In this document: positions 1 to 64,000 of the stretch, piece after piece
Numbering within the stretch: the stretch's first letter is position 1
Layout: each line of letters opens with the position of its first letter
Source: Schizochytrium sp. TIO01
Lineage: Eukaryota; Protista; Bigyra: Labyrinthulomycetes
Reading direction: 5' to 3'
NCBI GenBank assembly: GCA_004764695.1
Contig: SMSO01000031.1
Location: 2,828,436 to 2,892,435 of the forward strand
DNA: 64,000 bases
The notes under the pieces: generated by a model
Databases searched by the model: none
Seen by the model: the letters and a program-made list of their open reading frames with translations, nothing else
What the model was told of the DNA's origin: nothing
Translations under genes and position numbers: made by a program

Positions 1-1
1 T

Positions 2-1849
2 GCGCGATCGTGGAGAGACGTGACGATCAACCAAACAGTTGCAGGTCGAGCTCAATGGATTCAGATGGACTCGTTTGTACCTGAGAGTGAAATTCCTGTT
101 GTGATGCACTTCATGGAGGTGGAGTCCGAGAGTGAAGCAGAATTAGAGCTCTGCAATTGCGGTTATAGTGATCCTTTGGTGGTATCCCAAGCCCATCGTC
201 AGACATGGATTTTGCGAGACCGTATTCTAGCTGCAGCATCGTGGACTGAGGTGAAGAGCGCAGGTCAAACCCTGCCTATGCAGTTTGGTAAGGTTCATCT
301 TCGTCTAGCTCCTTTGATTGTTGCAGTAGAGGATGCCCTTCTAAAGCGTCTTGCAACCTCGTTAATGCCAATTGCTGCAACATTGATTGCTCAACAGAAA
401 CTGTTGTTGAAGAAGAATGGAGTAGTTGGAAAAGCTTCACCCCGTTTGCCCGCTTCTGCTACCTCTGAGTGTCCAGCTCAGCTAATGGATGTGGACGACC
501 GCATATTTATTGAAAACTTGGTGATTGAAGAGCTGAGTATTATTGCAACAGTGAGAACAACCACATTGCCAATGTTTGTAGGAATCGATCGCACACCTAT
601 CAGACTATCAGAGGTTGCATTAGTGCGTGTTTTTGAAGGCATCAACGCGCTTCGAAATGAACTACTTGCGCACTACATTGCAGACGCCTTATTAGGATCA
701 CCGGCTTTACTTGGTTCTTTGGAGATACTTGGAAATCCAGTTGGATTTGCAAGATCTGTGGGAGCAGGCGTCTATGACTTATTTTTCCAGCCTTTAAAGG
801 CAATAAGGCACGGGTACGGCCCTGGTGGAATTTTACGCAGCGTTGCCCGTGGTTGGAGCTCTCTACTGATTCATCTTAGTGAAGGCGCACTCATGAGCGT
901 CTCTGGATTCAGTAGCAGCGTTGCCCGTAATCTAGATCGGTTGTCCATGGATTCGGCTTATGCGACGCGACGTGAGCAAATGCGACGGCGCCGAACTTAC
1001 TCGTCTGGTGGTCGGCAGGCGATGTCAATGCGTGTTGCTGTCATGCTGAGGGAGACACTGAATGAACAAGAAGAGGCGATGGGCTATTGGGCCACAAGTA
1101 ATCCAGAAACCAATTTCGAAGGCGGTGTTAGACATTTGCATGATGTCTCATCATCATCACGTGCTCTTGCTTTGAACAGAGATTCTCTGCGGTACGGAAC
1201 AGCGCGCGGTCTCGCCCGAGGTGTCATGGGCCTAGGACAGGGTATGTTTGGTGCTGCAACAGGTATTGTTGTCCAACCTTTTGAAGTTGCACAGCAACAA
1301 GGTTGGGGTGTTGGTAGCGTCCTTCAGGGAGTTGGGCGTGGTTTACTTGGGGCACTCACCAAACCAATTGGAGGTGCTGCCGATTTAGTAGCTCAAACCT
1401 CTGGTGGAATAATGCAAGACGCTGGGATCGGTTCAGCTGCAGGACCTTCGTTGATGCGAGAGCGAAGTATTCTTGCCTCAGTTCCACATCATTCGTTACG
1501 ATTCAACTGGAAACTCCTGCCAGAACCTGAGCGCTATGTACACCATGAACGTGCGCGACAATTAAGCCCACAGGCACGCCTGGTAGTAGTTGTTGTCACT
1601 TCAGAAATGCTCCGATTGTACAGTCTGCTGGATGGGACTGACACCTTGCCTTTGGCTTCCTGGAAATGGTCACACGTGGCAGCCTTGGAGACTTCATTTA
1701 AGGATGCTCAGCAACTTACAATTCGACTTCATCCATCTGTATCTAGCAAGCGTGAAGTAGTGCTCGTTTTTGCCTCAAAGCAAGACCGACGTCTCCTCGT
1801 GAAGCAGGCTGTGATGTACCAGCGGAGTGCTCACGAACAGCTCATGTAA
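2..1849 (+). CDS. VPS13B: VPS13B/COH1-like lipid transfer protein, C-terminal part (5' truncated by window edge)
   Basis: Frame is open from the window start. Motifs LLAHY..ALLGSLEILGNPVGFARSVGAGVYDLF and SSVARNLDRLSMD match the VPS13B C-terminus, followed by a Gly-rich ATG_C-like segment (GVGRGLLGALTKPIGGAADLV) and a PH-like tail. Confidence 0.85.
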   Translation, partial: ARSWRDVTINQTVAGRAQWIQMDSFVPESEIPVVMHFMEVESESEAELELCNCGYSDPLVVSQAHRQTWILRDRILAAASWTEVKSAGQTLPMQFGKVHLRLAPLIVAVEDALLKRLATSLMPIAATLIAQQKLLLKKNGVVGKASPRLPASATSECPAQLMDVDDRIFIENLVIEELSIIATVRTTTLPMFVGIDRTPIRLSEVALVRVFEGINALRNELLAHYIADALLGSPALLGSLEILGNPVGFARSVGAGVYDLFFQPLKAIRHGYGPGGILRSVARGWSSLLIHLSEGALMSVSGFSSSVARNLDRLSMDSAYATRREQMRRRRTYSSGGRQAMSMRVAVMLRETLNEQEEAMGYWATSNPETNFEGGVRHLHDVSSSSRALALNRDSLRYGTARGLARGVMGLGQGMFGAATGIVVQPFEVAQQQGWGVGSVLQGVGRGLLGALTKPIGGAADLVAQTSGGIMQDAGIGSAAGPSLMRERSILASVPHHSLRFNWKLLPEPERYVHHERARQLSPQARLVVVVVTSEMLRLYSLLDGTDTLPLASWKWSHVAALETSFKDAQQLTIRLHPSVSSKREVVLVFASKQDRRLLVKQAVMYQRSAHEQLM

Positions 1850-2704
1850 ACGTGTCCCTATGCTGTGCATCTTTCGCAAATTTGCTTGGTAGTAGCCAAA
1901 CATATAAGGAGAAAGAAAAATCTTTAAGAGAGGACATTAAGTGAAGCTTTTAATGTCTTGATTCATCGAAAAATGCAGTTGCAACCTTACAAACTTGTTA
2001 GCACTTTTAGACCCGTAACATAACTGGAAATTTTCTGATGTTACTGAAGTACCACAAATTAGACATTTTACTCTTGTTTGGATCAAGAGCTAGTGTACAA
2101 CATACGTTAGGAATCTTGAACTTCGTAAGCAACATTTTCCCTTTTTATAAATTTGGCTGCCAGTGAAATAACAGATTTAGAATGGAAAATTTTTATATTC
2201 GCATGGGCTCCACTCTCTTTTTGGGACCAGCACACGGGCACGTGAAAAGGAAATAGAGAAGAGAAAATTGAATTTATACTCTCACGTTAGGTCTTAAAAA
2301 AAAATCAAAGAATGAGAAAGGCAAAGCTCGAGAGGAGTCAACAAAATTTTATAAAGCGAACCGCCTACGTTTCTTTTGATTATCATTGCTCTTCCACCGT
2401 CAGAAACGGAGCTTGTGTATAATTTGCGTATGAAGAATATTCTCATAGATTGCCCGCGTCTACTGCTTATGGTTGGTGTGATAGATGTTGTGAATACGCG
2501 TGAAAGAGTCAACAAAGTTGTTCCCGAATCCTTGTTCTGGAGTTAGAGGGAAGACTATGGAACAGCACGTACGTACGTTTGTTTCTTTCCTTACTGAAAA
2601 TCTGGATCGGCTGACTGGAATTATACTGCGTCAGTTATCCCACCAGGAAGTCGTGGAATGAATGCCTTGACAACCAAACCCTGAGGTAGCGACATACAGA
2701 TAAA

Positions 2705-4309
2705 TTAGTCAAGCTTCTTGTCTCCAGCTTGGTCCTGCCAGAACTTCATGGCTCCCTTGCATACCTTTTCGTAGACCTGGGGAAACACATCATTCGGGTC
2801 TACCTTGCGCTTCATTTCGTCGTAGTGCTTATGGTTGAACATCGTACGGAATTCATCACGGCTCAGATAGCTCGTGGCGTACAGCATCTGGGACCCATGG
2901 ACATCACTGACGTACTGCTCAACAGCGCGGGAGGCTTTAACAATGTCGAACGGACGTTTCTCAATGCAGCTTCGGGGCACACCGTAAGCACCAAGGTCAA
3001 CATACATCTCATAGCCTTCCTTGTTAGTGTTGAGTGGCTTGCGGAGAAAGTGGCGATGCTCGGTGTTACCGTCGGAGTAGTCATACTGACGGTACGGGCA
3101 GCACCAAAGAGGGTAAATTTGATAGTGTTCCTCAAACACATCGAGTGCTTCAGACATCTTGGAGATGGGTACAAGCATATCCTGGATCACATGCTGTTCG
3201 TCATAAAGTTTCTTGATCGCGGGAGTCTGGGTAAGCTTAAGGAGAGCGACGGACGGGGTAAACCAGCCAAGCAGAGCACGGTAGAGGGGGTGGTTTCCGA
3301 AGGGGATGATCTGCTCGAGTTCCCAAAAGATCGCCGAGGTCCAACGGTGGTAAAACTGGCGCAGGGGGATGTACTCAACATGGGGCTTATCCGGGGATGA
3401 CATCTCGAGCATCTTTTCAACGTGCTTGAAGTACCAGGGCTTGAACCAGAGGCCAATATTGTTAACCTTGTCATTCTCAACCTCGCTAGCCTCGACCATG
3501 TTGGAGGTCATTACAACCATCTTCTCGGGAGAGTAGGAGATACCCTCAACAAAATCAGGGGGGTTCTCTGCGCAAGAAGCCTCAGTGAAGAGGTCGACAC
3601 TCTGCTTGCGGGTCTGGCAGCCACGGTACTCAATGCGAATGTACGGTTTGCATGGGATGACCTTGATCTTGCAAGATACAAGGAAACCAAGTGTACCGTA
3701 AGACCAAGGGAGAGCATCGAAGAGTTCGCGGTTTTGGGTCTTGCTGCATGTAACAACTTCACCAGATGCGAGAATGACTTCAGCCTCGAGGACGAAGTCA
3801 TCAAAGAGACCGTATTTATGGGAGCTGGCCTCGATTCCAGTGCCCATAAAGAGTCCACCAACAGTGAGATCATCCATTTCAGGCAAGACAGGGATAGTGT
3901 AACCATGAGGGATGAGATAGTGGCTGAGATGACCCATGTTAACCATAGGCTCGACGTGGACATACTTTTCAGCTTCATTCAGCTCGAGGATGTCATACAT
4001 GTTGATCTCGATGTTAGTGGCCACCTTCTTGTAAGGGCGAAGGCTAGGAGAAATTGAAAGCCATCCACCACGAGCAGTGCAAAGTTTTGTGCCAGGCTTG
4101 GCATTTGCAGTAGCCTGGCGAACTTGGTCAGATGCCTTCTTTACACGCTGTTTGTGCAGCTCCGGCGCAGAGTAGAGCTTCATAATAACCCAAGCGCGAA
4201 TGGCGAACCAGAGATCCCAAATGACGCTAATGGGCATGAGAAAGATGGTGACAAAGATGCCACGCTGCTCCGTCATGAAGTCCATTGCGAAGTCGTAGAT
4301 GAAGCTCAT
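2705..4309 (-). CDS. DHCR24: Delta24-sterol reductase (FAD-linked, DHCR24/DWF1 family)
   Basis: 534 aa. N-terminal membrane segment, FAD-binding motif VLPEMDDLTVGGLFMGTGIEASSHKYGLF, plus ALPWSYGTLGFL, QDMLVP and YPLWCCP. Confidence 0.95.
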   Translation of the reverse strand: MSFIYDFAMDFMTEQRGIFVTIFLMPISVIWDLWFAIRAWVIMKLYSAPELHKQRVKKASDQVRQATANAKPGTKLCTARGGWLSISPSLRPYKKVATNIEINMYDILELNEAEKYVHVEPMVNMGHLSHYLIPHGYTIPVLPEMDDLTVGGLFMGTGIEASSHKYGLFDDFVLEAEVILASGEVVTCSKTQNRELFDALPWSYGTLGFLVSCKIKVIPCKPYIRIEYRGCQTRKQSVDLFTEASCAENPPDFVEGISYSPEKMVVMTSNMVEASEVENDKVNNIGLWFKPWYFKHVEKMLEMSSPDKPHVEYIPLRQFYHRWTSAIFWELEQIIPFGNHPLYRALLGWFTPSVALLKLTQTPAIKKLYDEQHVIQDMLVPISKMSEALDVFEEHYQIYPLWCCPYRQYDYSDGNTEHRHFLRKPLNTNKEGYEMYVDLGAYGVPRSCIEKRPFDIVKASRAVEQYVSDVHGSQMLYATSYLSRDEFRTMFNHKHYDEMKRKVDPNDVFPQVYEKVCKGAMKFWQDQAGDKKLD

Positions 4310-7300
4310 TGTGCCAGTATTTCTTTGACTGTGATCTCCTTTTCCCCTGTCTGCCCTGCGTTAACCAGGGTTCAAATCTGAGGTTCAATGCCACCAGAGC
4401 CTTATTGCGGCTTTGGCAACCTGCTCATTGTTAATTTGGTTGCGTTGGCCAAGTCGTTTCATTTGCATGTACCCAAAAATGCCTCCCTGTTAGTTTTTGC
4501 TATAGGTGTATTTTAAAAATCAGTCGAAACACACTTTCCTTTTTTTCTTTTTCTTTTTTTCCTTTTCTCTCTTTCTGTTGCTTATTTTCAACACATTGTC
4601 TCTTTCTATTTCAATTATCTTGACTCTTGGTTTCCTTCCCTTCTGACACGTTCACATCTCTTTTCGATTGTGCAATAATAATCTTAACCTCCTTTGCAAC
4701 AATCTGGCAACCGCAGCAAAGGCCGTCCTCATCATCACATATGCGGCGCTCATGCTTGCGCCTTTGACAGCCTCAGCAATCGATCACGCGAACACGACGA
4801 GAAGAGAGGCGGCTAGGGAGGCAGAGATAAAGGGGCCTCCGAAAAGGGCAGTTTGCACCTGCGTGCGCAAGCGTCGATGGAGTGGAAAACCAGGAAGAAA
4901 CATAGTCCCGACTAAAAAGCTTGCTTGCTCGAATATCGCCACATGCGCCAGACGGAGGAATGAATGAATGAATGAATATACATGGATGCATATATACATT
5001 CGTCCGTTCTCCTGCATCTCCTCCTCTTCATGCACCGCCTCGGACAGGGTAGCGCATCAAGAGTAATCTAATCTGCTCTATCAACCATTGCGCCTTTTGC
5101 AGAGTGCTAGTGAATCATAAGCAAATTGCATTACTGTGCTGTCTCCTGCTGCTACCAATCCTACGGAATTATGAAATTTAATAAAAGACATGGTCTGCTG
5201 AGGCCAGAATTCCGGATGCTGCAAAGCTGCGCCCAGGTCTGCAGAGTACCTTCTCGCTCGGTCCTGTGCGTCACCCACGTCGATTGCAGTATCAAATTTT
5301 TGTGCATGTAGCAAAGGCCATGTGAAACGCAAAAAAGGCACGATATTGGTTTTCTGCTCCCATCCATAAGAAACATGAATAATTGGCGGATTCCAATCTC
5401 TTCGAAGCTCTTCCTCAGTACTCCAAAGAAAGAGGAGGCACTTTAATCAAAAGCTCATGTATTAAATGACTAGCGCCGCAGATTGATCGTCGTGGTGGAG
5501 ATCTCCAGCGCAAAGAAAGACACAACAAAAAGAAGCACGGAAATAAAGAGAGAAACAAAAGAAAAGCAGAGCAACGCAAAGAAAAGGAAGAAATAAAAAA
5601 AATATAAAAAGAAAGAGGAAAGAGAAAAGGTCTCGATTCCGATGGCTCATCGCGGCGCCATCGCCACCTGTGCCCAGGCCACTAGCCAAGCCAACGCAGG
5701 CTGACAAACTCGCACATCCACCCTTCGTCCCGGCATCCTTGCCTTGCTGCCACTCTTGCACCCCCCCCACGTACCTTGATCTGCGTCCGCTTGAACTCGT
5801 GCAGTCGGGCTGCAGTATTGGCGCTGCGGAATGGATTTGCTGCTCTTTCTCAGACAAACGTCTCCGCCCTGGCCCCTTGCTCTCCTTCATCCCACTCTTT
5901 TAATACAAGTATTCCCTCCACTATGCAGATACACTCTCTCTTTTAGATACTCGATGCTCCGGATATACGCAAGTTTACACCAGACCCGGTGTATCCCAAA
6001 CTTGGGAGAAAAGAACCCTGTGGTGCAGACCCACCAGACGCAGCGCATCCAAAAGATGGCGCAACCACGAGTGGCAAGGCAGGACATACTCGTATACATT
6101 ATTCCTAGGGGATCGGCTAGGTATGGGGGGTACGAGGGGTACAAAGCCGAGCTGTCCACGGAGCGAAGTAGAAAGAAAACAAACAGCGCTTTTTCATTCA
6201 TTATCCATGCATGAAAAGAAAGGGAGCAGAGCAGCAGAGCAGAGAAGAACTGCCTCCAATCGAGGCGGAGAAATAGTGTCGTCAGAACTTGCATAGACTG
6301 ACTTGTCGAAATTGGAGAGCGATTAAGAGCAGAGTGGAGGAGGCACCTGCTGCATTTGTTTAATGAGTCAATTAATTAATTAAACTGCTTTTTTTTTTGT
6401 ATGGAGAGGAAATTGTTTATTTGTTGTATGTAGAGGAGGGAGCAGGAAAAACGAAAGTTCGAGAGGAAAGAGAAGAAAAGCAAATTGAAAGAAAGAAAAG
6501 CCCTACCTAGTCAGCTACGTATTCAGGTAATACTTGGGCCTAGTGGTTTCTTCCTCTCCGGAAACAGGCATGATGAAAAAAGTGTTCTGACCAATCGAAA
6601 GAAATGGGAACGACCACATCGCATTTCATTGGTCGAGGAAAAGAAAACATGACAAAGATAGCCAGCGAGATAGATAATAGCTTGCGAACAACTACCCTTC
6701 CGATGCAAGCCTGGCGCTGTGTACCTACTTACTACTAATACTTATCTCAAGAAGGGATGAGTATTAGTAGGAAACTCTTGACGATTCATGAATAATTCAT
6801 CGTTGCATCATGGTACATTGCCTCTCACCTCTTCTGAGCTTGAGGAGACACTGCAGCAGCGTATGATGCTAACCTTTTCACTAGATAATAACCTAATACC
6901 CCTCATTACAATTACCTTGGCATGTTTTTTTAAATTGATAAAAAGAAAAGAAAACAAGTTGAAAATTTTATTCTAAGTTTGTTTTTCTACTTCAGAATCT
7001 CAAAACTTTGAACGAAAAGACTCTGTCTACTTCGGAGAATATGAATAACAGAAAGCGCTGTGCAAGATTGTTCCACTTAGAAAGATGAAGAAGAAGAAAA
7101 AAAGAGTACTGCATACCTACCCACTCGACGACTCCGACATCAAGAATTTAGAAAAATAAAAGAAGAATGATAACAATCGTCTAAGTAAAAATGGCCTGAA
7201 GGTCGAAGCAAAAAATGAGGGTGGCCTTACCAACACAGGCGGGTCTATACATCACCAGGGCAGCCTGGAGAGAAGGCAGACATCGCTCTCCCCTTCGAAG

Positions 7301-8039
7301 AGAGACGAGTATTGTCACTTTGCGAAATCTTGACCTGATCAGTCCACGAGAAGATCCTGGTGGAGTTAACTCTACTATGGATAGAACCAGTGGACGGCTA
7401 ATTTGTTCATCTTCCTTGGATTCAGGTTGAGGATCAACTTGAAGTTCGGATTTGAACATAGGTTGCCATGAGCATCTTGCGAACAACAACGAGCAGCAGC
7501 GAGACATAACTAATTCTCGATACCTCAGTCTTCCAGTGTGTGACATAAGGTCGGTGATTTTAGGTGTTTCGCGAATTTGAAGATCAACTTCACAACGAAG
7601 ATTGGATTGTTTGAAACATCAACGTTGGTTTCTGTGAATCTTGTAAGTTGTACCCTAATAACAGCCCAGTCAATTAATCTCCACCACGCAGTAGTAAGCA
7701 CACAAGCAAAACACGCAAACAAGCCTGCGCGCTTGCTTGGCTAAGTAACTATTATTTAAAGCAAGCCTGCAATAATGATGTACGAAGAACCTCCTCGGTT
7801 TGAAAGTGTTACTTACAGCACATAATAAGTTAAACTGCTGAGTCTAGTCGCCAGAAGTTCAACTTTGATGTGCATTCTGTCAGACTCTGTGCAGTTAGCT
7901 ACGATGTGTCGGAGCTGTTATATTCAATTTTTATTTCTAGCCAGAGCAACATGCACTTTAAGAAGTCTTCAGATAATTAGTATATTAGCCCTATAAGAAT
8001 CAACATGCCTCCTCGTGAGCCTGAGACATTTTAAACAGA

Positions 8040-8930
8040 GAAGACAGCTAGACATCGATCAAGCAAGTGAAACATAGCGGCTGTCTGGCTACATAAACTA
8101 CCATTCTTTCCAAATACAAATCTACCAATACTTGCTGAGTTCATTGCCTATCAATCAACTTTCTTCAGGAATTGTCATTGTTGAGCACACGATATTGAGC
8201 ACACGATATAGACCTTCATTGATTATGTAATCACAATTCTAACTACTCAACATTCCCATACTTTATCAAAAACTCCATCTTGTGATGGCATTCTTCATTC
8301 CAAGCGAGAAAGTTGTTTCGAAAGACTTGTCGTACCTCGGACCCTAGCCACTGGCACGATTGTGCACGTTTTGACCCGTCATGAAAATAATCATCCTAAA
8401 ACAATACTACTACCATTTTGAAAATTCTCAACTGTAGTAGTGGGGTTTTCGTGATTTCCTTCTTCTTCTCAGCGAGTCAAATAACATTTAATACTTTTAT
8501 ACTCATCGCTCAACACTGACTCTTCATCAGCAACTGCACAAAAGTCAATCAATCTTAAAATTACTCGATCAACTATGCCTTCTTTCGTTTCAGAGTCCAG
8601 TCAACCTTTCTTCCGCAAATACAGGTGAATCAATCTAAAACGCTGGAGCTGTTTTCCTCTCTCTGCCAGAGTTGTACCACCTACCAACATAGAACGTGAA
8701 GAAGAAGCAAGACTTCCACTATCTTCAGCAACTTGAATGCAGCTCTCTTCGCCACGATTTTGCGGAGGCTCTGCACTAACTTTCAAGTAAGATTGGATTT
8801 CCATACATTTGATGCAGGCGCTGAGCTTCTTCTGCTTCGGCTATTTCTGTCAATAGAGATAGTGTCTTAGCTTTGATTCTTTCCCTTCTTTGAGAACCTA
8901 CAATGATTTCGACCCTCCATAAAAAGAAAG
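8040..8930 (-). pseudogene. Possible decayed coding remnant of unknown family
   Basis: Minus strand gives protein-like stretches in adjacent frames broken by stops (…TLSLLTEIAEAEEAQRLHQMYG; RKKG*LDSETKEGIVDRVILRLIDFCAVADEESVLSDEYK; QWLGSEVRQVFRNNFLAWNEECHHKMEFLIKYG). No recognisable motif. Boundaries approximate. Confidence 0.25.
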
Positions 8931-11900
8931 GCAACAATATCAATGGTGGCGGCAAGGACGACAGCAGTAGCAGCAGAATCGGAGACGAGTCTCGTGCCGA
9001 CTCGATAGATTTGAGCAGGGGTTGACGCCACCAATGCCGCCCTTGAAGCGTGCGAGTGGGCCCCTCAGTCGGTCAGCAGCAAGCATGCGAGTCCCTTCAA
9101 AGCCCAGCTTCCCGATGCCAAAGGTACTATACGAAAGATCGCGGCTGAGTCCTCCCTTGTCGCGGCAGTTCGCGCCACTGATTCCATCTTCAGATCCTCC
9201 TCGAGAAAAGCCTCGGTGTCGCGGACGCTCGCATTTGGCCTGCCTCTAGCCTAGATGATCAAGCGTTCAGGAAGATTGGGGTCGCCCATCAATTGCATTC
9301 TCGATTTGTTGAAAGAATCGATGGTCTCTGCACCTCTGCGCTGCACCGCCGTCTCGAAAGCCTCCAATTCAAAATTCAAAATTCAAATTCAATTCAAACT
9401 TGTCGATTTGAATCTTTGAATATTGCGCTTAAGGCCCACCAAAGCAGCACCGGATTTGAACTATAATTAGCTTATTCCAAAAAACTCTTCAAATTTTGAA
9501 CTGCGGATTGAGAACACCACCATCATCCAAAGTTTTCTGATTTACATCGACTGAAATAGAATGGAGCCTCGCGTATCAAAGGAGCCAACCTAGGCCTTCA
9601 AGTTGCTCCACGCCTCGACTCGCTTCATCACCACAACTTGCAGCGAAAGAGCCCACGATGGAGTGGCGCACGCCCCTTCCTCTGAAATTCAGGCTAAACC
9701 CAGCGAGCCTGAAGAGTTCATCGCTAGGTAGTAAGTAGTAGGTAGTGAGTGTTCTCTTCTCGCTCAACAGAAGTCTCTGAAAAGAACGCATTGCTTTCAA
9801 TGAGTGGATGTAGCCAAGACCCCTGCGCGCTGTCCCCTCCGCGATGAGGCGGTTGCAAGGGACCATCAGACAAGAGTGGTGTGTCTTCAGAGAGGGAGAG
9901 AGGGTGGATCAAGTCAAACTTTCGACTGCAGCTTGGCGATTTCATGTCGAGGATGCTAAGATTATGTGTGTAACTAAATGCCTAGCGGCATTTACTTTCC
10001 AAGGACCTTGGTTAAGAAGAGAAGTACGCCAATGCTCACTTAGCGCGTATTCAGACACCAGCTGAGACATGCTTATTCGGTTTGGTTGTGCATTTTATAA
10101 ATTTTTGTTGCTAATTTGATTACCTCTATTTCACCTGATTAAAAGCAGTATTTTAATTTAAAACTTTAATAAATGAATAAATAAATACATATAATAATAA
10201 TAATAATATTCTAATTAATACATAAATCTAAATCGCTTTTTAAAAAAATACTAGTAGGTTTCCTTTATTTTCACACCCTAATGAAATGAAGTGACTTCGG
10301 CGATGCAAAGTGATTAATTGACAGATGTGCACATGAATGATGGCCTAGTTGACTGGCTGTTTGAAGGCTAACTGTAACCTCGAAGCGCATCATCCATCCC
10401 TGCTCTGCATCATGAAGAGTTATTGGTACTGTCTCCTTTTTTCATCTTTCCTCACTAGAGATAGCGTTTTCTTACAAGTTTTTTTTAATTCCCAAAGCTA
10501 AAGGACCAAGGCTTCATTTATAAAATAAATAGGAGATAAAAGTGAAAAGCTACTTTTCATAGATATAGATACCAACGTAGTATTTATTTTTTGTTTTGTT
10601 CTTTTATTCTTCCTTTCTTTCCTTAAGTTGGCTAGAAACACTTTCTGAGATAATCGCGACCAATGCGACGATGCGAACATGTGCGCAATCATGATTTTAC
10701 AACTTGCAGGTGGCAGCTATTGTCTGCTTCCAGGGCGGGTATACCGCAAGAGCCTCTGAAGCTAGAGAGACGCCTGGCTACTAGGTACAAGCACTAGGGA
10801 GGGAGCAGCTCATGATTGTCGTTTCGAAACAGAGCATCGACTTCTTCATGCCTAGGTCCTACAAATTCATGTCGTCGGATCAATCGATTGCATTACTTTT
10901 GCGAAATGACTTTTGTTCGAACGGATCCTTTCATTCATTTCAACAAAAGTACAAATAAACTTTGGTGCGGCATGCATTGCACTGCTTTGCACTTGCTTTT
11001 GCTACGTGTGTTTTCAAGTTAAACTCCTCCTGCAAACATTCCACGTGGACATAGCCGACGAGGATCCTCGGGAGTTATGACATTTAATAAGAGCTTGACA
11101 AGTTGCAATTAAAACCGCGTGGAGATCGCAAGCACATCTGTCGACGAGCTCAACGCGCCCATGAAGGAGGCTGTTGTGAATCGCTCAGCATCCTGCAACT
11201 GCAGCCTCAACATCATACTTCAAGAGCTGCCACTCTTGATTGTGGTTGTTGCAATTGTCGTCGTCGTTGTTCTTCTTTTTCTTGCTGTGGTTGGTTGCGT
11301 CTTTTCAGTGTGTTTATTTCAATTAAAACAAGAATCCCTTCTTGGAACGACACAGAATGGTAGAATTAAAAAAGCCTTCATGACCATGAAACACGATGTA
11401 TCGCAATCGCCTTGGTGAAAATATCAGGGTTAAAAACATGTTACATCCTTGCTTGAGACTTGCTCTATCATGCACCACGCCAGCGTTCGCGCTTTCGATA
11501 ACGGCAAACAGAAGCCCTGAGCATGCCTGTATGATTTGTACCACCACGAAGAAATTGAGGTTTTCTATAAACGCTGGTATCTAATCTACCTACCTACAAA
11601 CCTATCTACCGTTATAGAAGTTTAACTTCAACTTAATGACTTTAATTTAAAAATAACTAAAATAAGTGATAATGGTTTCAATTCGAGGGAGTTTAAAGCG
11701 AGCGGGTGAGTGTGAAAGTGAGAAAGTGAGCGGTTGAGATGATGACGACCGTGGCGATCTAAGACGAGATGTTAGTTCTACTTCACATTTATTTTAACTA
11801 CTCTTAGTAGTAGAGATATCATAATATATTTGATTGTATGATGTGAAATTATAAAAATAAAATAAAAACATGAAATAGGTATGTATACAAAGACATCGTC

Positions 11901-13182
11901 CATCGTCGCCTACGTGCGGCACTTCAAAGACTATGCAGAAAGCTAGTTCCATAGCTTTAAAACTTGCCGAATACATGCAAACGAATAGTAGAAAGCTCTG
12001 TAGTTGTTCAAATTTTGTGTAATTACGGTCGGCCTACATCAGATTTATGACATGGTCTAAGAGCGGAATCCGAAGAGGACTTGATGAAGTCAGTGAAACA
12101 GCGACTAAAACTCCTTCAGACTGGCTTACCACCTTAGTCTACATGGTGTAGCGGATCTTACCACTCTGCAAGCTCTCGCTGACTGCCCGTAAGCCACGAG
12201 CATGAAGTTCATGATGGCCAAAGATCAGACTCTAGCTAGGTATATCATATCACAGAAGATCATTGCGTTTGCTTGCGACCGGGCGCTCTTGGAAGCTACT
12301 GCGTGCGTCGAAGTATAAGTAGACAATGTGCCAGCACAAGTAGAGCAGCCAGAATAGTTCATTTGCAGAAGCGGACTATAAGTGTCTATTGCGCCAAAAA
12401 TACTAGCTTTTACATTTTTTATAATTTTTTTATTGAAGAATCAGGAAATCGTCTCAGCGGAGGAAGACAAGTAGACTTGCGAGGGAGGACTGGGACGACT
12501 CAGGCACCGGTGGTTCAGAGGCTTGAGCCTGACAGCCGATGCCGTGCTGGAATCGTCGCCAACCAATAGGCGGTTTATACGACAATCTTCTCCTCGACAT
12601 TTTAATCTTTTGTGTCGCAATTCTGCAGTTTATTTAGATCAGTACTTTTCGTTTCTCAAGTTTGGCTTTTGTGGTGCGCACAGGTCATCCGGAACGGTGG
12701 GGCAACATAAGAGAACTTGAACCGCACAGATCTAGTTGAATTTTGAATTAAGAGAGAGGATCATTGGCTTGAAGCGGTTTTGTGAACTATGATACCAGCC
12801 GTTCAGGAGCTAGCTCAAAGTTAGTCTATATCTAACGTTAGCCATCAACAATCGATTTTGTGGGCGGGTTAGGGATAGTGCCCATGAATTTGCGAAAGTT
12901 CACAACGATGACTAAAGCTACTATTAGTACCTAGAATTGAAACTGTGGCATTGAATCTATGTAGTATAAAAAGTAGCATTTGTAGTACAAAATGGATAAG
13001 GAAACAATAGGAAATGTATTTGTAGTGAAGATATTTCGTACTCAGGAACCTGGCCGCCTAGGCGGACACTACATTGGGCTAGGCCTACTGCACTCACTCA
13101 CAAAAATGTGGCAGGATTACTCGCTACCTTATATAAGAAGTAGCCCCCAAATATGCTGTGATGGCTCTCAGACATCTCCTTA

Positions 13183-13276
13183 ATATGTTTGGAAAACATG
13201 GGAACATATGTTTGGAAAACATGGGAACATATGTTTGGAAAAACATGGGAGCATATGTTTGGAAAAACTTGGGAGC
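13183..13276. repeat. Minisatellite, 4 x 23-24 bp (ATATGTTTGGAAAA(A)CATGGGAAC)
   Basis: Units at 13183, 13206, 13229 and 13253, head-to-tail with no spacers. Confidence 0.95.
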
Positions 13277-13785
13277 AAGGAACAATCCTGCAACATTGTG
13301 GCGCTTTAACCAATTAGCATTTCGTACATCTTGCAACTAGCTTAATCATGAGATTTTTGAAAGACAGCAACGATCGAAAGGGACAGACCTCATTCCATGT
13401 GAAGAAACTGGCCTATTAGGTTGATCCATGATACCATTGCTGCGGTAAACCTGGTTTGAAACAGTTCTATTAGACTCATCTCAGGTATCGATCTTACTCA
13501 AGTCAAAGGATCGAGAGAAGTAGACTTTCACTTGTGAGTTATCCATAAATGTCGTTAGGCTACGATGACGAGGCGTTAGAACTTAGATAGCACTGCTAGG
13601 ACTCGAGCGACACTGCGCGCACTACACAGAAGAGAATCTTGAGAAGCGCATAGACCAATCTCTCTTTCAGTTGCTGCTTCTTCTTGCTCGGTGGAGGTTG
13701 TCTGGCGTGGAGCTTAAAGAGCCACAAGATTTGCCAGAGCTGTCGGAGCCACAAGTAACGCTGGTTTTACGCAGAGACGAACGAG

Positions 13786-14535
13786 ATGGCTTCTGTCACG
13801 ACGATGTTTCAAAGTCTTGTGCTTGTGCTGGTCCTTTTGGGTGCTTCCGTGCAAACTGTTGTTGCGAATTGCGACGACAAAGGTGATGGGTCCTTTGACT
13901 TTTTCATGCTGGCTATCCAATGGCCGCCCGAGTACGGCAAGGCATACGATTACTTTACCCTGCACGGCCTTTGGCCATCTCGTTTTGGCAAAACCACTGC
14001 TAACACTTACCCTTGCGAGTGCTCGGAAGAGCCTTTTAATGAGGATGAGGTGAAAGACCTCGAAGGAGACATGACCACTTACTGGGGCTCGTTGATTGGA
14101 CATAATTCCAACACTTGGTTCTGGACTCATGAGTGGAGCAAGCACGGCACCTGCTCAAAGATGGAGCAAGAGGACTACTTTAACTCTACGCTTCTCGCTC
14201 GTAAGCGCTACGATCCCCTTCCTGCACTTGCAGCTGGCGGAGTCGTACCTTCTGCGACATCTCCTTACAGTGCAGACACCATCATGGATGCATTCCAAGC
14301 GTCCTATGGCTTCAAACCCATGCTCGGCTGTCGTAGTCACCGTGGACACCAACTGCTCTCAGAGATGGGCCTCTGCTTGAACAAGACGCTCGGTTTAGAT
14401 AACTGCCACTCATCTGTTATGCGCATTCATGATGAAGTAAACGATTGCAGATCGACAAAGTCAATCTACTTTCTTCCAGCAGAGACCCACAACAACCTCG
14501 ATGCCTTCGTGGAGCGCATTGAGGCTAAGCTGTAA
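13786..14535 (+). CDS. RNASET2: Ribonuclease T2 family, secreted/lysosomal
   Basis: Signal peptide, CAS I FTLHGLWP, CAS II FWTHEWSKHGTC, conserved Cys. Confidence 0.95.
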   Translation: MASVTTMFQSLVLVLVLLGASVQTVVANCDDKGDGSFDFFMLAIQWPPEYGKAYDYFTLHGLWPSRFGKTTANTYPCECSEEPFNEDEVKDLEGDMTTYWGSLIGHNSNTWFWTHEWSKHGTCSKMEQEDYFNSTLLARKRYDPLPALAAGGVVPSATSPYSADTIMDAFQASYGFKPMLGCRSHRGHQLLSEMGLCLNKTLGLDNCHSSVMRIHDEVNDCRSTKSIYFLPAETHNNLDAFVERIEAKL

Positions 14536-15307
14536 ACAATGTACACAAAGCATTTCTGTCATAACTTTCTTATCCTTCGTTACGACATGAATAAACCTGA
14601 TACCATGCCCTGTTCATCTTGCATGCCGTATCTAATAGCAAAATCCTCGTTGAGGGTCTCGTTTGATTCTCGCAGAAAACCTTTCATCATTGTGAAAGCA
14701 TCAGGAACACCCTTTCTAGTACATAATCACTCTCTTAAATTTAAGTCTACATTTCATACAACGGTCGATCGATGCTCCTATGTAAGCATTTGTTTTGCAG
14801 TATGTTATTCGTTATGTATTGCTAACCTCTGCAAAAGGTAATCTTTGGCTTGCGTTTTCAGGACCCTGGTTTAACAAGATAAATGAATCAAAACAACGTT
14901 TGCCAAGAGGAAGTGCAAATAGTAAAATAAGAAGTGGTCCTTGGTTAACTCTCATGAGCATAGTCAAAAATAGCCTGAAGAACCAAGAGCCCTTTCTTCA
15001 TGTTTCAAGAGATCAACACAACAACATCAAGCTTGCTACAGCATAAGATAAATCAATTTTCCTAAACTTTATTTTGGTCGTGATGTCTAGATGAGGCCTA
15101 AAAACAAAGAAACCCAAGGGAAGCCACCTTGTTTTCTAGATCTCTATGGGAATAGCGCCGCATCTTCATAGATAAGAAGAAGTGAGTTCAGGTAGAGCAG
15201 TGCCCTTCTGTTCTCGTCAAGTGAAGTTTGTAAGTGCAAATATGGTGGTACTACTGAATAAGGCAGGTACCATGGAACTAGATGTGCAAGGTCAAAACCC
15301 GCACAAT

Positions 15308-16021
15308 TTACTTCTTGGGAGCAGTGCGTGTGGTGACAGTACCGTCCTCTTGGCCAAAAAAGACCTTCTCAGCCATGTTGATGAAGAGACCGGTGCAGAC
15401 AACGCCGGGGATAGCGTTGAGGTCGTTCTCAAGCTTAGCAGGGTCGGCAATCTCACCAAAGTGGGCATCGAGGATGAGGTTGCCGTTATCAGTGACGCAG
15501 GGTCCGGCCTTGGCCTTGGCCATACGGAGCTCGACCTTCTCAGCGTTGAGTGCCTTGAGCTTGGCCATGATAGGCACGTACGCGATGGGAATAACCTCGA
15601 TGGGCACGCCCTTAAGCCACTGCTGGCCAAGGAGCTTAGAGTCCTTGCGGTAATCGGCGCAAATGACAAGAGTCTTGGCGCATGAAGCCACAATCTTCTC
15701 CTGGGTTTGGCATCCGCCACCACCCTTGATGCAGTTGAGATCATCATCAACTTCATCAGCACCATCAATGGCAACATCAAGCTCGGGGTGGTTCTCGAGA
15801 TCTGACAAGGTCAGCTTGTACTCGGCAATGAGCTGCTTGGCCTGGAACGAGGTCGGTACGCACACGATCTTGAGGTTCTCCTCCTTGATACGCTCGGCGA
15901 GACGGACCACAGCGTAGGCAATGGTGGACCCAGAGCCAATGCCGACGGCCATGCCATCGCGAACGAACTCATCGACGGCAGCGCGGGCCGCGAGGTCCTT
16001 TGCTTTCTCAATGCCAGACAT
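15308..16021 (-). CDS. RPIA: Ribose-5-phosphate isomerase A
   Basis: GIGSGST, DGADEVD, IKGGGG, VTDNGN and PGVV motifs. First ATG is at 16021; the ORF track starts at an upstream TTG (16066). Confidence 0.95.
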
Positions 16022-16866
16022 TGTCTTAAGACCGCGTCGAAAGAAACTCCCCAAAATACTTGTCAACGCAAGGGTTTACCCAGGAAATACAAACGATTCG
16101 TCTTTGCTAACCTGAAGTTGCATTGCATTACATCCTATCCCATCCATTGCCAATGGAATCCCGTTCATTCATGTCACATACTATAGTATCTAGGATACAT
16201 AGTACTGCTAAGCAAATAAATATATAGGCTTACCTAAGAAAAGCCCAAAAGCAAGACCTGAGATGTAAAATATAAACAAATACGTAAGTACCTACTTGAA
16301 AGATACCTACATACATAATATAAAGCCCAGGTAAAGTAGCTTTAATAACATGAAACGAAGTAAAAGTAGACTAAATTCCTTAGTATGTTTCCCTCTTCCC
16401 GACTTCTCCTAGAATGTCCCACTTGCACGCGCAGCTATAGTTCACTTTGAGTAAATAGTAAAAGTGCGTTAAAGGAATCCATAAATAGGGAATGGTGGAA
16501 CATAAGTGAAGTATACCAGCGCCAGTCGTCTTTCTCGGACCTGCCAGTAATTCCACCTAATAGTAAAGGACTAGTCCAAGGCACATTCGGAGCCATTGAC
16601 TCTCGCTAGAGGAGGAGGGGGTCCAAGGTGGTTCTGCGGCGGGCAATCAAAAGCTAGCAGCAGAACTTCGTCAAGGTTGGGCTGGTGGAGGTTCAAAGCC
16701 ACATTGTTCGTGTGGCGAAAGGAGTGTGTTGCCTGGCTTGAAAGGGCCAAGCGAGTTTGTTTGGCAAAACTTGACTGGCCAGCCATCTACTTTTAGCAAA
16801 GAACTCTTGGTGGTCGTGGTGGCAAACGTTCAAGAAACTAAAACAAGAACCTCTTCGTGAATCAAA

Positions 16867-17307
16867 ATGGGTACGGGTCGCTACGGTCGCAAGAAGCGTG
16901 CTACGGCTAAGAACAAGGGCTTCAAGAAATACTTTCTTGCCACCAAACATCGCACGCGAGATGTAGATCAAATTCAGGATGACATTGAAAAGGGTGGTCT
17001 CACCTTTGATTACGACCCTGATCTCCCCGGTGGAGGCCAGTTCTACTGCGTAGAATCCGGACGCCATTTCATCAATGCTGACGCTCTTGAGGCCCACAAG
17101 AAGACCAAGGCCTACAGAAAGCGTCTTAAGGACATCAAGGAGGAGCAATACAACCAGGCTTCTGCAGATGCCGCCGCAGGATGCATGAAGGAGGTCCTCC
17201 CGCCTGTGCAACGCGATGCCGAAGGCAATGTCATTTGCAAGACCTTCGTGCCCAAGGAAACGACCGCTGCTTCGTCGTCCTCGTCGGCTGATGCTGCTAT
17301 GGAGTAA
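16867..17307 (+). CDS. ZNF593: Zinc finger protein 593 / Bud20 (60S ribosome export factor)
   Basis: RTRDVDQIQDD…DPDLPGGGQFYCVESGRHF…HKKTKAYRKRLK…YNQASADAAAG pattern. Zinc ligands are partly degenerate (CxxS, HxxxxxY). Confidence 0.9.
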   Translation: MGTGRYGRKKRATAKNKGFKKYFLATKHRTRDVDQIQDDIEKGGLTFDYDPDLPGGGQFYCVESGRHFINADALEAHKKTKAYRKRLKDIKEEQYNQASADAAAGCMKEVLPPVQRDAEGNVICKTFVPKETTAASSSSSADAAME

Positions 17308-18184
17308 TCAAGCAGGCAAATTGAGTAAACCGGAGTCCAGCGAGACTCCGCCCCGCGCTTTTTATCACCAACTAAACCATTCCCGTGCCTGCCAGCTTTC
17401 TCTGAGAACACCCGTATGTGCCTCAGATGCAGGTTTGCTCTGCAGATCGATGTCCAGACTCTTTATGGCCACACGAGTTCATTTGATACCCAAAACGTTC
17501 TCTCTGTGTACAAAACCGAAACAGAATAGATAAAACCTTTCAAGACGCTGTTGTTTGTGAACGAAACCTCTTTACTTGTCCATCCTTTTTTTTGTGAGGG
17601 CTTCTCTTTCTCCTTCCTCTGTCCAATGCTATTCTCCCTTTTACTCTCTTTGTACACGTCCAAGATGAGGTATGTTGCCACCAACGTAATCAAGCCGCAA
17701 AGTCTAGTAGTATATATCACTTAACAACAAAGGCAGGATGGTTATGTCGATCGTGATTTCAAGACTTTTGACAATAGTTTTTTCGAGTATAATTTATTGA
17801 CATCTCAGAGTCTTGTAATACGTTGAGCCAGAGAATTCGACTGGGAGGATCTGCAGTAATGAAACAAATATGCAACTTGTGAAATATGAATTATGAAAGA
17901 CTTCATGAGAAGCTTAAACAAAATCTTGAGAGACTGGCCGGTGAAACTCAGGACAATACGGTATCATACTCTGTATACATGCTCTAGTAAGACTTCTTGG
18001 TGACTAGACAAACCTAGAAAGCGGTTCAACATCATTTTGTGAAATCTGTGCTAATTATGTTCTGAAGAACTCTGAATACAACCAAGCTATAGAAAGATAG
18101 AAGTCTATCGCCCCCCCCCATCCACCTCCTCCCATTTTTTTTTTGAAAGATGATGCTCACAATGCACGATGCGTGAGTAAGCAA

Positions 18185-20800
18185 TCAAAACGCCTCCTCA
18201 TCATCATTCAGGTATGTACTTTCCATCATTTTCTCCAAACTCGCTTTTGTAGGTACATCAGTAGGTTCTTTCACATTTTCCTGTAATTCAGTGTTGCCCT
18301 TGCCTACCCTCGTGCTTTCCTCATCCTGCATCGAATGATATTGAGCTAACGAAGAGGAACTTTGCGAAGGTGGATGAGGCGGCAGCGTGTCATCGAAGCT
18401 GCTGCGTTGTACATCTTGGTCAATACTACCTTTTGATTCACGCGAGCTGCGACGCTGGCGTGACTCTGCAAGTGCACGCCTCATGGTTTCAATCTGCTGT
18501 AAAAGCGCCAAGACACGGTCACAATCTAGCTTCGAGCCCATAATGAATCTCATGGGAGCGCCCGTAGTCAAATCCTGCACAGCCAGTGCTGCGGCTCCTA
18601 CAATCGCTGCGGCTCCAGTAGTCTGCATGCCTCCATAGTGAGCAATGTTTGTAAGCGGGATGGCAAGACTGCGCTTAAATCCGAGTACTTTCGAAGAGAA
18701 CAACAAGTGGTCAAATGTCACCAACAAACGGCCTGGACGCCGCTCAAAAATGCACGAAACGTGCCCCAAAATTACACTTGGATTGATTTTCATCTCACTG
18801 CACAGAACCAAAGTATCTCTTGATGTGCGTGCTACCTCGCTGTCTCGAAGCCGTTGCAACAGAAGCGCCTTGTTTCGAGCACAGATCTCGCGGCGAATCT
18901 GCAACTGGCGCTCCTTCCGAGCGGTTCGCGCAGCAACTTCTCGTGACCAGCGGCGTGACAATTTATTGCGCAGAGACACATCTTCAGCTTCAGCTCCAGC
19001 AAGCTCTAAATCGAGTTTTGCATCCTGAGTACCAGAAGATGCCTCGTCATCAGCCTCATCAGAGTCATATGTCAAAGGCAGCTGAGATACAAAAGGGGGC
19101 CGCTCAAGTTCAGGAATTTGGACTCCGTATGCGCGATATTCAGCTTTGACAAAAGAAACTAGTTGAGCAGCCTGGTACTCTACCGCAAGCATTTCCTTCT
19201 CTTTAGGCCGGACCAGCTCATGAAGCTTTCGCTCAGCGGCAAGGCGCCAGGCTTCTTCAAGGTCGCGTACATAGTCTGCATGTAGACTATGTACGCCGCT
19301 AGGCAGCCGGGTCATTCCCAGCTGAATCATCGTGCGCAAAAGAGCTTCTGTCTCGTGTTCCGCACCGCAAACAAAAATGCATCTTTGCTTGCTTTCTACT
19401 TCAACACCAACTGCGGCACTTGCATATGGCTCGATACGCATCTGTGAAGAACTGCCAGATATTTCCGTACCCGACCTCGACATGTCTACAATGTTTGATG
19501 TACCCAACGAAGTAGATGATCCAATTCCTGATGCTGAACTTTCACCTCGATCAACTGACTGCCCAGGATTGCTAGCAAGAAGCCCAACACCACGTTTTAG
19601 TTGGAGAGTATCAACTTGTTTCATGACGTTCTGTATCTTGCCGAGGGAAAAGTTTACTGCTTTGGAGACAAATTGTCGAGGCTCATCAGTCAGTGAGGGG
19701 ACTTGTAGGGATTGAGCACTGCTCTCCAAGGTCGAGCTATCTCCCATGGACATAGAGGACGCAATGGACGCTGACAGCGATCCAGGTTGTGCAGCTTTTG
19801 GTGAAGAGGTTGGGGATGCTAAGCGCTTCAGCTCTTCTACTGTTGGCTCGTAACTGGCACGGAGTTGCCCTGCATCCTTTGCTCTCACTTCATATCCATG
19901 CGATTTAAGCGCTTCTGCTGTGTCGTGGAGAGCATCTTCATTTGAGAGATCAACCCGGAGTGGTACACAAAGGCATGTATCTAGTAGAAACAAATCGCGC
20001 AAATGAACACCCGAGCCACAACAGACCAATGTTACATCATTTGCCATGCATTTTTGAATGCGACTTAGTTCGCCTTGCACGGCTTGCTCCGCCACGGCCT
20101 CCTGCGGAGACTTTGGCTTTGCCGTGGTCTGGGATGGCCGAACACCCGTGAGCAGTGCATTGGTCTCCGCCAAAAGCTCATCTCCGTCCAAATCTTCGTC
20201 TTGGCTCACATCACGTTCTGCATACCCTGAATCCATTGATGCTCCTTTCTGTCCTGATCCACGCATCGGAGACCTGAGCATCTCGTCAGCAGCTTCGAGA
20301 GATCCTTCTGCAGTCCGATTTTGTCCTTTATTACGAGCTTCAATTGCGTTTTTACTCAAATTTGTGCCGCCGATCTCACTTCCGGATTCTGGTTCCTCGG
20401 AGCCTGCCAAGAGTGCCGCGGTTTGCGCAAGTAAAACGTCTGCATCTCCATCTGTTGAAGGAGGTCTTTGGCGATTCTCTTCAGTTGTATCCTCGTCTCC
20501 GCTGCTATCCAAAGAACCACTCGCTGTTACAGAAGCTTTGGTGTAGTCCACCTTGATTTCAGGTTTGAGAGGTTCTGCAGAATCTGATTCATCCCCTCTC
20601 GGGTTCGTGACTGGCGTCTTTGTCGCGTCATCAAGAACATCTTTTCGTTCGAGAGCGCTCTCGTCATTTTCTACGAGGCCATGTCCAGCTTTGGAGTCGT
20701 CTTCAAGGTCTGGGTTGCTCTCAAGGCCGTCACCAAGCAGGAGAGAGGCTGTCTCGGCAAGAAGCTGCTCTGAGCCGTCACTTTCAGCGCCAGATTCCAT
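18185..20800 (-). CDS. GRAM/PH-like domain protein with a long acidic disordered N-terminus
   Basis: 871 aa ORF. C-terminal SCIFERRPGRLLVTFDHLLFSSKVLGFKRSLAIPLTNI resembles GRAM. Repeated (E/V)LLA(E/Q)TxxLL motif in the N-terminus. Confidence 0.75.
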   Translation of the reverse strand: MESGAESDGSEQLLAETASLLLGDGLESNPDLEDDSKAGHGLVENDESALERKDVLDDATKTPVTNPRGDESDSAEPLKPEIKVDYTKASVTASGSLDSSGDEDTTEENRQRPPSTDGDADVLLAQTAALLAGSEEPESGSEIGGTNLSKNAIEARNKGQNRTAEGSLEAADEMLRSPMRGSGQKGASMDSGYAERDVSQDEDLDGDELLAETNALLTGVRPSQTTAKPKSPQEAVAEQAVQGELSRIQKCMANDVTLVCCGSGVHLRDLFLLDTCLCVPLRVDLSNEDALHDTAEALKSHGYEVRAKDAGQLRASYEPTVEELKRLASPTSSPKAAQPGSLSASIASSMSMGDSSTLESSAQSLQVPSLTDEPRQFVSKAVNFSLGKIQNVMKQVDTLQLKRGVGLLASNPGQSVDRGESSASGIGSSTSLGTSNIVDMSRSGTEISGSSSQMRIEPYASAAVGVEVESKQRCIFVCGAEHETEALLRTMIQLGMTRLPSGVHSLHADYVRDLEEAWRLAAERKLHELVRPKEKEMLAVEYQAAQLVSFVKAEYRAYGVQIPELERPPFVSQLPLTYDSDEADDEASSGTQDAKLDLELAGAEAEDVSLRNKLSRRWSREVAARTARKERQLQIRREICARNKALLLQRLRDSEVARTSRDTLVLCSEMKINPSVILGHVSCIFERRPGRLLVTFDHLLFSSKVLGFKRSLAIPLTNIAHYGGMQTTGAAAIVGAAALAVQDLTTGAPMRFIMGSKLDCDRVLALLQQIETMRRALAESRQRRSSRESKGSIDQDVQRSSFDDTLPPHPPSQSSSSLAQYHSMQDEESTRVGKGNTELQENVKEPTDVPTKASLEKMMESTYLNDDEEAF

Positions 20801-22063
20801 TCTCGATCACTCGGAATTGGCTCCTTGCCCTTGCGGCACCTCTTTGATCGTGATTTGGTGTGTCGATATCGCTCTTCTTCCTTCCTTTTTCCTCAAAATA
20901 TATCAATGAAAGAGGTTATCGTACACTTTACTATACTGTATTCGTACATAGTATGGGCCTATTGTATTCGTTGAGTTATTACTAATGTGCGAGTCTCTCA
21001 TATAGATAAATGACTTACTTGCCATGGAAAAGGCAAGTGTGATATGGTACATTGGTATTGAAAATACAGTTCACTGTTGTTGCTTTTTAGGCCTATAGAG
21101 TAGTCAAACAAAGTTTTGTAAGTGAAGATGTTTCTTGGGTCGAGAGCTTGGGCATTTACAACGTGTGCGCAGTGGGCTGCCATAAGGTGAACGAGGTGAA
21201 GAGACTTTTCGGGCCTAGTTGAAACAAAGAAAAGAGATTAAAACTTGACCGTAGGTGCGTTCTATTTTCGGGACAGTTCAGACGTCCAGGGCTGTTCACT
21301 CATGCTAAACCCCATCGAAGCAAAATGAAGTAATCGTAAGAACCTGTTGATCTGTCCTTCTTGTGTAGTTTTGCGGTCTTATCATGGTTTTTGCTATTCC
21401 GCTATGAAACACATGCAACGCTAAGTTTCATTGTATCAGAGAACTCCATCTAAATTCTCCAAACACACTTTGCAAACCTCACACTGCTATTGTGTGGAAG
21501 CGCAAAGTAACTTTTATGACTGTCAATGTGAGAAGATAGTGCTCTTCTAAAAACTATGGTAGGCTTAGAATACATAGCTGCTGCGATTGTAACTTCAAGT
21601 CATTTAATTCGCCACAAAGACTGCCCATCCACTTAATCACCGCACCAAAGCGGGAAAGATGACAACGGCAAAGAGCGAGCGTAGTTGGTTCGCTTTGGTG
21701 CTCCTATTGAATTGCCTGTCTAGGGGCACTAGGTATTAAATTGCATTACATTGCTTTTCATTCATTAGTACTTGTCTGTTTAGTCGTAATTACACACTAC
21801 TCTAGAAGTAATCATTTTGACATAATCCACGCGCCAAGATCTCTCTTTCTTTCCCTCAGTTTTGCTCGCCACAAATCCTTTTCCAGGCTCGCATTTACAG
21901 CCGCAGACTCGCAAGTTGACGCTTCAGCGTACAACTCATCAGACGCTCGTGAAGACTCCCCATAAGGAGTTTAAGTGCTTGTGTAAGGTTGTGTTGACTC
22001 GAGAGCAAATTGCAACCTTTAAGGGGACACAATACAGGAAAAGTGACAGCGCTTCGTTCCGCC

Positions 22064-23959
22064 ATGAGCGCGCTCCGAGTAGTTTCGCTGCTCCCGAGCG
22101 CAACGGAAGCTCTCTGCGAGATTGGAGGCGCCCACCTTCTAGTAGGAAGGTCTCACGAGTGTGACTGGCCGCCTTCGATCCAGCATGTGCCTGTGCTTAC
22201 AGCGCAGAAGACAACTTTTACGACTCCTCGCGATATCGATGAGCAAGTCCGCAACGCATTAGCCAATAACGAAAGCCTCTACACGGTGAATGCAGATCTT
22301 CTTCAGGAGCTCAAACCTGACGTAATCCTCACACAGAGCCTGTGTTCGGTATGTTCAATCGACATGAACGAGGTCGTGAAGCTTGCTCGCCAGATTACAC
22401 CGCGCCCGAAGGTTATTAGCCTGAATCCGTACACGCTTGGGGAGGTCCTTGAATCCCTCGAAGTTGTCGGCGAAGCTGTGCAACGCCCTGATGAAGCTAA
22501 GGAAGCTCGCATGAGGCTCCAAGATCGAGTGGACATTGCTCGCAAGCGTGCAGACGGTTCTACCCCAAGATTTAAGAATATTGCCTTTGTAGAATGGCCT
22601 GATCCCATTTATGTGGGAGGTCATTGGACCCCTGAGATTATCAGGATGGCAGGGGCTCGCCAAGGAGTCAATGATAATCCTGGAAGCAAGTCGTTTGCCA
22701 TCGAGACGTCTCGTCTCCAGGACGACGACCCCGATGCCATTATTGTCTGCCCTTGTGGACTGGACCTGCCTAAGACAGAAGAGCTAACCAAAGAGATGGA
22801 GGCCTCGGATTGGTGGCCCACCCTGCGTGCTGTTCAGGAGAACAACGTTGCTCTCGTCGATGGGAACCAGATGTTCAACCGCCCGGGCCCACGCCTTGTG
22901 GACTGTCTTGAGTGGCTAGTCGATTGGCTCCACCCGTTAGACCCCAAGGCACCCGGTTCAGCTAAACCCGACTTTCCCTTTAAACCTTATGTTCGCGATC
23001 CAGATGCAGGGTCTGCAGCGGCCAAAGCCAAGCTCAAGGAAGAGGAGGAGAAGCGCTTACAAGATATTGAGGACCTGCACAAGGCGGCCATGGCTATGGG
23101 AGAAAAAATGTACGCTGATCCGGCAACAGGCTATATGGTATTCACTGCTCAAGCAGCCCTGGACCGTGGCTTTTGTTGCGGTCGCGGCTGTCGCCACTGC
23201 CCGTATGGACATTGGAAGGTCCCCGCTGAACAGCGTAAGCACCACCACGCGGACCCTATTACCGATCCTCGTTTACTGCGTGCCGAGCGCGTTCCCCGCA
23301 AACTCAAAGCAGTCGCTCCAGAGCCTGACGCAACTCTTCGCATCGTTTTCTGGAGTGGTGGCAAGGACTCTTTTCTTACCTTTGTGAAGACCTGTAGAAG
23401 TGCCAAGCGTGGAGACAAAATCGTTTTGCTCAATACATTTGATCCCATTTCTAACATTGTTCCGGAGCAAGATATCGCGCTTAGTGACATTATGGAGCAA
23501 GCGAAGGCGCTTCACATGGACATGCTTATTGTTCCCTTGCCCCGCGCAAGCCCTAATCAAACCTATGTTGACACAGTAGAGCAAAGCTTGCAGATTCTTT
23601 TGCAAGAATACAACTTCCCTAAAGAGCAAGTTCACCTTGTTTTTGGAGATCTACACCTCGAGGATATTCGGGCCTGGCGTGCTAACAACTTTGCCTCTTG
23701 GCATACAGATTTCCCTCTGTTTAACATCCCCTATGAAGAACTGGAAAAAACTCTATGGGACGCCTTGGATACATACCAAGCGGATGTTATTATTTCTGCA
23801 AGCAATGTAGAGAATGTACCCGGAGTGGCGGTGGGTACGCCGTACTCCCCGGAGCTTGTAAAGCAACTCACAGAGTCTGCTGCATCATCTACTTCTGCAA
23901 CAGATCCTTTTGGCGAAAGTGGGGAGTTCCACACTCATGTTCGTTTTGCGGCCGAGTAA
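22064..23959 (+). CDS. Fusion: BtuF/TroA-type (cobalamin/Fe-siderophore) binding domain + DUF5522-like Cys motif + Dph6/MJ0570-like PP-loop ATPase
   Basis: N-terminus RVVSLLPSATE…LVGRSHECDWP…TQSLCSVC…EWPDP..GGHWTPE…DGNQMFNRPGPRL. Middle YADPATGYMVFT…RGFCCGRGCRHCPYGH. C-terminus FWSGGKDS, FGDLHLEDIRAWR, DPFGESGEFHT. First ATG at 22064. Confidence 0.88.
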   Translation: MSALRVVSLLPSATEALCEIGGAHLLVGRSHECDWPPSIQHVPVLTAQKTTFTTPRDIDEQVRNALANNESLYTVNADLLQELKPDVILTQSLCSVCSIDMNEVVKLARQITPRPKVISLNPYTLGEVLESLEVVGEAVQRPDEAKEARMRLQDRVDIARKRADGSTPRFKNIAFVEWPDPIYVGGHWTPEIIRMAGARQGVNDNPGSKSFAIETSRLQDDDPDAIIVCPCGLDLPKTEELTKEMEASDWWPTLRAVQENNVALVDGNQMFNRPGPRLVDCLEWLVDWLHPLDPKAPGSAKPDFPFKPYVRDPDAGSAAAKAKLKEEEEKRLQDIEDLHKAAMAMGEKMYADPATGYMVFTAQAALDRGFCCGRGCRHCPYGHWKVPAEQRKHHHADPITDPRLLRAERVPRKLKAVAPEPDATLRIVFWSGGKDSFLTFVKTCRSAKRGDKIVLLNTFDPISNIVPEQDIALSDIMEQAKALHMDMLIVPLPRASPNQTYVDTVEQSLQILLQEYNFPKEQVHLVFGDLHLEDIRAWRANNFASWHTDFPLFNIPYEELEKTLWDALDTYQADVIISASNVENVPGVAVGTPYSPELVKQLTESAASSTSATDPFGESGEFHTHVRFAAE

Positions 23960-26642
23960 TTGTCGCTGTGCTAGATCCTGTTGATATCACCACACAACTA
24001 CTAGTGCATAAATTGAAATTTTGGCTTCCTTAATTTGGGCCTTGCAGTCTTTCGAGAATTTCCTCTTACTTTCTATCAAAACAATTAGATGATTGACCAG
24101 TCCGCGATGCAGTGGGCTAGCTAGCTCTTCCCGATAAATACGCACTTAGGTATTATAATTGCCACATATTTAGATTAGCAAAAGAAAGAATCAGCGATGC
24201 AGTCCGATTCTCTTATAGTATCGAAATGAGTGAGTCAGGAGCTTCGCTACTTTTACTCATAGATAAACTCTTAAATTTTTTCTCCCGTCGCGTCAATAGA
24301 TTTTTACAACTTCGTCCTCGACCAAAGTTAAGACTCTTTGAAAACCAGCCAAACCTTGCTCCATGTCGCTGCCAATATCATGGAAAATGCGATATTATGA
24401 GCTTCGCGCACTGTCCTATAGCATGTAGATCTCATTTCACTCTCAGGGGTAGGTTTTGCAGAAGAATCATTCGGATTTTCAGTATTGAGCGTTCAACTTG
24501 TTACGAACCCTTTTCCCAAGGCACTATGAAAATCTGCATCGGCCTGATCTTCTTTCTTACAAATTCTCCTAAAGTCTCGTCGGAGCCACAATGTATAACA
24601 ATAGGCCCAACTAAACTTCGTGCCGAACTTTAACACTGCTACGTCTTCCACGGCTTCCACGCGCCACCTTTGTGGAGGCTTCAAGGTTGAGCGATGCAAG
24701 TGACTTTTGCTGTTGTGTCAATTATGACCATTAGGACATTTCTCCTTTTCTTTTGAAGCATAAGTAAGTAACAGGTCCACAGATAGATAGATACTGCCCA
24801 ATTACAACGGCGGTCTAAATTGGCTTGTTTTTACAATCCCAGGTCCTCGTTGTATCTACCCTGCAACTTATGACTTGCAAGGCTGTATACGGCTGAGAAA
24901 ATCGTCCATGGAGGTGTAGCAGCACTCTACCATAGGGGAGTTCTAGTTACCCTGTCAAAGGAAGTGCAAGTAAAGTGGAGATGAGATGTGGAGTTCATTG
25001 AATCAATTTCGCTACTAGGATCGCTACTAGGATACAAAAACTGTCAGTGATTCACTTTTGTTGCTTTGCATGTCATCAATTGAGCACTTCCTCGGCCTTC
25101 GAAAAACTCCAACTTACTTCATCATCTGTTGTTACCGTTTCACCAGATTAGAAAGAAAATAAAATAAAATAAAATAAAATAAAGAAAAAGAAAAGAAAGA
25201 AAAGAAAGAAAAACGGTCTTCTGAAATAGAACAAAGAAAGAACATAGAAACAGGTATTAGGCAATTGATCTCAACGTTGATGTTTCTTATCAAGACCAGG
25301 CCTGCGAATGTATACGGTTTTACTTTCATGGGTCGTCTCAGCTTCGTGAAGGCACCAAGACTCAGGCCAGTGGCGTCTTGGCCATTAGCCAGATCAGAAA
25401 GAGCAAACTAAAGCAGAAAAAAAGCTTCCTAGACCACTTTGGAACCATTCATTACCACGTGGCCCCACCCAGGTATTAACAAGGTTATCCCAGCCTCAAT
25501 ATCCGCCAGTATGCTTGGCTTTGTCCTGGAGCTTGTGCAGGCAGCTCGAGATAGCTAGCGGGCCTCGCGAACTCTGATAAACAGCTATACAATTTCACAG
25601 CTCCAATTAGCGCCTCAGAGACTTCTGGACACACCCTACAAATGCTTCGTAGTAGGTAGCTCTTCATGATGGCCACAGGTATCGCAACACAGATAAAACA
25701 GGATAGAAACTCGCTAGATTTACTTCGCACAGCATCATCTTTTACAATACTGGTGACAGTGTCGTTGCAGATTAAACCTCAAGTCTTTCAAAAGACACGT
25801 CGGGTCTGAGCCAATCCCTCAACGCGAGGGACACAGTGTTGGCGCCTTTGACTTTGCGCCGAATCCGATGCCACGCGGCAAAATTAACTAAGACATGGTG
25901 CTCAATAAGAGGTATTAGCAGGTGGAATGAAGTAAGACCTTGCTGCCAGAAAACGCGAAGTCTCCCGAGCATGAAGGCTTGCGAAGCTTGTGGTCCGCGA
26001 TACTAGCGGACGCAAATTAGTTTTTAAGATGATTGGAACACAACAAAGTCCTCTTTAGTCAATCTTCAGAGGAATTCCGCTCTTCACGTTTGCACCCAAG
26101 GACGCAACAGTCAGACCATAAGCACTAAAGCCTGTTTCGACTTTGGTGATAATACATAGAAACTGGTCATTATGCAAATATACAGGTAACTATTTATCGT
26201 AAGGTACAAGACTGAAACGGAGTCGAAAAGAGCCCATAAAGCAAGGAACAAGAAACCAATTGACTCCCGTTACGAGCCAGATAACGTTATTTGTAAGAGT
26301 GGTTTGGGGCAGGAAGTCCAACACAAATTCTTTTATATGTAAAGTTAATCTTTAAAAAAAAATGATCGAATTAGTGAGAAACTCGAAACATAGAATATAA
26401 CAATGAGAATCGTCAATCAAATCAGGTTGGTCATTGAGCGGACGAACTAGAGGGTCCCCATTCAGGAGGCGACCTGTAGGCCCACGTGTCAGGAGTTACG
26501 GGCTATTTATGCCTATCAGTCGCCTGAGGTTGCTCGCGTTGGTCTACTGCATCCAACACGCCACCGACCTGAGTGCATTGGGCGCGCTGAGTTCGGGCCC
26601 TCTTACAATTGTTATCGCTGGTTGATCTTGTTGATACTGTTC

Positions 26643-26670
26643 TCTTCTTCTTCTTCTTCTTCTTCTTCTT
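26643..26670. repeat. (CTT)n microsatellite upstream of the cyclase
   Basis: Directly visible. Confidence 0.9.
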
Positions 26671-27067
26671 CGTTTTCTTCGCTTAATACTTATTCTCTCT
26701 GTAGTGATTTTGTGCTTCAAGTTCTTTCCTTTGCTTTTCATATCGCTGCCCTTGTTCAAGCTCTGATATCTTTCACAGTAATCACGTAGGACACATCGGC
26801 ATTCTGTTATCTGTACTCTGGCAATCTCTGTATCAAAGTTCTATTTGAGCTTTGAGATTCTCGAAGCTTGGCAGGGGGCGGGGCTGTATAAATCTGGCGA
26901 CTCCCCTGATTAGGAGAGACCACGGCTATAATTGAGATTTACAGGTCAGGTCCTAGGATAACGTCGGTTTTCAAGGTGGTTGCTCGTTTGGGTCAAACTT
27001 ATACTTGCTAGAAAAAGGCATTGCACTACTTGCTCGCACAAAGTAGAGTCATACGAGATATCACAGC

Positions 27068-30000
27068 ATGGGCTCTACGCCATCCAGCCCGGAACTAAGG
27101 TCCACATCCTCATCAGAACCTGCAACCTCTTCACCATCAGGAGATGCACCTACTGAAATGGCAATGAGGGAGCATCATGACACCTCCAAAAATGAAACAC
27201 GTGCGCAGGATCTGCCCTCAATAGAGAACGGGGTATCTACAAAAGATTTGGAGAGTCAAACTGAAGGACCGAATGATTACAACCAAGATAACAACGCGGA
27301 CAAGAGAAATTCACCGGAACCAGCTCAAGATATTTTAGAAGATGAGGTTCTTAACTACGCACATAGCGCGCCACCAGGAGTTGCTGGTATGGCTTTCACC
27401 AGCAATGAACATAACGCCAATCTGGTGAATGAGTTATCAACATGCAGACCAACCGAACCTACAAATTATACCAAGAATGTCACCTGGAGCGGAGACGTTC
27501 CTAATACAAATGGCCATAGATCTACGCTTGACCCTAGTATTCCTGCAGCAGACCTAGCAGCAGGGACAGCAGCGGCGAGCGGGCCTGTGCCGATACGCAT
27601 TTCCCGCGCGCATAGCGTCATGGCCTCTGTACAAAAACGCCTTCACAGTGCAGGACAAATTGGTCCTGATATTGAACGTCTTACACCGGCGCCTACCAGT
27701 CACAGTATTGGTGTAGATGATTGGGTAAACAGCGGACTAAACGGGGGCTCAGGGAAAAGCTCTGGTTCGTCTAAGTCAGCGTCTGCATTCAAGCCACTTG
27801 GTCGAAATGTGAGCAAAATTGAAATGACTCTAGAGCGAAACATCCGTCAAAATCGTGAACGTACTTGCTGGTGCTTGTGTAATCGTGCTGGCCAATTTCG
27901 CTTACGAGATGCAATTATGTTTCCTTTCGCTGCTCTTATGGTTTGTGGTGCTGTGGTGATTGTATTGGTTCAAAACTCGTACACAGGACAGATTCAAGAT
28001 ATGTATGTGGATTCTTGCAATACGAGCACAGAGACGCTCATTGTGGATTCGATACGATTTGAACTGAACACGAGCCAAGTGATGCTTGCTTCGTCACTTC
28101 AACAGACAATTCAACTTGTGCAACTCGGTGTTGTCTCAGATTCTTTCTCTGTCATAATTTCGACCTTAACTGTGCTAGAAGCACTAGTCACAGCCACTTC
28201 AAATCAGACCCTCGTTGATGAACTTACAGCCACCATGATGTTTCAAAACCTTAACTCTACCTTTGTACCACTGGTGTCAGGTGCATCAGTCATTTACATT
28301 GATGACTTCCTGTCTACAAATGGTACAGCTGATAATTACACACTGTTCTCATACATGTTCGATCGGGATGTAGAGCCCAACACTGCGTTGAAGCTCATTG
28401 GCGATGGGAATGATACATTGACATTGTGGCCTGTAAATCGAACCAATGGCCAGCCCATGGGTGATGGCGAGTCATTCTCTGCGGACTCATTTTCTCTAGA
28501 CGGTTTGTACTATCAGTTATCTCTTGTATTAGATAAAGGCCTCGGGTCAAGGAGTTACGCAGCTTATACGAATCTTGGCTATTGGCTAAACTCCACGGCT
28601 ATCCCTGAGAATCTTCGCTATGGGTTTCTTCTCACCTGGCCTATCAACTTTTGTGGGACATACGTATGTTGGGAAGGTGTGATACAAACGAATATGCTTG
28701 TGAGCGACATCAGCCGTATCTGCGTGGAGAATCTGATCGACATTCAAAATAATAGTAACGTGACAAACAAAGGTTGTCCTCTTTGTGCAGAGTACTTTTA
28801 CGTTACACAACCGATCCCTGTTGATCCGCTTGTGGCTGACTTTACGCAGTATCCGTACTCGCAGTCCGGGTTGCTTGTTGGTGGCGCCGTAAATGGAGAG
28901 GCTCTAAACATCACGTATCCAGATTATGCACTGAATTACACTGGCAACCCGATTATTCAGAACTACACGCGTAAAATCGAGTCTATGAACCTGCCCTGGA
29001 ATGCATCACAATCTTTTACATTTGATATCACTACAGGTGCGGAGTGTAGTGCAGCAGTTGACCTGAAGCTTTCTGAAGCTGAGCTGAAAGTTCTATACGA
29101 AAACTGTGTTGTATTATCCATAAGCCCGGTTGTTGGTGATTCAAATGATCCAAGCTTTCCGGTTTACAAGCCCTTTGTCTGGAGAGCTGTTGTAGCTGTA
29201 CCAGCAACCTGGTCTCTTGTTAATTACACTGAGGCACTATCCGGTTTCCGTGAGCAGCTCGCGGATATCACAGAGGAGACGAATGCTCGAGTAGCTATTC
29301 TTTCTGCTGTTAGCGCAATCATTGAAGTGTGCTTGATTCTTTTAACCCTGGGTCTATCAATAATCATTGCATCGCTCTTAGCACGGCCTATTCGAAGACT
29401 CTCCAAAGAAATCAGGCGCCTAACTAAGCTAGATTTTCGCACGTCTGGTGCCATCATGCCAAAGGAGGAGCGCTCACGCATCAAGGAGGTAGCCAGCACC
29501 CAAAAGGAATTTGTGAAAATGTACTATGCTCTAGAGACCTTTGCTCGCTTTGTACCGGCAACCGTGGTTCGAGACATCGTACGCTCCAAACGTGGGCGTC
29601 GGCTGAACGTGTCAGAAAGGGTTGTCACAACAATGTTTTCTGATATACAAGGGTTCACAACGATCGCCGAGAAACTGGAGCGAGTAGATCTGATGTACTT
29701 AATCACACGCTATCTCACAGCAATGACATCAATTGTAGAACAGTATGAAGGTGTCGTAGCCGAAATTCAAGGTGACGGCTTGCTTGCATTCTGGAATACA
29801 CCGGATGATATTGACGAGCATGCGTCCAAGGCTCTCAGTGCAGCAATTGCTCAACAACAATACCTGAAATACCTCTCAAAGCAATTCCAAGATGAATTCC
29901 GTGCCAAATATGATCTTGGCGATTTTCGTGTACGTATTGGTATCCACACAGGCTCAGTACTTAGTGGAACGATTGGATCACTTACAAAGTATAAATTTGG

Positions 30001-30811
30001 AAGTCTTGGTGATGCTGTTAACATGGCAAGTCGCTTGGAAGGTTTATCAAAACTTTATGGCACCCAGATTATTTGTTCAGAAGCTACGCTTGATCTTTGC
30101 ACATTTCGTGAAGCGTTTATTCTTCGCGAGCTTGACCTCGTCCAAGTCAAAGGCAAACACAAGTCAGCTCGAATTTTTGAAGTTGTCATGCAGCGAGCGC
30201 CTATTGAATGCAAGTTCAAACCTCCATTCGTTGCAGCTGACAGTGACAGCAGTGATGATGAAGAAGAAGAGGACCAACAAAGTGAAGGTAGCGACTTCAC
30301 TCCAGACAGTGGAGAGGAGGGGAAGTATGGGAATGCTTCTTCGAGCCGCAAATACCGTCTACGTTTACCCACCCCGCAAAGACATCTAGGTCAAAGTGGA
30401 AAGATGTTCAAAGCTTTTCGTCCAGTGGAAGGTTCCTCCTCATCAGAGAAATCATCTTCAAAAGATGGGTCGGCTATGCTATATACAAAAGGCTCAGCGA
30501 ATGAGCTTTTAGACTCCAGCATAGATCAGTTAAAGCGATTCCATCCCTTGAGTAATGATGCGCGCTTTAAAATGGATACTAATCGCATTGAAACATACGA
30601 AACCGCGTTGCATGCTTTTCAGTCAGGACATTTTCGTCGTGCAGAAGAGCTTCTCCTCGGGCTTTGTGATCTTGAGAGTGACTTGGATGTTGCAGAGACA
30701 TTGCTTTTGGAAAGATCTCGAGAGGCTGTTGCACAGTTTCGAGCAGATGATATTGATGCAGAGCTTCTTGGCTGGACTGGTGTAAATACCTTGGCCTCGA
30801 AGAGCTTTTAA
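27068..30811 (+). CDS. Receptor-type class III nucleotide cyclase (2 TM, extracellular domain, HAMP), possibly guanylyl cyclase
   Basis: 1247 aa. TM1 at ~aa 283-302, sequon-rich extracellular region, TM2 followed by HAMP (ARPIRRLSKEIRRL), and catalytic FSDIQGFT, EIQGDG, RIGIHTG, GDAVNMASRLEG. Confidence 0.92.
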   Translation: MGSTPSSPELRSTSSSEPATSSPSGDAPTEMAMREHHDTSKNETRAQDLPSIENGVSTKDLESQTEGPNDYNQDNNADKRNSPEPAQDILEDEVLNYAHSAPPGVAGMAFTSNEHNANLVNELSTCRPTEPTNYTKNVTWSGDVPNTNGHRSTLDPSIPAADLAAGTAAASGPVPIRISRAHSVMASVQKRLHSAGQIGPDIERLTPAPTSHSIGVDDWVNSGLNGGSGKSSGSSKSASAFKPLGRNVSKIEMTLERNIRQNRERTCWCLCNRAGQFRLRDAIMFPFAALMVCGAVVIVLVQNSYTGQIQDMYVDSCNTSTETLIVDSIRFELNTSQVMLASSLQQTIQLVQLGVVSDSFSVIISTLTVLEALVTATSNQTLVDELTATMMFQNLNSTFVPLVSGASVIYIDDFLSTNGTADNYTLFSYMFDRDVEPNTALKLIGDGNDTLTLWPVNRTNGQPMGDGESFSADSFSLDGLYYQLSLVLDKGLGSRSYAAYTNLGYWLNSTAIPENLRYGFLLTWPINFCGTYVCWEGVIQTNMLVSDISRICVENLIDIQNNSNVTNKGCPLCAEYFYVTQPIPVDPLVADFTQYPYSQSGLLVGGAVNGEALNITYPDYALNYTGNPIIQNYTRKIESMNLPWNASQSFTFDITTGAECSAAVDLKLSEAELKVLYENCVVLSISPVVGDSNDPSFPVYKPFVWRAVVAVPATWSLVNYTEALSGFREQLADITEETNARVAILSAVSAIIEVCLILLTLGLSIIIASLLARPIRRLSKEIRRLTKLDFRTSGAIMPKEERSRIKEVASTQKEFVKMYYALETFARFVPATVVRDIVRSKRGRRLNVSERVVTTMFSDIQGFTTIAEKLERVDLMYLITRYLTAMTSIVEQYEGVVAEIQGDGLLAFWNTPDDIDEHASKALSAAIAQQQYLKYLSKQFQDEFRAKYDLGDFRVRIGIHTGSVLSGTIGSLTKYKFGSLGDAVNMASRLEGLSKLYGTQIICSEATLDLCTFREAFILRELDLVQVKGKHKSARIFEVVMQRAPIECKFKPPFVAADSDSSDDEEEEDQQSEGSDFTPDSGEEGKYGNASSSRKYRLRLPTPQRHLGQSGKMFKAFRPVEGSSSSEKSSSKDGSAMLYTKGSANELLDSSIDQLKRFHPLSNDARFKMDTNRIETYETALHAFQSGHFRRAEELLLGLCDLESDLDVAETLLLERSREAVAQFRADDIDAELLGWTGVNTLASKSF

Positions 30812-32382
30812 TGAGGTTCAAATAGATATACTCAATTTGATTTATTTGATGGTACTTGCAATGACTTTAAGTGGCGGGACAAAAGTTTGAGAATATACAC
30901 TTAATAAGTCAATCAGTTGTTGACAATCTTCGCCTTACGTTTCGCTTCCAATCGAGATATTCGATTAAAAACATCGCGAAAACAGAATTGCGGAGAGCTT
31001 CGTCTCCTCTAAAACAATAAAAAACAAAACAATGAACGCACCGCGTCATAAAGCTTTAGCTTGTGATCAGGGGGTAGAGTTGTTGTTGAAGAAAACAAAC
31101 AAATAAATAAGTCAAGATGGAAAACAAAGAAGCAGTTTGGATCTTCATCATAAAATGCGATCCTCGAACCTAGAGCCAATATTCTTGCCAAGAAAAAAAA
31201 TCAAAAGAAATAAGAGCTGTCATGCACGGGACTGCCTTGCAAATCTTGAATCCAATACAGCTATATCAATTTGTAAATTCTTCAAATTTCTGGACAATAT
31301 AAAATACATTTTAAACATAATTAATGATGCTTTAGAAAGTAAACGTTTTGCAGAATGTTTCTACAAACACTCAATGGGAGTTTTTCGTTATGCGAAACTT
31401 GGAGGGTTTCAGAATATTGTAAAGATCAAGACAATAAACTCAAACCCGTGTGACTCTGAGCAAATTCAAAAAGTTACTCAATAATTGAACGAGAGGCTTA
31501 ATACAATAATGTGTTCAATGTAGTCCACAGGGTTTTGAATATGTTTTGGTTAAATGGGAAAAACCTTTAGAAGAATTTTCTACAGGGATACTCCCTTGAT
31601 GCGTGCGTTCCACTCATTTGGATCGAACCTGCAGTCTCTTGGTTGATTTTTTTTGTTTTTGTTTTTTTGTATCCAAGCACTTCTTTCAATGGAGAATAAG
31701 AATTTGGATGAGAGGGACTTTATCATATGACTACGTCCCATACGGCCTTGTTTGCAAAATGATTATTTACCAAAACATCTTCCGAATTGGATTTCCCGGG
31801 AAACTACACGAGCGAATTTCGAGCGGCTAGTATTCGTTAGCTATTTACAGAAATAATCTTCCGTTTATTCGAAGCGCGGAACAGAGGCCGATGGGATCCG
31901 AATCCCGGGATATATACTAGCGTGTTTCAAGCAACCCCATCAAATATGCAATTTGTTTTCAGATGCTTGCTTATAAGTTCACAAAACTTAGATTATTTAT
32001 ATCCTCGACGTCTTCGATCATGCATCAGCATGGCTGAGGTAATTTGCAGCAAATAGAAGCATTTGCGATGCATAGCCAAAGCCAAGGCGTCAACTCTGTA
32101 AATCTTTCCAAAACTTCTCAAGCTACATACGTAAACGCTTCGTAGGTGAAGTGGTGAAGTGGTGAAGCACAATCAATAAATGCACCTGCAATGACTTCAT
32201 TCAAAGTATGATAGATGCTGCAATAATTTATTATTAAAAACTTATATATATAATTAAAAAAGCTTACCTATCTATTTATTTATTTATTTACTTAAAAAAA
32301 ATAAATAAGAAGGATTGTTTGTATTTTAAATTATAATTGAAAAAAGAAAAAAGAGAAAAGAAAAAAGAGAAAAGAAAAAAAC

Positions 32383-32454
32383 GAAAATGAAAATGAAAAT
32401 GAAAATGAAAATGAAAATGAAAATGAAAATGAAAATGAAAATGAAAACGAAAAC
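32383..32454. repeat. (GAAAAT)10(GAAAAC)2 microsatellite
   Basis: Directly visible. Confidence 0.95.
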
Positions 32455-32872
32455 GAAACTAAATATTACATATTTCTAGAAGATTATATATTTATAAATT
32501 ATTCACATAGCTCAGCTGTCTCCATTACCGCCAATCATCTCTTGGTGATCTGCAGTCGATTGCCAAACTTAACGTGAAGGCCTTGTCCTGCGGCACGGTC
32601 AATCATCAGAGGTTATCTCTAATAGTCCTTTCAATTCAACTTAGCTAAAACACTCTGTCACTCATTATGCATAATATTCATTTTAAATTTTAAAATAAAA
32701 CAAAAACAGAACCAAAAGTTTTCATCTCGAATTCATTCAACAGTATCAAACCCTTAATTGGTTGACCTCCAACCAGACAAGGGAGGTCCTCTGAGAAGAA
32801 GAGACAGTGCCCAAATAGCCACAACGCGCTTAAACTATTTCTTATAGTGAATCCTTCTGAGAATCAAGCACT

Positions 32873-33822
32873 ATGGAGGCCCAAACGAGCTCTCAAGGTC
32901 AGAATGTCCCGCGTTCAGAGATAGGCAGCATACAAAATTTGACTAAGGGTTTACAGAACGTAAGCTTGAATGAAAATCAGAGTGAGCCAGGCGAAGAGGT
33001 TCCTGATGAACTTTACATCCAATATGGCATGCGTTTCATTCGTGATGGCGAGTATAGAATTCGTGGTTCGCCAACCCCAGCCTACGGCCTAGTAGCTTAC
33101 CTTGTCCCAATGCGTTTATTACCTACACGCAAGAAATTAGGGCGACTTCTTCGAAATGGTGTTCATAAAAACCGGCCGAGCTAATCTACAGAAGCTGCAC
33201 TGTATTGAGTGCAGAAGCGTATTTTCTTCTCCTACGGAACTAGGAACGCATCTGCGGGACGACGAGAAGACGCACAGAAAAGGCCCCCGGTTATTTGCAA
33301 TCTCTACGTGGCGAAATTGTGGATGAAGCAGTGGAGCAAGAAGTGATTGAGTACAGCAGAGACAAGGAGGCATCGTTCAAAGAGATTGACAAACGTTTTA
33401 GAGAGAACTTTGATTCCATGGACGCTGTCGTGTATACCATGATGGTGGATTACTATGCTGCATGCATGGTGATGAGGACCATTGAAGAAATGACTGAAGA
33501 TGGTGCGAAGAGGAAAAAAGAGAACGTTAAAAGGAAGGAGGAGAATCGTATAAGACAAATTTGCGAACCCAAGACCAAAACGAAGAAGAAGAACGCAAAG
33601 AAGAAGAAGAAGAAGGTGGGGGCGATGGCGACGAACGAAGCAAACAACAACATGAGTCGTGCATACGACGATAACGATGGGACTACTCCAAAGGACTCTG
33701 CAGCAGATTCACAAGAGGAATCAAAGCAAGGTCATGCGCAGAGAAAGCCGGGGCGAAACAAGAGCAAGAAGAAGAAGGGGAACGCAGCAGCAAGCAACGC
33801 TCAGCAGCTTGAGCATGGATGA
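32873..33822 (+). pseudogene. Orphan C2H2-finger family copy 1, with two +1 frameshifts (pseudogene or assembly errors)
   Basis: Near-identical to 34871-35845. Extra base at ~33139-33142 (TTAGGGC vs TTGGGC) and in the C run at 33284-33288. Removing both gives a 315-aa ORF with LHCIECRSVFSSPTELGTHLRDDEKTH. Confidence 0.8.
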
Positions 33823-34870
33823 ACTAATAGAACTAGACCTCATAAAGATAAAAGGCATCTTATGAAGTTGTACTATTTCTTGTTTTGGACTTATATGTAG
33901 GTTAGAGCACCCAACAATATTATCAAGGAATTGCATAGCGACTAGTATAACTGTTAAATCTAACCATCAGGATATTATCAGTTTCAGCTCCCTCAAAAAC
34001 GAAAAATTGCGAAGTATCATTCTTGTTTCTGTCACAGCGCAAACTCTATCATAGAGGCGAATGCGGATCTCTTTGCAGCTAAGTCATATATTTCATTGAG
34101 TGTTTGGCAAGCTTCTTTAAATCAGAGAGAGGGATTCAGGATGGAGCCTTCTTTGCGTTCTCAGAAGTTTCAAGCAACTTTTTTAATTGGGGTGATTGTA
34201 TTGTAAGTAAAAAAAAAAAGGATAATTATCTAAGACGTTCAATATCAGAAGCAAGCCCCTATTTACCTAATATAGGTTTGCCTGTGCCGGTATTTATCCA
34301 GGGGCGTATCAGACTGTATAAGCCAGTTTGAGCGCACGCTAGCGAGGGAGGCGAAAACCTTGGACTTGTCAGTCTAGTAACTGGAAGCATCTATTGTCAC
34401 GCGTGTCACTACGCACATATACATGCGAACATTCGAAAAGCAAAATACCACAAAGCAACATATGGGTTGGGAAGATAGTCCAGCAATTCTTATAAGAGGG
34501 TTTTGAAATGAGACATACTTTAATATACTTTGACTCCTTTGACTGATCTGGGCCGAGCAGTATGTGCCTAAGATGCCATAGCTTCTATTGTGTTTTGTGA
34601 TATGAGATTGTGCCAAGTTTATATAATTTCAGGTTTCAATGTTTACGTACGCTTCTTCGGGTTCAAATTCTTTCAAATTCTAACTCTTCTTTGAGTTATA
34701 ATTTATGTAAATATTTTTCTTCATTTTTTAAAATATATACTATTTGAAGTAATAATGAATGAAAATGTTACTATGGAAGAAGATACATATATCTTAACTA
34801 AAAACTTCAATTTAAAAAGAAATCATAAACGAAGTGAAGACAAGATCTTTATTAGGTCTACATCTAACAG

Positions 34871-35845
34871 TTATTCCTCGTATCGTGGATCGTGCTCCTG
34901 CAGAGCGTTGCTTGCTGCTGCGTTCCCCTTCTTCTTCTTGCTCTTGTTTCGCCTCGGCTTTCTCTGCGCATGACCTTGCTTTGATTCCTCTTGTGAATCT
35001 GCTGCAGAGTCCTTTGGAGTAGTCCCATCGTTATCGTCGTATGCACGACTCGTGTTGTTGTTTGCTTCGTTCATCTCAGGTGCCATTGTCCCCTTCTGCT
35101 TCTTCTTCTTCTTTGCGTTCTTCTTCTTCGTTTTGGTCTTGGCCTCCCTAATTTGTCTTATACGATTCTCCTCCTTCCTTGCAACGTTCTCTTTTTTCCT
35201 CTTCGCACCTTCTTCAGTCATTTCTCCAATGGTCCTCATCACCATGCATGCAGCATAGTAATCCACCATTTTCTGATGCACGACATCGTCGGAGTTAAAG
35301 TTCTTTCTAAAACGTTTGTCAATCTCTTTGAACGATGCCTCCTTGTACTCAATCACTTCTTGCTTCACTTCTTGCTTCACTGCTTGCTTCACTGCTTCAT
35401 TCACAACTTCGCCACGTAGAAATTGCAAATAACCGGGGCGTTTTCTGTGCGTCTTCTTGTACCGCAGATGCGTTCCTAGTTCCGTAGGAGAAGAAAATAC
35501 GCTTCTGCACTCGATACAGTGCAGCTTCCGTAGATCAGCTCGGCCGGTTTTTATGAACACCATTTCGAAGAAGTCGCCCAATTTCTTGCGTGTAGGTAAT
35601 AAACGCTCTGGGACAAGGTAAGCTACTAGGCCGTAGGCTGGGGTTGGCGAACCACGAATTCTATACTCGCCATCACGAATGAAACGCATGCCATATTGGA
35701 TGTAAAGTTCATCAGGAACCTCTTCGCCTGGCTCACTCTGATTTTCATCCAAGCTTACGTCCTGTAAACCCTTGGTCAAGTTTTGTACGCTGCCTACCTC
35801 TGCACGCGGGGCATTCTCGCGGGGCAAGCTCGTTTGAGCCGACAT
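34871..35845 (-). CDS. Orphan C2H2-finger family copy 2 (intact, 324 aa, Lys-rich C-terminus)
   Basis: LHCIECRSVFSSPTELGTHLRYKKTH finger, MVDYYAACMVMRT motif and poly-Lys NLS-like tracts. Supported by two paralogs in the window. Confidence 0.8.
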   Translation of the reverse strand: MSAQTSLPRENAPRAEVGSVQNLTKGLQDVSLDENQSEPGEEVPDELYIQYGMRFIRDGEYRIRGSPTPAYGLVAYLVPERLLPTRKKLGDFFEMVFIKTGRADLRKLHCIECRSVFSSPTELGTHLRYKKTHRKRPGYLQFLRGEVVNEAVKQAVKQEVKQEVIEYKEASFKEIDKRFRKNFNSDDVVHQKMVDYYAACMVMRTIGEMTEEGAKRKKENVARKEENRIRQIREAKTKTKKKNAKKKKKQKGTMAPEMNEANNNTSRAYDDNDGTTPKDSAADSQEESKQGHAQRKPRRNKSKKKKGNAAASNALQEHDPRYEE

Positions 35846-36293
35846 ATTGGTTGGTTCTCAGAAGGCTCCACTATAAGAAATAACTTGAGTGCGTTGTGGT
35901 TGTTTGGGCACTGCCTCTTCTCCTCGGCAGGCCTCCCTTGTCCGATTGGAGATCAACCAATTAAGGGTTTGGTGTTTGGATTTATCTCTATTCTCTGGGT
36001 CAGCAATCTCTTTTTATCATTTGCTATTTTATCAGTTAAGGGTAGAATGGCGTAGCAACGACTGCCCTCTCTGAGCTGGAATGGTGGCTTGAACAGGACA
36101 AATCACTTACAGAGAATTGGCGATAACGAAGTTAGCTGGCTGGCTTATTTATACACCTACGTATATACGTTTTGATTAAATGGAATCTTTAACTTTGTAA
36201 GAGGTACGCTCCGCAAAGTAAAAGAAATCAAACCTCAGCCCTTAATCTTTAATCAAAAAATTAAAACAAATCAAATCAAATCAAACAAAATAT

Positions 36294-36472
36294 GTAGGTA
36301 GGTAGGTAGGTAGGTAGGTAGGTAGGTAGGTAGGTAGGCGCAAGTATCTTCTACCTACCTACCTACCAGCCAGCCTACCTATGTCTAGTTTTGTCCTTGA
36401 CTTCTATTGAAAAGATTAAAATAAATAAATAAATAAAAATATTCAGTTTGTATTAAAACGCTTTTGAAAGCT

Positions 36473-36511
<39 letters not shown>
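36294..36511. repeat. (GTAG)11, inverted (CTAC)4 and T38 tract
   Basis: GTAG run 36294-36337, CTAC run 36351-36366, poly-T 36474-36511. Confidence 0.9.
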
Positions 36512-36517
<6 letters not shown>

Positions 36518-37353
36518 CTTCAGAGAAAAATGGAACGGAAGCAGTTGAGATAGTATGACGAAAGACACTCTAGAGGTTAAGCAATCAAATAGGCCAAAGG
36601 GGGAGAAACACGTGTGGATGCATTCTTGTCTTCAAAACCCTTCTTTTACTTCTCTTTAAATACAATTCCCAAACTGGAAGTCTTTCCGCATTTTAATCTT
36701 TTCATGGAAAAGGGCGCATACTCACGCAAGATTGGTATGGCTCACAGTATCCGCTATACTTCATGATCTGTGTAGTTAGACTACCAAAATCGTCTAATAC
36801 GTCCACTGATGGCTGCAACCATAGGCAAACCTAACTTGGGTAAGCAAACGTTTCTGTTTTGTAATTACTGCACGCTAATGGTCTAAAGATACTTGGGAGG
36901 ATCTATCTATTAAATTAGAAAAATCTTTAAAAGCATAGGTTTTACTAAAATTTATTGTTTTAAAAGAATAACTTGGAGGTAATAAGAATTACTTTGTGTG
37001 CTTCCATTTTATTAATCTTAAGAGTAATCAGAATTTAAATTGTGAGCGCTCTACTTGGTATATTATACTATCGCACAAGGGTATTTATTCACTAGGACAG
37101 ACTAAGTACGAAGCCTCAGTGGATGAAAGTTGAGTAAGCTGTGTGACGAAGTTATTTATTCCATTAAGCTGACAGAGTTGGTTTGTTCTATGGTAGGAGC
37201 AGTAAAAGGAATAAAAACATTGCTAATATAAAAGTAGTACATACATGCGATGTTTGCCGCCAAACATGTGTGTAACAAGCAAAACTCAAACATAAAAGTC
37301 GATCTTTCGAAGGTCTGCACATAGGCTAGCCCTTTTTACTTGGACAAGCCAAA

Positions 37354-37887
37354 ATGAATAACCCCAATGACGATGAAAACCACAATAACATAAGTAGGCT
37401 TCAAATAATTGTCGATCACCTTATTGACCTTGCTCAAGATACAGACGGTGGAAACGCACAAGAACCCTTGAGTTTCAGGCTTGCGAGAGTGCTCTACGAA
37501 AATAACATTCCAGCATCGTCAAGCAATTTGAAGAGAGTATGGAGCACGTACCGCGCGCAAACTGGGAATCCGGAAAGGCTTCATTGCGTTCATTGTTCGA
37601 TGTCTTACACCTTAAATGGACTTGGACGACACCTGAGAAGGAACAGAGATCATAGGTGCGGTCCTGGATCCAAAGAGACCTTGAGACAAACCATTCTGGA
37701 GTATCCAGATCGCCCTGAGATACCTAACATTAATGGGCAACCTACTTTTCAGGATCTAAGGAACGATTTTGATAATAATCACAACCACGATCAAGGATTT
37801 GTGGACTTGATGATCACATACAACGCTACTTGTATGGTCATGCGGACTGATGCTCAAATGTTGAGACAACGACGAAGGCGCAGATAA
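37354..37887 (+). CDS. Orphan C2H2-finger family copy 3 (divergent, 177 aa)
   Basis: LHCVHCSMSYTLNGLGRHLRRNRDHRCGPG and MITYNATCMVMRT align with copies 1 and 2. Confidence 0.78.
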   Translation: MNNPNDDENHNNISRLQIIVDHLIDLAQDTDGGNAQEPLSFRLARVLYENNIPASSSNLKRVWSTYRAQTGNPERLHCVHCSMSYTLNGLGRHLRRNRDHRCGPGSKETLRQTILEYPDRPEIPNINGQPTFQDLRNDFDNNHNHDQGFVDLMITYNATCMVMRTDAQMLRQRRRRR

Positions 37888-39178
37888 ACCATCACTGTTG
37901 AGTATATCAGGGTCGGTGATACTTTGTTCACTCTGTGCACTCAAGAAAAAGGCACGGATAGTAAAAACAAGGATATAGTTCGAATCACTACTTTAAACAT
38001 TTCTCTACAATTTTCTATTTCCTTTGCATTACTTCAATATTGTTCCCCTACAATGCCATTTGAGTTCATGTACCTGGATACTGCAATCTTTAATCAATAC
38101 GACATGTGGACATGCTATTGCTTAAGTTTTCGATACATAAGTACTATTCCAAGAGACTTCAGAATTGAGACTCGTCAAGGAGATACATGGTTGCAAATTC
38201 GGGAGCTTCATGACCTGGAAGTATACATGTTCACTATAACGGAAATGGCCAAATTTAAATTTACAATGAATGAAAATATTTAATAGAGCCTCTTCAAATA
38301 TGGATGATACAAATGAGATCTAGGCTTTCGACTGCGTCATAAACCAACCCACCTTGGAGTCCATTTGCAAGAACAGTGAGTTCCGAACATTAAAATCTAA
38401 ACTTCACTGAGCCTTCTGCAAGAGATTTGCTTTTATCTTGCTGGTCGACATCTAGCTGACCAAAATCATTGATGAATTGAAATGTAGCCCGGTTGAGAAT
38501 TGACACAAAAGCGATACATGAGCGTTTTTTCGAATATGTAATTCCTAAGATAGTTTTGTATCTTTATGCAATGGATATACCCGAAGGTTAGGAACCGCAC
38601 GTTAAGATCTATTGCTGTTCAATATAGAACTGCACATGAACCATGTTTTAAGACATAGAAGATATAATTGTTTCGCGTCGCTCAGACTGCAACCTTATTT
38701 GTCTTTGTTGAGAAAAAATAACAAACAAAAAAACATCCGTGATTGAAATCATAATATTTTGCTCAGCTCTTATCCTCATCAGCCATATGCTTTGTTTACA
38801 TTTTAATTTTAGCGGTGACAGAATGTTTTGTAGTCATGGAAACACTCCTGGCGAACGAGCAAGCAATATTCTTTTTCAGCCACAGATACAATTTTTCCTT
38901 TCTACTATTATTGTTATTATGACTCCTATTGTAGTCCTATTCATAAGTAAGTAGTGCTAGGACTTCCATCTCCAAGAAGTAATACTATGTATCTTCTATT
39001 TTTTGTGCATTACCAAGCTCTGATCAAACAAACTTGCAATCGTGTTGTGAGCTGACAAACCTTACGAGGCCACCCCTACCAAGTTTCCTTGTACTATTCA
39101 CTCTGCCTACGCGAGGTATTCGTAGTGGCGTTAAGTGTTTTGACCTAACTTTTGCACTCCGTGCTTTTGCGAATAACC

Positions 39179-40498
39179 ATGGCAGTCGAGAATGGCACTG
39201 ATGCGGACTTCTCCGTGAACTTCTTCCGCGACCTCCTGCAGTTTCGCACTGTTTCGCTCGAGGGGCCTGTAACCGGAGCCTATCGTGAATGCGTTGATTG
39301 GCTCGATGGTCGCGTCAAGGAAATGATCCCTATTGTTTCTACGCAAATTATCGAGGCGGTCGAGAAAAAGCCCATCCTTGTTGTCCAGCTTCCCGGTTCG
39401 GATCCGAGTTTGGACAGCGTAGTCCTCAATTCCCATTATGATGTTGTTCCTGCTATGGAAGAGCACTGGGATGTGGACCCATTTGGAGCGGTAGAGAAGG
39501 ATGGGCGCATTTATGGACGCGGCACTCAAGATATGAAGTGTGTATGTGCCCAGTATGTACTTTCTTTGGCCCGTACTTATCGTAAGGCTGTTGAGGCTGC
39601 TGGAGGCGATGCTAGTCAGGTGAAGCATCTCTTTAAGCGCACCGTGTGGCTAACTTTTGTTCCTGACGAGGAAATTGGCGGTCGTGACGGAATGGGAGCC
39701 TTCATTAAGGATGGTCACTTGGAGCGTATTATTGGTAAGGTCGGCGTAGCCCTTGACGAAGGTCTCGCGAACGACAAGGAAGAAGCCGAGTATACTGTTT
39801 TCTATGGCGAGCGTATGCCTATGTGGGTTCTAGTGAAAGCAGAAGGGCCCACTGGCCATGGAAGCCGCTTCATTAAGGACACTGCTGTAGAGAAACTCAT
39901 TAAAATGGCTGGCAAGGCCTTCGAGGTTCGCAAACAGCAAGAGGAAATTCTTGGTGCCACTGGCGAAGGGTGCAAGCACTGTGAAGCCAAGAAGCTTGGC
40001 GATGTGCTCACTATTAACCTCACTGTGCTTCAGGCTGGTGTCTCCCCAGACGGCAAGAATTTCTCGCTCAATGTGATTCCCACAACAGCTACCGCCGGCT
40101 TTGATATCCGTGTACCTGTGACGATGCCAATTAAGGATGTTCGCAAGATGCTGGATGACTGGTGCTGCGATGAAGGTATGAGCTGGATGTTTGACCCCAA
40201 GACGGGCCATGATGACCGCGACATCCACTTTGTATCTCCTACTAATGAGGATGATGAATGGTGGAGCACCTTTTCTGCTGCTGTAAAAAGCGCTGGTGTC
40301 AAGGTCTCACCAGAAATTTTCCCGGCTGGAACTGACTCGCGCTTCTTGCGCGGTCAAAACATCCCGGCTTTCGGTTTTTCACCTATGTGTAAATCCCCTG
40401 TGCTCTTGCATGAGCACAATGAGTACATTGATCGCTCTGTCTTCCTCGACGGTGTTGATGTTTACGACAAGGTCATCCCAGCGCTGGCTAATCACTAA
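39179..40498 (+). CDS. ACY1: Aminoacylase-1 (M20 peptidase family)
   Basis: LNSHYDVVP, GRGTQDMKC, PDEEIGG, LDEGLA, GHGSRF, LLHEHNE motifs. First ATG at 39179. Confidence 0.95.
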   Translation: MAVENGTDADFSVNFFRDLLQFRTVSLEGPVTGAYRECVDWLDGRVKEMIPIVSTQIIEAVEKKPILVVQLPGSDPSLDSVVLNSHYDVVPAMEEHWDVDPFGAVEKDGRIYGRGTQDMKCVCAQYVLSLARTYRKAVEAAGGDASQVKHLFKRTVWLTFVPDEEIGGRDGMGAFIKDGHLERIIGKVGVALDEGLANDKEEAEYTVFYGERMPMWVLVKAEGPTGHGSRFIKDTAVEKLIKMAGKAFEVRKQQEEILGATGEGCKHCEAKKLGDVLTINLTVLQAGVSPDGKNFSLNVIPTTATAGFDIRVPVTMPIKDVRKMLDDWCCDEGMSWMFDPKTGHDDRDIHFVSPTNEDDEWWSTFSAAVKSAGVKVSPEIFPAGTDSRFLRGQNIPAFGFSPMCKSPVLLHEHNEYIDRSVFLDGVDVYDKVIPALANH

Positions 40499-40981
40499 AT
40501 ACAATTGGAAGATATACATTGCCAAGCAAACATGATTTTAACTCGTCCATGTTGTGTTTAGCTTCTATTGTTTGCGCTTGGCGATGTATAAATAGCATTT
40601 GCTTCAATGTCCCCCCTGCGACTCTTCTGTTTAAAATTTGACTCAACGCTCGACGCTTCCTCTTGCATACATACATATTGTCTTCAAGGTAAAACAAAAT
40701 AAAAAATAAAAAATTGAAGATGTCTTAATCTTCCATTGTTTTCTGCGTTTAATTTAAAGCGTGATCCTGCCCCAGCTTACCCTTCAGTCAGCGCAGCTGC
40801 ATTACGGATGAATTCTAACTTTGTAAGTCAATTTACTTGCTAAATTTTAGGTGATCATCGACCAGACATGTGATGATTGTCTCCAAATACATTTGATCAG
40901 AGATTGCTGGACCTTGGACCCTGGAAAATTTAGCGCCTTCATTTACTTGCGTAGAATAGGTGAAATGAGTTCAGATACAGG

Positions 40982-41629
40982 TTAGGCGTTCACTGGTGGG
41001 CTTACAAGGATAACCACATCACCACGAACAAACAGCATCTCCTTAGAGCGCTTGGATTCCTGAAAAAAAATAAAATACCATTGGAGTCTCAAGTTAGACC
41101 ACATTCAACAACAAACATCAAATTAATATGCGATTCTGAATGCGCAGCTTTTACTTACCACTACCTTGCCATCCTTCTCTTCACGAATGGTTTCTTCCAC
41201 GTCGCCGAGGATCATGTTGAGATGCTGATCGCAGGCCTGAGGACACAAGAAGTAGTTACAATATCAGCATAAATGTACCAAAGAGTACCTGCTTGTTAGC
41301 ATTTCTGAGAGCCTTCAATCCTCGCAAGGGTCGCACATCACAATGAAGGGTATCTTTCGAAGTACCGCGCTCTTGTGATTTACACAATCACACCTATTCC
41401 TAACGCATACCAGCAGTCGTCAGACTGCTATGCTGTTTCTCACAGCAACCACTTGGGTGACAGCTAAAAATAGTGAATTTATCGATCATGGCGCTGTGGT
41501 TGTTCCTCTTCCCTTTTGCAAACGTACGTGGAGCTTGCCACGGAGCTCCCTGCCGCCGCGACACTTGATGTAGACCGACTCATCAATACTGAAGGACACT
41601 ACGTCCAGGGGCTTCTTCACGGCGGCCAT
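40982..41629 (-). CDS. LSM3: U6 snRNA-associated Sm-like protein LSm3; exons 41528-41629, 41159-41236, 40982-41059 (85 aa)
   Basis: Manual splicing gives MAAVKKPLDVVSFSIDESVYIKCRGGRELRGKLH|ACDQHLNMILGDVEETIREEKDGKVV|ESKRSKEMLFVRGDVVILVSPPVNA*. Introns are GTACGT..CAG (291 nt) and GTAAGT..CAG (99 nt), both phase 0. Confidence 0.95.
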
Positions 41630-42114
41630 GGTTGTCCTGTGTTGCACTGAGCCTTCAACGTTGCTCGTTTGTTTGTTTGTATCTGCTTGTTTGGCTTCTT
41701 TGATTTTCTCTTGTACATTTTGATTTAAAAAAAGTAACTCTTAGGATTTTGATTAATTAGTGTTTTATATTTGACAGATTTAGGTGTATTGATGTCCACA
41801 TTAATTGCATACTACTCGTGCTTGCTTGGTGCCATTTCCGAAGAACGATTTGATAGTTTCAAATGTCAACTGAAACAACTTTAGAACACGCATGTCAAGA
41901 CTTGCCTACGGAGGATAATGCTTAAGCTATTTGACGTCTTCAAAAGGGGTAAGGCTACTGTGTTTTTTTTGTTTTTTTTCTTCTAAAAATGCACATTAGG
42001 GAAAATCATAACAGCTTGGAGGCAAGTCACGGCTCCAAATTGCGAAGACGAAAAGGAAATGAATAATATTCTGTTATGTTCCTATCTTCAGATTTAAAAG
42101 ACGAAGGAATTAAG

Positions 42115-45100
42115 CTACACGAAAAGATCAAGGTAGGTGTTGTCGTACGAGTTACGTACCTCGCGCTCAGAAATCGGTTTCTTGAGTACCTCAATCGTCT
42201 CCTCTTTCTGCTTCGCAACATCATAAACGGAGTTCTCAGAAATTTCATAGTCAGGAGGCAACCGAGGATAAACGGGAATCAGCTTTTCACCACCATAAAC
42301 GTAGAGGTTGTTGTGAATTCGCCAGTAAACCTCACGAACACGACGTGCAGGATGAAAGAGCCCCTGTAGCACATAAAGAAAGATTATGTGCGCTCCCAAT
42401 GACACGCGTAGGCCTTCGACCGCCTCAAAAACAGCAGCAATTACATGGGGAGAGTCTTCGAAAATGTTAGGCCACACAAAGTTGAGTAGATGCACTAAGG
42501 CATCCTCGCATCCATGGCCATACACACCCAAGGCGAGATGCTTTACAACAGCACATGCTGTTTGGCGATGTACAGCATCACGCTGGCAAAGAGCATCGGT
42601 AAGAAGAGTAATCACGCTATAGATATAATCCTTTGAGGACTCGCCAATGTACTGAAACAAGAAGCTCATTGTCTTTAGTACGCCATGCTGTACATTGCTG
42701 TCAGTGAAACGGTAGTCAGTCATGAGAGCAGGCAAAACAGTAAATGGACCGCACGACTCAGAAACCACAGCAAGACCAACAGTCGAGCAGACACGAGATG
42801 AGCGGTCAGACACCTTGAGATTGTTGAGCAATGCATGAGTAATATCTTGCGGGCCTATTGCTTCCGCAATGTGGCCAAAGGTAGCCACAGCAGCACGGCG
42901 AATAGACTTCTTCTTAGCGCGCAACAGCTCAATAAGCTCGAAACAGATCCGCATCCACTCACGGGCCGGCACTTGATCCGCAGCACGGGCGGCAATACGA
43001 CCGACCAATGAAATAGCATTTTCTTGGACTTTAGGATTCTGATTTTTCAGAATTGGTGTGATGCGCGGCAAAAGGTCCTTGACAGGTGGCTTGAGTTTGG
43101 ACATACCAATTGAATTGACAATACCACCGAGGCCTCCAATAATAGAGCCAAGCACATTAGGATACTCTTCACCAAGGTTTTCAAAGAGGACAACGCTGAG
43201 GTGAGCCATGAGTTGATCTTCCTTGCAAAGTTTCAACAATGGGGCAATATGAGCACATAGATCGGCTGCCTGAGCACGAATTACCGCATCTTTGGAATTC
43301 AGTCGAAACTTGATAGTTCCAGCAATCTGGGCAAGATAAGGTTTGCTTCTCTCTCCTAGTGCATTAAGAATGGTGCTAAATCCATCAAGAATAGTTGCTG
43401 ATTCACGATCCACCTGACGGGTTTCATTACTGCTCTTTGCTGCGACTGAACCCTGTTCCTGGAAACTATACATTGCGCCATCAACAAGTCGCTGCTCGAT
43501 ATTCAGTGAAATGTCAAGAGTGCCAAGATTAGCAACAATCTCACTAAGTGCCTTCATTACCATGCGACGGTAAGCTTCATTTTCATCCTTGAGATCATCA
43601 ACGATGCGTTCTACAACATCTGCGGCACCGAGCTTATTGGAGAGTGCAACGGTTGTTTCCACTACCTGTTGAGAGTTCCGTCTGTCTAATGCCATTCGAC
43701 GAATCCAAAAGTTACGAAAGAATTCAGGACAGACACTTTCACGCAGATACTGAGCAGTAATACCATCGCTCGCGATGCACTGGCGCAAGACACGCAGACA
43801 AATTTTGCGCATTTCGTCATCAGCGGACTTGAACTCCCGAATGAGAATAACCATAACCTCTTTTGCAAAATATGCTGCATACTCATCATCGTCAAATAGT
43901 GGGATGAGGGCTCCGATGGCTTTGAGAAAAGCTGCCAAGGTCTTGCCCTGATGAGAACGAACACCATTCCATAGAGGCTCTAGAACAGGATCAAACGATT
44001 CAATACCGTATGGATGAGCCGCCTCAGCTAAGGCAGATATGGAGAGGGCAGTCATGGTCCTCACCTGCGTATTTTTGTCTGAAAGACCATTTTTAACAAT
44101 GTTTACCAGACTCGTGAGGTGTGGAAGTACAGCGCAACCAACCAAGATTGGAATTTGCTGCACAATCTTGGATCCTGTATGACGTGCGTACCAGGATTTA
44201 CTCGCACAGACAGCTCTCAGAAATGGAACAAGGCTTGAAATACCCATGGCTGATGCTACCACAGCAAAAGCTCTTGCTGTAGTGTTCCGGACAAATTCGT
44301 TGCTATTATCAACATCAGGGCGAAGGGCGGCAATCATTGCAGGTACACCGGCAGCTTTGCTGAGGTTAGCAATCACCTCACGAGCTTCAGCACGTGCGAA
44401 AAAATCACTGTCGATTAACATAGGCTCCACCACAATAAGAATTTTGTGCACATAAGGACAGACCAAATCGTCCAAGCGGTACAGCACACGGTCAATTACC
44501 TTAACCAGCAAGTGCCTTTGCTGGTCCTCAAGGGTCGGGCTCATCATCATAGGCAAGATCTGGTTAAAGAGTGCTTCAGGCCCAAGATCACGCGCTTTGC
44601 GCGTGATTTGACGCAGGGCCATCTTACGCTGAGCTGGTGTACCGTCCATCACACGTTGAAGCAGCGAACTTACGTACTCCTCCGGAGTCGAGTTTTCGTC
44701 CAACACCTTTGCAGCAGCTCCCATGGGTCCATTTGCATCTTCCCCACCGCTCATTGCGAGACCTGCTTCGCTCATAGAATCAAGTTCCGAACGCTCACGA
44801 CGCTCCGGTTTATATGAGGCAGGCGGTGTAACGATCTCATACCCTTCGCTCGGCAGCATGGCGTCAAGGTCCTCATCAGAAAGGGGTTTGTTTCGTTCTG
44901 CAATCTCACGTTCGATTCTCGTCATAGAAGTAGCCGATGTGGCAACAGTTTCTCCTGCTTCAGACTGCGCATCACTTGTCTGAGCTGGTGCATCCCATCT
45001 GCTGACCTTTTGTGCTGTGGCTACAGGTTCTACAGTTTCCAAAGTAGTTGTTTCAGTTGATGCCTCAGGTGCTGCATCCCAGCGGCTCCTGCGTCGTGAC

Positions 45101-45655
45101 AGTGTTGATGAGGTTGCCGCAGACTTGCCCTCCGGACGACCTTCGTTTTCTGAGCTCATATCAGCTTCTGTAGCACTCAAACTGCTGTTGTTTGCTTCAT
45201 CGTTGCTGGCGGCAACAGATGATCCATCATCATCCCAGCGTCGCCGCTTCCGCTTTGGGGGTACTGAGGCAACTTCGTTTCGAAACTTTGTTGGCAATGA
45301 AGGAGCCGGCAAATGGTTGGTCTCCCTCATTATCCCCAGATGTACGTCCAGTTTCGTCTTGTGTTGCAGATTTTGCACGAGCTTCTCTTGCCTCAGCTTT
45401 GAGTCTTTGCATGCGTTCTGCGTAGGTTTCATTGTCGCGTTGAAGCTCCTGACTCCTGTCGAGCCTCCTTTTCTGATAGTCACTCTCGCGATCAGATATC
45501 CGTGTGCTCTTCATTCCTGAAGCATTTTCAAGATGCTCTTGAACGGCTTCAGCATCTTGAGCAGCTTCGCGAGCTTCTGCATCTTCGTCCTTCCGAAACG
45601 CCGGGTGTGAGGCACCTCTCAGGGCGCTAAGGTCTTTAATTTCGTGCCCCGACAT
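42115..45655 (-). CDS. SF3B1: Splicing factor 3B subunit 1; frame switch near 45264-45345 (intron or 1-bp error)
   Basis: HEAT repeats ([41 protein letters not shown]), p14-binding region ([15 protein letters not shown]) and three RWD motifs. The N-terminal [13 protein letters not shown] motif lies in a different frame starting at ATG 45655. Confidence 0.93.
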
Positions 45656-46648
45656 CTTCCCTCGTCGCAGACTCTTCCTAGACCCGCGAGCGTGGTGAAC
45701 ACCACTATCCAAATTTGGTTGCTCCGCACCAGGGCGATTGATCAATCGATTGATCAGCTCTCAATCAGCCAACAAGCTCCTGAGAGCCTTTCTTTGCCAG
45801 TATACCATTGGGCCCATCAATACACTATGACCAAATACTCTACTTATGGCTTTTCTATAATCTATTTGCACCCCTTTCTATAACTCACTTGCGCTACAGC
45901 TCCACCCTTACTATAGGCTATCTCTATAGCCTACTTCACTTGGAGAGTTCTAGTGTATTTGTTTCTAAACTCCACTACCCGCCGATGAGCTACTATGCAG
46001 AATACTTGCAAGATTTTCTCTTGGAGAGTCCTAATATGTAGGTTATATAGTGGATAGAGATAGAGGTATACAGCTTAATGGTGAATTGGCCAAGCTCTGA
46101 TAGGATACTTTATTATTAATAGTCATTATTGAAAACAGTAGAAGCCCCCTTGCTACTTAGCAGAGACAGAAAAGCATGAAGAAGGAGTCGCAGTAGAACG
46201 ACGACGTGGCGGCTCTTGCTGCGAGGTTGGCGCGACAACGAAAGGTATCGAGCAAACGAAAGCGGTTTCCGGGGCTAGGGACCAAATATTGGGAGCGGAG
46301 TTGCGCATAAGGCAGGTTCCTTTTGTCCCTTGCGAAGGTCCGAAGCGCAGTTTTCAACATCTGTCAAATTCCTCTCGGCTGAAGCTTGCTTGCCAAAAAA
46401 ACACTTCAAACAGAGGCTGTCAGCTGCCTGACGTTGAGATTACGGAACATAGTTCACATCAAGGTAAATCGGGTATATTCAGAACAAGCTTCTTTTTAGT
46501 TCTGTGAATTCCGCTGCTGCCAACCCTGAGAATTGGATTTGTGTAATTCGCAGGGAGTAGACTTCTAGCAGTTAATTGAAGTGAAAAGGACTCCCGAGTG
46601 GGTAAGGAAGTTCGTGAAAAGACGTCAGGAAAGATTTTTCGCAAAGAG

Positions 46649-47428
46649 ATGTCGTCTATTGAGGTGCCTCTAATTGGCTCATCCACTTCGGACGATCCGT
46701 TTTACGCATTTCGTGATGAACTCCAAGCGCACGTACAAAAGGCCTCCACGCGGTTTGCCCAGTGGAAACACCTTTTGGAGACTACGGACACTGCGCAGAA
46801 CAAGACCTTTCAAAGTGAGCATGCATCCCTTAATGCCGAGCTGAAGAGCCTTCAGAATAGCGCATCAGACCTTGACCAAGTTTTGAAGCGTGTGCAAACG
46901 CACAGGTCTAACTTCTCACATATTTCAGATGGCGAACTCAGTAACCGGCAAGCCTTTATGCGTGAGATCAAAAACGAGATTCGGTCTATGCAGGCGTCTA
47001 TGAATAGCCCGCAGACCGTTGGTAAACTAGAGTCAGACGCAAAAAAGGATTTGCTTCGCAGAAGTAAGCAGAACAGTGATGGCGGTGCAAATGCGGCGAT
47101 GGCTGCTGCATCAAACTCTGCGTTTATTGAGGACCAACAGCAGCTCCAATTGCTTGCACAACGTCAGCAGGATGAACATCTCGATGAGCTTGAGCAAGGT
47201 GCCACCCGTCTTGGACACATGGCCACTGCGATTGGCGAGGAGATTGATTCTCAGAACTTGATGTTGGATGACTTACAGGATGACGTTGAAGCAGCATCGA
47301 CCCGCTTGGAGGCTACACTATCCAAAATGGACAAGATTCTTAAGTCAAACAGTAGGTGCCAGACTTGGACAATTTTGACCCTAATCGCAGTGTTGATCCT
47401 TCTCATTTTACTTGTAGCATGGACTTAA
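46649..47428 (+). CDS. STX6: Syntaxin-6 / Tlg1-like Qc-SNARE
   Basis: N-terminal DPFY motif and helical bundle, SNARE motif QDEHLDEL…IGEEIDSQNLMLDDL, C-terminal TM anchor. ATG at 46649. Confidence 0.9.
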   Translation: MSSIEVPLIGSSTSDDPFYAFRDELQAHVQKASTRFAQWKHLLETTDTAQNKTFQSEHASLNAELKSLQNSASDLDQVLKRVQTHRSNFSHISDGELSNRQAFMREIKNEIRSMQASMNSPQTVGKLESDAKKDLLRRSKQNSDGGANAAMAAASNSAFIEDQQQLQLLAQRQQDEHLDELEQGATRLGHMATAIGEEIDSQNLMLDDLQDDVEAASTRLEATLSKMDKILKSNSRCQTWTILTLIAVLILLILLVAWT

Positions 47429-48902
47429 TAAGCCCAATTTAGCATTGCTCTGCACCGTTCTCTTGGTTTATCCAATACTATGGAAAGGGCGTTTTCTGAT
47501 TTAACAAGATGTTCATCTATACAATTAAAGTTTAATCTAGTGTGAGCTTTGGCACGAATATTAAGAGTACGCATACTTTACTTTTCTTCTTTGTGTCTTT
47601 TCAGGATACGTGCTGGGCTACCTGACGATCACTCGTTTGCCATTCTTGTGGGGTTAGTGGAACGGCATAGCAAAGCATGGCTTGTGATGTCATCAAGCAG
47701 AATGTGATCAGCAACTAAGTCTACCTAGCATGATGTCTGCTGCCACGGTTCGGTCATACTGCGTCTGACAATCGTAAGAGTATACTTCAGCGCTTGTGTG
47801 AGGTGCTGTGATGTTATATTGATTATTGATGAGGCACCTTGATGAACAAATTTTATGATTTTCAAACCGTTGTTGACTTGATCCGACACTGTACAAAACA
47901 ACATAAGAGAAAAGACTACCTTGGGACAATCATGGTTGTTGTTCATAAGTATAACAAAAATAGGATCTACAAGGGAAGTAAATTTTGTTTATAAACAGCA
48001 TTTCTTTAAGAAAATTATTTTCTCTTCAGAATTTTGTCAGGAGGGCTAACGCACATGCAAGACTCGCAAAGAGCGCCACAAACAAAAGGCAAGCAAGCAA
48101 GTGAGGCGAAGATCATGCTTCACAAAAAGCCAAATGAAGAAAGAGTTGGAAAATTAAATAGAAAGTGAATTTCTACAATGTGTACAGCGAAACGTTCACG
48201 CCCGTTCCTCATATACTGACACCCAGAGGTTCATTCAGTACGGGTGATAAATTCGATACCCCATTTGCTCAAGCACAAACACGCTCACACTCACTCACAC
48301 ACACTCACAACCATCCTAAGATCTCAGAGATTATTTGTGGTTTTTTTTGGTTTTTTTTTTTTTGGATTTTTGATTTTTAAATTGATTCTTTCAATAAGGC
48401 TTCGTCGTCTACGTGGCCAAGTCACCTAGCCATGAACTATCCTTGGATAGGCATGACCTGGAGACAACCTCTTTATTTATTCTTTCTTCCATTTATTGTT
48501 TGTTATTTCTTTTTTAACGCGTGCTTTGAATCGCACGGGGTCGTGTGAGTGTGTATGTAAGTGTGGTATTGCATAGTGCAAGGAAGAGGGGGAGTTCATT
48601 TCTGAAGTTTAGTGCAACAGAATTGATGTAGGTACAGTGTGTACAAATGCGAGCATAAATGCGAGCTTTCAAGCACTCGCGCGAACGCAGCTGTGGTTTC
48701 TCTGGAGTTTGGGAACAAAGTTAAAACTGTATATACAACTTCATCACAAAACAGACAGAAACAACATCGGAATACGCGCGAGTGAGGGTGGAGTCGAACT
48801 ATGTTAGATGATAACCTAGCCCTCTAAAAGAATGCACAATGTGCATTCTTACTTTTTGTATATATACAGACAGCTAACTCAGAAGGAAATGCAGAGACAT
48901 GT

Positions 48903-49952
48903 CTAAAAGTCGCTCGGAGAGCCCATGGCACTGGGAAGTCCGAAGTTGAAAGCAATCCCGTTGTGGGTGCCCTCAATATCAAACTCGCATAATTCTTCTT
49001 CAAACACATGAGTGCTGGGTGAAGAAACTGGCTCGGGCTCTGGAGCACGGAAGCTTTCCGCCAAAGCAATGGCTTGTCTCTTGTTCTCCTTCTCAAGGTA
49101 TGCCACTCGATCAGTTAGAGCAGCAATCTTTGATTCCATTGAGCTCATCGCAGCGCGAAGAGCATCAAGGGGTACTACTTGAGTTTGATGAGCAGCCTGG
49201 TTGTGAGCCTGGAGCAAGTGGGGTTGTTGAGATTGTTGCTGATGCTCAAGCTTTGTGACGGGCAGCGAAGATCGGCGCTGCGAAGGAGGGTTCTTGCGTT
49301 TGACACCGCCAGATGTTTTCCGACCATTAGTAGAGCCAGGGCTGCGGTAACCACCACTGTTGCTTCCGGAAACCGATGCCTGAGATTTACGCTTGGAAAG
49401 AACCATTACGGGGGACGTGCAAGCACGTTCAGGGAGTGCGCCCTCCTTGTCGCAGTCGAGTGAGAGACGAAATTTACGACCATCCTTACGACGGCTGACC
49501 TTTTCGATGCGAAATTTGACAGTCACGCGCTGACCAGATCGAGAGACTGATTTGGGTTCCACAGAGAGAACTTTGAGGATATCTTCCGCGTCTTCAACCT
49601 CGGCATAGTTCTCATACATAAGGCTGGGAACAATAGCGACCTTACCGTAGCGTTCTACGCCGCGGACTGCTACAGATGCTGTCAAATAGTTGCTGCGGCC
49701 ACCTTCGTCTTTCCAGAACACTTGCAGGGGCTGCTGGAGGATCTCGAGGCTGAGACCGCCGCCATTTTCGCTGCTGTTGTTGTTCTGAGGCATGTTGTTG
49801 TACTCTGATGAGGCCTCACTACGCTCGCTCACATCTCCGTCTTCCGATTTGGATTCCGAGACAGACGCCAGGCGTGATGACAACCGCTTCGGCGGCTGGT
49901 GTTGATGCAGCTGTTGCTGCGACTCTTGCTTCATTTCATTCGATGGTGTCAT
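48903..49952 (-). CDS. Putative transcription factor with CudA/STAT-like (p53-like Ig-fold) DNA-binding domain and C-terminal coiled coil
   Basis: Core LQQP..FWKDEGG…LMYEN…VKFRIEKVSRRKDGRKFRL…TSPVMVLSKRK, Q/S-rich flanks, NLS-like KRK and a heptad segment. Family assignment is from motif resemblance. Confidence 0.7.
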   Translation of the reverse strand: MTPSNEMKQESQQQLHQHQPPKRLSSRLASVSESKSEDGDVSERSEASSEYNNMPQNNNSSENGGGLSLEILQQPLQVFWKDEGGRSNYLTASVAVRGVERYGKVAIVPSLMYENYAEVEDAEDILKVLSVEPKSVSRSGQRVTVKFRIEKVSRRKDGRKFRLSLDCDKEGALPERACTSPVMVLSKRKSQASVSGSNSGGYRSPGSTNGRKTSGGVKRKNPPSQRRSSLPVTKLEHQQQSQQPHLLQAHNQAAHQTQVVPLDALRAAMSSMESKIAALTDRVAYLEKENKRQAIALAESFRAPEPEPVSSPSTHVFEEELCEFDIEGTHNGIAFNFGLPSAMGSPSDF

Positions 49953-52588
49953 GTTGCTTGATGTCTGCTGCCTTTCGCAGACAGAGCGCCTCCTCTCCAG
50001 ATCTTTGGGGCACTAGGAATCGACAACCTTTCTCCGAGTTACCGGTCTGCTTACTCACTAGAGCAAACAGACCAACAATCAAACAAACAAACAAACAGAC
50101 GAGCAAACAAAAGGTCCACTTAAAAAGAAAGAAAAAAGAAAGACAAAAACAAGACAATCACTCACAAAGCAGAAGAGACGTCCGCTCCTTTACACGGTCC
50201 TATGCGCGTTCGGACCGCTCCTGCCTCCAACTGCCTGCTGCCCGGAGGCCTTGCTGTGCCTTTCTCGTGCGTAGCAACGGCAGGCTGCTTGCTGCTGGCC
50301 CGCTTGCTTTCGTTCTTCGCTTTCTGTCTGCCTGGCTCTGCGCTTGCTTCAGTTCTGCTGACACTGCTGTTTTGCTTCAGCGACGCGAGTATTAGAACTA
50401 CTTCTCCTCCTCTTTTCTTTCTCTTTTCTTTTTTCATTTCTTTCTCATTTCTCTGACCTTTTCCTTTCTTTCTCTCGCACTCTCTTCCCCTCCCCCTCGC
50501 TACTCCTCTCTATCCTATCCTTACAAGTGTGCACACGACAAGCCCGGTCTAAAGAAGAGCGCATTTTCTAAAAATAAAACAAAGAAACCCCATTCACTTT
50601 AAAACCGTCTTTTTAATTACTCAAAGTTTCAAATTTGGATATTAATAACGAAATGTCCTTCAAGCGTCTTTTGAAGAATGATTCTCATTTTTTAATGGAA
50701 AAGATAACATTTTATTTATTTATTTATTATTTATATATTTCAGAAGGAGAGGAAAAGCAACGCGCAAGAATCAGCCGATGCAAAGCACTATGATAATCAA
50801 GATCCGCTTCCCGCTCCGCTTGCGTGGCTGGTTCCTCTGCTTCTAATCTAAAGCAGTTGCTGAGCTCTTTCTTCGCTTTAGATAGCCTCGCACGTACCTA
50901 CAGACAGACAAACGAGGTTCCTGCGGCTGCTTCTTTTTGAATCAATTTAAAAAACAAAACAAAAAACTTTTAAAGCAAAACAACAAAAGCGGCACCCTGT
51001 CCCACTTTAAAAGTATATCAGCAAACACATTTGGTCTCTCAACTTTTGAAACTACTTTTATCATTGCGTACCTTTCTCAGTGTTTCGCTTCAGCCATCTC
51101 CGTCACACCGCAGAGGGACCTGAGTCTTTTTTCTTCACAGAATAAGTTAATTAATTCTTTTAAAAAAAGAAAAAAGAAAAAAGAAAAAAGATAAACATAA
51201 ACATAAACATAAAGTTTGGTGAGGGTGGTAGTACAGATAGGGTAAAGCCTAGGTGTGCGAAGTCCAGGCCATAATATCAAGCCTCTTTCTGTCCAAAGAA
51301 TGCCCTTCTCTCGCAATCAGCCTTAAGCAGCCCGCAGTCCGTTTGTCTCTGTCGCAAGACAGACCCAGAGCAACAAACTATTGCTGCCAACGAGCGAGAG
51401 CGAACAAAACATGAGCGACTCGAAGAAACTACCTCACACATCCCGTCCAAATGCCGCCTCCACACAGTCCCCACAGTGCGTCCTGTCCTCTCAGCAAAGT
51501 GCTTCTCTTCTCCCCTCTGTTTTCCTCCTTCCTTCCCTCCAGTGCCTACTTAGGCGGTAGGTCAGCCTCTTCAACCCAAGCTCTGCGGCGGCTCTCTGCT
51601 CTGCTCTCGTTCCTCCTTCGTGATCTCAGCACCAGCCGCGAGAGGGCGCCTCCTCGAGCTCCAGCCGGGGAGGTGCCGTGGCCAGGGCGATAAAGAAGGC
51701 CTCCAGGCCGCCCCACGGCCCTGCAACCCCCTTGCTCCTTCACTCTTCTTGCCGCCTTGTCACGCCCAGACTGCTGCTGCGGCGTTCTGCTGCAGTTCCA
51801 CGTCGGTGCCGCGCCCTCAATCTTCAGCGGACCGTCTGTCTCTCTGTCTGTCTGTCTCTGTCCATCATGATAGAAAGGTAGGTAGGTACCTCCCTACTTA
51901 GGCAGGCGGGCCGAGATGCGAAAGGATAAGCCGTAGCTACCTGTTAGTCGCAAACTGCTTTCAAGCGAGCTGGGAATGGATGCGGCGTTTTAAAGAGAGA
52001 AGGTTTGGAGAGGCAGACAGACAGAGAGACAGGCAGACAGCTAGCTAGCTCTATGCCTAGCTATCTATTTCATTCATGATTCTTTCTTTCTTTCTTTCTT
52101 TCTTTTTCATAAACTTTTTTCTTTTCTTCTTTTCTTTTCTAATTTTTCTGACTAACTTCTGCTAAAAGGGATTGCTATGAGCGCCTTCGTCAATCGAAGC
52201 AGTGAATGGTCGCTATCCGGGTGTCTCTAGAGATGCTTAGGAGCTCCACTGCTCCCTCAACTTGAAGTTCTTTGACCAGAAAATGAAATGGTCAGACGTT
52301 TGACTGCCTGCACCTCTACCTTTTGAATGAGAGGTAATCTAGAGGACTCAAAAAATGCTTAAAATAGGGAAGAAAAAGGGCAGTTCTGCAAAACTTGGCC
52401 GGTTCTTGCTCGGAAGCCTCCCTCTGGAACACTGCAACCTAAAACTCCTAGTGGGGTCAGGACTGCATCAAATAGATCATCATAAATCCACCCTGGGCCT
52501 GCGCTCGCACTCATAACATAAATATGGTTAAACAGAGACTCTCCAATACTGTTTCATGATTTGTTTTCTCTCAGCTCGAGTTCTAAAA

Positions 52589-52639
<51 letters not shown>

Positions 52640-55600
52640 GAGTGTTAATTGTCTTTTATTTATTTTATTATTAATATATGTATGTTCCAAAAAGGTAATA
52701 AGAGTGAAAAACTAGTTTAGTTTACTTTCAACATCCGCATCGATAAGAGAGGCGCAGAGAGTGAGGGTCCTTAGTCTCTGCTGGGAGTTGTGGAAGGAGG
52801 TCGGGCGCCGCTCCCCTCAGTGCGTTTGGTCTCTCGTTTATAAGCGGCCTTCGCAATCACCCTCATTGAAGACGAAGATCCCTCTAACCAAGAGACCCTC
52901 GAGTTCATTCGTTGTCTTCCTGTGAACAGACAAAGCTCACGCTCAAAGTCAAGTTCAAGTACACATCTCAAATTCGTTCTAAAGAAATGGAAACACGCAA
53001 ACACGCAAGCAAGCAAGTTGAAACCAGCCACGGTGAGGCGTCATCCGCCAGTTTCGCGAGAATCAACCATCCTCCATCCATCGAAGAGTTGAAATCGCTT
53101 GCTTTCCGCACCCCACGCTGCTTAAGCGATCATGTTTGCAGCTGCTCTCCAAAGTTCGAGTGACCAAGGTTCATCCATCTTGCAGTGTTCAATTGCGTGT
53201 TTCTTCGATAGAACCAACCAATGTTTTGCTACTCCGCCGTGTAAGAGTGCGTGTCAATCGTTGAAAAGGCCAAAAGGGAGATAGGCGTCTGTCTAACATA
53301 TCTATCTAGAGGCGATCTTCAGAAAAATAAACAACTTTATTTATGTGGCATGTTATTTTTAATTTTTCATATTTTATAAATAAATACATAAAAACTAAAT
53401 TTAAATTAAAACTCCGCCGGGAGAGTATGAGGAGGTAGCACTCGGCTACCGCCAGGTAAGGCTTCTTGAATCTGCTCCTGCCAATTGCAAATACGTAGAA
53501 GAAGTGCCTATCCTGAGCTACCTGTCCTACTGGCTCATTAGGGACCAGAGTAGCAGTGCGATAAGGACCTGGCGAAAGTGCCTCCTCTCTTTCTCCACTT
53601 CACACTTTGCGCTGTCAGTTAATACCTCGAGAGTGATAAAATGATAGAATGGGGGAGTAACTTTACGTAGTAGAGAAGTGCCGCTCTCTCTGTCACTCTG
53701 TCTGTTTGTCTGTTTGTCTGCTTGTCTGTTTGCTCATTCGCCTGTCTACATGCCTATTTGTCAGTCTGCCAGTCAGCTCAAAGTTTGTTGCCTCTATTTC
53801 TGGGTCAATGAATGTGGTTCTGCGTAAAACAGAGAGAGGGAAGAAGTTCACAGACCTCTAATAAGCTTCGACTATCGATTGCCCAGTTTCGATCGAGGGT
53901 GGAAGTGAGAGCGAGGAAATGTTTTCGGTCTTGGCTTTTATTTTCATTTGACAAACTGGTAGACATTTTCCATTGTTCTTTCCATGAAGATAATTAATTA
54001 AAAGAAGTAAGGCTGGAAAGTATTAATGTTCTGAGAAAGAGAAAAGACGGTCTACTCTAGCTGCTCAAAGTACGAAACTCTGTTATTTTCAACTCTCGGG
54101 AATTCGCCTTTTGAACCACCGCGCGAGAATGACATAAGCGCGATAGCTGCGGCTCGGATTGTCAACTCATTCGCTGTGTTTCATTCGAGCGCAGCTTTCT
54201 TGTTGAAGGCCAATGAATCGACAAATTCTTTGATCTTCTTGAACTCAAGTTAACAGTAGGTAGGCACCTGCCTGAAAGTACACAAGAGGGGCGAGGAGTA
54301 AAAGAAAACTTTCAATCTGTGCCACGTTTGCAAGAGAGGGAAAGAGGGAGGGAGTGAGGGAGGACGATTTACAAGAGCGAGGAACCGCCGCAGCAGGCGG
54401 CCATTAGGAGGAGAGGTGCGGGGAGGTGCGGGCCAGTGGGGCGTGAGGGCGAAACGGGGAGGCTATTATTCCTTCAAACAAACTGTCGGTCTTCTGAAGG
54501 TAGGTATGGTTTTTTAAGTTTAAAGTAGAACTTGAAATAAGGGATCTCAATCCTCTAGGGTATTCAAAAGCAAACCAAAAAGCAGTTGGAAAGAAAAGAT
54601 CTGCCATGAGCGCTGCGACCGCTTCCATGAGTCCAAAATGTAAAGGCACACGCCTACTCCAACTGCTTTGGTCGTTGGCCGACACTCCTTCTTATGTGCA
54701 GTCACCATCACAGTGGGTGGTATGGAAAGGCGGCAGACAGCTTTCGCAATCGCAATCGCAGTATTAGCTCTGGTTTAGTGATTCTCAAAGGAATCAAGCA
54801 CAGAGGCACCATAGATAGCTAGAGAAAAAAGAGTTTCATTACTTAAAGAGCTTTTCTTACTCTAAGTTTTTATTCCAATTAATAATTAAATTAAATTAAA
54901 TTAAAACTAAAATATATCTTTAGATATTTATAAAGATAAATATTCTTCTATAATTAAATGACTTTCCAAAAAGAAGATGAAAAAGTTGCCTTAATCCCCT
55001 TTTTAGAGAAGGGAGACAGAAGGATGTCGCGAAAGCGGGCGCGTAGCTTATGACGAAAGCAAAGAGACAAAGTTGTAAAATAATACGACCTGTCCTACTG
55101 GTTTCCTTAACGCGCTTTTCTCTCACTAACTCGACTGGAGGCAATGAAACAGGGACAAATTATTTCTTTCCCAAACACTTTCAGAGCTCAGTGTGATGCA
55201 GTTAACCAGTCCCCTCACACTTTTTTTCTTCCTAGCTTTTCTTCAAGGTTTCTTCGCCCTCACTGGAGAGGTTTCTTTGGCTTTTCTTTAGGATTTCTTC
55301 ACCCCCTCACGGTGTGAGGAAGTATTCACTTGAAAACAGGCTATTCTTCCTCTGAAGCAAAACTTAATTGGCGCAGTCGTGCGTCACTGGCACTGGCCAT
55401 CCTCCGTCTCCGGCAGAAGCTTGAGAGGGAGAATTTACTTTCCCTTCCAAAGGAACTTGCTGCGGTTGTCTCACTGCACTGACCCGAGAAGATGAGAGCC
55501 TGAGTGCTTTCTTCGAGGAGGGTTCCAACAGCCGCGCCAACCGAAGACCGCCGCGGTGACGGGTAAACCGTCACGAGGAAATATACACTGCGTTTCACCG

Positions 55601-57493
55601 AGTCGATGATATTCTCGCTGCGGCTCCTCTCGCTCAGAGGGTCAGTCTTCCCTCACAAATCGGCGGAGAAATGTCTTGGACAGATTAAGGTGGAGCTATG
55701 TCGATTTCTCCTCGATGCCCCTCCCAGCCCAACCCCACTTGATGCGAGGCCTGAACACCTTCCTCCAGAACCCGCTCAGAACCCAATTAAGGGGCTTCTA
55801 TCGCTTCGGGCAAACTTTGGATCTGCCGGCCCTTTGGCCTCGGCTACGCTAGCGCGGGGATTGTAGAGAAAAGGCTAACCGTTCTCTCGCTATGTGTTCT
55901 CTCTTGCCCGAGGCGCGGTATAAGCGAGGACTGACTGACCTAGCGAGGAAGGACTGACTGACCCGGACATACTTTAGCAAGCAAGCCTACGTTCAGTCGT
56001 TTGGTGGCACTGTTGCCAGAAAGGACCAGAGCCGCTCGAAAGCCCACAAACCGGTCGCAGCCCCGTGCACAGGCATGCATGTATGAGGCCAGGCGCGGTA
56101 ACGCACGCTTATCCAGCGCGGACTGCGACTCGAAGCGAAGTTCTGCTACCCCAGAAGCCAGAAAACACGCAGAAACGATCAACTTTAAAACTTTTATCTT
56201 TTTAAAAAAACGAAAAAGGAAAAGGAAAGGAAACGAGAAGATAAAAAGAAGTGCTCTCTTTGTTTCCTTCTTTCTTTACCCCTTTTGAACCCGGAAATTC
56301 TCATTTTAGCCTTCTCATCCCTCCTGTATACTGAATACAAGCCGGAGTCGAAGACAGAACAGACGCCTGAAGTCTGGGCTTTGTGACAACGCGGTGAATT
56401 AATCGAAAGAGTTCGCTCGATTGAGGGCGAGAGAGACGCCGTTGTGGCGGGCTTCCTCACATCCTCTGCGGTCCATCAAAGCCTCCTCGCACAGCAAACC
56501 GTGATTCCATCGAGGTGAATAATGAATGAATGTTTCAGTTTGAGTGTAACTAAGCAAAAGGTAGTTTCTCAATCAAAACCCACGCTGTACGTGGACCACC
56601 ACGATGGAGAGACGTAGTATACGCATTCAAAGCAACGCTACTACGACTAATGATGCCAAACAGACAGCCAGACTTACGAAGCCAATACCGAATACTATGA
56701 CAGCTCGACAGAAGATCTGCCCCTATTGGCACCGTCTAGGCAGGGCTCAAATGGATAGCTTCAATGGGTTCCTGCTAAATGATGATGATGTAAGCAGAGC
56801 TTGAAGCGAATTGATTTGTTTTGATGAGTTTTGGAGAGAAAGTCTTTTTGTTGTAACCTCTCTATCTTCGAAACACAACTCGAAGAGACGGCTTGTCTGC
56901 GGCTCTGACTTGAGAGACAGACGTTTAAGCTGGCTCCGCAGCGCAGTGGCGTCCATTTTTGATGAGAGAATCCCTGCTTGATTTCCACTCCGGATCGAGA
57001 GTTCACAGCCAACAGCGCGGTTCCTCGTCCTTTGCATGATTTCTTCGATCATGACTCTAGGAACAACTTAGGAGAAAAATACCTGGGGTTCTACTTCTGC
57101 CTAGGTGCCTCTACCTTATCTTTACCAATATATTCACTTTTGAAAATACAAATTACTTCATAAAAGTTGTTTTAGTTTTTTTTTTATTAATAAATCTGTT
57201 TTCTTTTCTTTTTGAAAGCTTTCTCTAATAATAATAATAAGAATAAGAATAAGAAAAACAGAAGGAAGGATGCAGAACTCTTCTTCAGGTTTCCCGTCTC
57301 AAGCTTGACTTGAGAAGAATGCCATCTGTCTTTGCGTGAATGAGATAATGAGCGCACTCTCCTTCTCCTCTAACGAGTAGTAACTATAGGTAGCTGGCTC
57401 GGCCCTCATTGTGAGAGCGTCAGACACGTGAAAATCGAAGGCTTCAAAATCGTTTGAACTCGTGATCGTATGTTACTACCCTATCTCAATTGT

Positions 57494-57494
<1 letters not shown>

Positions 57495-57524
<30 letters not shown>

Positions 57525-57539
57525 AAGAAGAAGAAGAAG
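57495..57539. repeat. (AAG)15 microsatellite
   Basis: Directly visible. Confidence 0.9.
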
Positions 57540-59362
57540 AAAAGAAGATGACAGCGGGTCAGGTGTCATCATGTAGATGTAGATACTACGCAATATGAGC
57601 AAATGCTCAGCTCCTACTAACTCGACTTAGCGGCGAAAGAGGCGCATGAAAGTGTGAGAAAGAAGCTCTTTCCATCAAACCGCCTCAAGTTAAGGTTGAA
57701 ATTAATTAATTCTGCCCATGATCATGCATTAGTAGCTATCTAGGTGATGGCTACTACCTGCTAACAGCGAGAGAGAAGGAATTCTGTGCCAATTCTTACG
57801 AGATGCCGCTCAATCGATCGGGCGAAGATAGCCTATTGTCAAAAGACGGTCGTGACGACTTAAACTCCGGTTAATCGGTTTAAAATTTATCGATCGATTG
57901 ATACAACCGGTCGATCCATGGGCGACTTGATGAAATTGATTGAGGCTTTCGTACAACAAGTTTCAAGTTAGTTCTTCTCCGTCGTGCTTTCCTGCCAACA
58001 GCCCATCTGAGGAGACATCTGGACTCCCTCCCACCTCAGTTGGCGAGAGATGATCCACCGATCTATCTACCTACCTATATTGCTCATTCAAATGAGTTCG
58101 TTTGGTTTGAAGGTGATGGAACCCGGAGGGCTCCAGGTTTGGTGCTGCTTTCTGCCTATGCCCGCGATGTGAAGTTGCTCTGAGGCGTTGCAAAGCTAGC
58201 TTTGCAGAAGCTTTGCAGAGCTTTCACTCGCTGGTTCGTCGGGGCGTTCGCTGAGGTGGATTTGGAGATAGGTCTCTCTGCATGCATGCTTCAGAGCCGC
58301 GCTGGCAGATCTTGGGAACTTCGAAACTGTATTGCGTAAGCCGGATCCCTCAATTGTCTGTTTGCTTTACTTTCTGGCGAATGCAAGTAAGCTCGACGAT
58401 GCCGGCGCTGGAGAGCTTGGACTTCGACCGCGCGAGGGCGTGTTTTGACTGAGTGACTGACTGACTGACTTACTGACTACTGGGATGCATTCGAGCAGAG
58501 GCTCTGATTTGTAGAGCGAAGAAGTCACCGCCTTCGCGGCAAGGTTAGTTGTTTCAAACAACCGTCTCACGGCAAAGCTCGCTGGGCTGCAAACGTTTGC
58601 TCGCTAATAACACTCTCAAACTCTCGAGTTGGGACATTCGTGAGCCTTCGAGTCAACTCGAAGCGAGCATTTTGAGGCCTCGACGGCCGTCCCTGCGAAA
58701 AGCGCGAGCGTAGACTCGGGCGTTGGTCGTCCTGTCGCAAGGGCCTTAACAGCAGGATCTCTGACGCTTCAACATCGAAGCCTGTCATAGTACGATTTCT
58801 TTGTTCATGAACGACGTATCCATGGTTTGTATCAACTGAGAGAAGACTAGGAATCTAGAATATACATTATGAAACATTCACTCCAAGTTGCTTTAACTGC
58901 TTTTTTCCAACAAATGAAGATACAACAATAATGATTAGTTTTTTTAGTTTTTTTAAATCAGAAAAGAAAAGAAAGAAAAGGAAAAGAAAAAAAAAAAGTT
59001 TATGTCTCGGAGTATTTTTGAAAGAGTAGATAAACTTGAAAAAGAAAAAAAAAAATCATAACAGCGAAAAGGTGAAAACAAAACTTAGCTTAAATAATGA
59101 GAAGTGAAACATGAAGAGGGAAGAAGATTTGCAAATCAAAGGAGTTCGACCTCGAGATGGGCAAACAAAACAAAGCCGGCGGTAGAGAATCGCGTTAGTA
59201 CGCCCCTGAAGAAGGTTGTTGCAAAGGAGGTGTGAAAATAGTCAGGCCGTAGCCTGCCTACTCGCCGCCTGCTACGTGTGCTGCTGGATGGATTGCTTGC
59301 AATGAGCTGCGACTCCAGTGAATGGAACAGCAAACTTCGATTTGTGTTGTGTTCCAATGAAT

Positions 59363-59398
59363 TTTGAATTTGAATTTGAATTTGAATTTGAATTTGAA
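59363..59398. repeat. (TTTGAA)6 microsatellite
   Basis: Directly visible. Confidence 0.9.
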
Positions 59399-60739
59399 TT
59401 CTGCACTGCGCCCAATCCAGAGTTTAGACTCGCATCGAGCAAATTCCCAGCGCAGCTGCGGCGAACGTCGCTGAGGAGCACCTCGAAAGCCGGGATCCGA
59501 GCGGATGTTGATGGCGGAGTGCGCGGGCGAGCAGGCTTGCTTGGGCTGCGGGTCCCGGATTCAAAGTGAGCCCTGGGACTCAAGCTTCTTTCCACCCATC
59601 TCGTACAACACAGAAGAGGTCATCTCACATCGCGAAGCTGCGCAGGATGGGAGGGAGGACGAAGCATCGCAAGGAGAGATACCGCCTCTTCTTCTTCTTC
59701 GTCGTCGTCGTCGTCAGGTTTCACGGCTTCTCGTGCTCCGCGTGGCATGTCATTGATTGATCGGTTCATTCAGGAGTAAGCGAATTGATCGGCGATGGAT
59801 TGCACTGTCTGCGGCTCGAGCTACTTGTACACGGAGTCGATGAAACGCGGAGCATGTTTGGTATTCTCTTGTCATTCGTCGCAATGGCTTTCATAAGGTG
59901 GGATGCTTGTTGATCTCGAGGGAGTCGAAATGCGGGACATGAATAACTAACCGCTGAGGGCTCAACGAAAGCCTGGCTCACATCCATGAACCAAGAAGGC
60001 CAGGAAGGTCAAAGAGACCAAGTCGGCGAATGGGCATGCAATCAGAGAGCTCTCCTGTCAAATCCAGTTCGTCCATTCATGTTGACTCACCATGCGAATC
60101 GCACCGAGCCCACGAGAGTCTGTGTGTCTGTCTGTCTGTCTGATTGACTAACTCACTGCCTGGCTGTCTCTCTCGGAATCCAAAACGACCAGCACATGGA
60201 ATCACTGCACATGCATGCTTGCTGGCGAGAGACGTCTTGGCTCATTGCATGCGCACTTGGATTGAGCAATCTAGCGCGATCATGAGGAATTCTTGATTGC
60301 AGGGATCCGTTTCCAAAAATGGATGCGTTGAAAATGGACTCTCTTGCGAGACCATCCAACAATATCCTGCAAGCCCACAGTGTTTAATTTTTATTTTTTT
60401 GTTTATTTATCCTTTTTTAATTTTAAAAAAGTAATTAAAAAACAAAAAAAAGTGAAAAAGAGAGTCTCCTAAAAATGCGTTACGCAAAGTCAACTTCAGG
60501 GTCCCATAGTTATACTGGGTAGGGTTGTATGTATCATTCTATGGTTTCTACAATATACAACAGGCCTAGCTAGTAAGTACATACGTATCTAGCTTGTAGG
60601 GGGGTTCTCCATAGAAGGCGCTAGTCCTAATACTAGCGATGTGATCAATGGGAGTGCAACCAGTGCTTGGTGCTTCAAGAGTGTCTCTTGCCCTTGAACG
60701 AACCCATTGGCAATTGCACGGTTGTGAGCTATAGAAATC

Positions 60740-61249
60740 ATGGCGGAGGATCGTCGGCGTCGATGGATGCTTGAGGCTCTTGCTGAGGGTGAGGCTGCCC
60801 TGGCAAGACGCGAAGTACCGATTGGCTGTGTATTTGTTGTCACAAACGAGGACGGCAACGAGGAGATCATCACCGCTGGTGGCAACGAAACCAATGAGCT
60901 AGCGAATGCTACCCGCCATGCGGAGGTAGTAGCAATTGACCGGCTATTCGAGAAGGTCGGATCCAAAGCCAAGGATATCCTATCTCAATCAGAGCTCTTT
61001 GTCACCTGCGAACCTTGCATTATGTGCGCTGCGGCTATTCAAGAGGTGGGTGTGAGTAAAGTGACATTTGGATGCGGAAATGATAAATTTGGAGGTTGTG
61101 GCTCAGTCCTTAGTGTTGACCCCACAATCGAATGCCACACAGGAATTATGGCCGACGAGGCAGTAGCTCTCTTACAGAAATTCTACCAACGCGAAAACCC
61201 ACAATCTAAGGATACCTTGGTCGCAAAATTTGGCCTCGAGGATTCCTAA
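60740..61249 (+). CDS. ADAT2: tRNA-specific adenosine-34 deaminase catalytic subunit TAD2/ADAT2
   Basis: EVPIGCV, NATRHAE, TCEPCIMC, GCGNDKFGGCGSV and FYQRENP motifs. Confidence 0.93.
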   Translation: MAEDRRRRWMLEALAEGEAALARREVPIGCVFVVTNEDGNEEIITAGGNETNELANATRHAEVVAIDRLFEKVGSKAKDILSQSELFVTCEPCIMCAAAIQEVGVSKVTFGCGNDKFGGCGSVLSVDPTIECHTGIMADEAVALLQKFYQRENPQSKDTLVAKFGLEDS

Positions 61250-61763
61250 ACTGCCTTAACATAGCCAGTATTGTGTAGGTGAATCCTGCAACAATCATAT
61301 TCAACTCAAATCAGTGGAAAATCCCTGTGAGTTTTCTCTGATGATATTGAATTCATTGGTACCTTTTCTCCATATAATCTGTGTATACTGTTCGACCTTT
61401 GCACGTTGTCACCTCAAAAGCTCAATGCTGAAAACTTGCTGAGAGATGGGTAGCTGCAACTACATAACAAAAGAATTGGATTTTGAGAAGACAGTGCAAA
61501 TTAAAGGGAGACAGAGGTGGAAAGTACTTATTTCTGCATTGAAAGAGATCTTTTGGTGGAATCTCGCCCTCTGCAAACTATTGAAAGGAATGGAAACAGT
61601 GCGTGCATAAAAATGAAAGTTTAGCTAAGTCTTAAAAGCTGCCTTGGTTGCTCCGAAGGCGACATATTCATTTTGCCGCCAGGTGCATAAGCAGTAGTTT
61701 TGTCAAGTGTTGTTCATAAAATCATTTTGTATTTGTGTCAGAGTTAGATTTGACAAGGGTTGT

Positions 61764-63512
61764 TCATGCATCACTCAAGTCAAGCTTAGGCGGTGACCTG
61801 GTGGAGAATCGTCGCGGTTTAAGCGTACGCCCACCTTGTGACAATTTCCGATGTGTGATTCGGCGCTTAGTTGATGATGACGCTTGCACTACCTTCTCAT
61901 CATCACGCATAGGTGTTACATTTGCCGTTTCTGCCTTTGAGCTTTTCTTGCTAATCAGGAATGGTGACAGGGTGTTCGCTTTTTTCTTCTTTTCTTGTTT
62001 GTTTGAAGCCTCGGATAACTTCAAGAAAGCCAGCTCGTCTGTAATGGTTTCTTCACCTGCCTCTGCAGAGGTTTGACCCCCGAAGATAACCAAGGCATCT
62101 GAATTGGCATCAATAGCTGCGCCATGACCACTTGTTTTGTGCATTTTTTCCAGATGAGCTGGCCGAGTCATGTGTGTCTCATCAATATCAAGCAGGAAGA
62201 CATCGTCGTACACCTCTTCCTTTGCAGTGTCCCAACCTCCTGTAATATACAGCTTTGCACCAGAGTTTGGCTTGGACAATGCCACATGACCGCACCGTGG
62301 GCGAAAGTACGTGCCTGTAATAACCACAGAGGACCAAGTCAGTGTACCCGAAACCTCCTCACTAAGTACATGCACGTCATCTAGCATATTGCTTTCGCCA
62401 TAGCGGCCGCCCATGACAACCATGCGATGGTTGCCTGCGGCAGCAGCAGCATGAAACACGCGCGCACGGGGCTTTGTCCCAGCGGGTTCTGGCCGCGTCC
62501 AGCGCCAAGTTTTCGTGTTGAGCATGTACAAGTCATTCATTTCACGACGCCCAGATTTACCACCAAAAATAAACAGCCGTTCTCCTTTGCCCAAAGCACA
62601 AGCGGAGTGACCCATCCGTGCAGTCGGTCCAAGACCGCTGGTTGTCAAAGGGTACCACAGCCCAATATCGCAATCAAAGACATTGCATGCATCTGTTTCG
62701 CCATCCTCCGTGAGGCCTCCAAAAACCAGCACATGACCAGTGTCCGGCAAAAAAGTGGCCGTGTGCCAAGCCGTGGGGGCGCCCTCGCATCCAGCAGGAG
62801 TGCTCCAGCTTCCACCTTCGCTTCCATTGCTGTTAATTGTGTAAATATGGACATCGCCTAAAAGATCTGCATGATGTTTAGATTCACCACCATAGAGCAA
62901 GAGCTTTCCGGGCTGAGTTGCTGTGAAACTCGCGCCCCAACGAGGTACAGGGCAAAACTCTTGTGCACTGATCCGTGCAACGGCGCTGCAACGAGAACTT
63001 TTGACCGGTGAACCATACGTGAGAATTGGCGATGAGAGACCTCCGACTTTTGTAGTGCGCTCTGAGTGAACTGCACTATGCTCATCATCTGAGCTTTGCG
63101 CACCGTCGTCGCTTTCATCCTGGGGCTGTGACTTTTGGCTCTTTTTCGCAGGCGATCGCTGCGGACTTGCCATGAGTTTGTTGCGATGCCTGGACATTGG
63201 CGACAGCCTGACACCAGCAGGAAGGATCAAATGTCCTGTGAACGAATTAAGATCAATTCGGACACTCCCGTCCTCCATCGTCTGACTTGCTACTGGTACT
63301 ATGCCTTCCTCGTCCATCATAGTTGTAGCAACATCATCGTTAGACGGTACCAACTCTACTTGTAATGGAGAGCTGTTCGCATGGTTGGCTTGGGGAGCAT
63401 ATTTATCAAGAATCTTTGCTAGTTCGTCATCCTCGTCGCCCAAAATCACATCGCGAAGGCTCAGTTGCGGCTTGTCCTCCGACTGCGTTCGATGCTCTCG
63501 CTTTGGTGCCAT
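61764..63512 (-). CDS. Kelch-repeat beta-propeller protein
   Basis: About six repeats of P.PR.GH…(L/F)(F/Y)GG…D…W, with disordered basic termini. Confidence 0.88.
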   Translation of the reverse strand: MAPKREHRTQSEDKPQLSLRDVILGDEDDELAKILDKYAPQANHANSSPLQVELVPSNDDVATTMMDEEGIVPVASQTMEDGSVRIDLNSFTGHLILPAGVRLSPMSRHRNKLMASPQRSPAKKSQKSQPQDESDDGAQSSDDEHSAVHSERTTKVGGLSSPILTYGSPVKSSRCSAVARISAQEFCPVPRWGASFTATQPGKLLLYGGESKHHADLLGDVHIYTINSNGSEGGSWSTPAGCEGAPTAWHTATFLPDTGHVLVFGGLTEDGETDACNVFDCDIGLWYPLTTSGLGPTARMGHSACALGKGERLFIFGGKSGRREMNDLYMLNTKTWRWTRPEPAGTKPRARVFHAAAAAGNHRMVVMGGRYGESNMLDDVHVLSEEVSGTLTWSSVVITGTYFRPRCGHVALSKPNSGAKLYITGGWDTAKEEVYDDVFLLDIDETHMTRPAHLEKMHKTSGHGAAIDANSDALVIFGGQTSAEAGEETITDELAFLKLSEASNKQEKKKKANTLSPFLISKKSSKAETANVTPMRDDEKVVQASSSTKRRITHRKLSQGGRTLKPRRFSTRSPPKLDLSDA

Positions 63513-64000
63513 GCCTGCTTCAAGCTGCCGAAAAAAGACTAAGTTACAACGAACTTGTGTCCTCTACAAAGCCAAGCTGCCGGTAGTTCAGGGTTTGTGC
63601 AGGTCGTTGACTGCTCTCAACGTCAACTTTAATTGAGGATCTCCACTTCACACGTGTCTCGTTCCTTCAGATGAAGTAGTTTTGGTTCGCGTTCTGCAGT
63701 CAACAAGAGCCCTGCTTTACCTAACTACAGCACTTCCTACCCAGCGCTAACTACTTCTACCAATATTTTCCCTCCCTCCGAGCTCAACCACAAAGCAGAA
63801 GAAGGCCAAGGGAAAAAAAGAAACACTATCACCCTCTCTCTCTATTCTATTACGACCAGTGAGAGTGGAACGTTCTGAAACGCTGTTCTATGTTCTATTG
63901 CTGAGGGACCTTAGTTCGTTCGAGAGGTAGATAAATCATTTGTGTGAAGATCTCGCTGGTAGAACCCTTGCTCTGATACTGAGCTGTGCCCGAGATTTCA

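What the first reader, a model, noticed from the sequence alone, without database searches (positions are those of the whole stretch)
22064..23959. Cytosolic BtuF-like + Cys-cluster + Dph6-like amide-ligase fusion: candidate eukaryotic vitamin B12 binding/repair module
Seen: one uninterrupted, intronless ORF joins (i) a BtuF/TroA-class substrate-binding domain with no signal peptide or lipobox, (ii) a DPxTGYxVFT…RGxCCGxGCRHCPYGH module (~23063-23212) and (iii) a PP-loop ATPase (SGGKDS at 23354). Established: domain (i) belongs to the cobalamin/siderophore-binding superfamily; (ii) resembles DUF5522/C1orf53; (iii) belongs to the Dph6/MJ0570 family, which adenylates a carboxylate and amidates it with ammonia. 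Its motifs (FGDLHLEDIR, DPFGESGEFHT) look like the bacterial branch (FGDIFLEDLR, DPCGENGEFHT) rather than eukaryotic Dph6 (GEGGEYET), and bacteria have no diphthamide. Inference: this is a Rosetta-stone fusion pointing to one pathway, e.g. capturing a corrinoid and re-amidating hydrolysed side chains, with the Cys cluster binding metal or Fe-S. It could also give a function to two orphan families.
Basis: partly seen in the sequence, partly recalled or inferred. Interest (0 to 1): 0.85.

Follow-up and report, generated by a model that had tools for sequence, protein, structure and literature searches.

The report
Cytosolic B12-handling three-domain fusion protein
A vitamin-B12-dependent marine protist encodes one protein joining a BtuF-like binding domain without an export signal, a small cysteine-cluster domain and an ATP-using enzyme domain; in bacteria the same parts sit next to each other, in about a third of scanned loci behind B12 riboswitches, so it is very probably an uncharacterised intracellular B12-processing module.

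Summary
Window 22064-23959 (+) is one uninterrupted 631-aa ORF. It joins a signal-less Peripla_BP_2 domain, DUF5522 and a divergent DUF71/COG2102 PP-loop domain. Transcriptome-sized assemblies cover it as one unspliced unit.

The ATPase is not Dph6:
- It carries ESGEFH, the "DUF71-B12" signature published in 2012.
- The genome has a separate canonical DPH6 (EGGEYE) and a standalone DUF71-B12 paralogue.

The B12 link is strong but indirect:
- In bacteria the same parts are fused or are adjacent genes in the same order.
- 13 of 38 scanned loci carry a cobalamin riboswitch (about 0.26 expected), with BtuB-type receptors, BtuCD-type parts and an adenosyltransferase nearby.
- All 30 host genomes tested have MetH and none has CbiC. 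Only 3 have true CbiB.

The host protist has MetH, MCM, CobT and CobS, but no MetE, CbiB, CobU or CbiZ was found.

Corrinoid binding and side-chain re-amidation remain untested. Some algal homologues lack the PP-loop, so the amide ligase may not be the core function.

Verdict: a new variant of a known, still uncharacterised kind (DUF71-B12). The links to a tri-Cys cytosolic binding protein and to DUF5522 were absent from the searched literature.

The parts
21888..24351 (+). Transcript-like unit: putative 5' UTR of about 165-175 nt, the CDS, and a 3' UTR of about 325-390 nt, with no intron
   Evidence: Whole contigs of transcriptome-sized assemblies X6 (21888-24351) and X5 (21901-24283) show no joints. 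A genome-sized run, X16, reads straight through the stretch. The library type of X5 and X6 is a guess by the tool.
22064..23959 (+). CDS, 631 aa plus stop codon
   Evidence: a 100% identical protein, P0001, is in the public collection
22064..22963 (+). Signal-less class III binding-protein domain (BtuF/haem-binding-protein fold), aa 1-300
   Evidence: Pfam PF01497, E 8e-16. Foldseek best match is V. cholerae BtuF 5ysc (E 1.5e-13), followed by haem-binding proteins; E. coli BtuF gives TM 0.80-0.86.
22154..22156 (+). His31, invariant in the family (SHEC motif)
22343..22354 (+). Cys94-x2-Cys97, invariant; absent from the periplasmic BtuF-type paralogues of the same bacterial operons
22754..22756 (+). 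Cys231, third near-invariant cysteine of the binding domain (invariant in the 42-protein alignment A2; Tyr in one bacterial partner, L077)
23075..23212 (+). DUF5522 domain, aa 338-383
   Evidence: Pfam PF17653, 74 bits against a cut-off of 25
23174..23212 (+). Cys/His cluster CCGRGCRHCPYGH (C371, C372, C376, C379, H378, H383); it contains a CX3CX2C spacing
   Evidence: Invariant in 42 full-length homologues; sequence read directly
23321..23956 (+). DUF71/COG2102 PP-loop ATP pyrophosphatase domain of the H-motif (DUF71-B12-like) type
23354..23371 (+). PP-loop SGGKDS
23915..23935 (+). ESGEFHT: His in place of the catalytic Glu188 of Dph6
   Evidence: signature defined in PMC3541065

Best explanation
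This is a cytosolic corrinoid-handling protein of a B12-auxotrophic protist. It is the fused form of a two-gene module that B12-scavenging bacteria express together with their B12 uptake genes.

Shown: the gene is one ORF and one transcript-like unit. The N-terminal domain has the BtuF/haem-binding-protein fold and lacks any export signal. The C-terminal domain is an intact PP-loop ATP pyrophosphatase of the DUF71 family with the DUF71-B12 His signature. The bacterial counterparts are enriched about 50-fold behind cobalamin riboswitches.

Inferred: the binding domain holds an imported cobamide in the cytosol. The PP-loop domain adenylates a carboxylate on that corrinoid and transfers it to ammonia or an amine. 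The most economical candidate is re-amidation of a deamidated side chain, because most hosts have no other corrinoid-assembly enzyme. The DUF5522 Cys/His cluster binds a metal or an Fe-S cluster, or ligates cobalt, between the two domains.

My confidence is about 0.75 for the general reading (intracellular B12 processing module). It is about 0.25-0.3 for re-amidation specifically.
For: One ORF and one unspliced unit.

Domains by Pfam, profile and fold.

The same three-domain protein occurs across oomycetes, chytrids, diplonemids, cryptophytes, chrysophytes and labyrinthulomycetes.

Of 80 bacterial loci, 3 are fusions and 21 have binding-protein and DUF5522-DUF71 genes adjacent in the same order.

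A cobalamin riboswitch lies in 13 of 38 scanned loci, 12 of them upstream on the same strand. The background is 49 riboswitches in about 135 Mb of 30 host genomes, which gives about 0.26 expected. In G002 and G005 the genome's only riboswitch is the one at this operon.

Operon partners are a TonB-dependent receptor, a signal-bearing binding protein, a FecCD permease, an ABC ATPase, a PduO-type adenosyltransferase and CobQ.

Host genomes: MetH 30/30, CbiC 0/30, true CbiB 3/30, CobS 8/30.

The protist has MetH and MCM and no detectable MetE.

The PP-loop and the ExGExH motif are conserved in 42 homologues.
Against: No binding or enzyme data exist.

The fold does not separate B12 from haem binders.

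25 of 38 scanned bacterial loci have no riboswitch. These include all three true bacterial fusions scanned or fetched and the Nitrospinota-like clade.

Green-algal, haptophyte and streptophyte-algal homologues keep the binding domain and DUF5522 but lack SGGKD and ExGExHT, and about 410-aa proteins of binding domain plus DUF5522 are common. The ATP-dependent step is therefore dispensable in some lineages.

DUF5522 also occurs alone in actinobacteria and phages, so it is not B12-specific.

The window's gene neighbours are unrelated to B12.
Confidence: 0.55

Rival explanations
1. B12 chaperone or reductive-processing module, a functional counterpart of animal CblC/CblD. The tri-Cys binding domain and the DUF5522 cluster hold cobalamin through Co-S or Co-His ligation, or carry an Fe-S cluster that removes or exchanges the upper ligand. 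The PP-loop domain is an accessory that some lineages have lost.
For: The binding domain plus DUF5522 persists without an active PP-loop domain. Three Cys plus one His, invariant or nearly so, sit at strand ends of the binding domain and are absent from the periplasmic BtuF paralogues. The cluster has CX3CX2C spacing. No MMACHC was detected in the genome (no positive control). Cys-ligated, base-off B12 and decyanation are documented for BtuM (PMC6072759). A PduO-type adenosyltransferase lies in the same operon in Limnohabitans.
Against: In most members the PP-loop and the H-motif are strictly conserved, which points to real adenylation chemistry. The absence of MMACHC is not secured. Metal or cobalt ligation by these cysteines is purely inferred.
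Confidence: 0.2
2. A cobamide remodelling step, as proposed for DUF71-B12 in 2012. The enzyme opens or re-activates pseudocobalamin or cobinamide so that CobT and CobS can attach dimethylbenzimidazole. It would replace CbiZ, CbiB or CobU.
For: The protist has an intact head-to-head CobT-CobS pair, but no CobU, CbiB or CbiZ was found, so upstream remodelling steps are missing. DUF71-B12 anticorrelates with bacterial CbiZ (PMC3541065). The algal remodelling pathway is acknowledged as incomplete (bioRxiv 10.64898/2026.08.07.738727).
Against: 22 of 30 bacterial host genomes have no CobS, 27 of 30 have no true CbiB and none has CbiC. In most hosts there is nothing downstream to use a remodelling intermediate.
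Confidence: 0.15
3. It is not a B12 protein. The binding domain holds haem, another tetrapyrrole or a metal ion, and the riboswitch association reflects only some bacterial lineages.
For: Haem-binding proteins score as well as BtuF in the fold search. 25 of 38 loci lack a riboswitch. A Cys/His-lined cleft could bind a metal.
Against: Riboswitches are enriched about 50-fold and sit in the operon leader. MetH is present in 30 of 30 hosts. The domain carries the DUF71-B12 signature.
Confidence: 0.07
4. A second diphthine-ammonia ligase, as some database names of homologues say.
For: UniRef and JGI names of homologues; weak PF01902 match.
Against: Glu188 is replaced by His. The genome has a canonical 714-aa DPH6 with EGGEYE. 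The tree separates this clade from Dph6 by a long, fully supported branch. The bacterial orthologues live in organisms without diphthamide.
Confidence: 0.01

Closest known systems
DUF71-B12 subgroup of DUF71/COG2102 (de Crecy-Lagard et al. 2012, Biol Direct 7:32, PMC3541065)
   Same: PP-loop ATP pyrophosphatase fold. His replaces Glu188 (ENGEF/YH there, ESGEFH here). In prokaryotes the genes cluster with B12 transport genes. The function is still unknown (listed as such in PMC5041015).
   Different: The DUF5522-linked domains form their own clade on a stem of 2.9 substitutions per site, and they fall below Pfam's cut-off. They are always preceded by DUF5522 and usually partnered or fused with a signal-less tri-Cys binding protein. 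Their hosts mostly lack CbiB (3/30), whereas the 2012 set co-occurred with CbiB. The paper mentions no eukaryotic member, no BtuF-type fusion and no DUF5522.
BtuF, periplasmic vitamin B12-binding protein (PDB 5ysc, 1n2z, 1n4a)
   Same: Two-lobed class III binding-protein fold with a long backbone helix; best structural match.
   Different: No signal peptide. It is cytosolic and is fused to enzyme-like domains. It has invariant or near-invariant His31, Cys94, Cys97 and Cys231, which are absent from BtuF-type paralogues in the same operons. Identity is about 17-20%.
Dph6 / PF0828 / MJ0570 diphthine-ammonia ligase
   Same: Same domain family and fold; intact SGGKD PP-loop.
   Different: The EGGE/DxE motif is not kept and there are no RidA-type C-terminal domains. 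The genome's true DPH6 lies elsewhere (L001).
CBA1, algal cobalamin acquisition protein (PMC10828217)
   Same: A eukaryotic protein with a predicted BtuF-like fold, tied to B12 use.
   Different: CBA1 has a signal peptide and sits in the ER and plasma membrane, where it acts in uptake. This protein has no targeting sequence and carries two further domains.
PP-loop enzymes with a Cys-bound Fe-S or Zn site (TtuA, NcsA, LarE, QueC)
   Same: A PP-loop domain combined with a small Cys cluster. These appear as weaker fold matches.
   Different: The matches are through the PP-loop core only. The cluster here lies N-terminal, in a separate DUF5522 module. No evidence for sulfur transfer.

Membership tests
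DUF71/COG2102 (Pfam PF01902) superfamily | PP-loop SGGKD ATP-binding motif | tested here: met
   SGGKDS at aa 431-436; invariant in 42 homologues
DUF71/COG2102 (Pfam PF01902) superfamily | Score above Pfam's gathering threshold | tested here: not met
   13.1 bits against 23.2 for the single sequence. Some homologues pass in precomputed hits.
DUF71/COG2102 (Pfam PF01902) superfamily | Full-length similarity and fold of PF0828/PH1257, including the C-terminal subdomain | tested here: met
   Family profile against 3rjz gives E 3.8e-14 over residues 9-200. Foldseek top hits are 2d13 and 3rjz/3rk0/3rk1, TM 0.60-0.69.
Dph6 (diphthine-ammonia ligase) | EGGE/DxE188 motif with the catalytic Glu | tested here: not met
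   The motif here is ESGEFHT. The genome's L001 protein has EGGEYE.
Dph6 (diphthine-ammonia ligase) | Groups with archaeal and eukaryotic Dph6 in a tree | tested here: not met
   It lies in a separate clade with support 100; L001 groups with the canonical sequences.
DUF71-B12 subgroup | ENGEF/YH188 signature | tested here: met
   ESGEFH, with Asn replaced by Ser. Bacterial relatives have ENGEFH, ENGEGH or ENGEAH.
DUF71-B12 subgroup | Prokaryotic members cluster with B12 transport or salvage genes | tested here: met
   Riboswitch in 13 of 38 loci, against about 0.26 expected. BtuB-type receptor, FecCD permease, ABC ATPase, adenosyltransferase and CobQ lie in the operons.
DUF71-B12 subgroup | Co-occurrence with CbiB (2012 definition) | tested here: not met
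   True CbiB is found in 3 of 30 host genomes and is absent from the protist.
DUF71-B12 subgroup | Falls inside the classical ENGEYH clade | tested here: inconclusive
   It is sister to, or nested among, classical sequences, but on a very long stem of 2.94. The root is weakly supported (78).
BtuF (periplasmic B12-binding protein) | Class III binding-protein fold | tested here: met
BtuF (periplasmic B12-binding protein) | Signal peptide and periplasmic location, serving BtuCD | tested here: not met
   Only four residues precede strand 1. Bacterial partners likewise have 1-8 residues there.
BtuF (periplasmic B12-binding protein) | Binds cobalamin | not testable with these tools
   Needs binding assays or a co-fold with the ligand.
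DUF5522 (PF17653) | Pfam match above threshold with the CCGxxCRHCPYGH motif | tested here: met
   74.1 bits against a cut-off of 25; motif invariant

The most novel reading that the evidence does not exclude
B12-scavenging bacteria and most B12-dependent protist lineages share a previously undescribed intracellular B12-processing system. It consists of a cytosolic tri-Cys BtuF-like protein, a DUF5522 metal or Fe-S module, and a PP-loop adenylating enzyme. The system performs a new reaction on complete cobamides, either repair by re-amidation or Cys/Fe-S-mediated ligand processing. This would fill the place that CblC/CblD hold in animals and would give a first function to DUF5522 and to the 14-year-old orphan DUF71-B12.
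Probability: 0.35. Interest if true: 0.8.

Novelty: new variant of a known kind. Interest (0 to 1): 0.62.

Why it matters
Vitamin B12 limits growth of many protists and aquatic bacteria. In algae and other protists only one uptake protein (CBA1) is known, and nothing is known about what happens to B12 inside the cell.

This gene is a concrete, testable candidate. It is conserved from bacteria to many protist lineages. It is present in oomycete plant pathogens and in industrial thraustochytrids. It physically joins a probable corrinoid-binding domain to an enzyme family predicted in 2012 to act in B12 salvage but never characterised.

The fusion says which proteins to purify together and which substrate class to try. 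It also flags database names of homologues ("diphthine--ammonia ligase", "iron complex transport substrate-binding protein") as probably wrong.

Tried and rejected
Bacterial context therefore came from the search for related loci plus my own ORF calling and clustering.
There is no verdict on physical contact.
- A search with the 86-aa DUF5522 piece found only one protein, a limit of the word index. The claimed kinship with human C1orf53 was therefore not tested.
- The ESM Atlas gave only sub-0.9 leads: standalone DUF5522 in actinobacteria and phages.
- My first greedy ORF filter lost genes in high-GC loci, so I replaced it with unfiltered ORFs.
- DUF6580 showed no sequence match to any solved structure, BtuM included.
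- The MMACHC search found nothing, but it had no positive control, so that absence is not secured.
- The second-DPH6 reading was considered and rejected.
- No B12-related neighbours were found in the window itself.
- I could not compare with CBA1 because no reference sequence was available without typing one from memory.
Full report
**Observation.** Window 22010-23959 (+) is one open frame. The first ATG is at 22064, giving 631 aa. There is no ATG anywhere in 21888-22063. Pfam finds Peripla_BP_2 at aa 6-266 (E 8e-16) and DUF5522 at aa 338-383 (E 9e-21). Only four residues precede the first beta-strand (MSALRVVSLLPSATE), so there is no signal peptide, lipobox or transit peptide.

**One transcript?** No run is on record as RNA. 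Two transcriptome-sized assemblies from different studies give complete contigs that begin and end just outside the ORF: X6 covers 21888-24351 and X5 covers 21901-24283. Neither shows a joint. A genome-sized assembly, X16, reads through the whole stretch. This fits one unspliced mRNA carrying all three domains, but the library type is only the tool's guess. Relatives have complete MMETSP and EukProt transcripts with the same architecture.

**The three domains.**
- The AlphaFold2 model of the whole protein is confident (pLDDT 92.5, pTM 0.62).
- The N-terminal domain's best solved match is V. cholerae BtuF (5ysc, E 1.5e-13). Periplasmic haem-binding proteins and E. coli BtuF (TM 0.80-0.86) follow. 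It is therefore a tetrapyrrole-type class III binding protein, and fold alone cannot choose between B12 and haem.
- The C-terminal domain scores below Pfam's cut-off as a single sequence (13.1 against 23.2 bits). A profile of the family matches P. furiosus PF0828 (3rjz) at E 3.8e-14 over its whole length. A separate model of aa 310-631 (pLDDT 84.9) is closest to PH1257 and PF0828.
- In that alignment the family's gEnGEfHT lies over the GEGGEFET of Dph6, so His replaces the catalytic Glu188.

**The host genome.**
- The nearest relative of the protein is from the labyrinthulomycete Mucochytrium quahogii (54% identity).
- The 64-Mb genome has a canonical 714-aa DPH6 with EGGEYE (L001).
- It also has a standalone 304-aa paralogue with ENGEYH (L002).
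- This gene is the genome's only Peripla_BP_2 match.
- The genome has MetH and MCM and no detectable MetE, so the organism should depend on B12.
- It carries an intact head-to-head CobT-CobS pair, but no CbiB, CobU or CbiZ was found.
- MMACHC was not found, but that search had no positive control.
- The window's own neighbours (RNase T2, ribose-5-phosphate isomerase, a cyclase) are unrelated.

**Distribution and architecture.**
- Full-length three-domain homologues (33-54% identity) occur in oomycetes, chytrids, diplonemids, cryptophytes, chrysophytes and labyrinthulomycetes.
- The best matches of the isolated C-terminal domain are about 276-283-aa bacterial proteins made of DUF5522 plus the DUF71 domain, for example in Polynucleobacter.
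- A scan of bacterial genomes confirmed 311 related stretches, and 80 loci were fetched.
- In those 80 loci, 3 are true three-domain fusions (Myxococcota and Proteobacteria). In 21, a signal-less binding-protein gene is followed directly by the DUF5522-DUF71 gene, in the same order as in the fusion. In 3 the two genes are in the same locus but apart. In 50, only DUF5522-DUF71 lies in the fetched DNA.
- One metagenomic protein, P0008, has the permuted order DUF5522-DUF71-binding domain-DUF5522.
- On the tree, the bacterial fusions sit apart from the eukaryotic ones.
- The association has therefore arisen or been fixed more than once, which is what a Rosetta-stone argument needs.

**The B12 link.**
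- Rfam finds a cobalamin riboswitch in 13 of 38 scanned loci (0.725 Mb). In 12 of them it lies upstream on the same strand.
- Thirty host genomes together hold 49 such riboswitches in about 135 Mb, so about 0.26 were expected by chance.
- In G002 (a Polynucleobacter MAG) and G005 (Limnohabitans planktonicus), the only riboswitch of the genome is the one at this operon.
- Typical alpha- and gamma-proteobacterial operon: riboswitch, then DUF6580, then the signal-less binding protein, then DUF5522-DUF71.
- Typical beta-proteobacterial operon: riboswitch, then a TonB-dependent receptor, then (in some) a signal-bearing binding protein, FecCD permease, ABC ATPase and PduO-type adenosyltransferase, then DUF5522-DUF71, then binding proteins and CobQ.
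- The link is not universal. The Nitrospinota-like clade, Gemmatimonadota, the Myxococcota loci scanned and standalone second copies in Erythrobacter have no riboswitch nearby.

**What kind of organisms carry it.** All 30 bacterial genomes tested have MetH. None has CbiC, so none makes corrin de novo. Only 3 have a true CbiB, 8 have CobS and 4 have CobQ. Most hosts therefore use B12 but have no enzyme that could take up a remodelling intermediate. This favours an action on complete cobamides. It also differs from the 2012 DUF71-B12 set, which co-occurred with CbiB.

**A distinct binding-protein subfamily.** In 42 full-length proteins His31, Glu32, Cys94, Cys97, Trp178, Trp188, Cys231, Asp266 and Gly267 are invariant. 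In the model these lie at the C-terminal ends of strands, where class III binding proteins line their cleft (the placement in the cleft is my inference). His31, Cys94, Cys97, Trp178, Trp188 and Cys231 are also present in almost every signal-less bacterial partner (Cys231 is Tyr in one, L077; Glu32 is Ser in the alpha- and gamma-proteobacterial partners). They are absent from the signal-bearing BtuF-type paralogues encoded in the same operons. DUF5522 contributes four invariant Cys, the invariant His378 and the near-invariant His383, with CX3CX2C spacing.

**Tree.** All DUF5522-linked DUF71 domains, eukaryotic and bacterial, form one clade (SH-aLRT 100) on a stem of 2.94 substitutions per site. 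The genome's L002 paralogue sits among classical ENGEYH sequences, and L001 sits with canonical Dph6 (quick search, 78 rows). The direction of transfer between bacteria and eukaryotes is not resolved.

**Mechanism.** The intact PP-loop argues for adenylation chemistry. In this family the known acceptor is a carboxylate that is then amidated (Dph6; established knowledge, PMC3541065). Hosts that lack all corrinoid-assembly enzymes leave deamidated side chains of complete cobamides as the simplest carboxylate substrate.

Evidence against repair being the core function: green-algal, haptophyte and streptophyte-algal homologues keep the binding domain and DUF5522 but have a degenerate third domain without SGGKD or ExGExHT. 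Many proteins are binding domain plus DUF5522 only. A chaperone or reductive-processing role built on the cysteines is a serious rival, comparable to Cys-ligated B12 in BtuM (PMC6072759). A remodelling role is attractive for this protist because of CobT/CobS without CobU, CbiB or CbiZ. It fits the bacterial hosts poorly.

**Literature.**
- De Crecy-Lagard et al. 2012 defined DUF71-B12, its ENGEF/YH signature and its clustering with btuCDF and cbiB, and proposed a role in pseudo-B12 salvage. The paper contains no mention of eukaryotic members, periplasmic-type binding proteins or such fusions.
- In 2016 the function was still listed as unknown.
- No paper in the library contains "DUF5522" or "DUF6580".
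- Algal B12 papers up to August 2026 name CBA1 as the only known uptake protein and do not mention this gene.
- The library lacks most subscription journals, so absence from it is not proof of novelty.

**Limits.** Many host genomes are MAGs, so absences are soft, although several are complete chromosomes. My ORF calls are mechanical.

Noticed in passing
G000 contig C30: L088:6972-8042 (-) and L089:44-1123 (+), about 2 Mb from the window: Intact CobT (DBI_PRT, 346 bits) and CobS (145 bits) genes lie head to head about 2 kb apart in this protist. No CobU, CbiB or CbiZ was found in the genome. This is a lower-ligand attachment pair without the known upstream steps.
   Followed up: partly
L002:1369-2283 (-), G000 contig C36: A standalone 304-aa DUF71 paralogue with SFTGGKD and CGENGEYHT. 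It groups with classical DUF71-B12 sequences. The genome therefore has three DUF71 members: DPH6, this paralogue and the fusion.
   Followed up: partly
L054:9505-10032, L071:9508-10038, L027:9511-10041, L018:9479-10000, L066:6645-7172: A 173-176-aa hydrophobic DUF6580 protein is the first gene behind the cobalamin riboswitch in 11 loci. It has no sequence match to any solved structure (BtuM included) and no literature. It is a candidate inner-membrane B12 transporter.
   Followed up: partly
L044:14788-16314, L057:14306-15772, L066:8940-10391: A CobQ-type amidotransferase sits in riboswitch-controlled B12 uptake operons. In Limnohabitans planktonicus (G005) it occurs without CbiC, without CobS and without a strong CbiB. 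It may act on salvaged corrinoid side chains.
   Followed up: partly
P0070, P0071, P0078, P0080, P0110, P0117 (haptophyte, green-algal and streptophyte-algal homologues): The third domain is degenerate, with no SGGKD and no ExGExHT, while the binding domain and DUF5522 stay intact. It is a probable pseudoenzyme domain.
   Followed up: partly
P0008 (741 aa, metagenome): Permuted architecture: DUF5522, DUF71, binding domain, then a second DUF5522. It may be an independent fusion or a merged gene call.
   Followed up: no
L044:10864-11664, L057:10825-11631, L033:10849-11652: A second kind of signal-less Peripla_BP_2 protein (about 267 aa, beginning ...QRIVCLTEE...). It follows DUF5522-DUF71 in beta-proteobacteria and is not similar to the tri-Cys type.
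   Followed up: no
L084 (G000 contig C31:7535909-7536733): The MetH activation domain lies in a 2867-aa open frame.
   Followed up: no
G016-G021 (for example G016:C1:4418834-4419546): The Nitrospinota-like genomes have two cobalamin riboswitches in tandem about 0.5 kb apart, far from the module.
   Followed up: no
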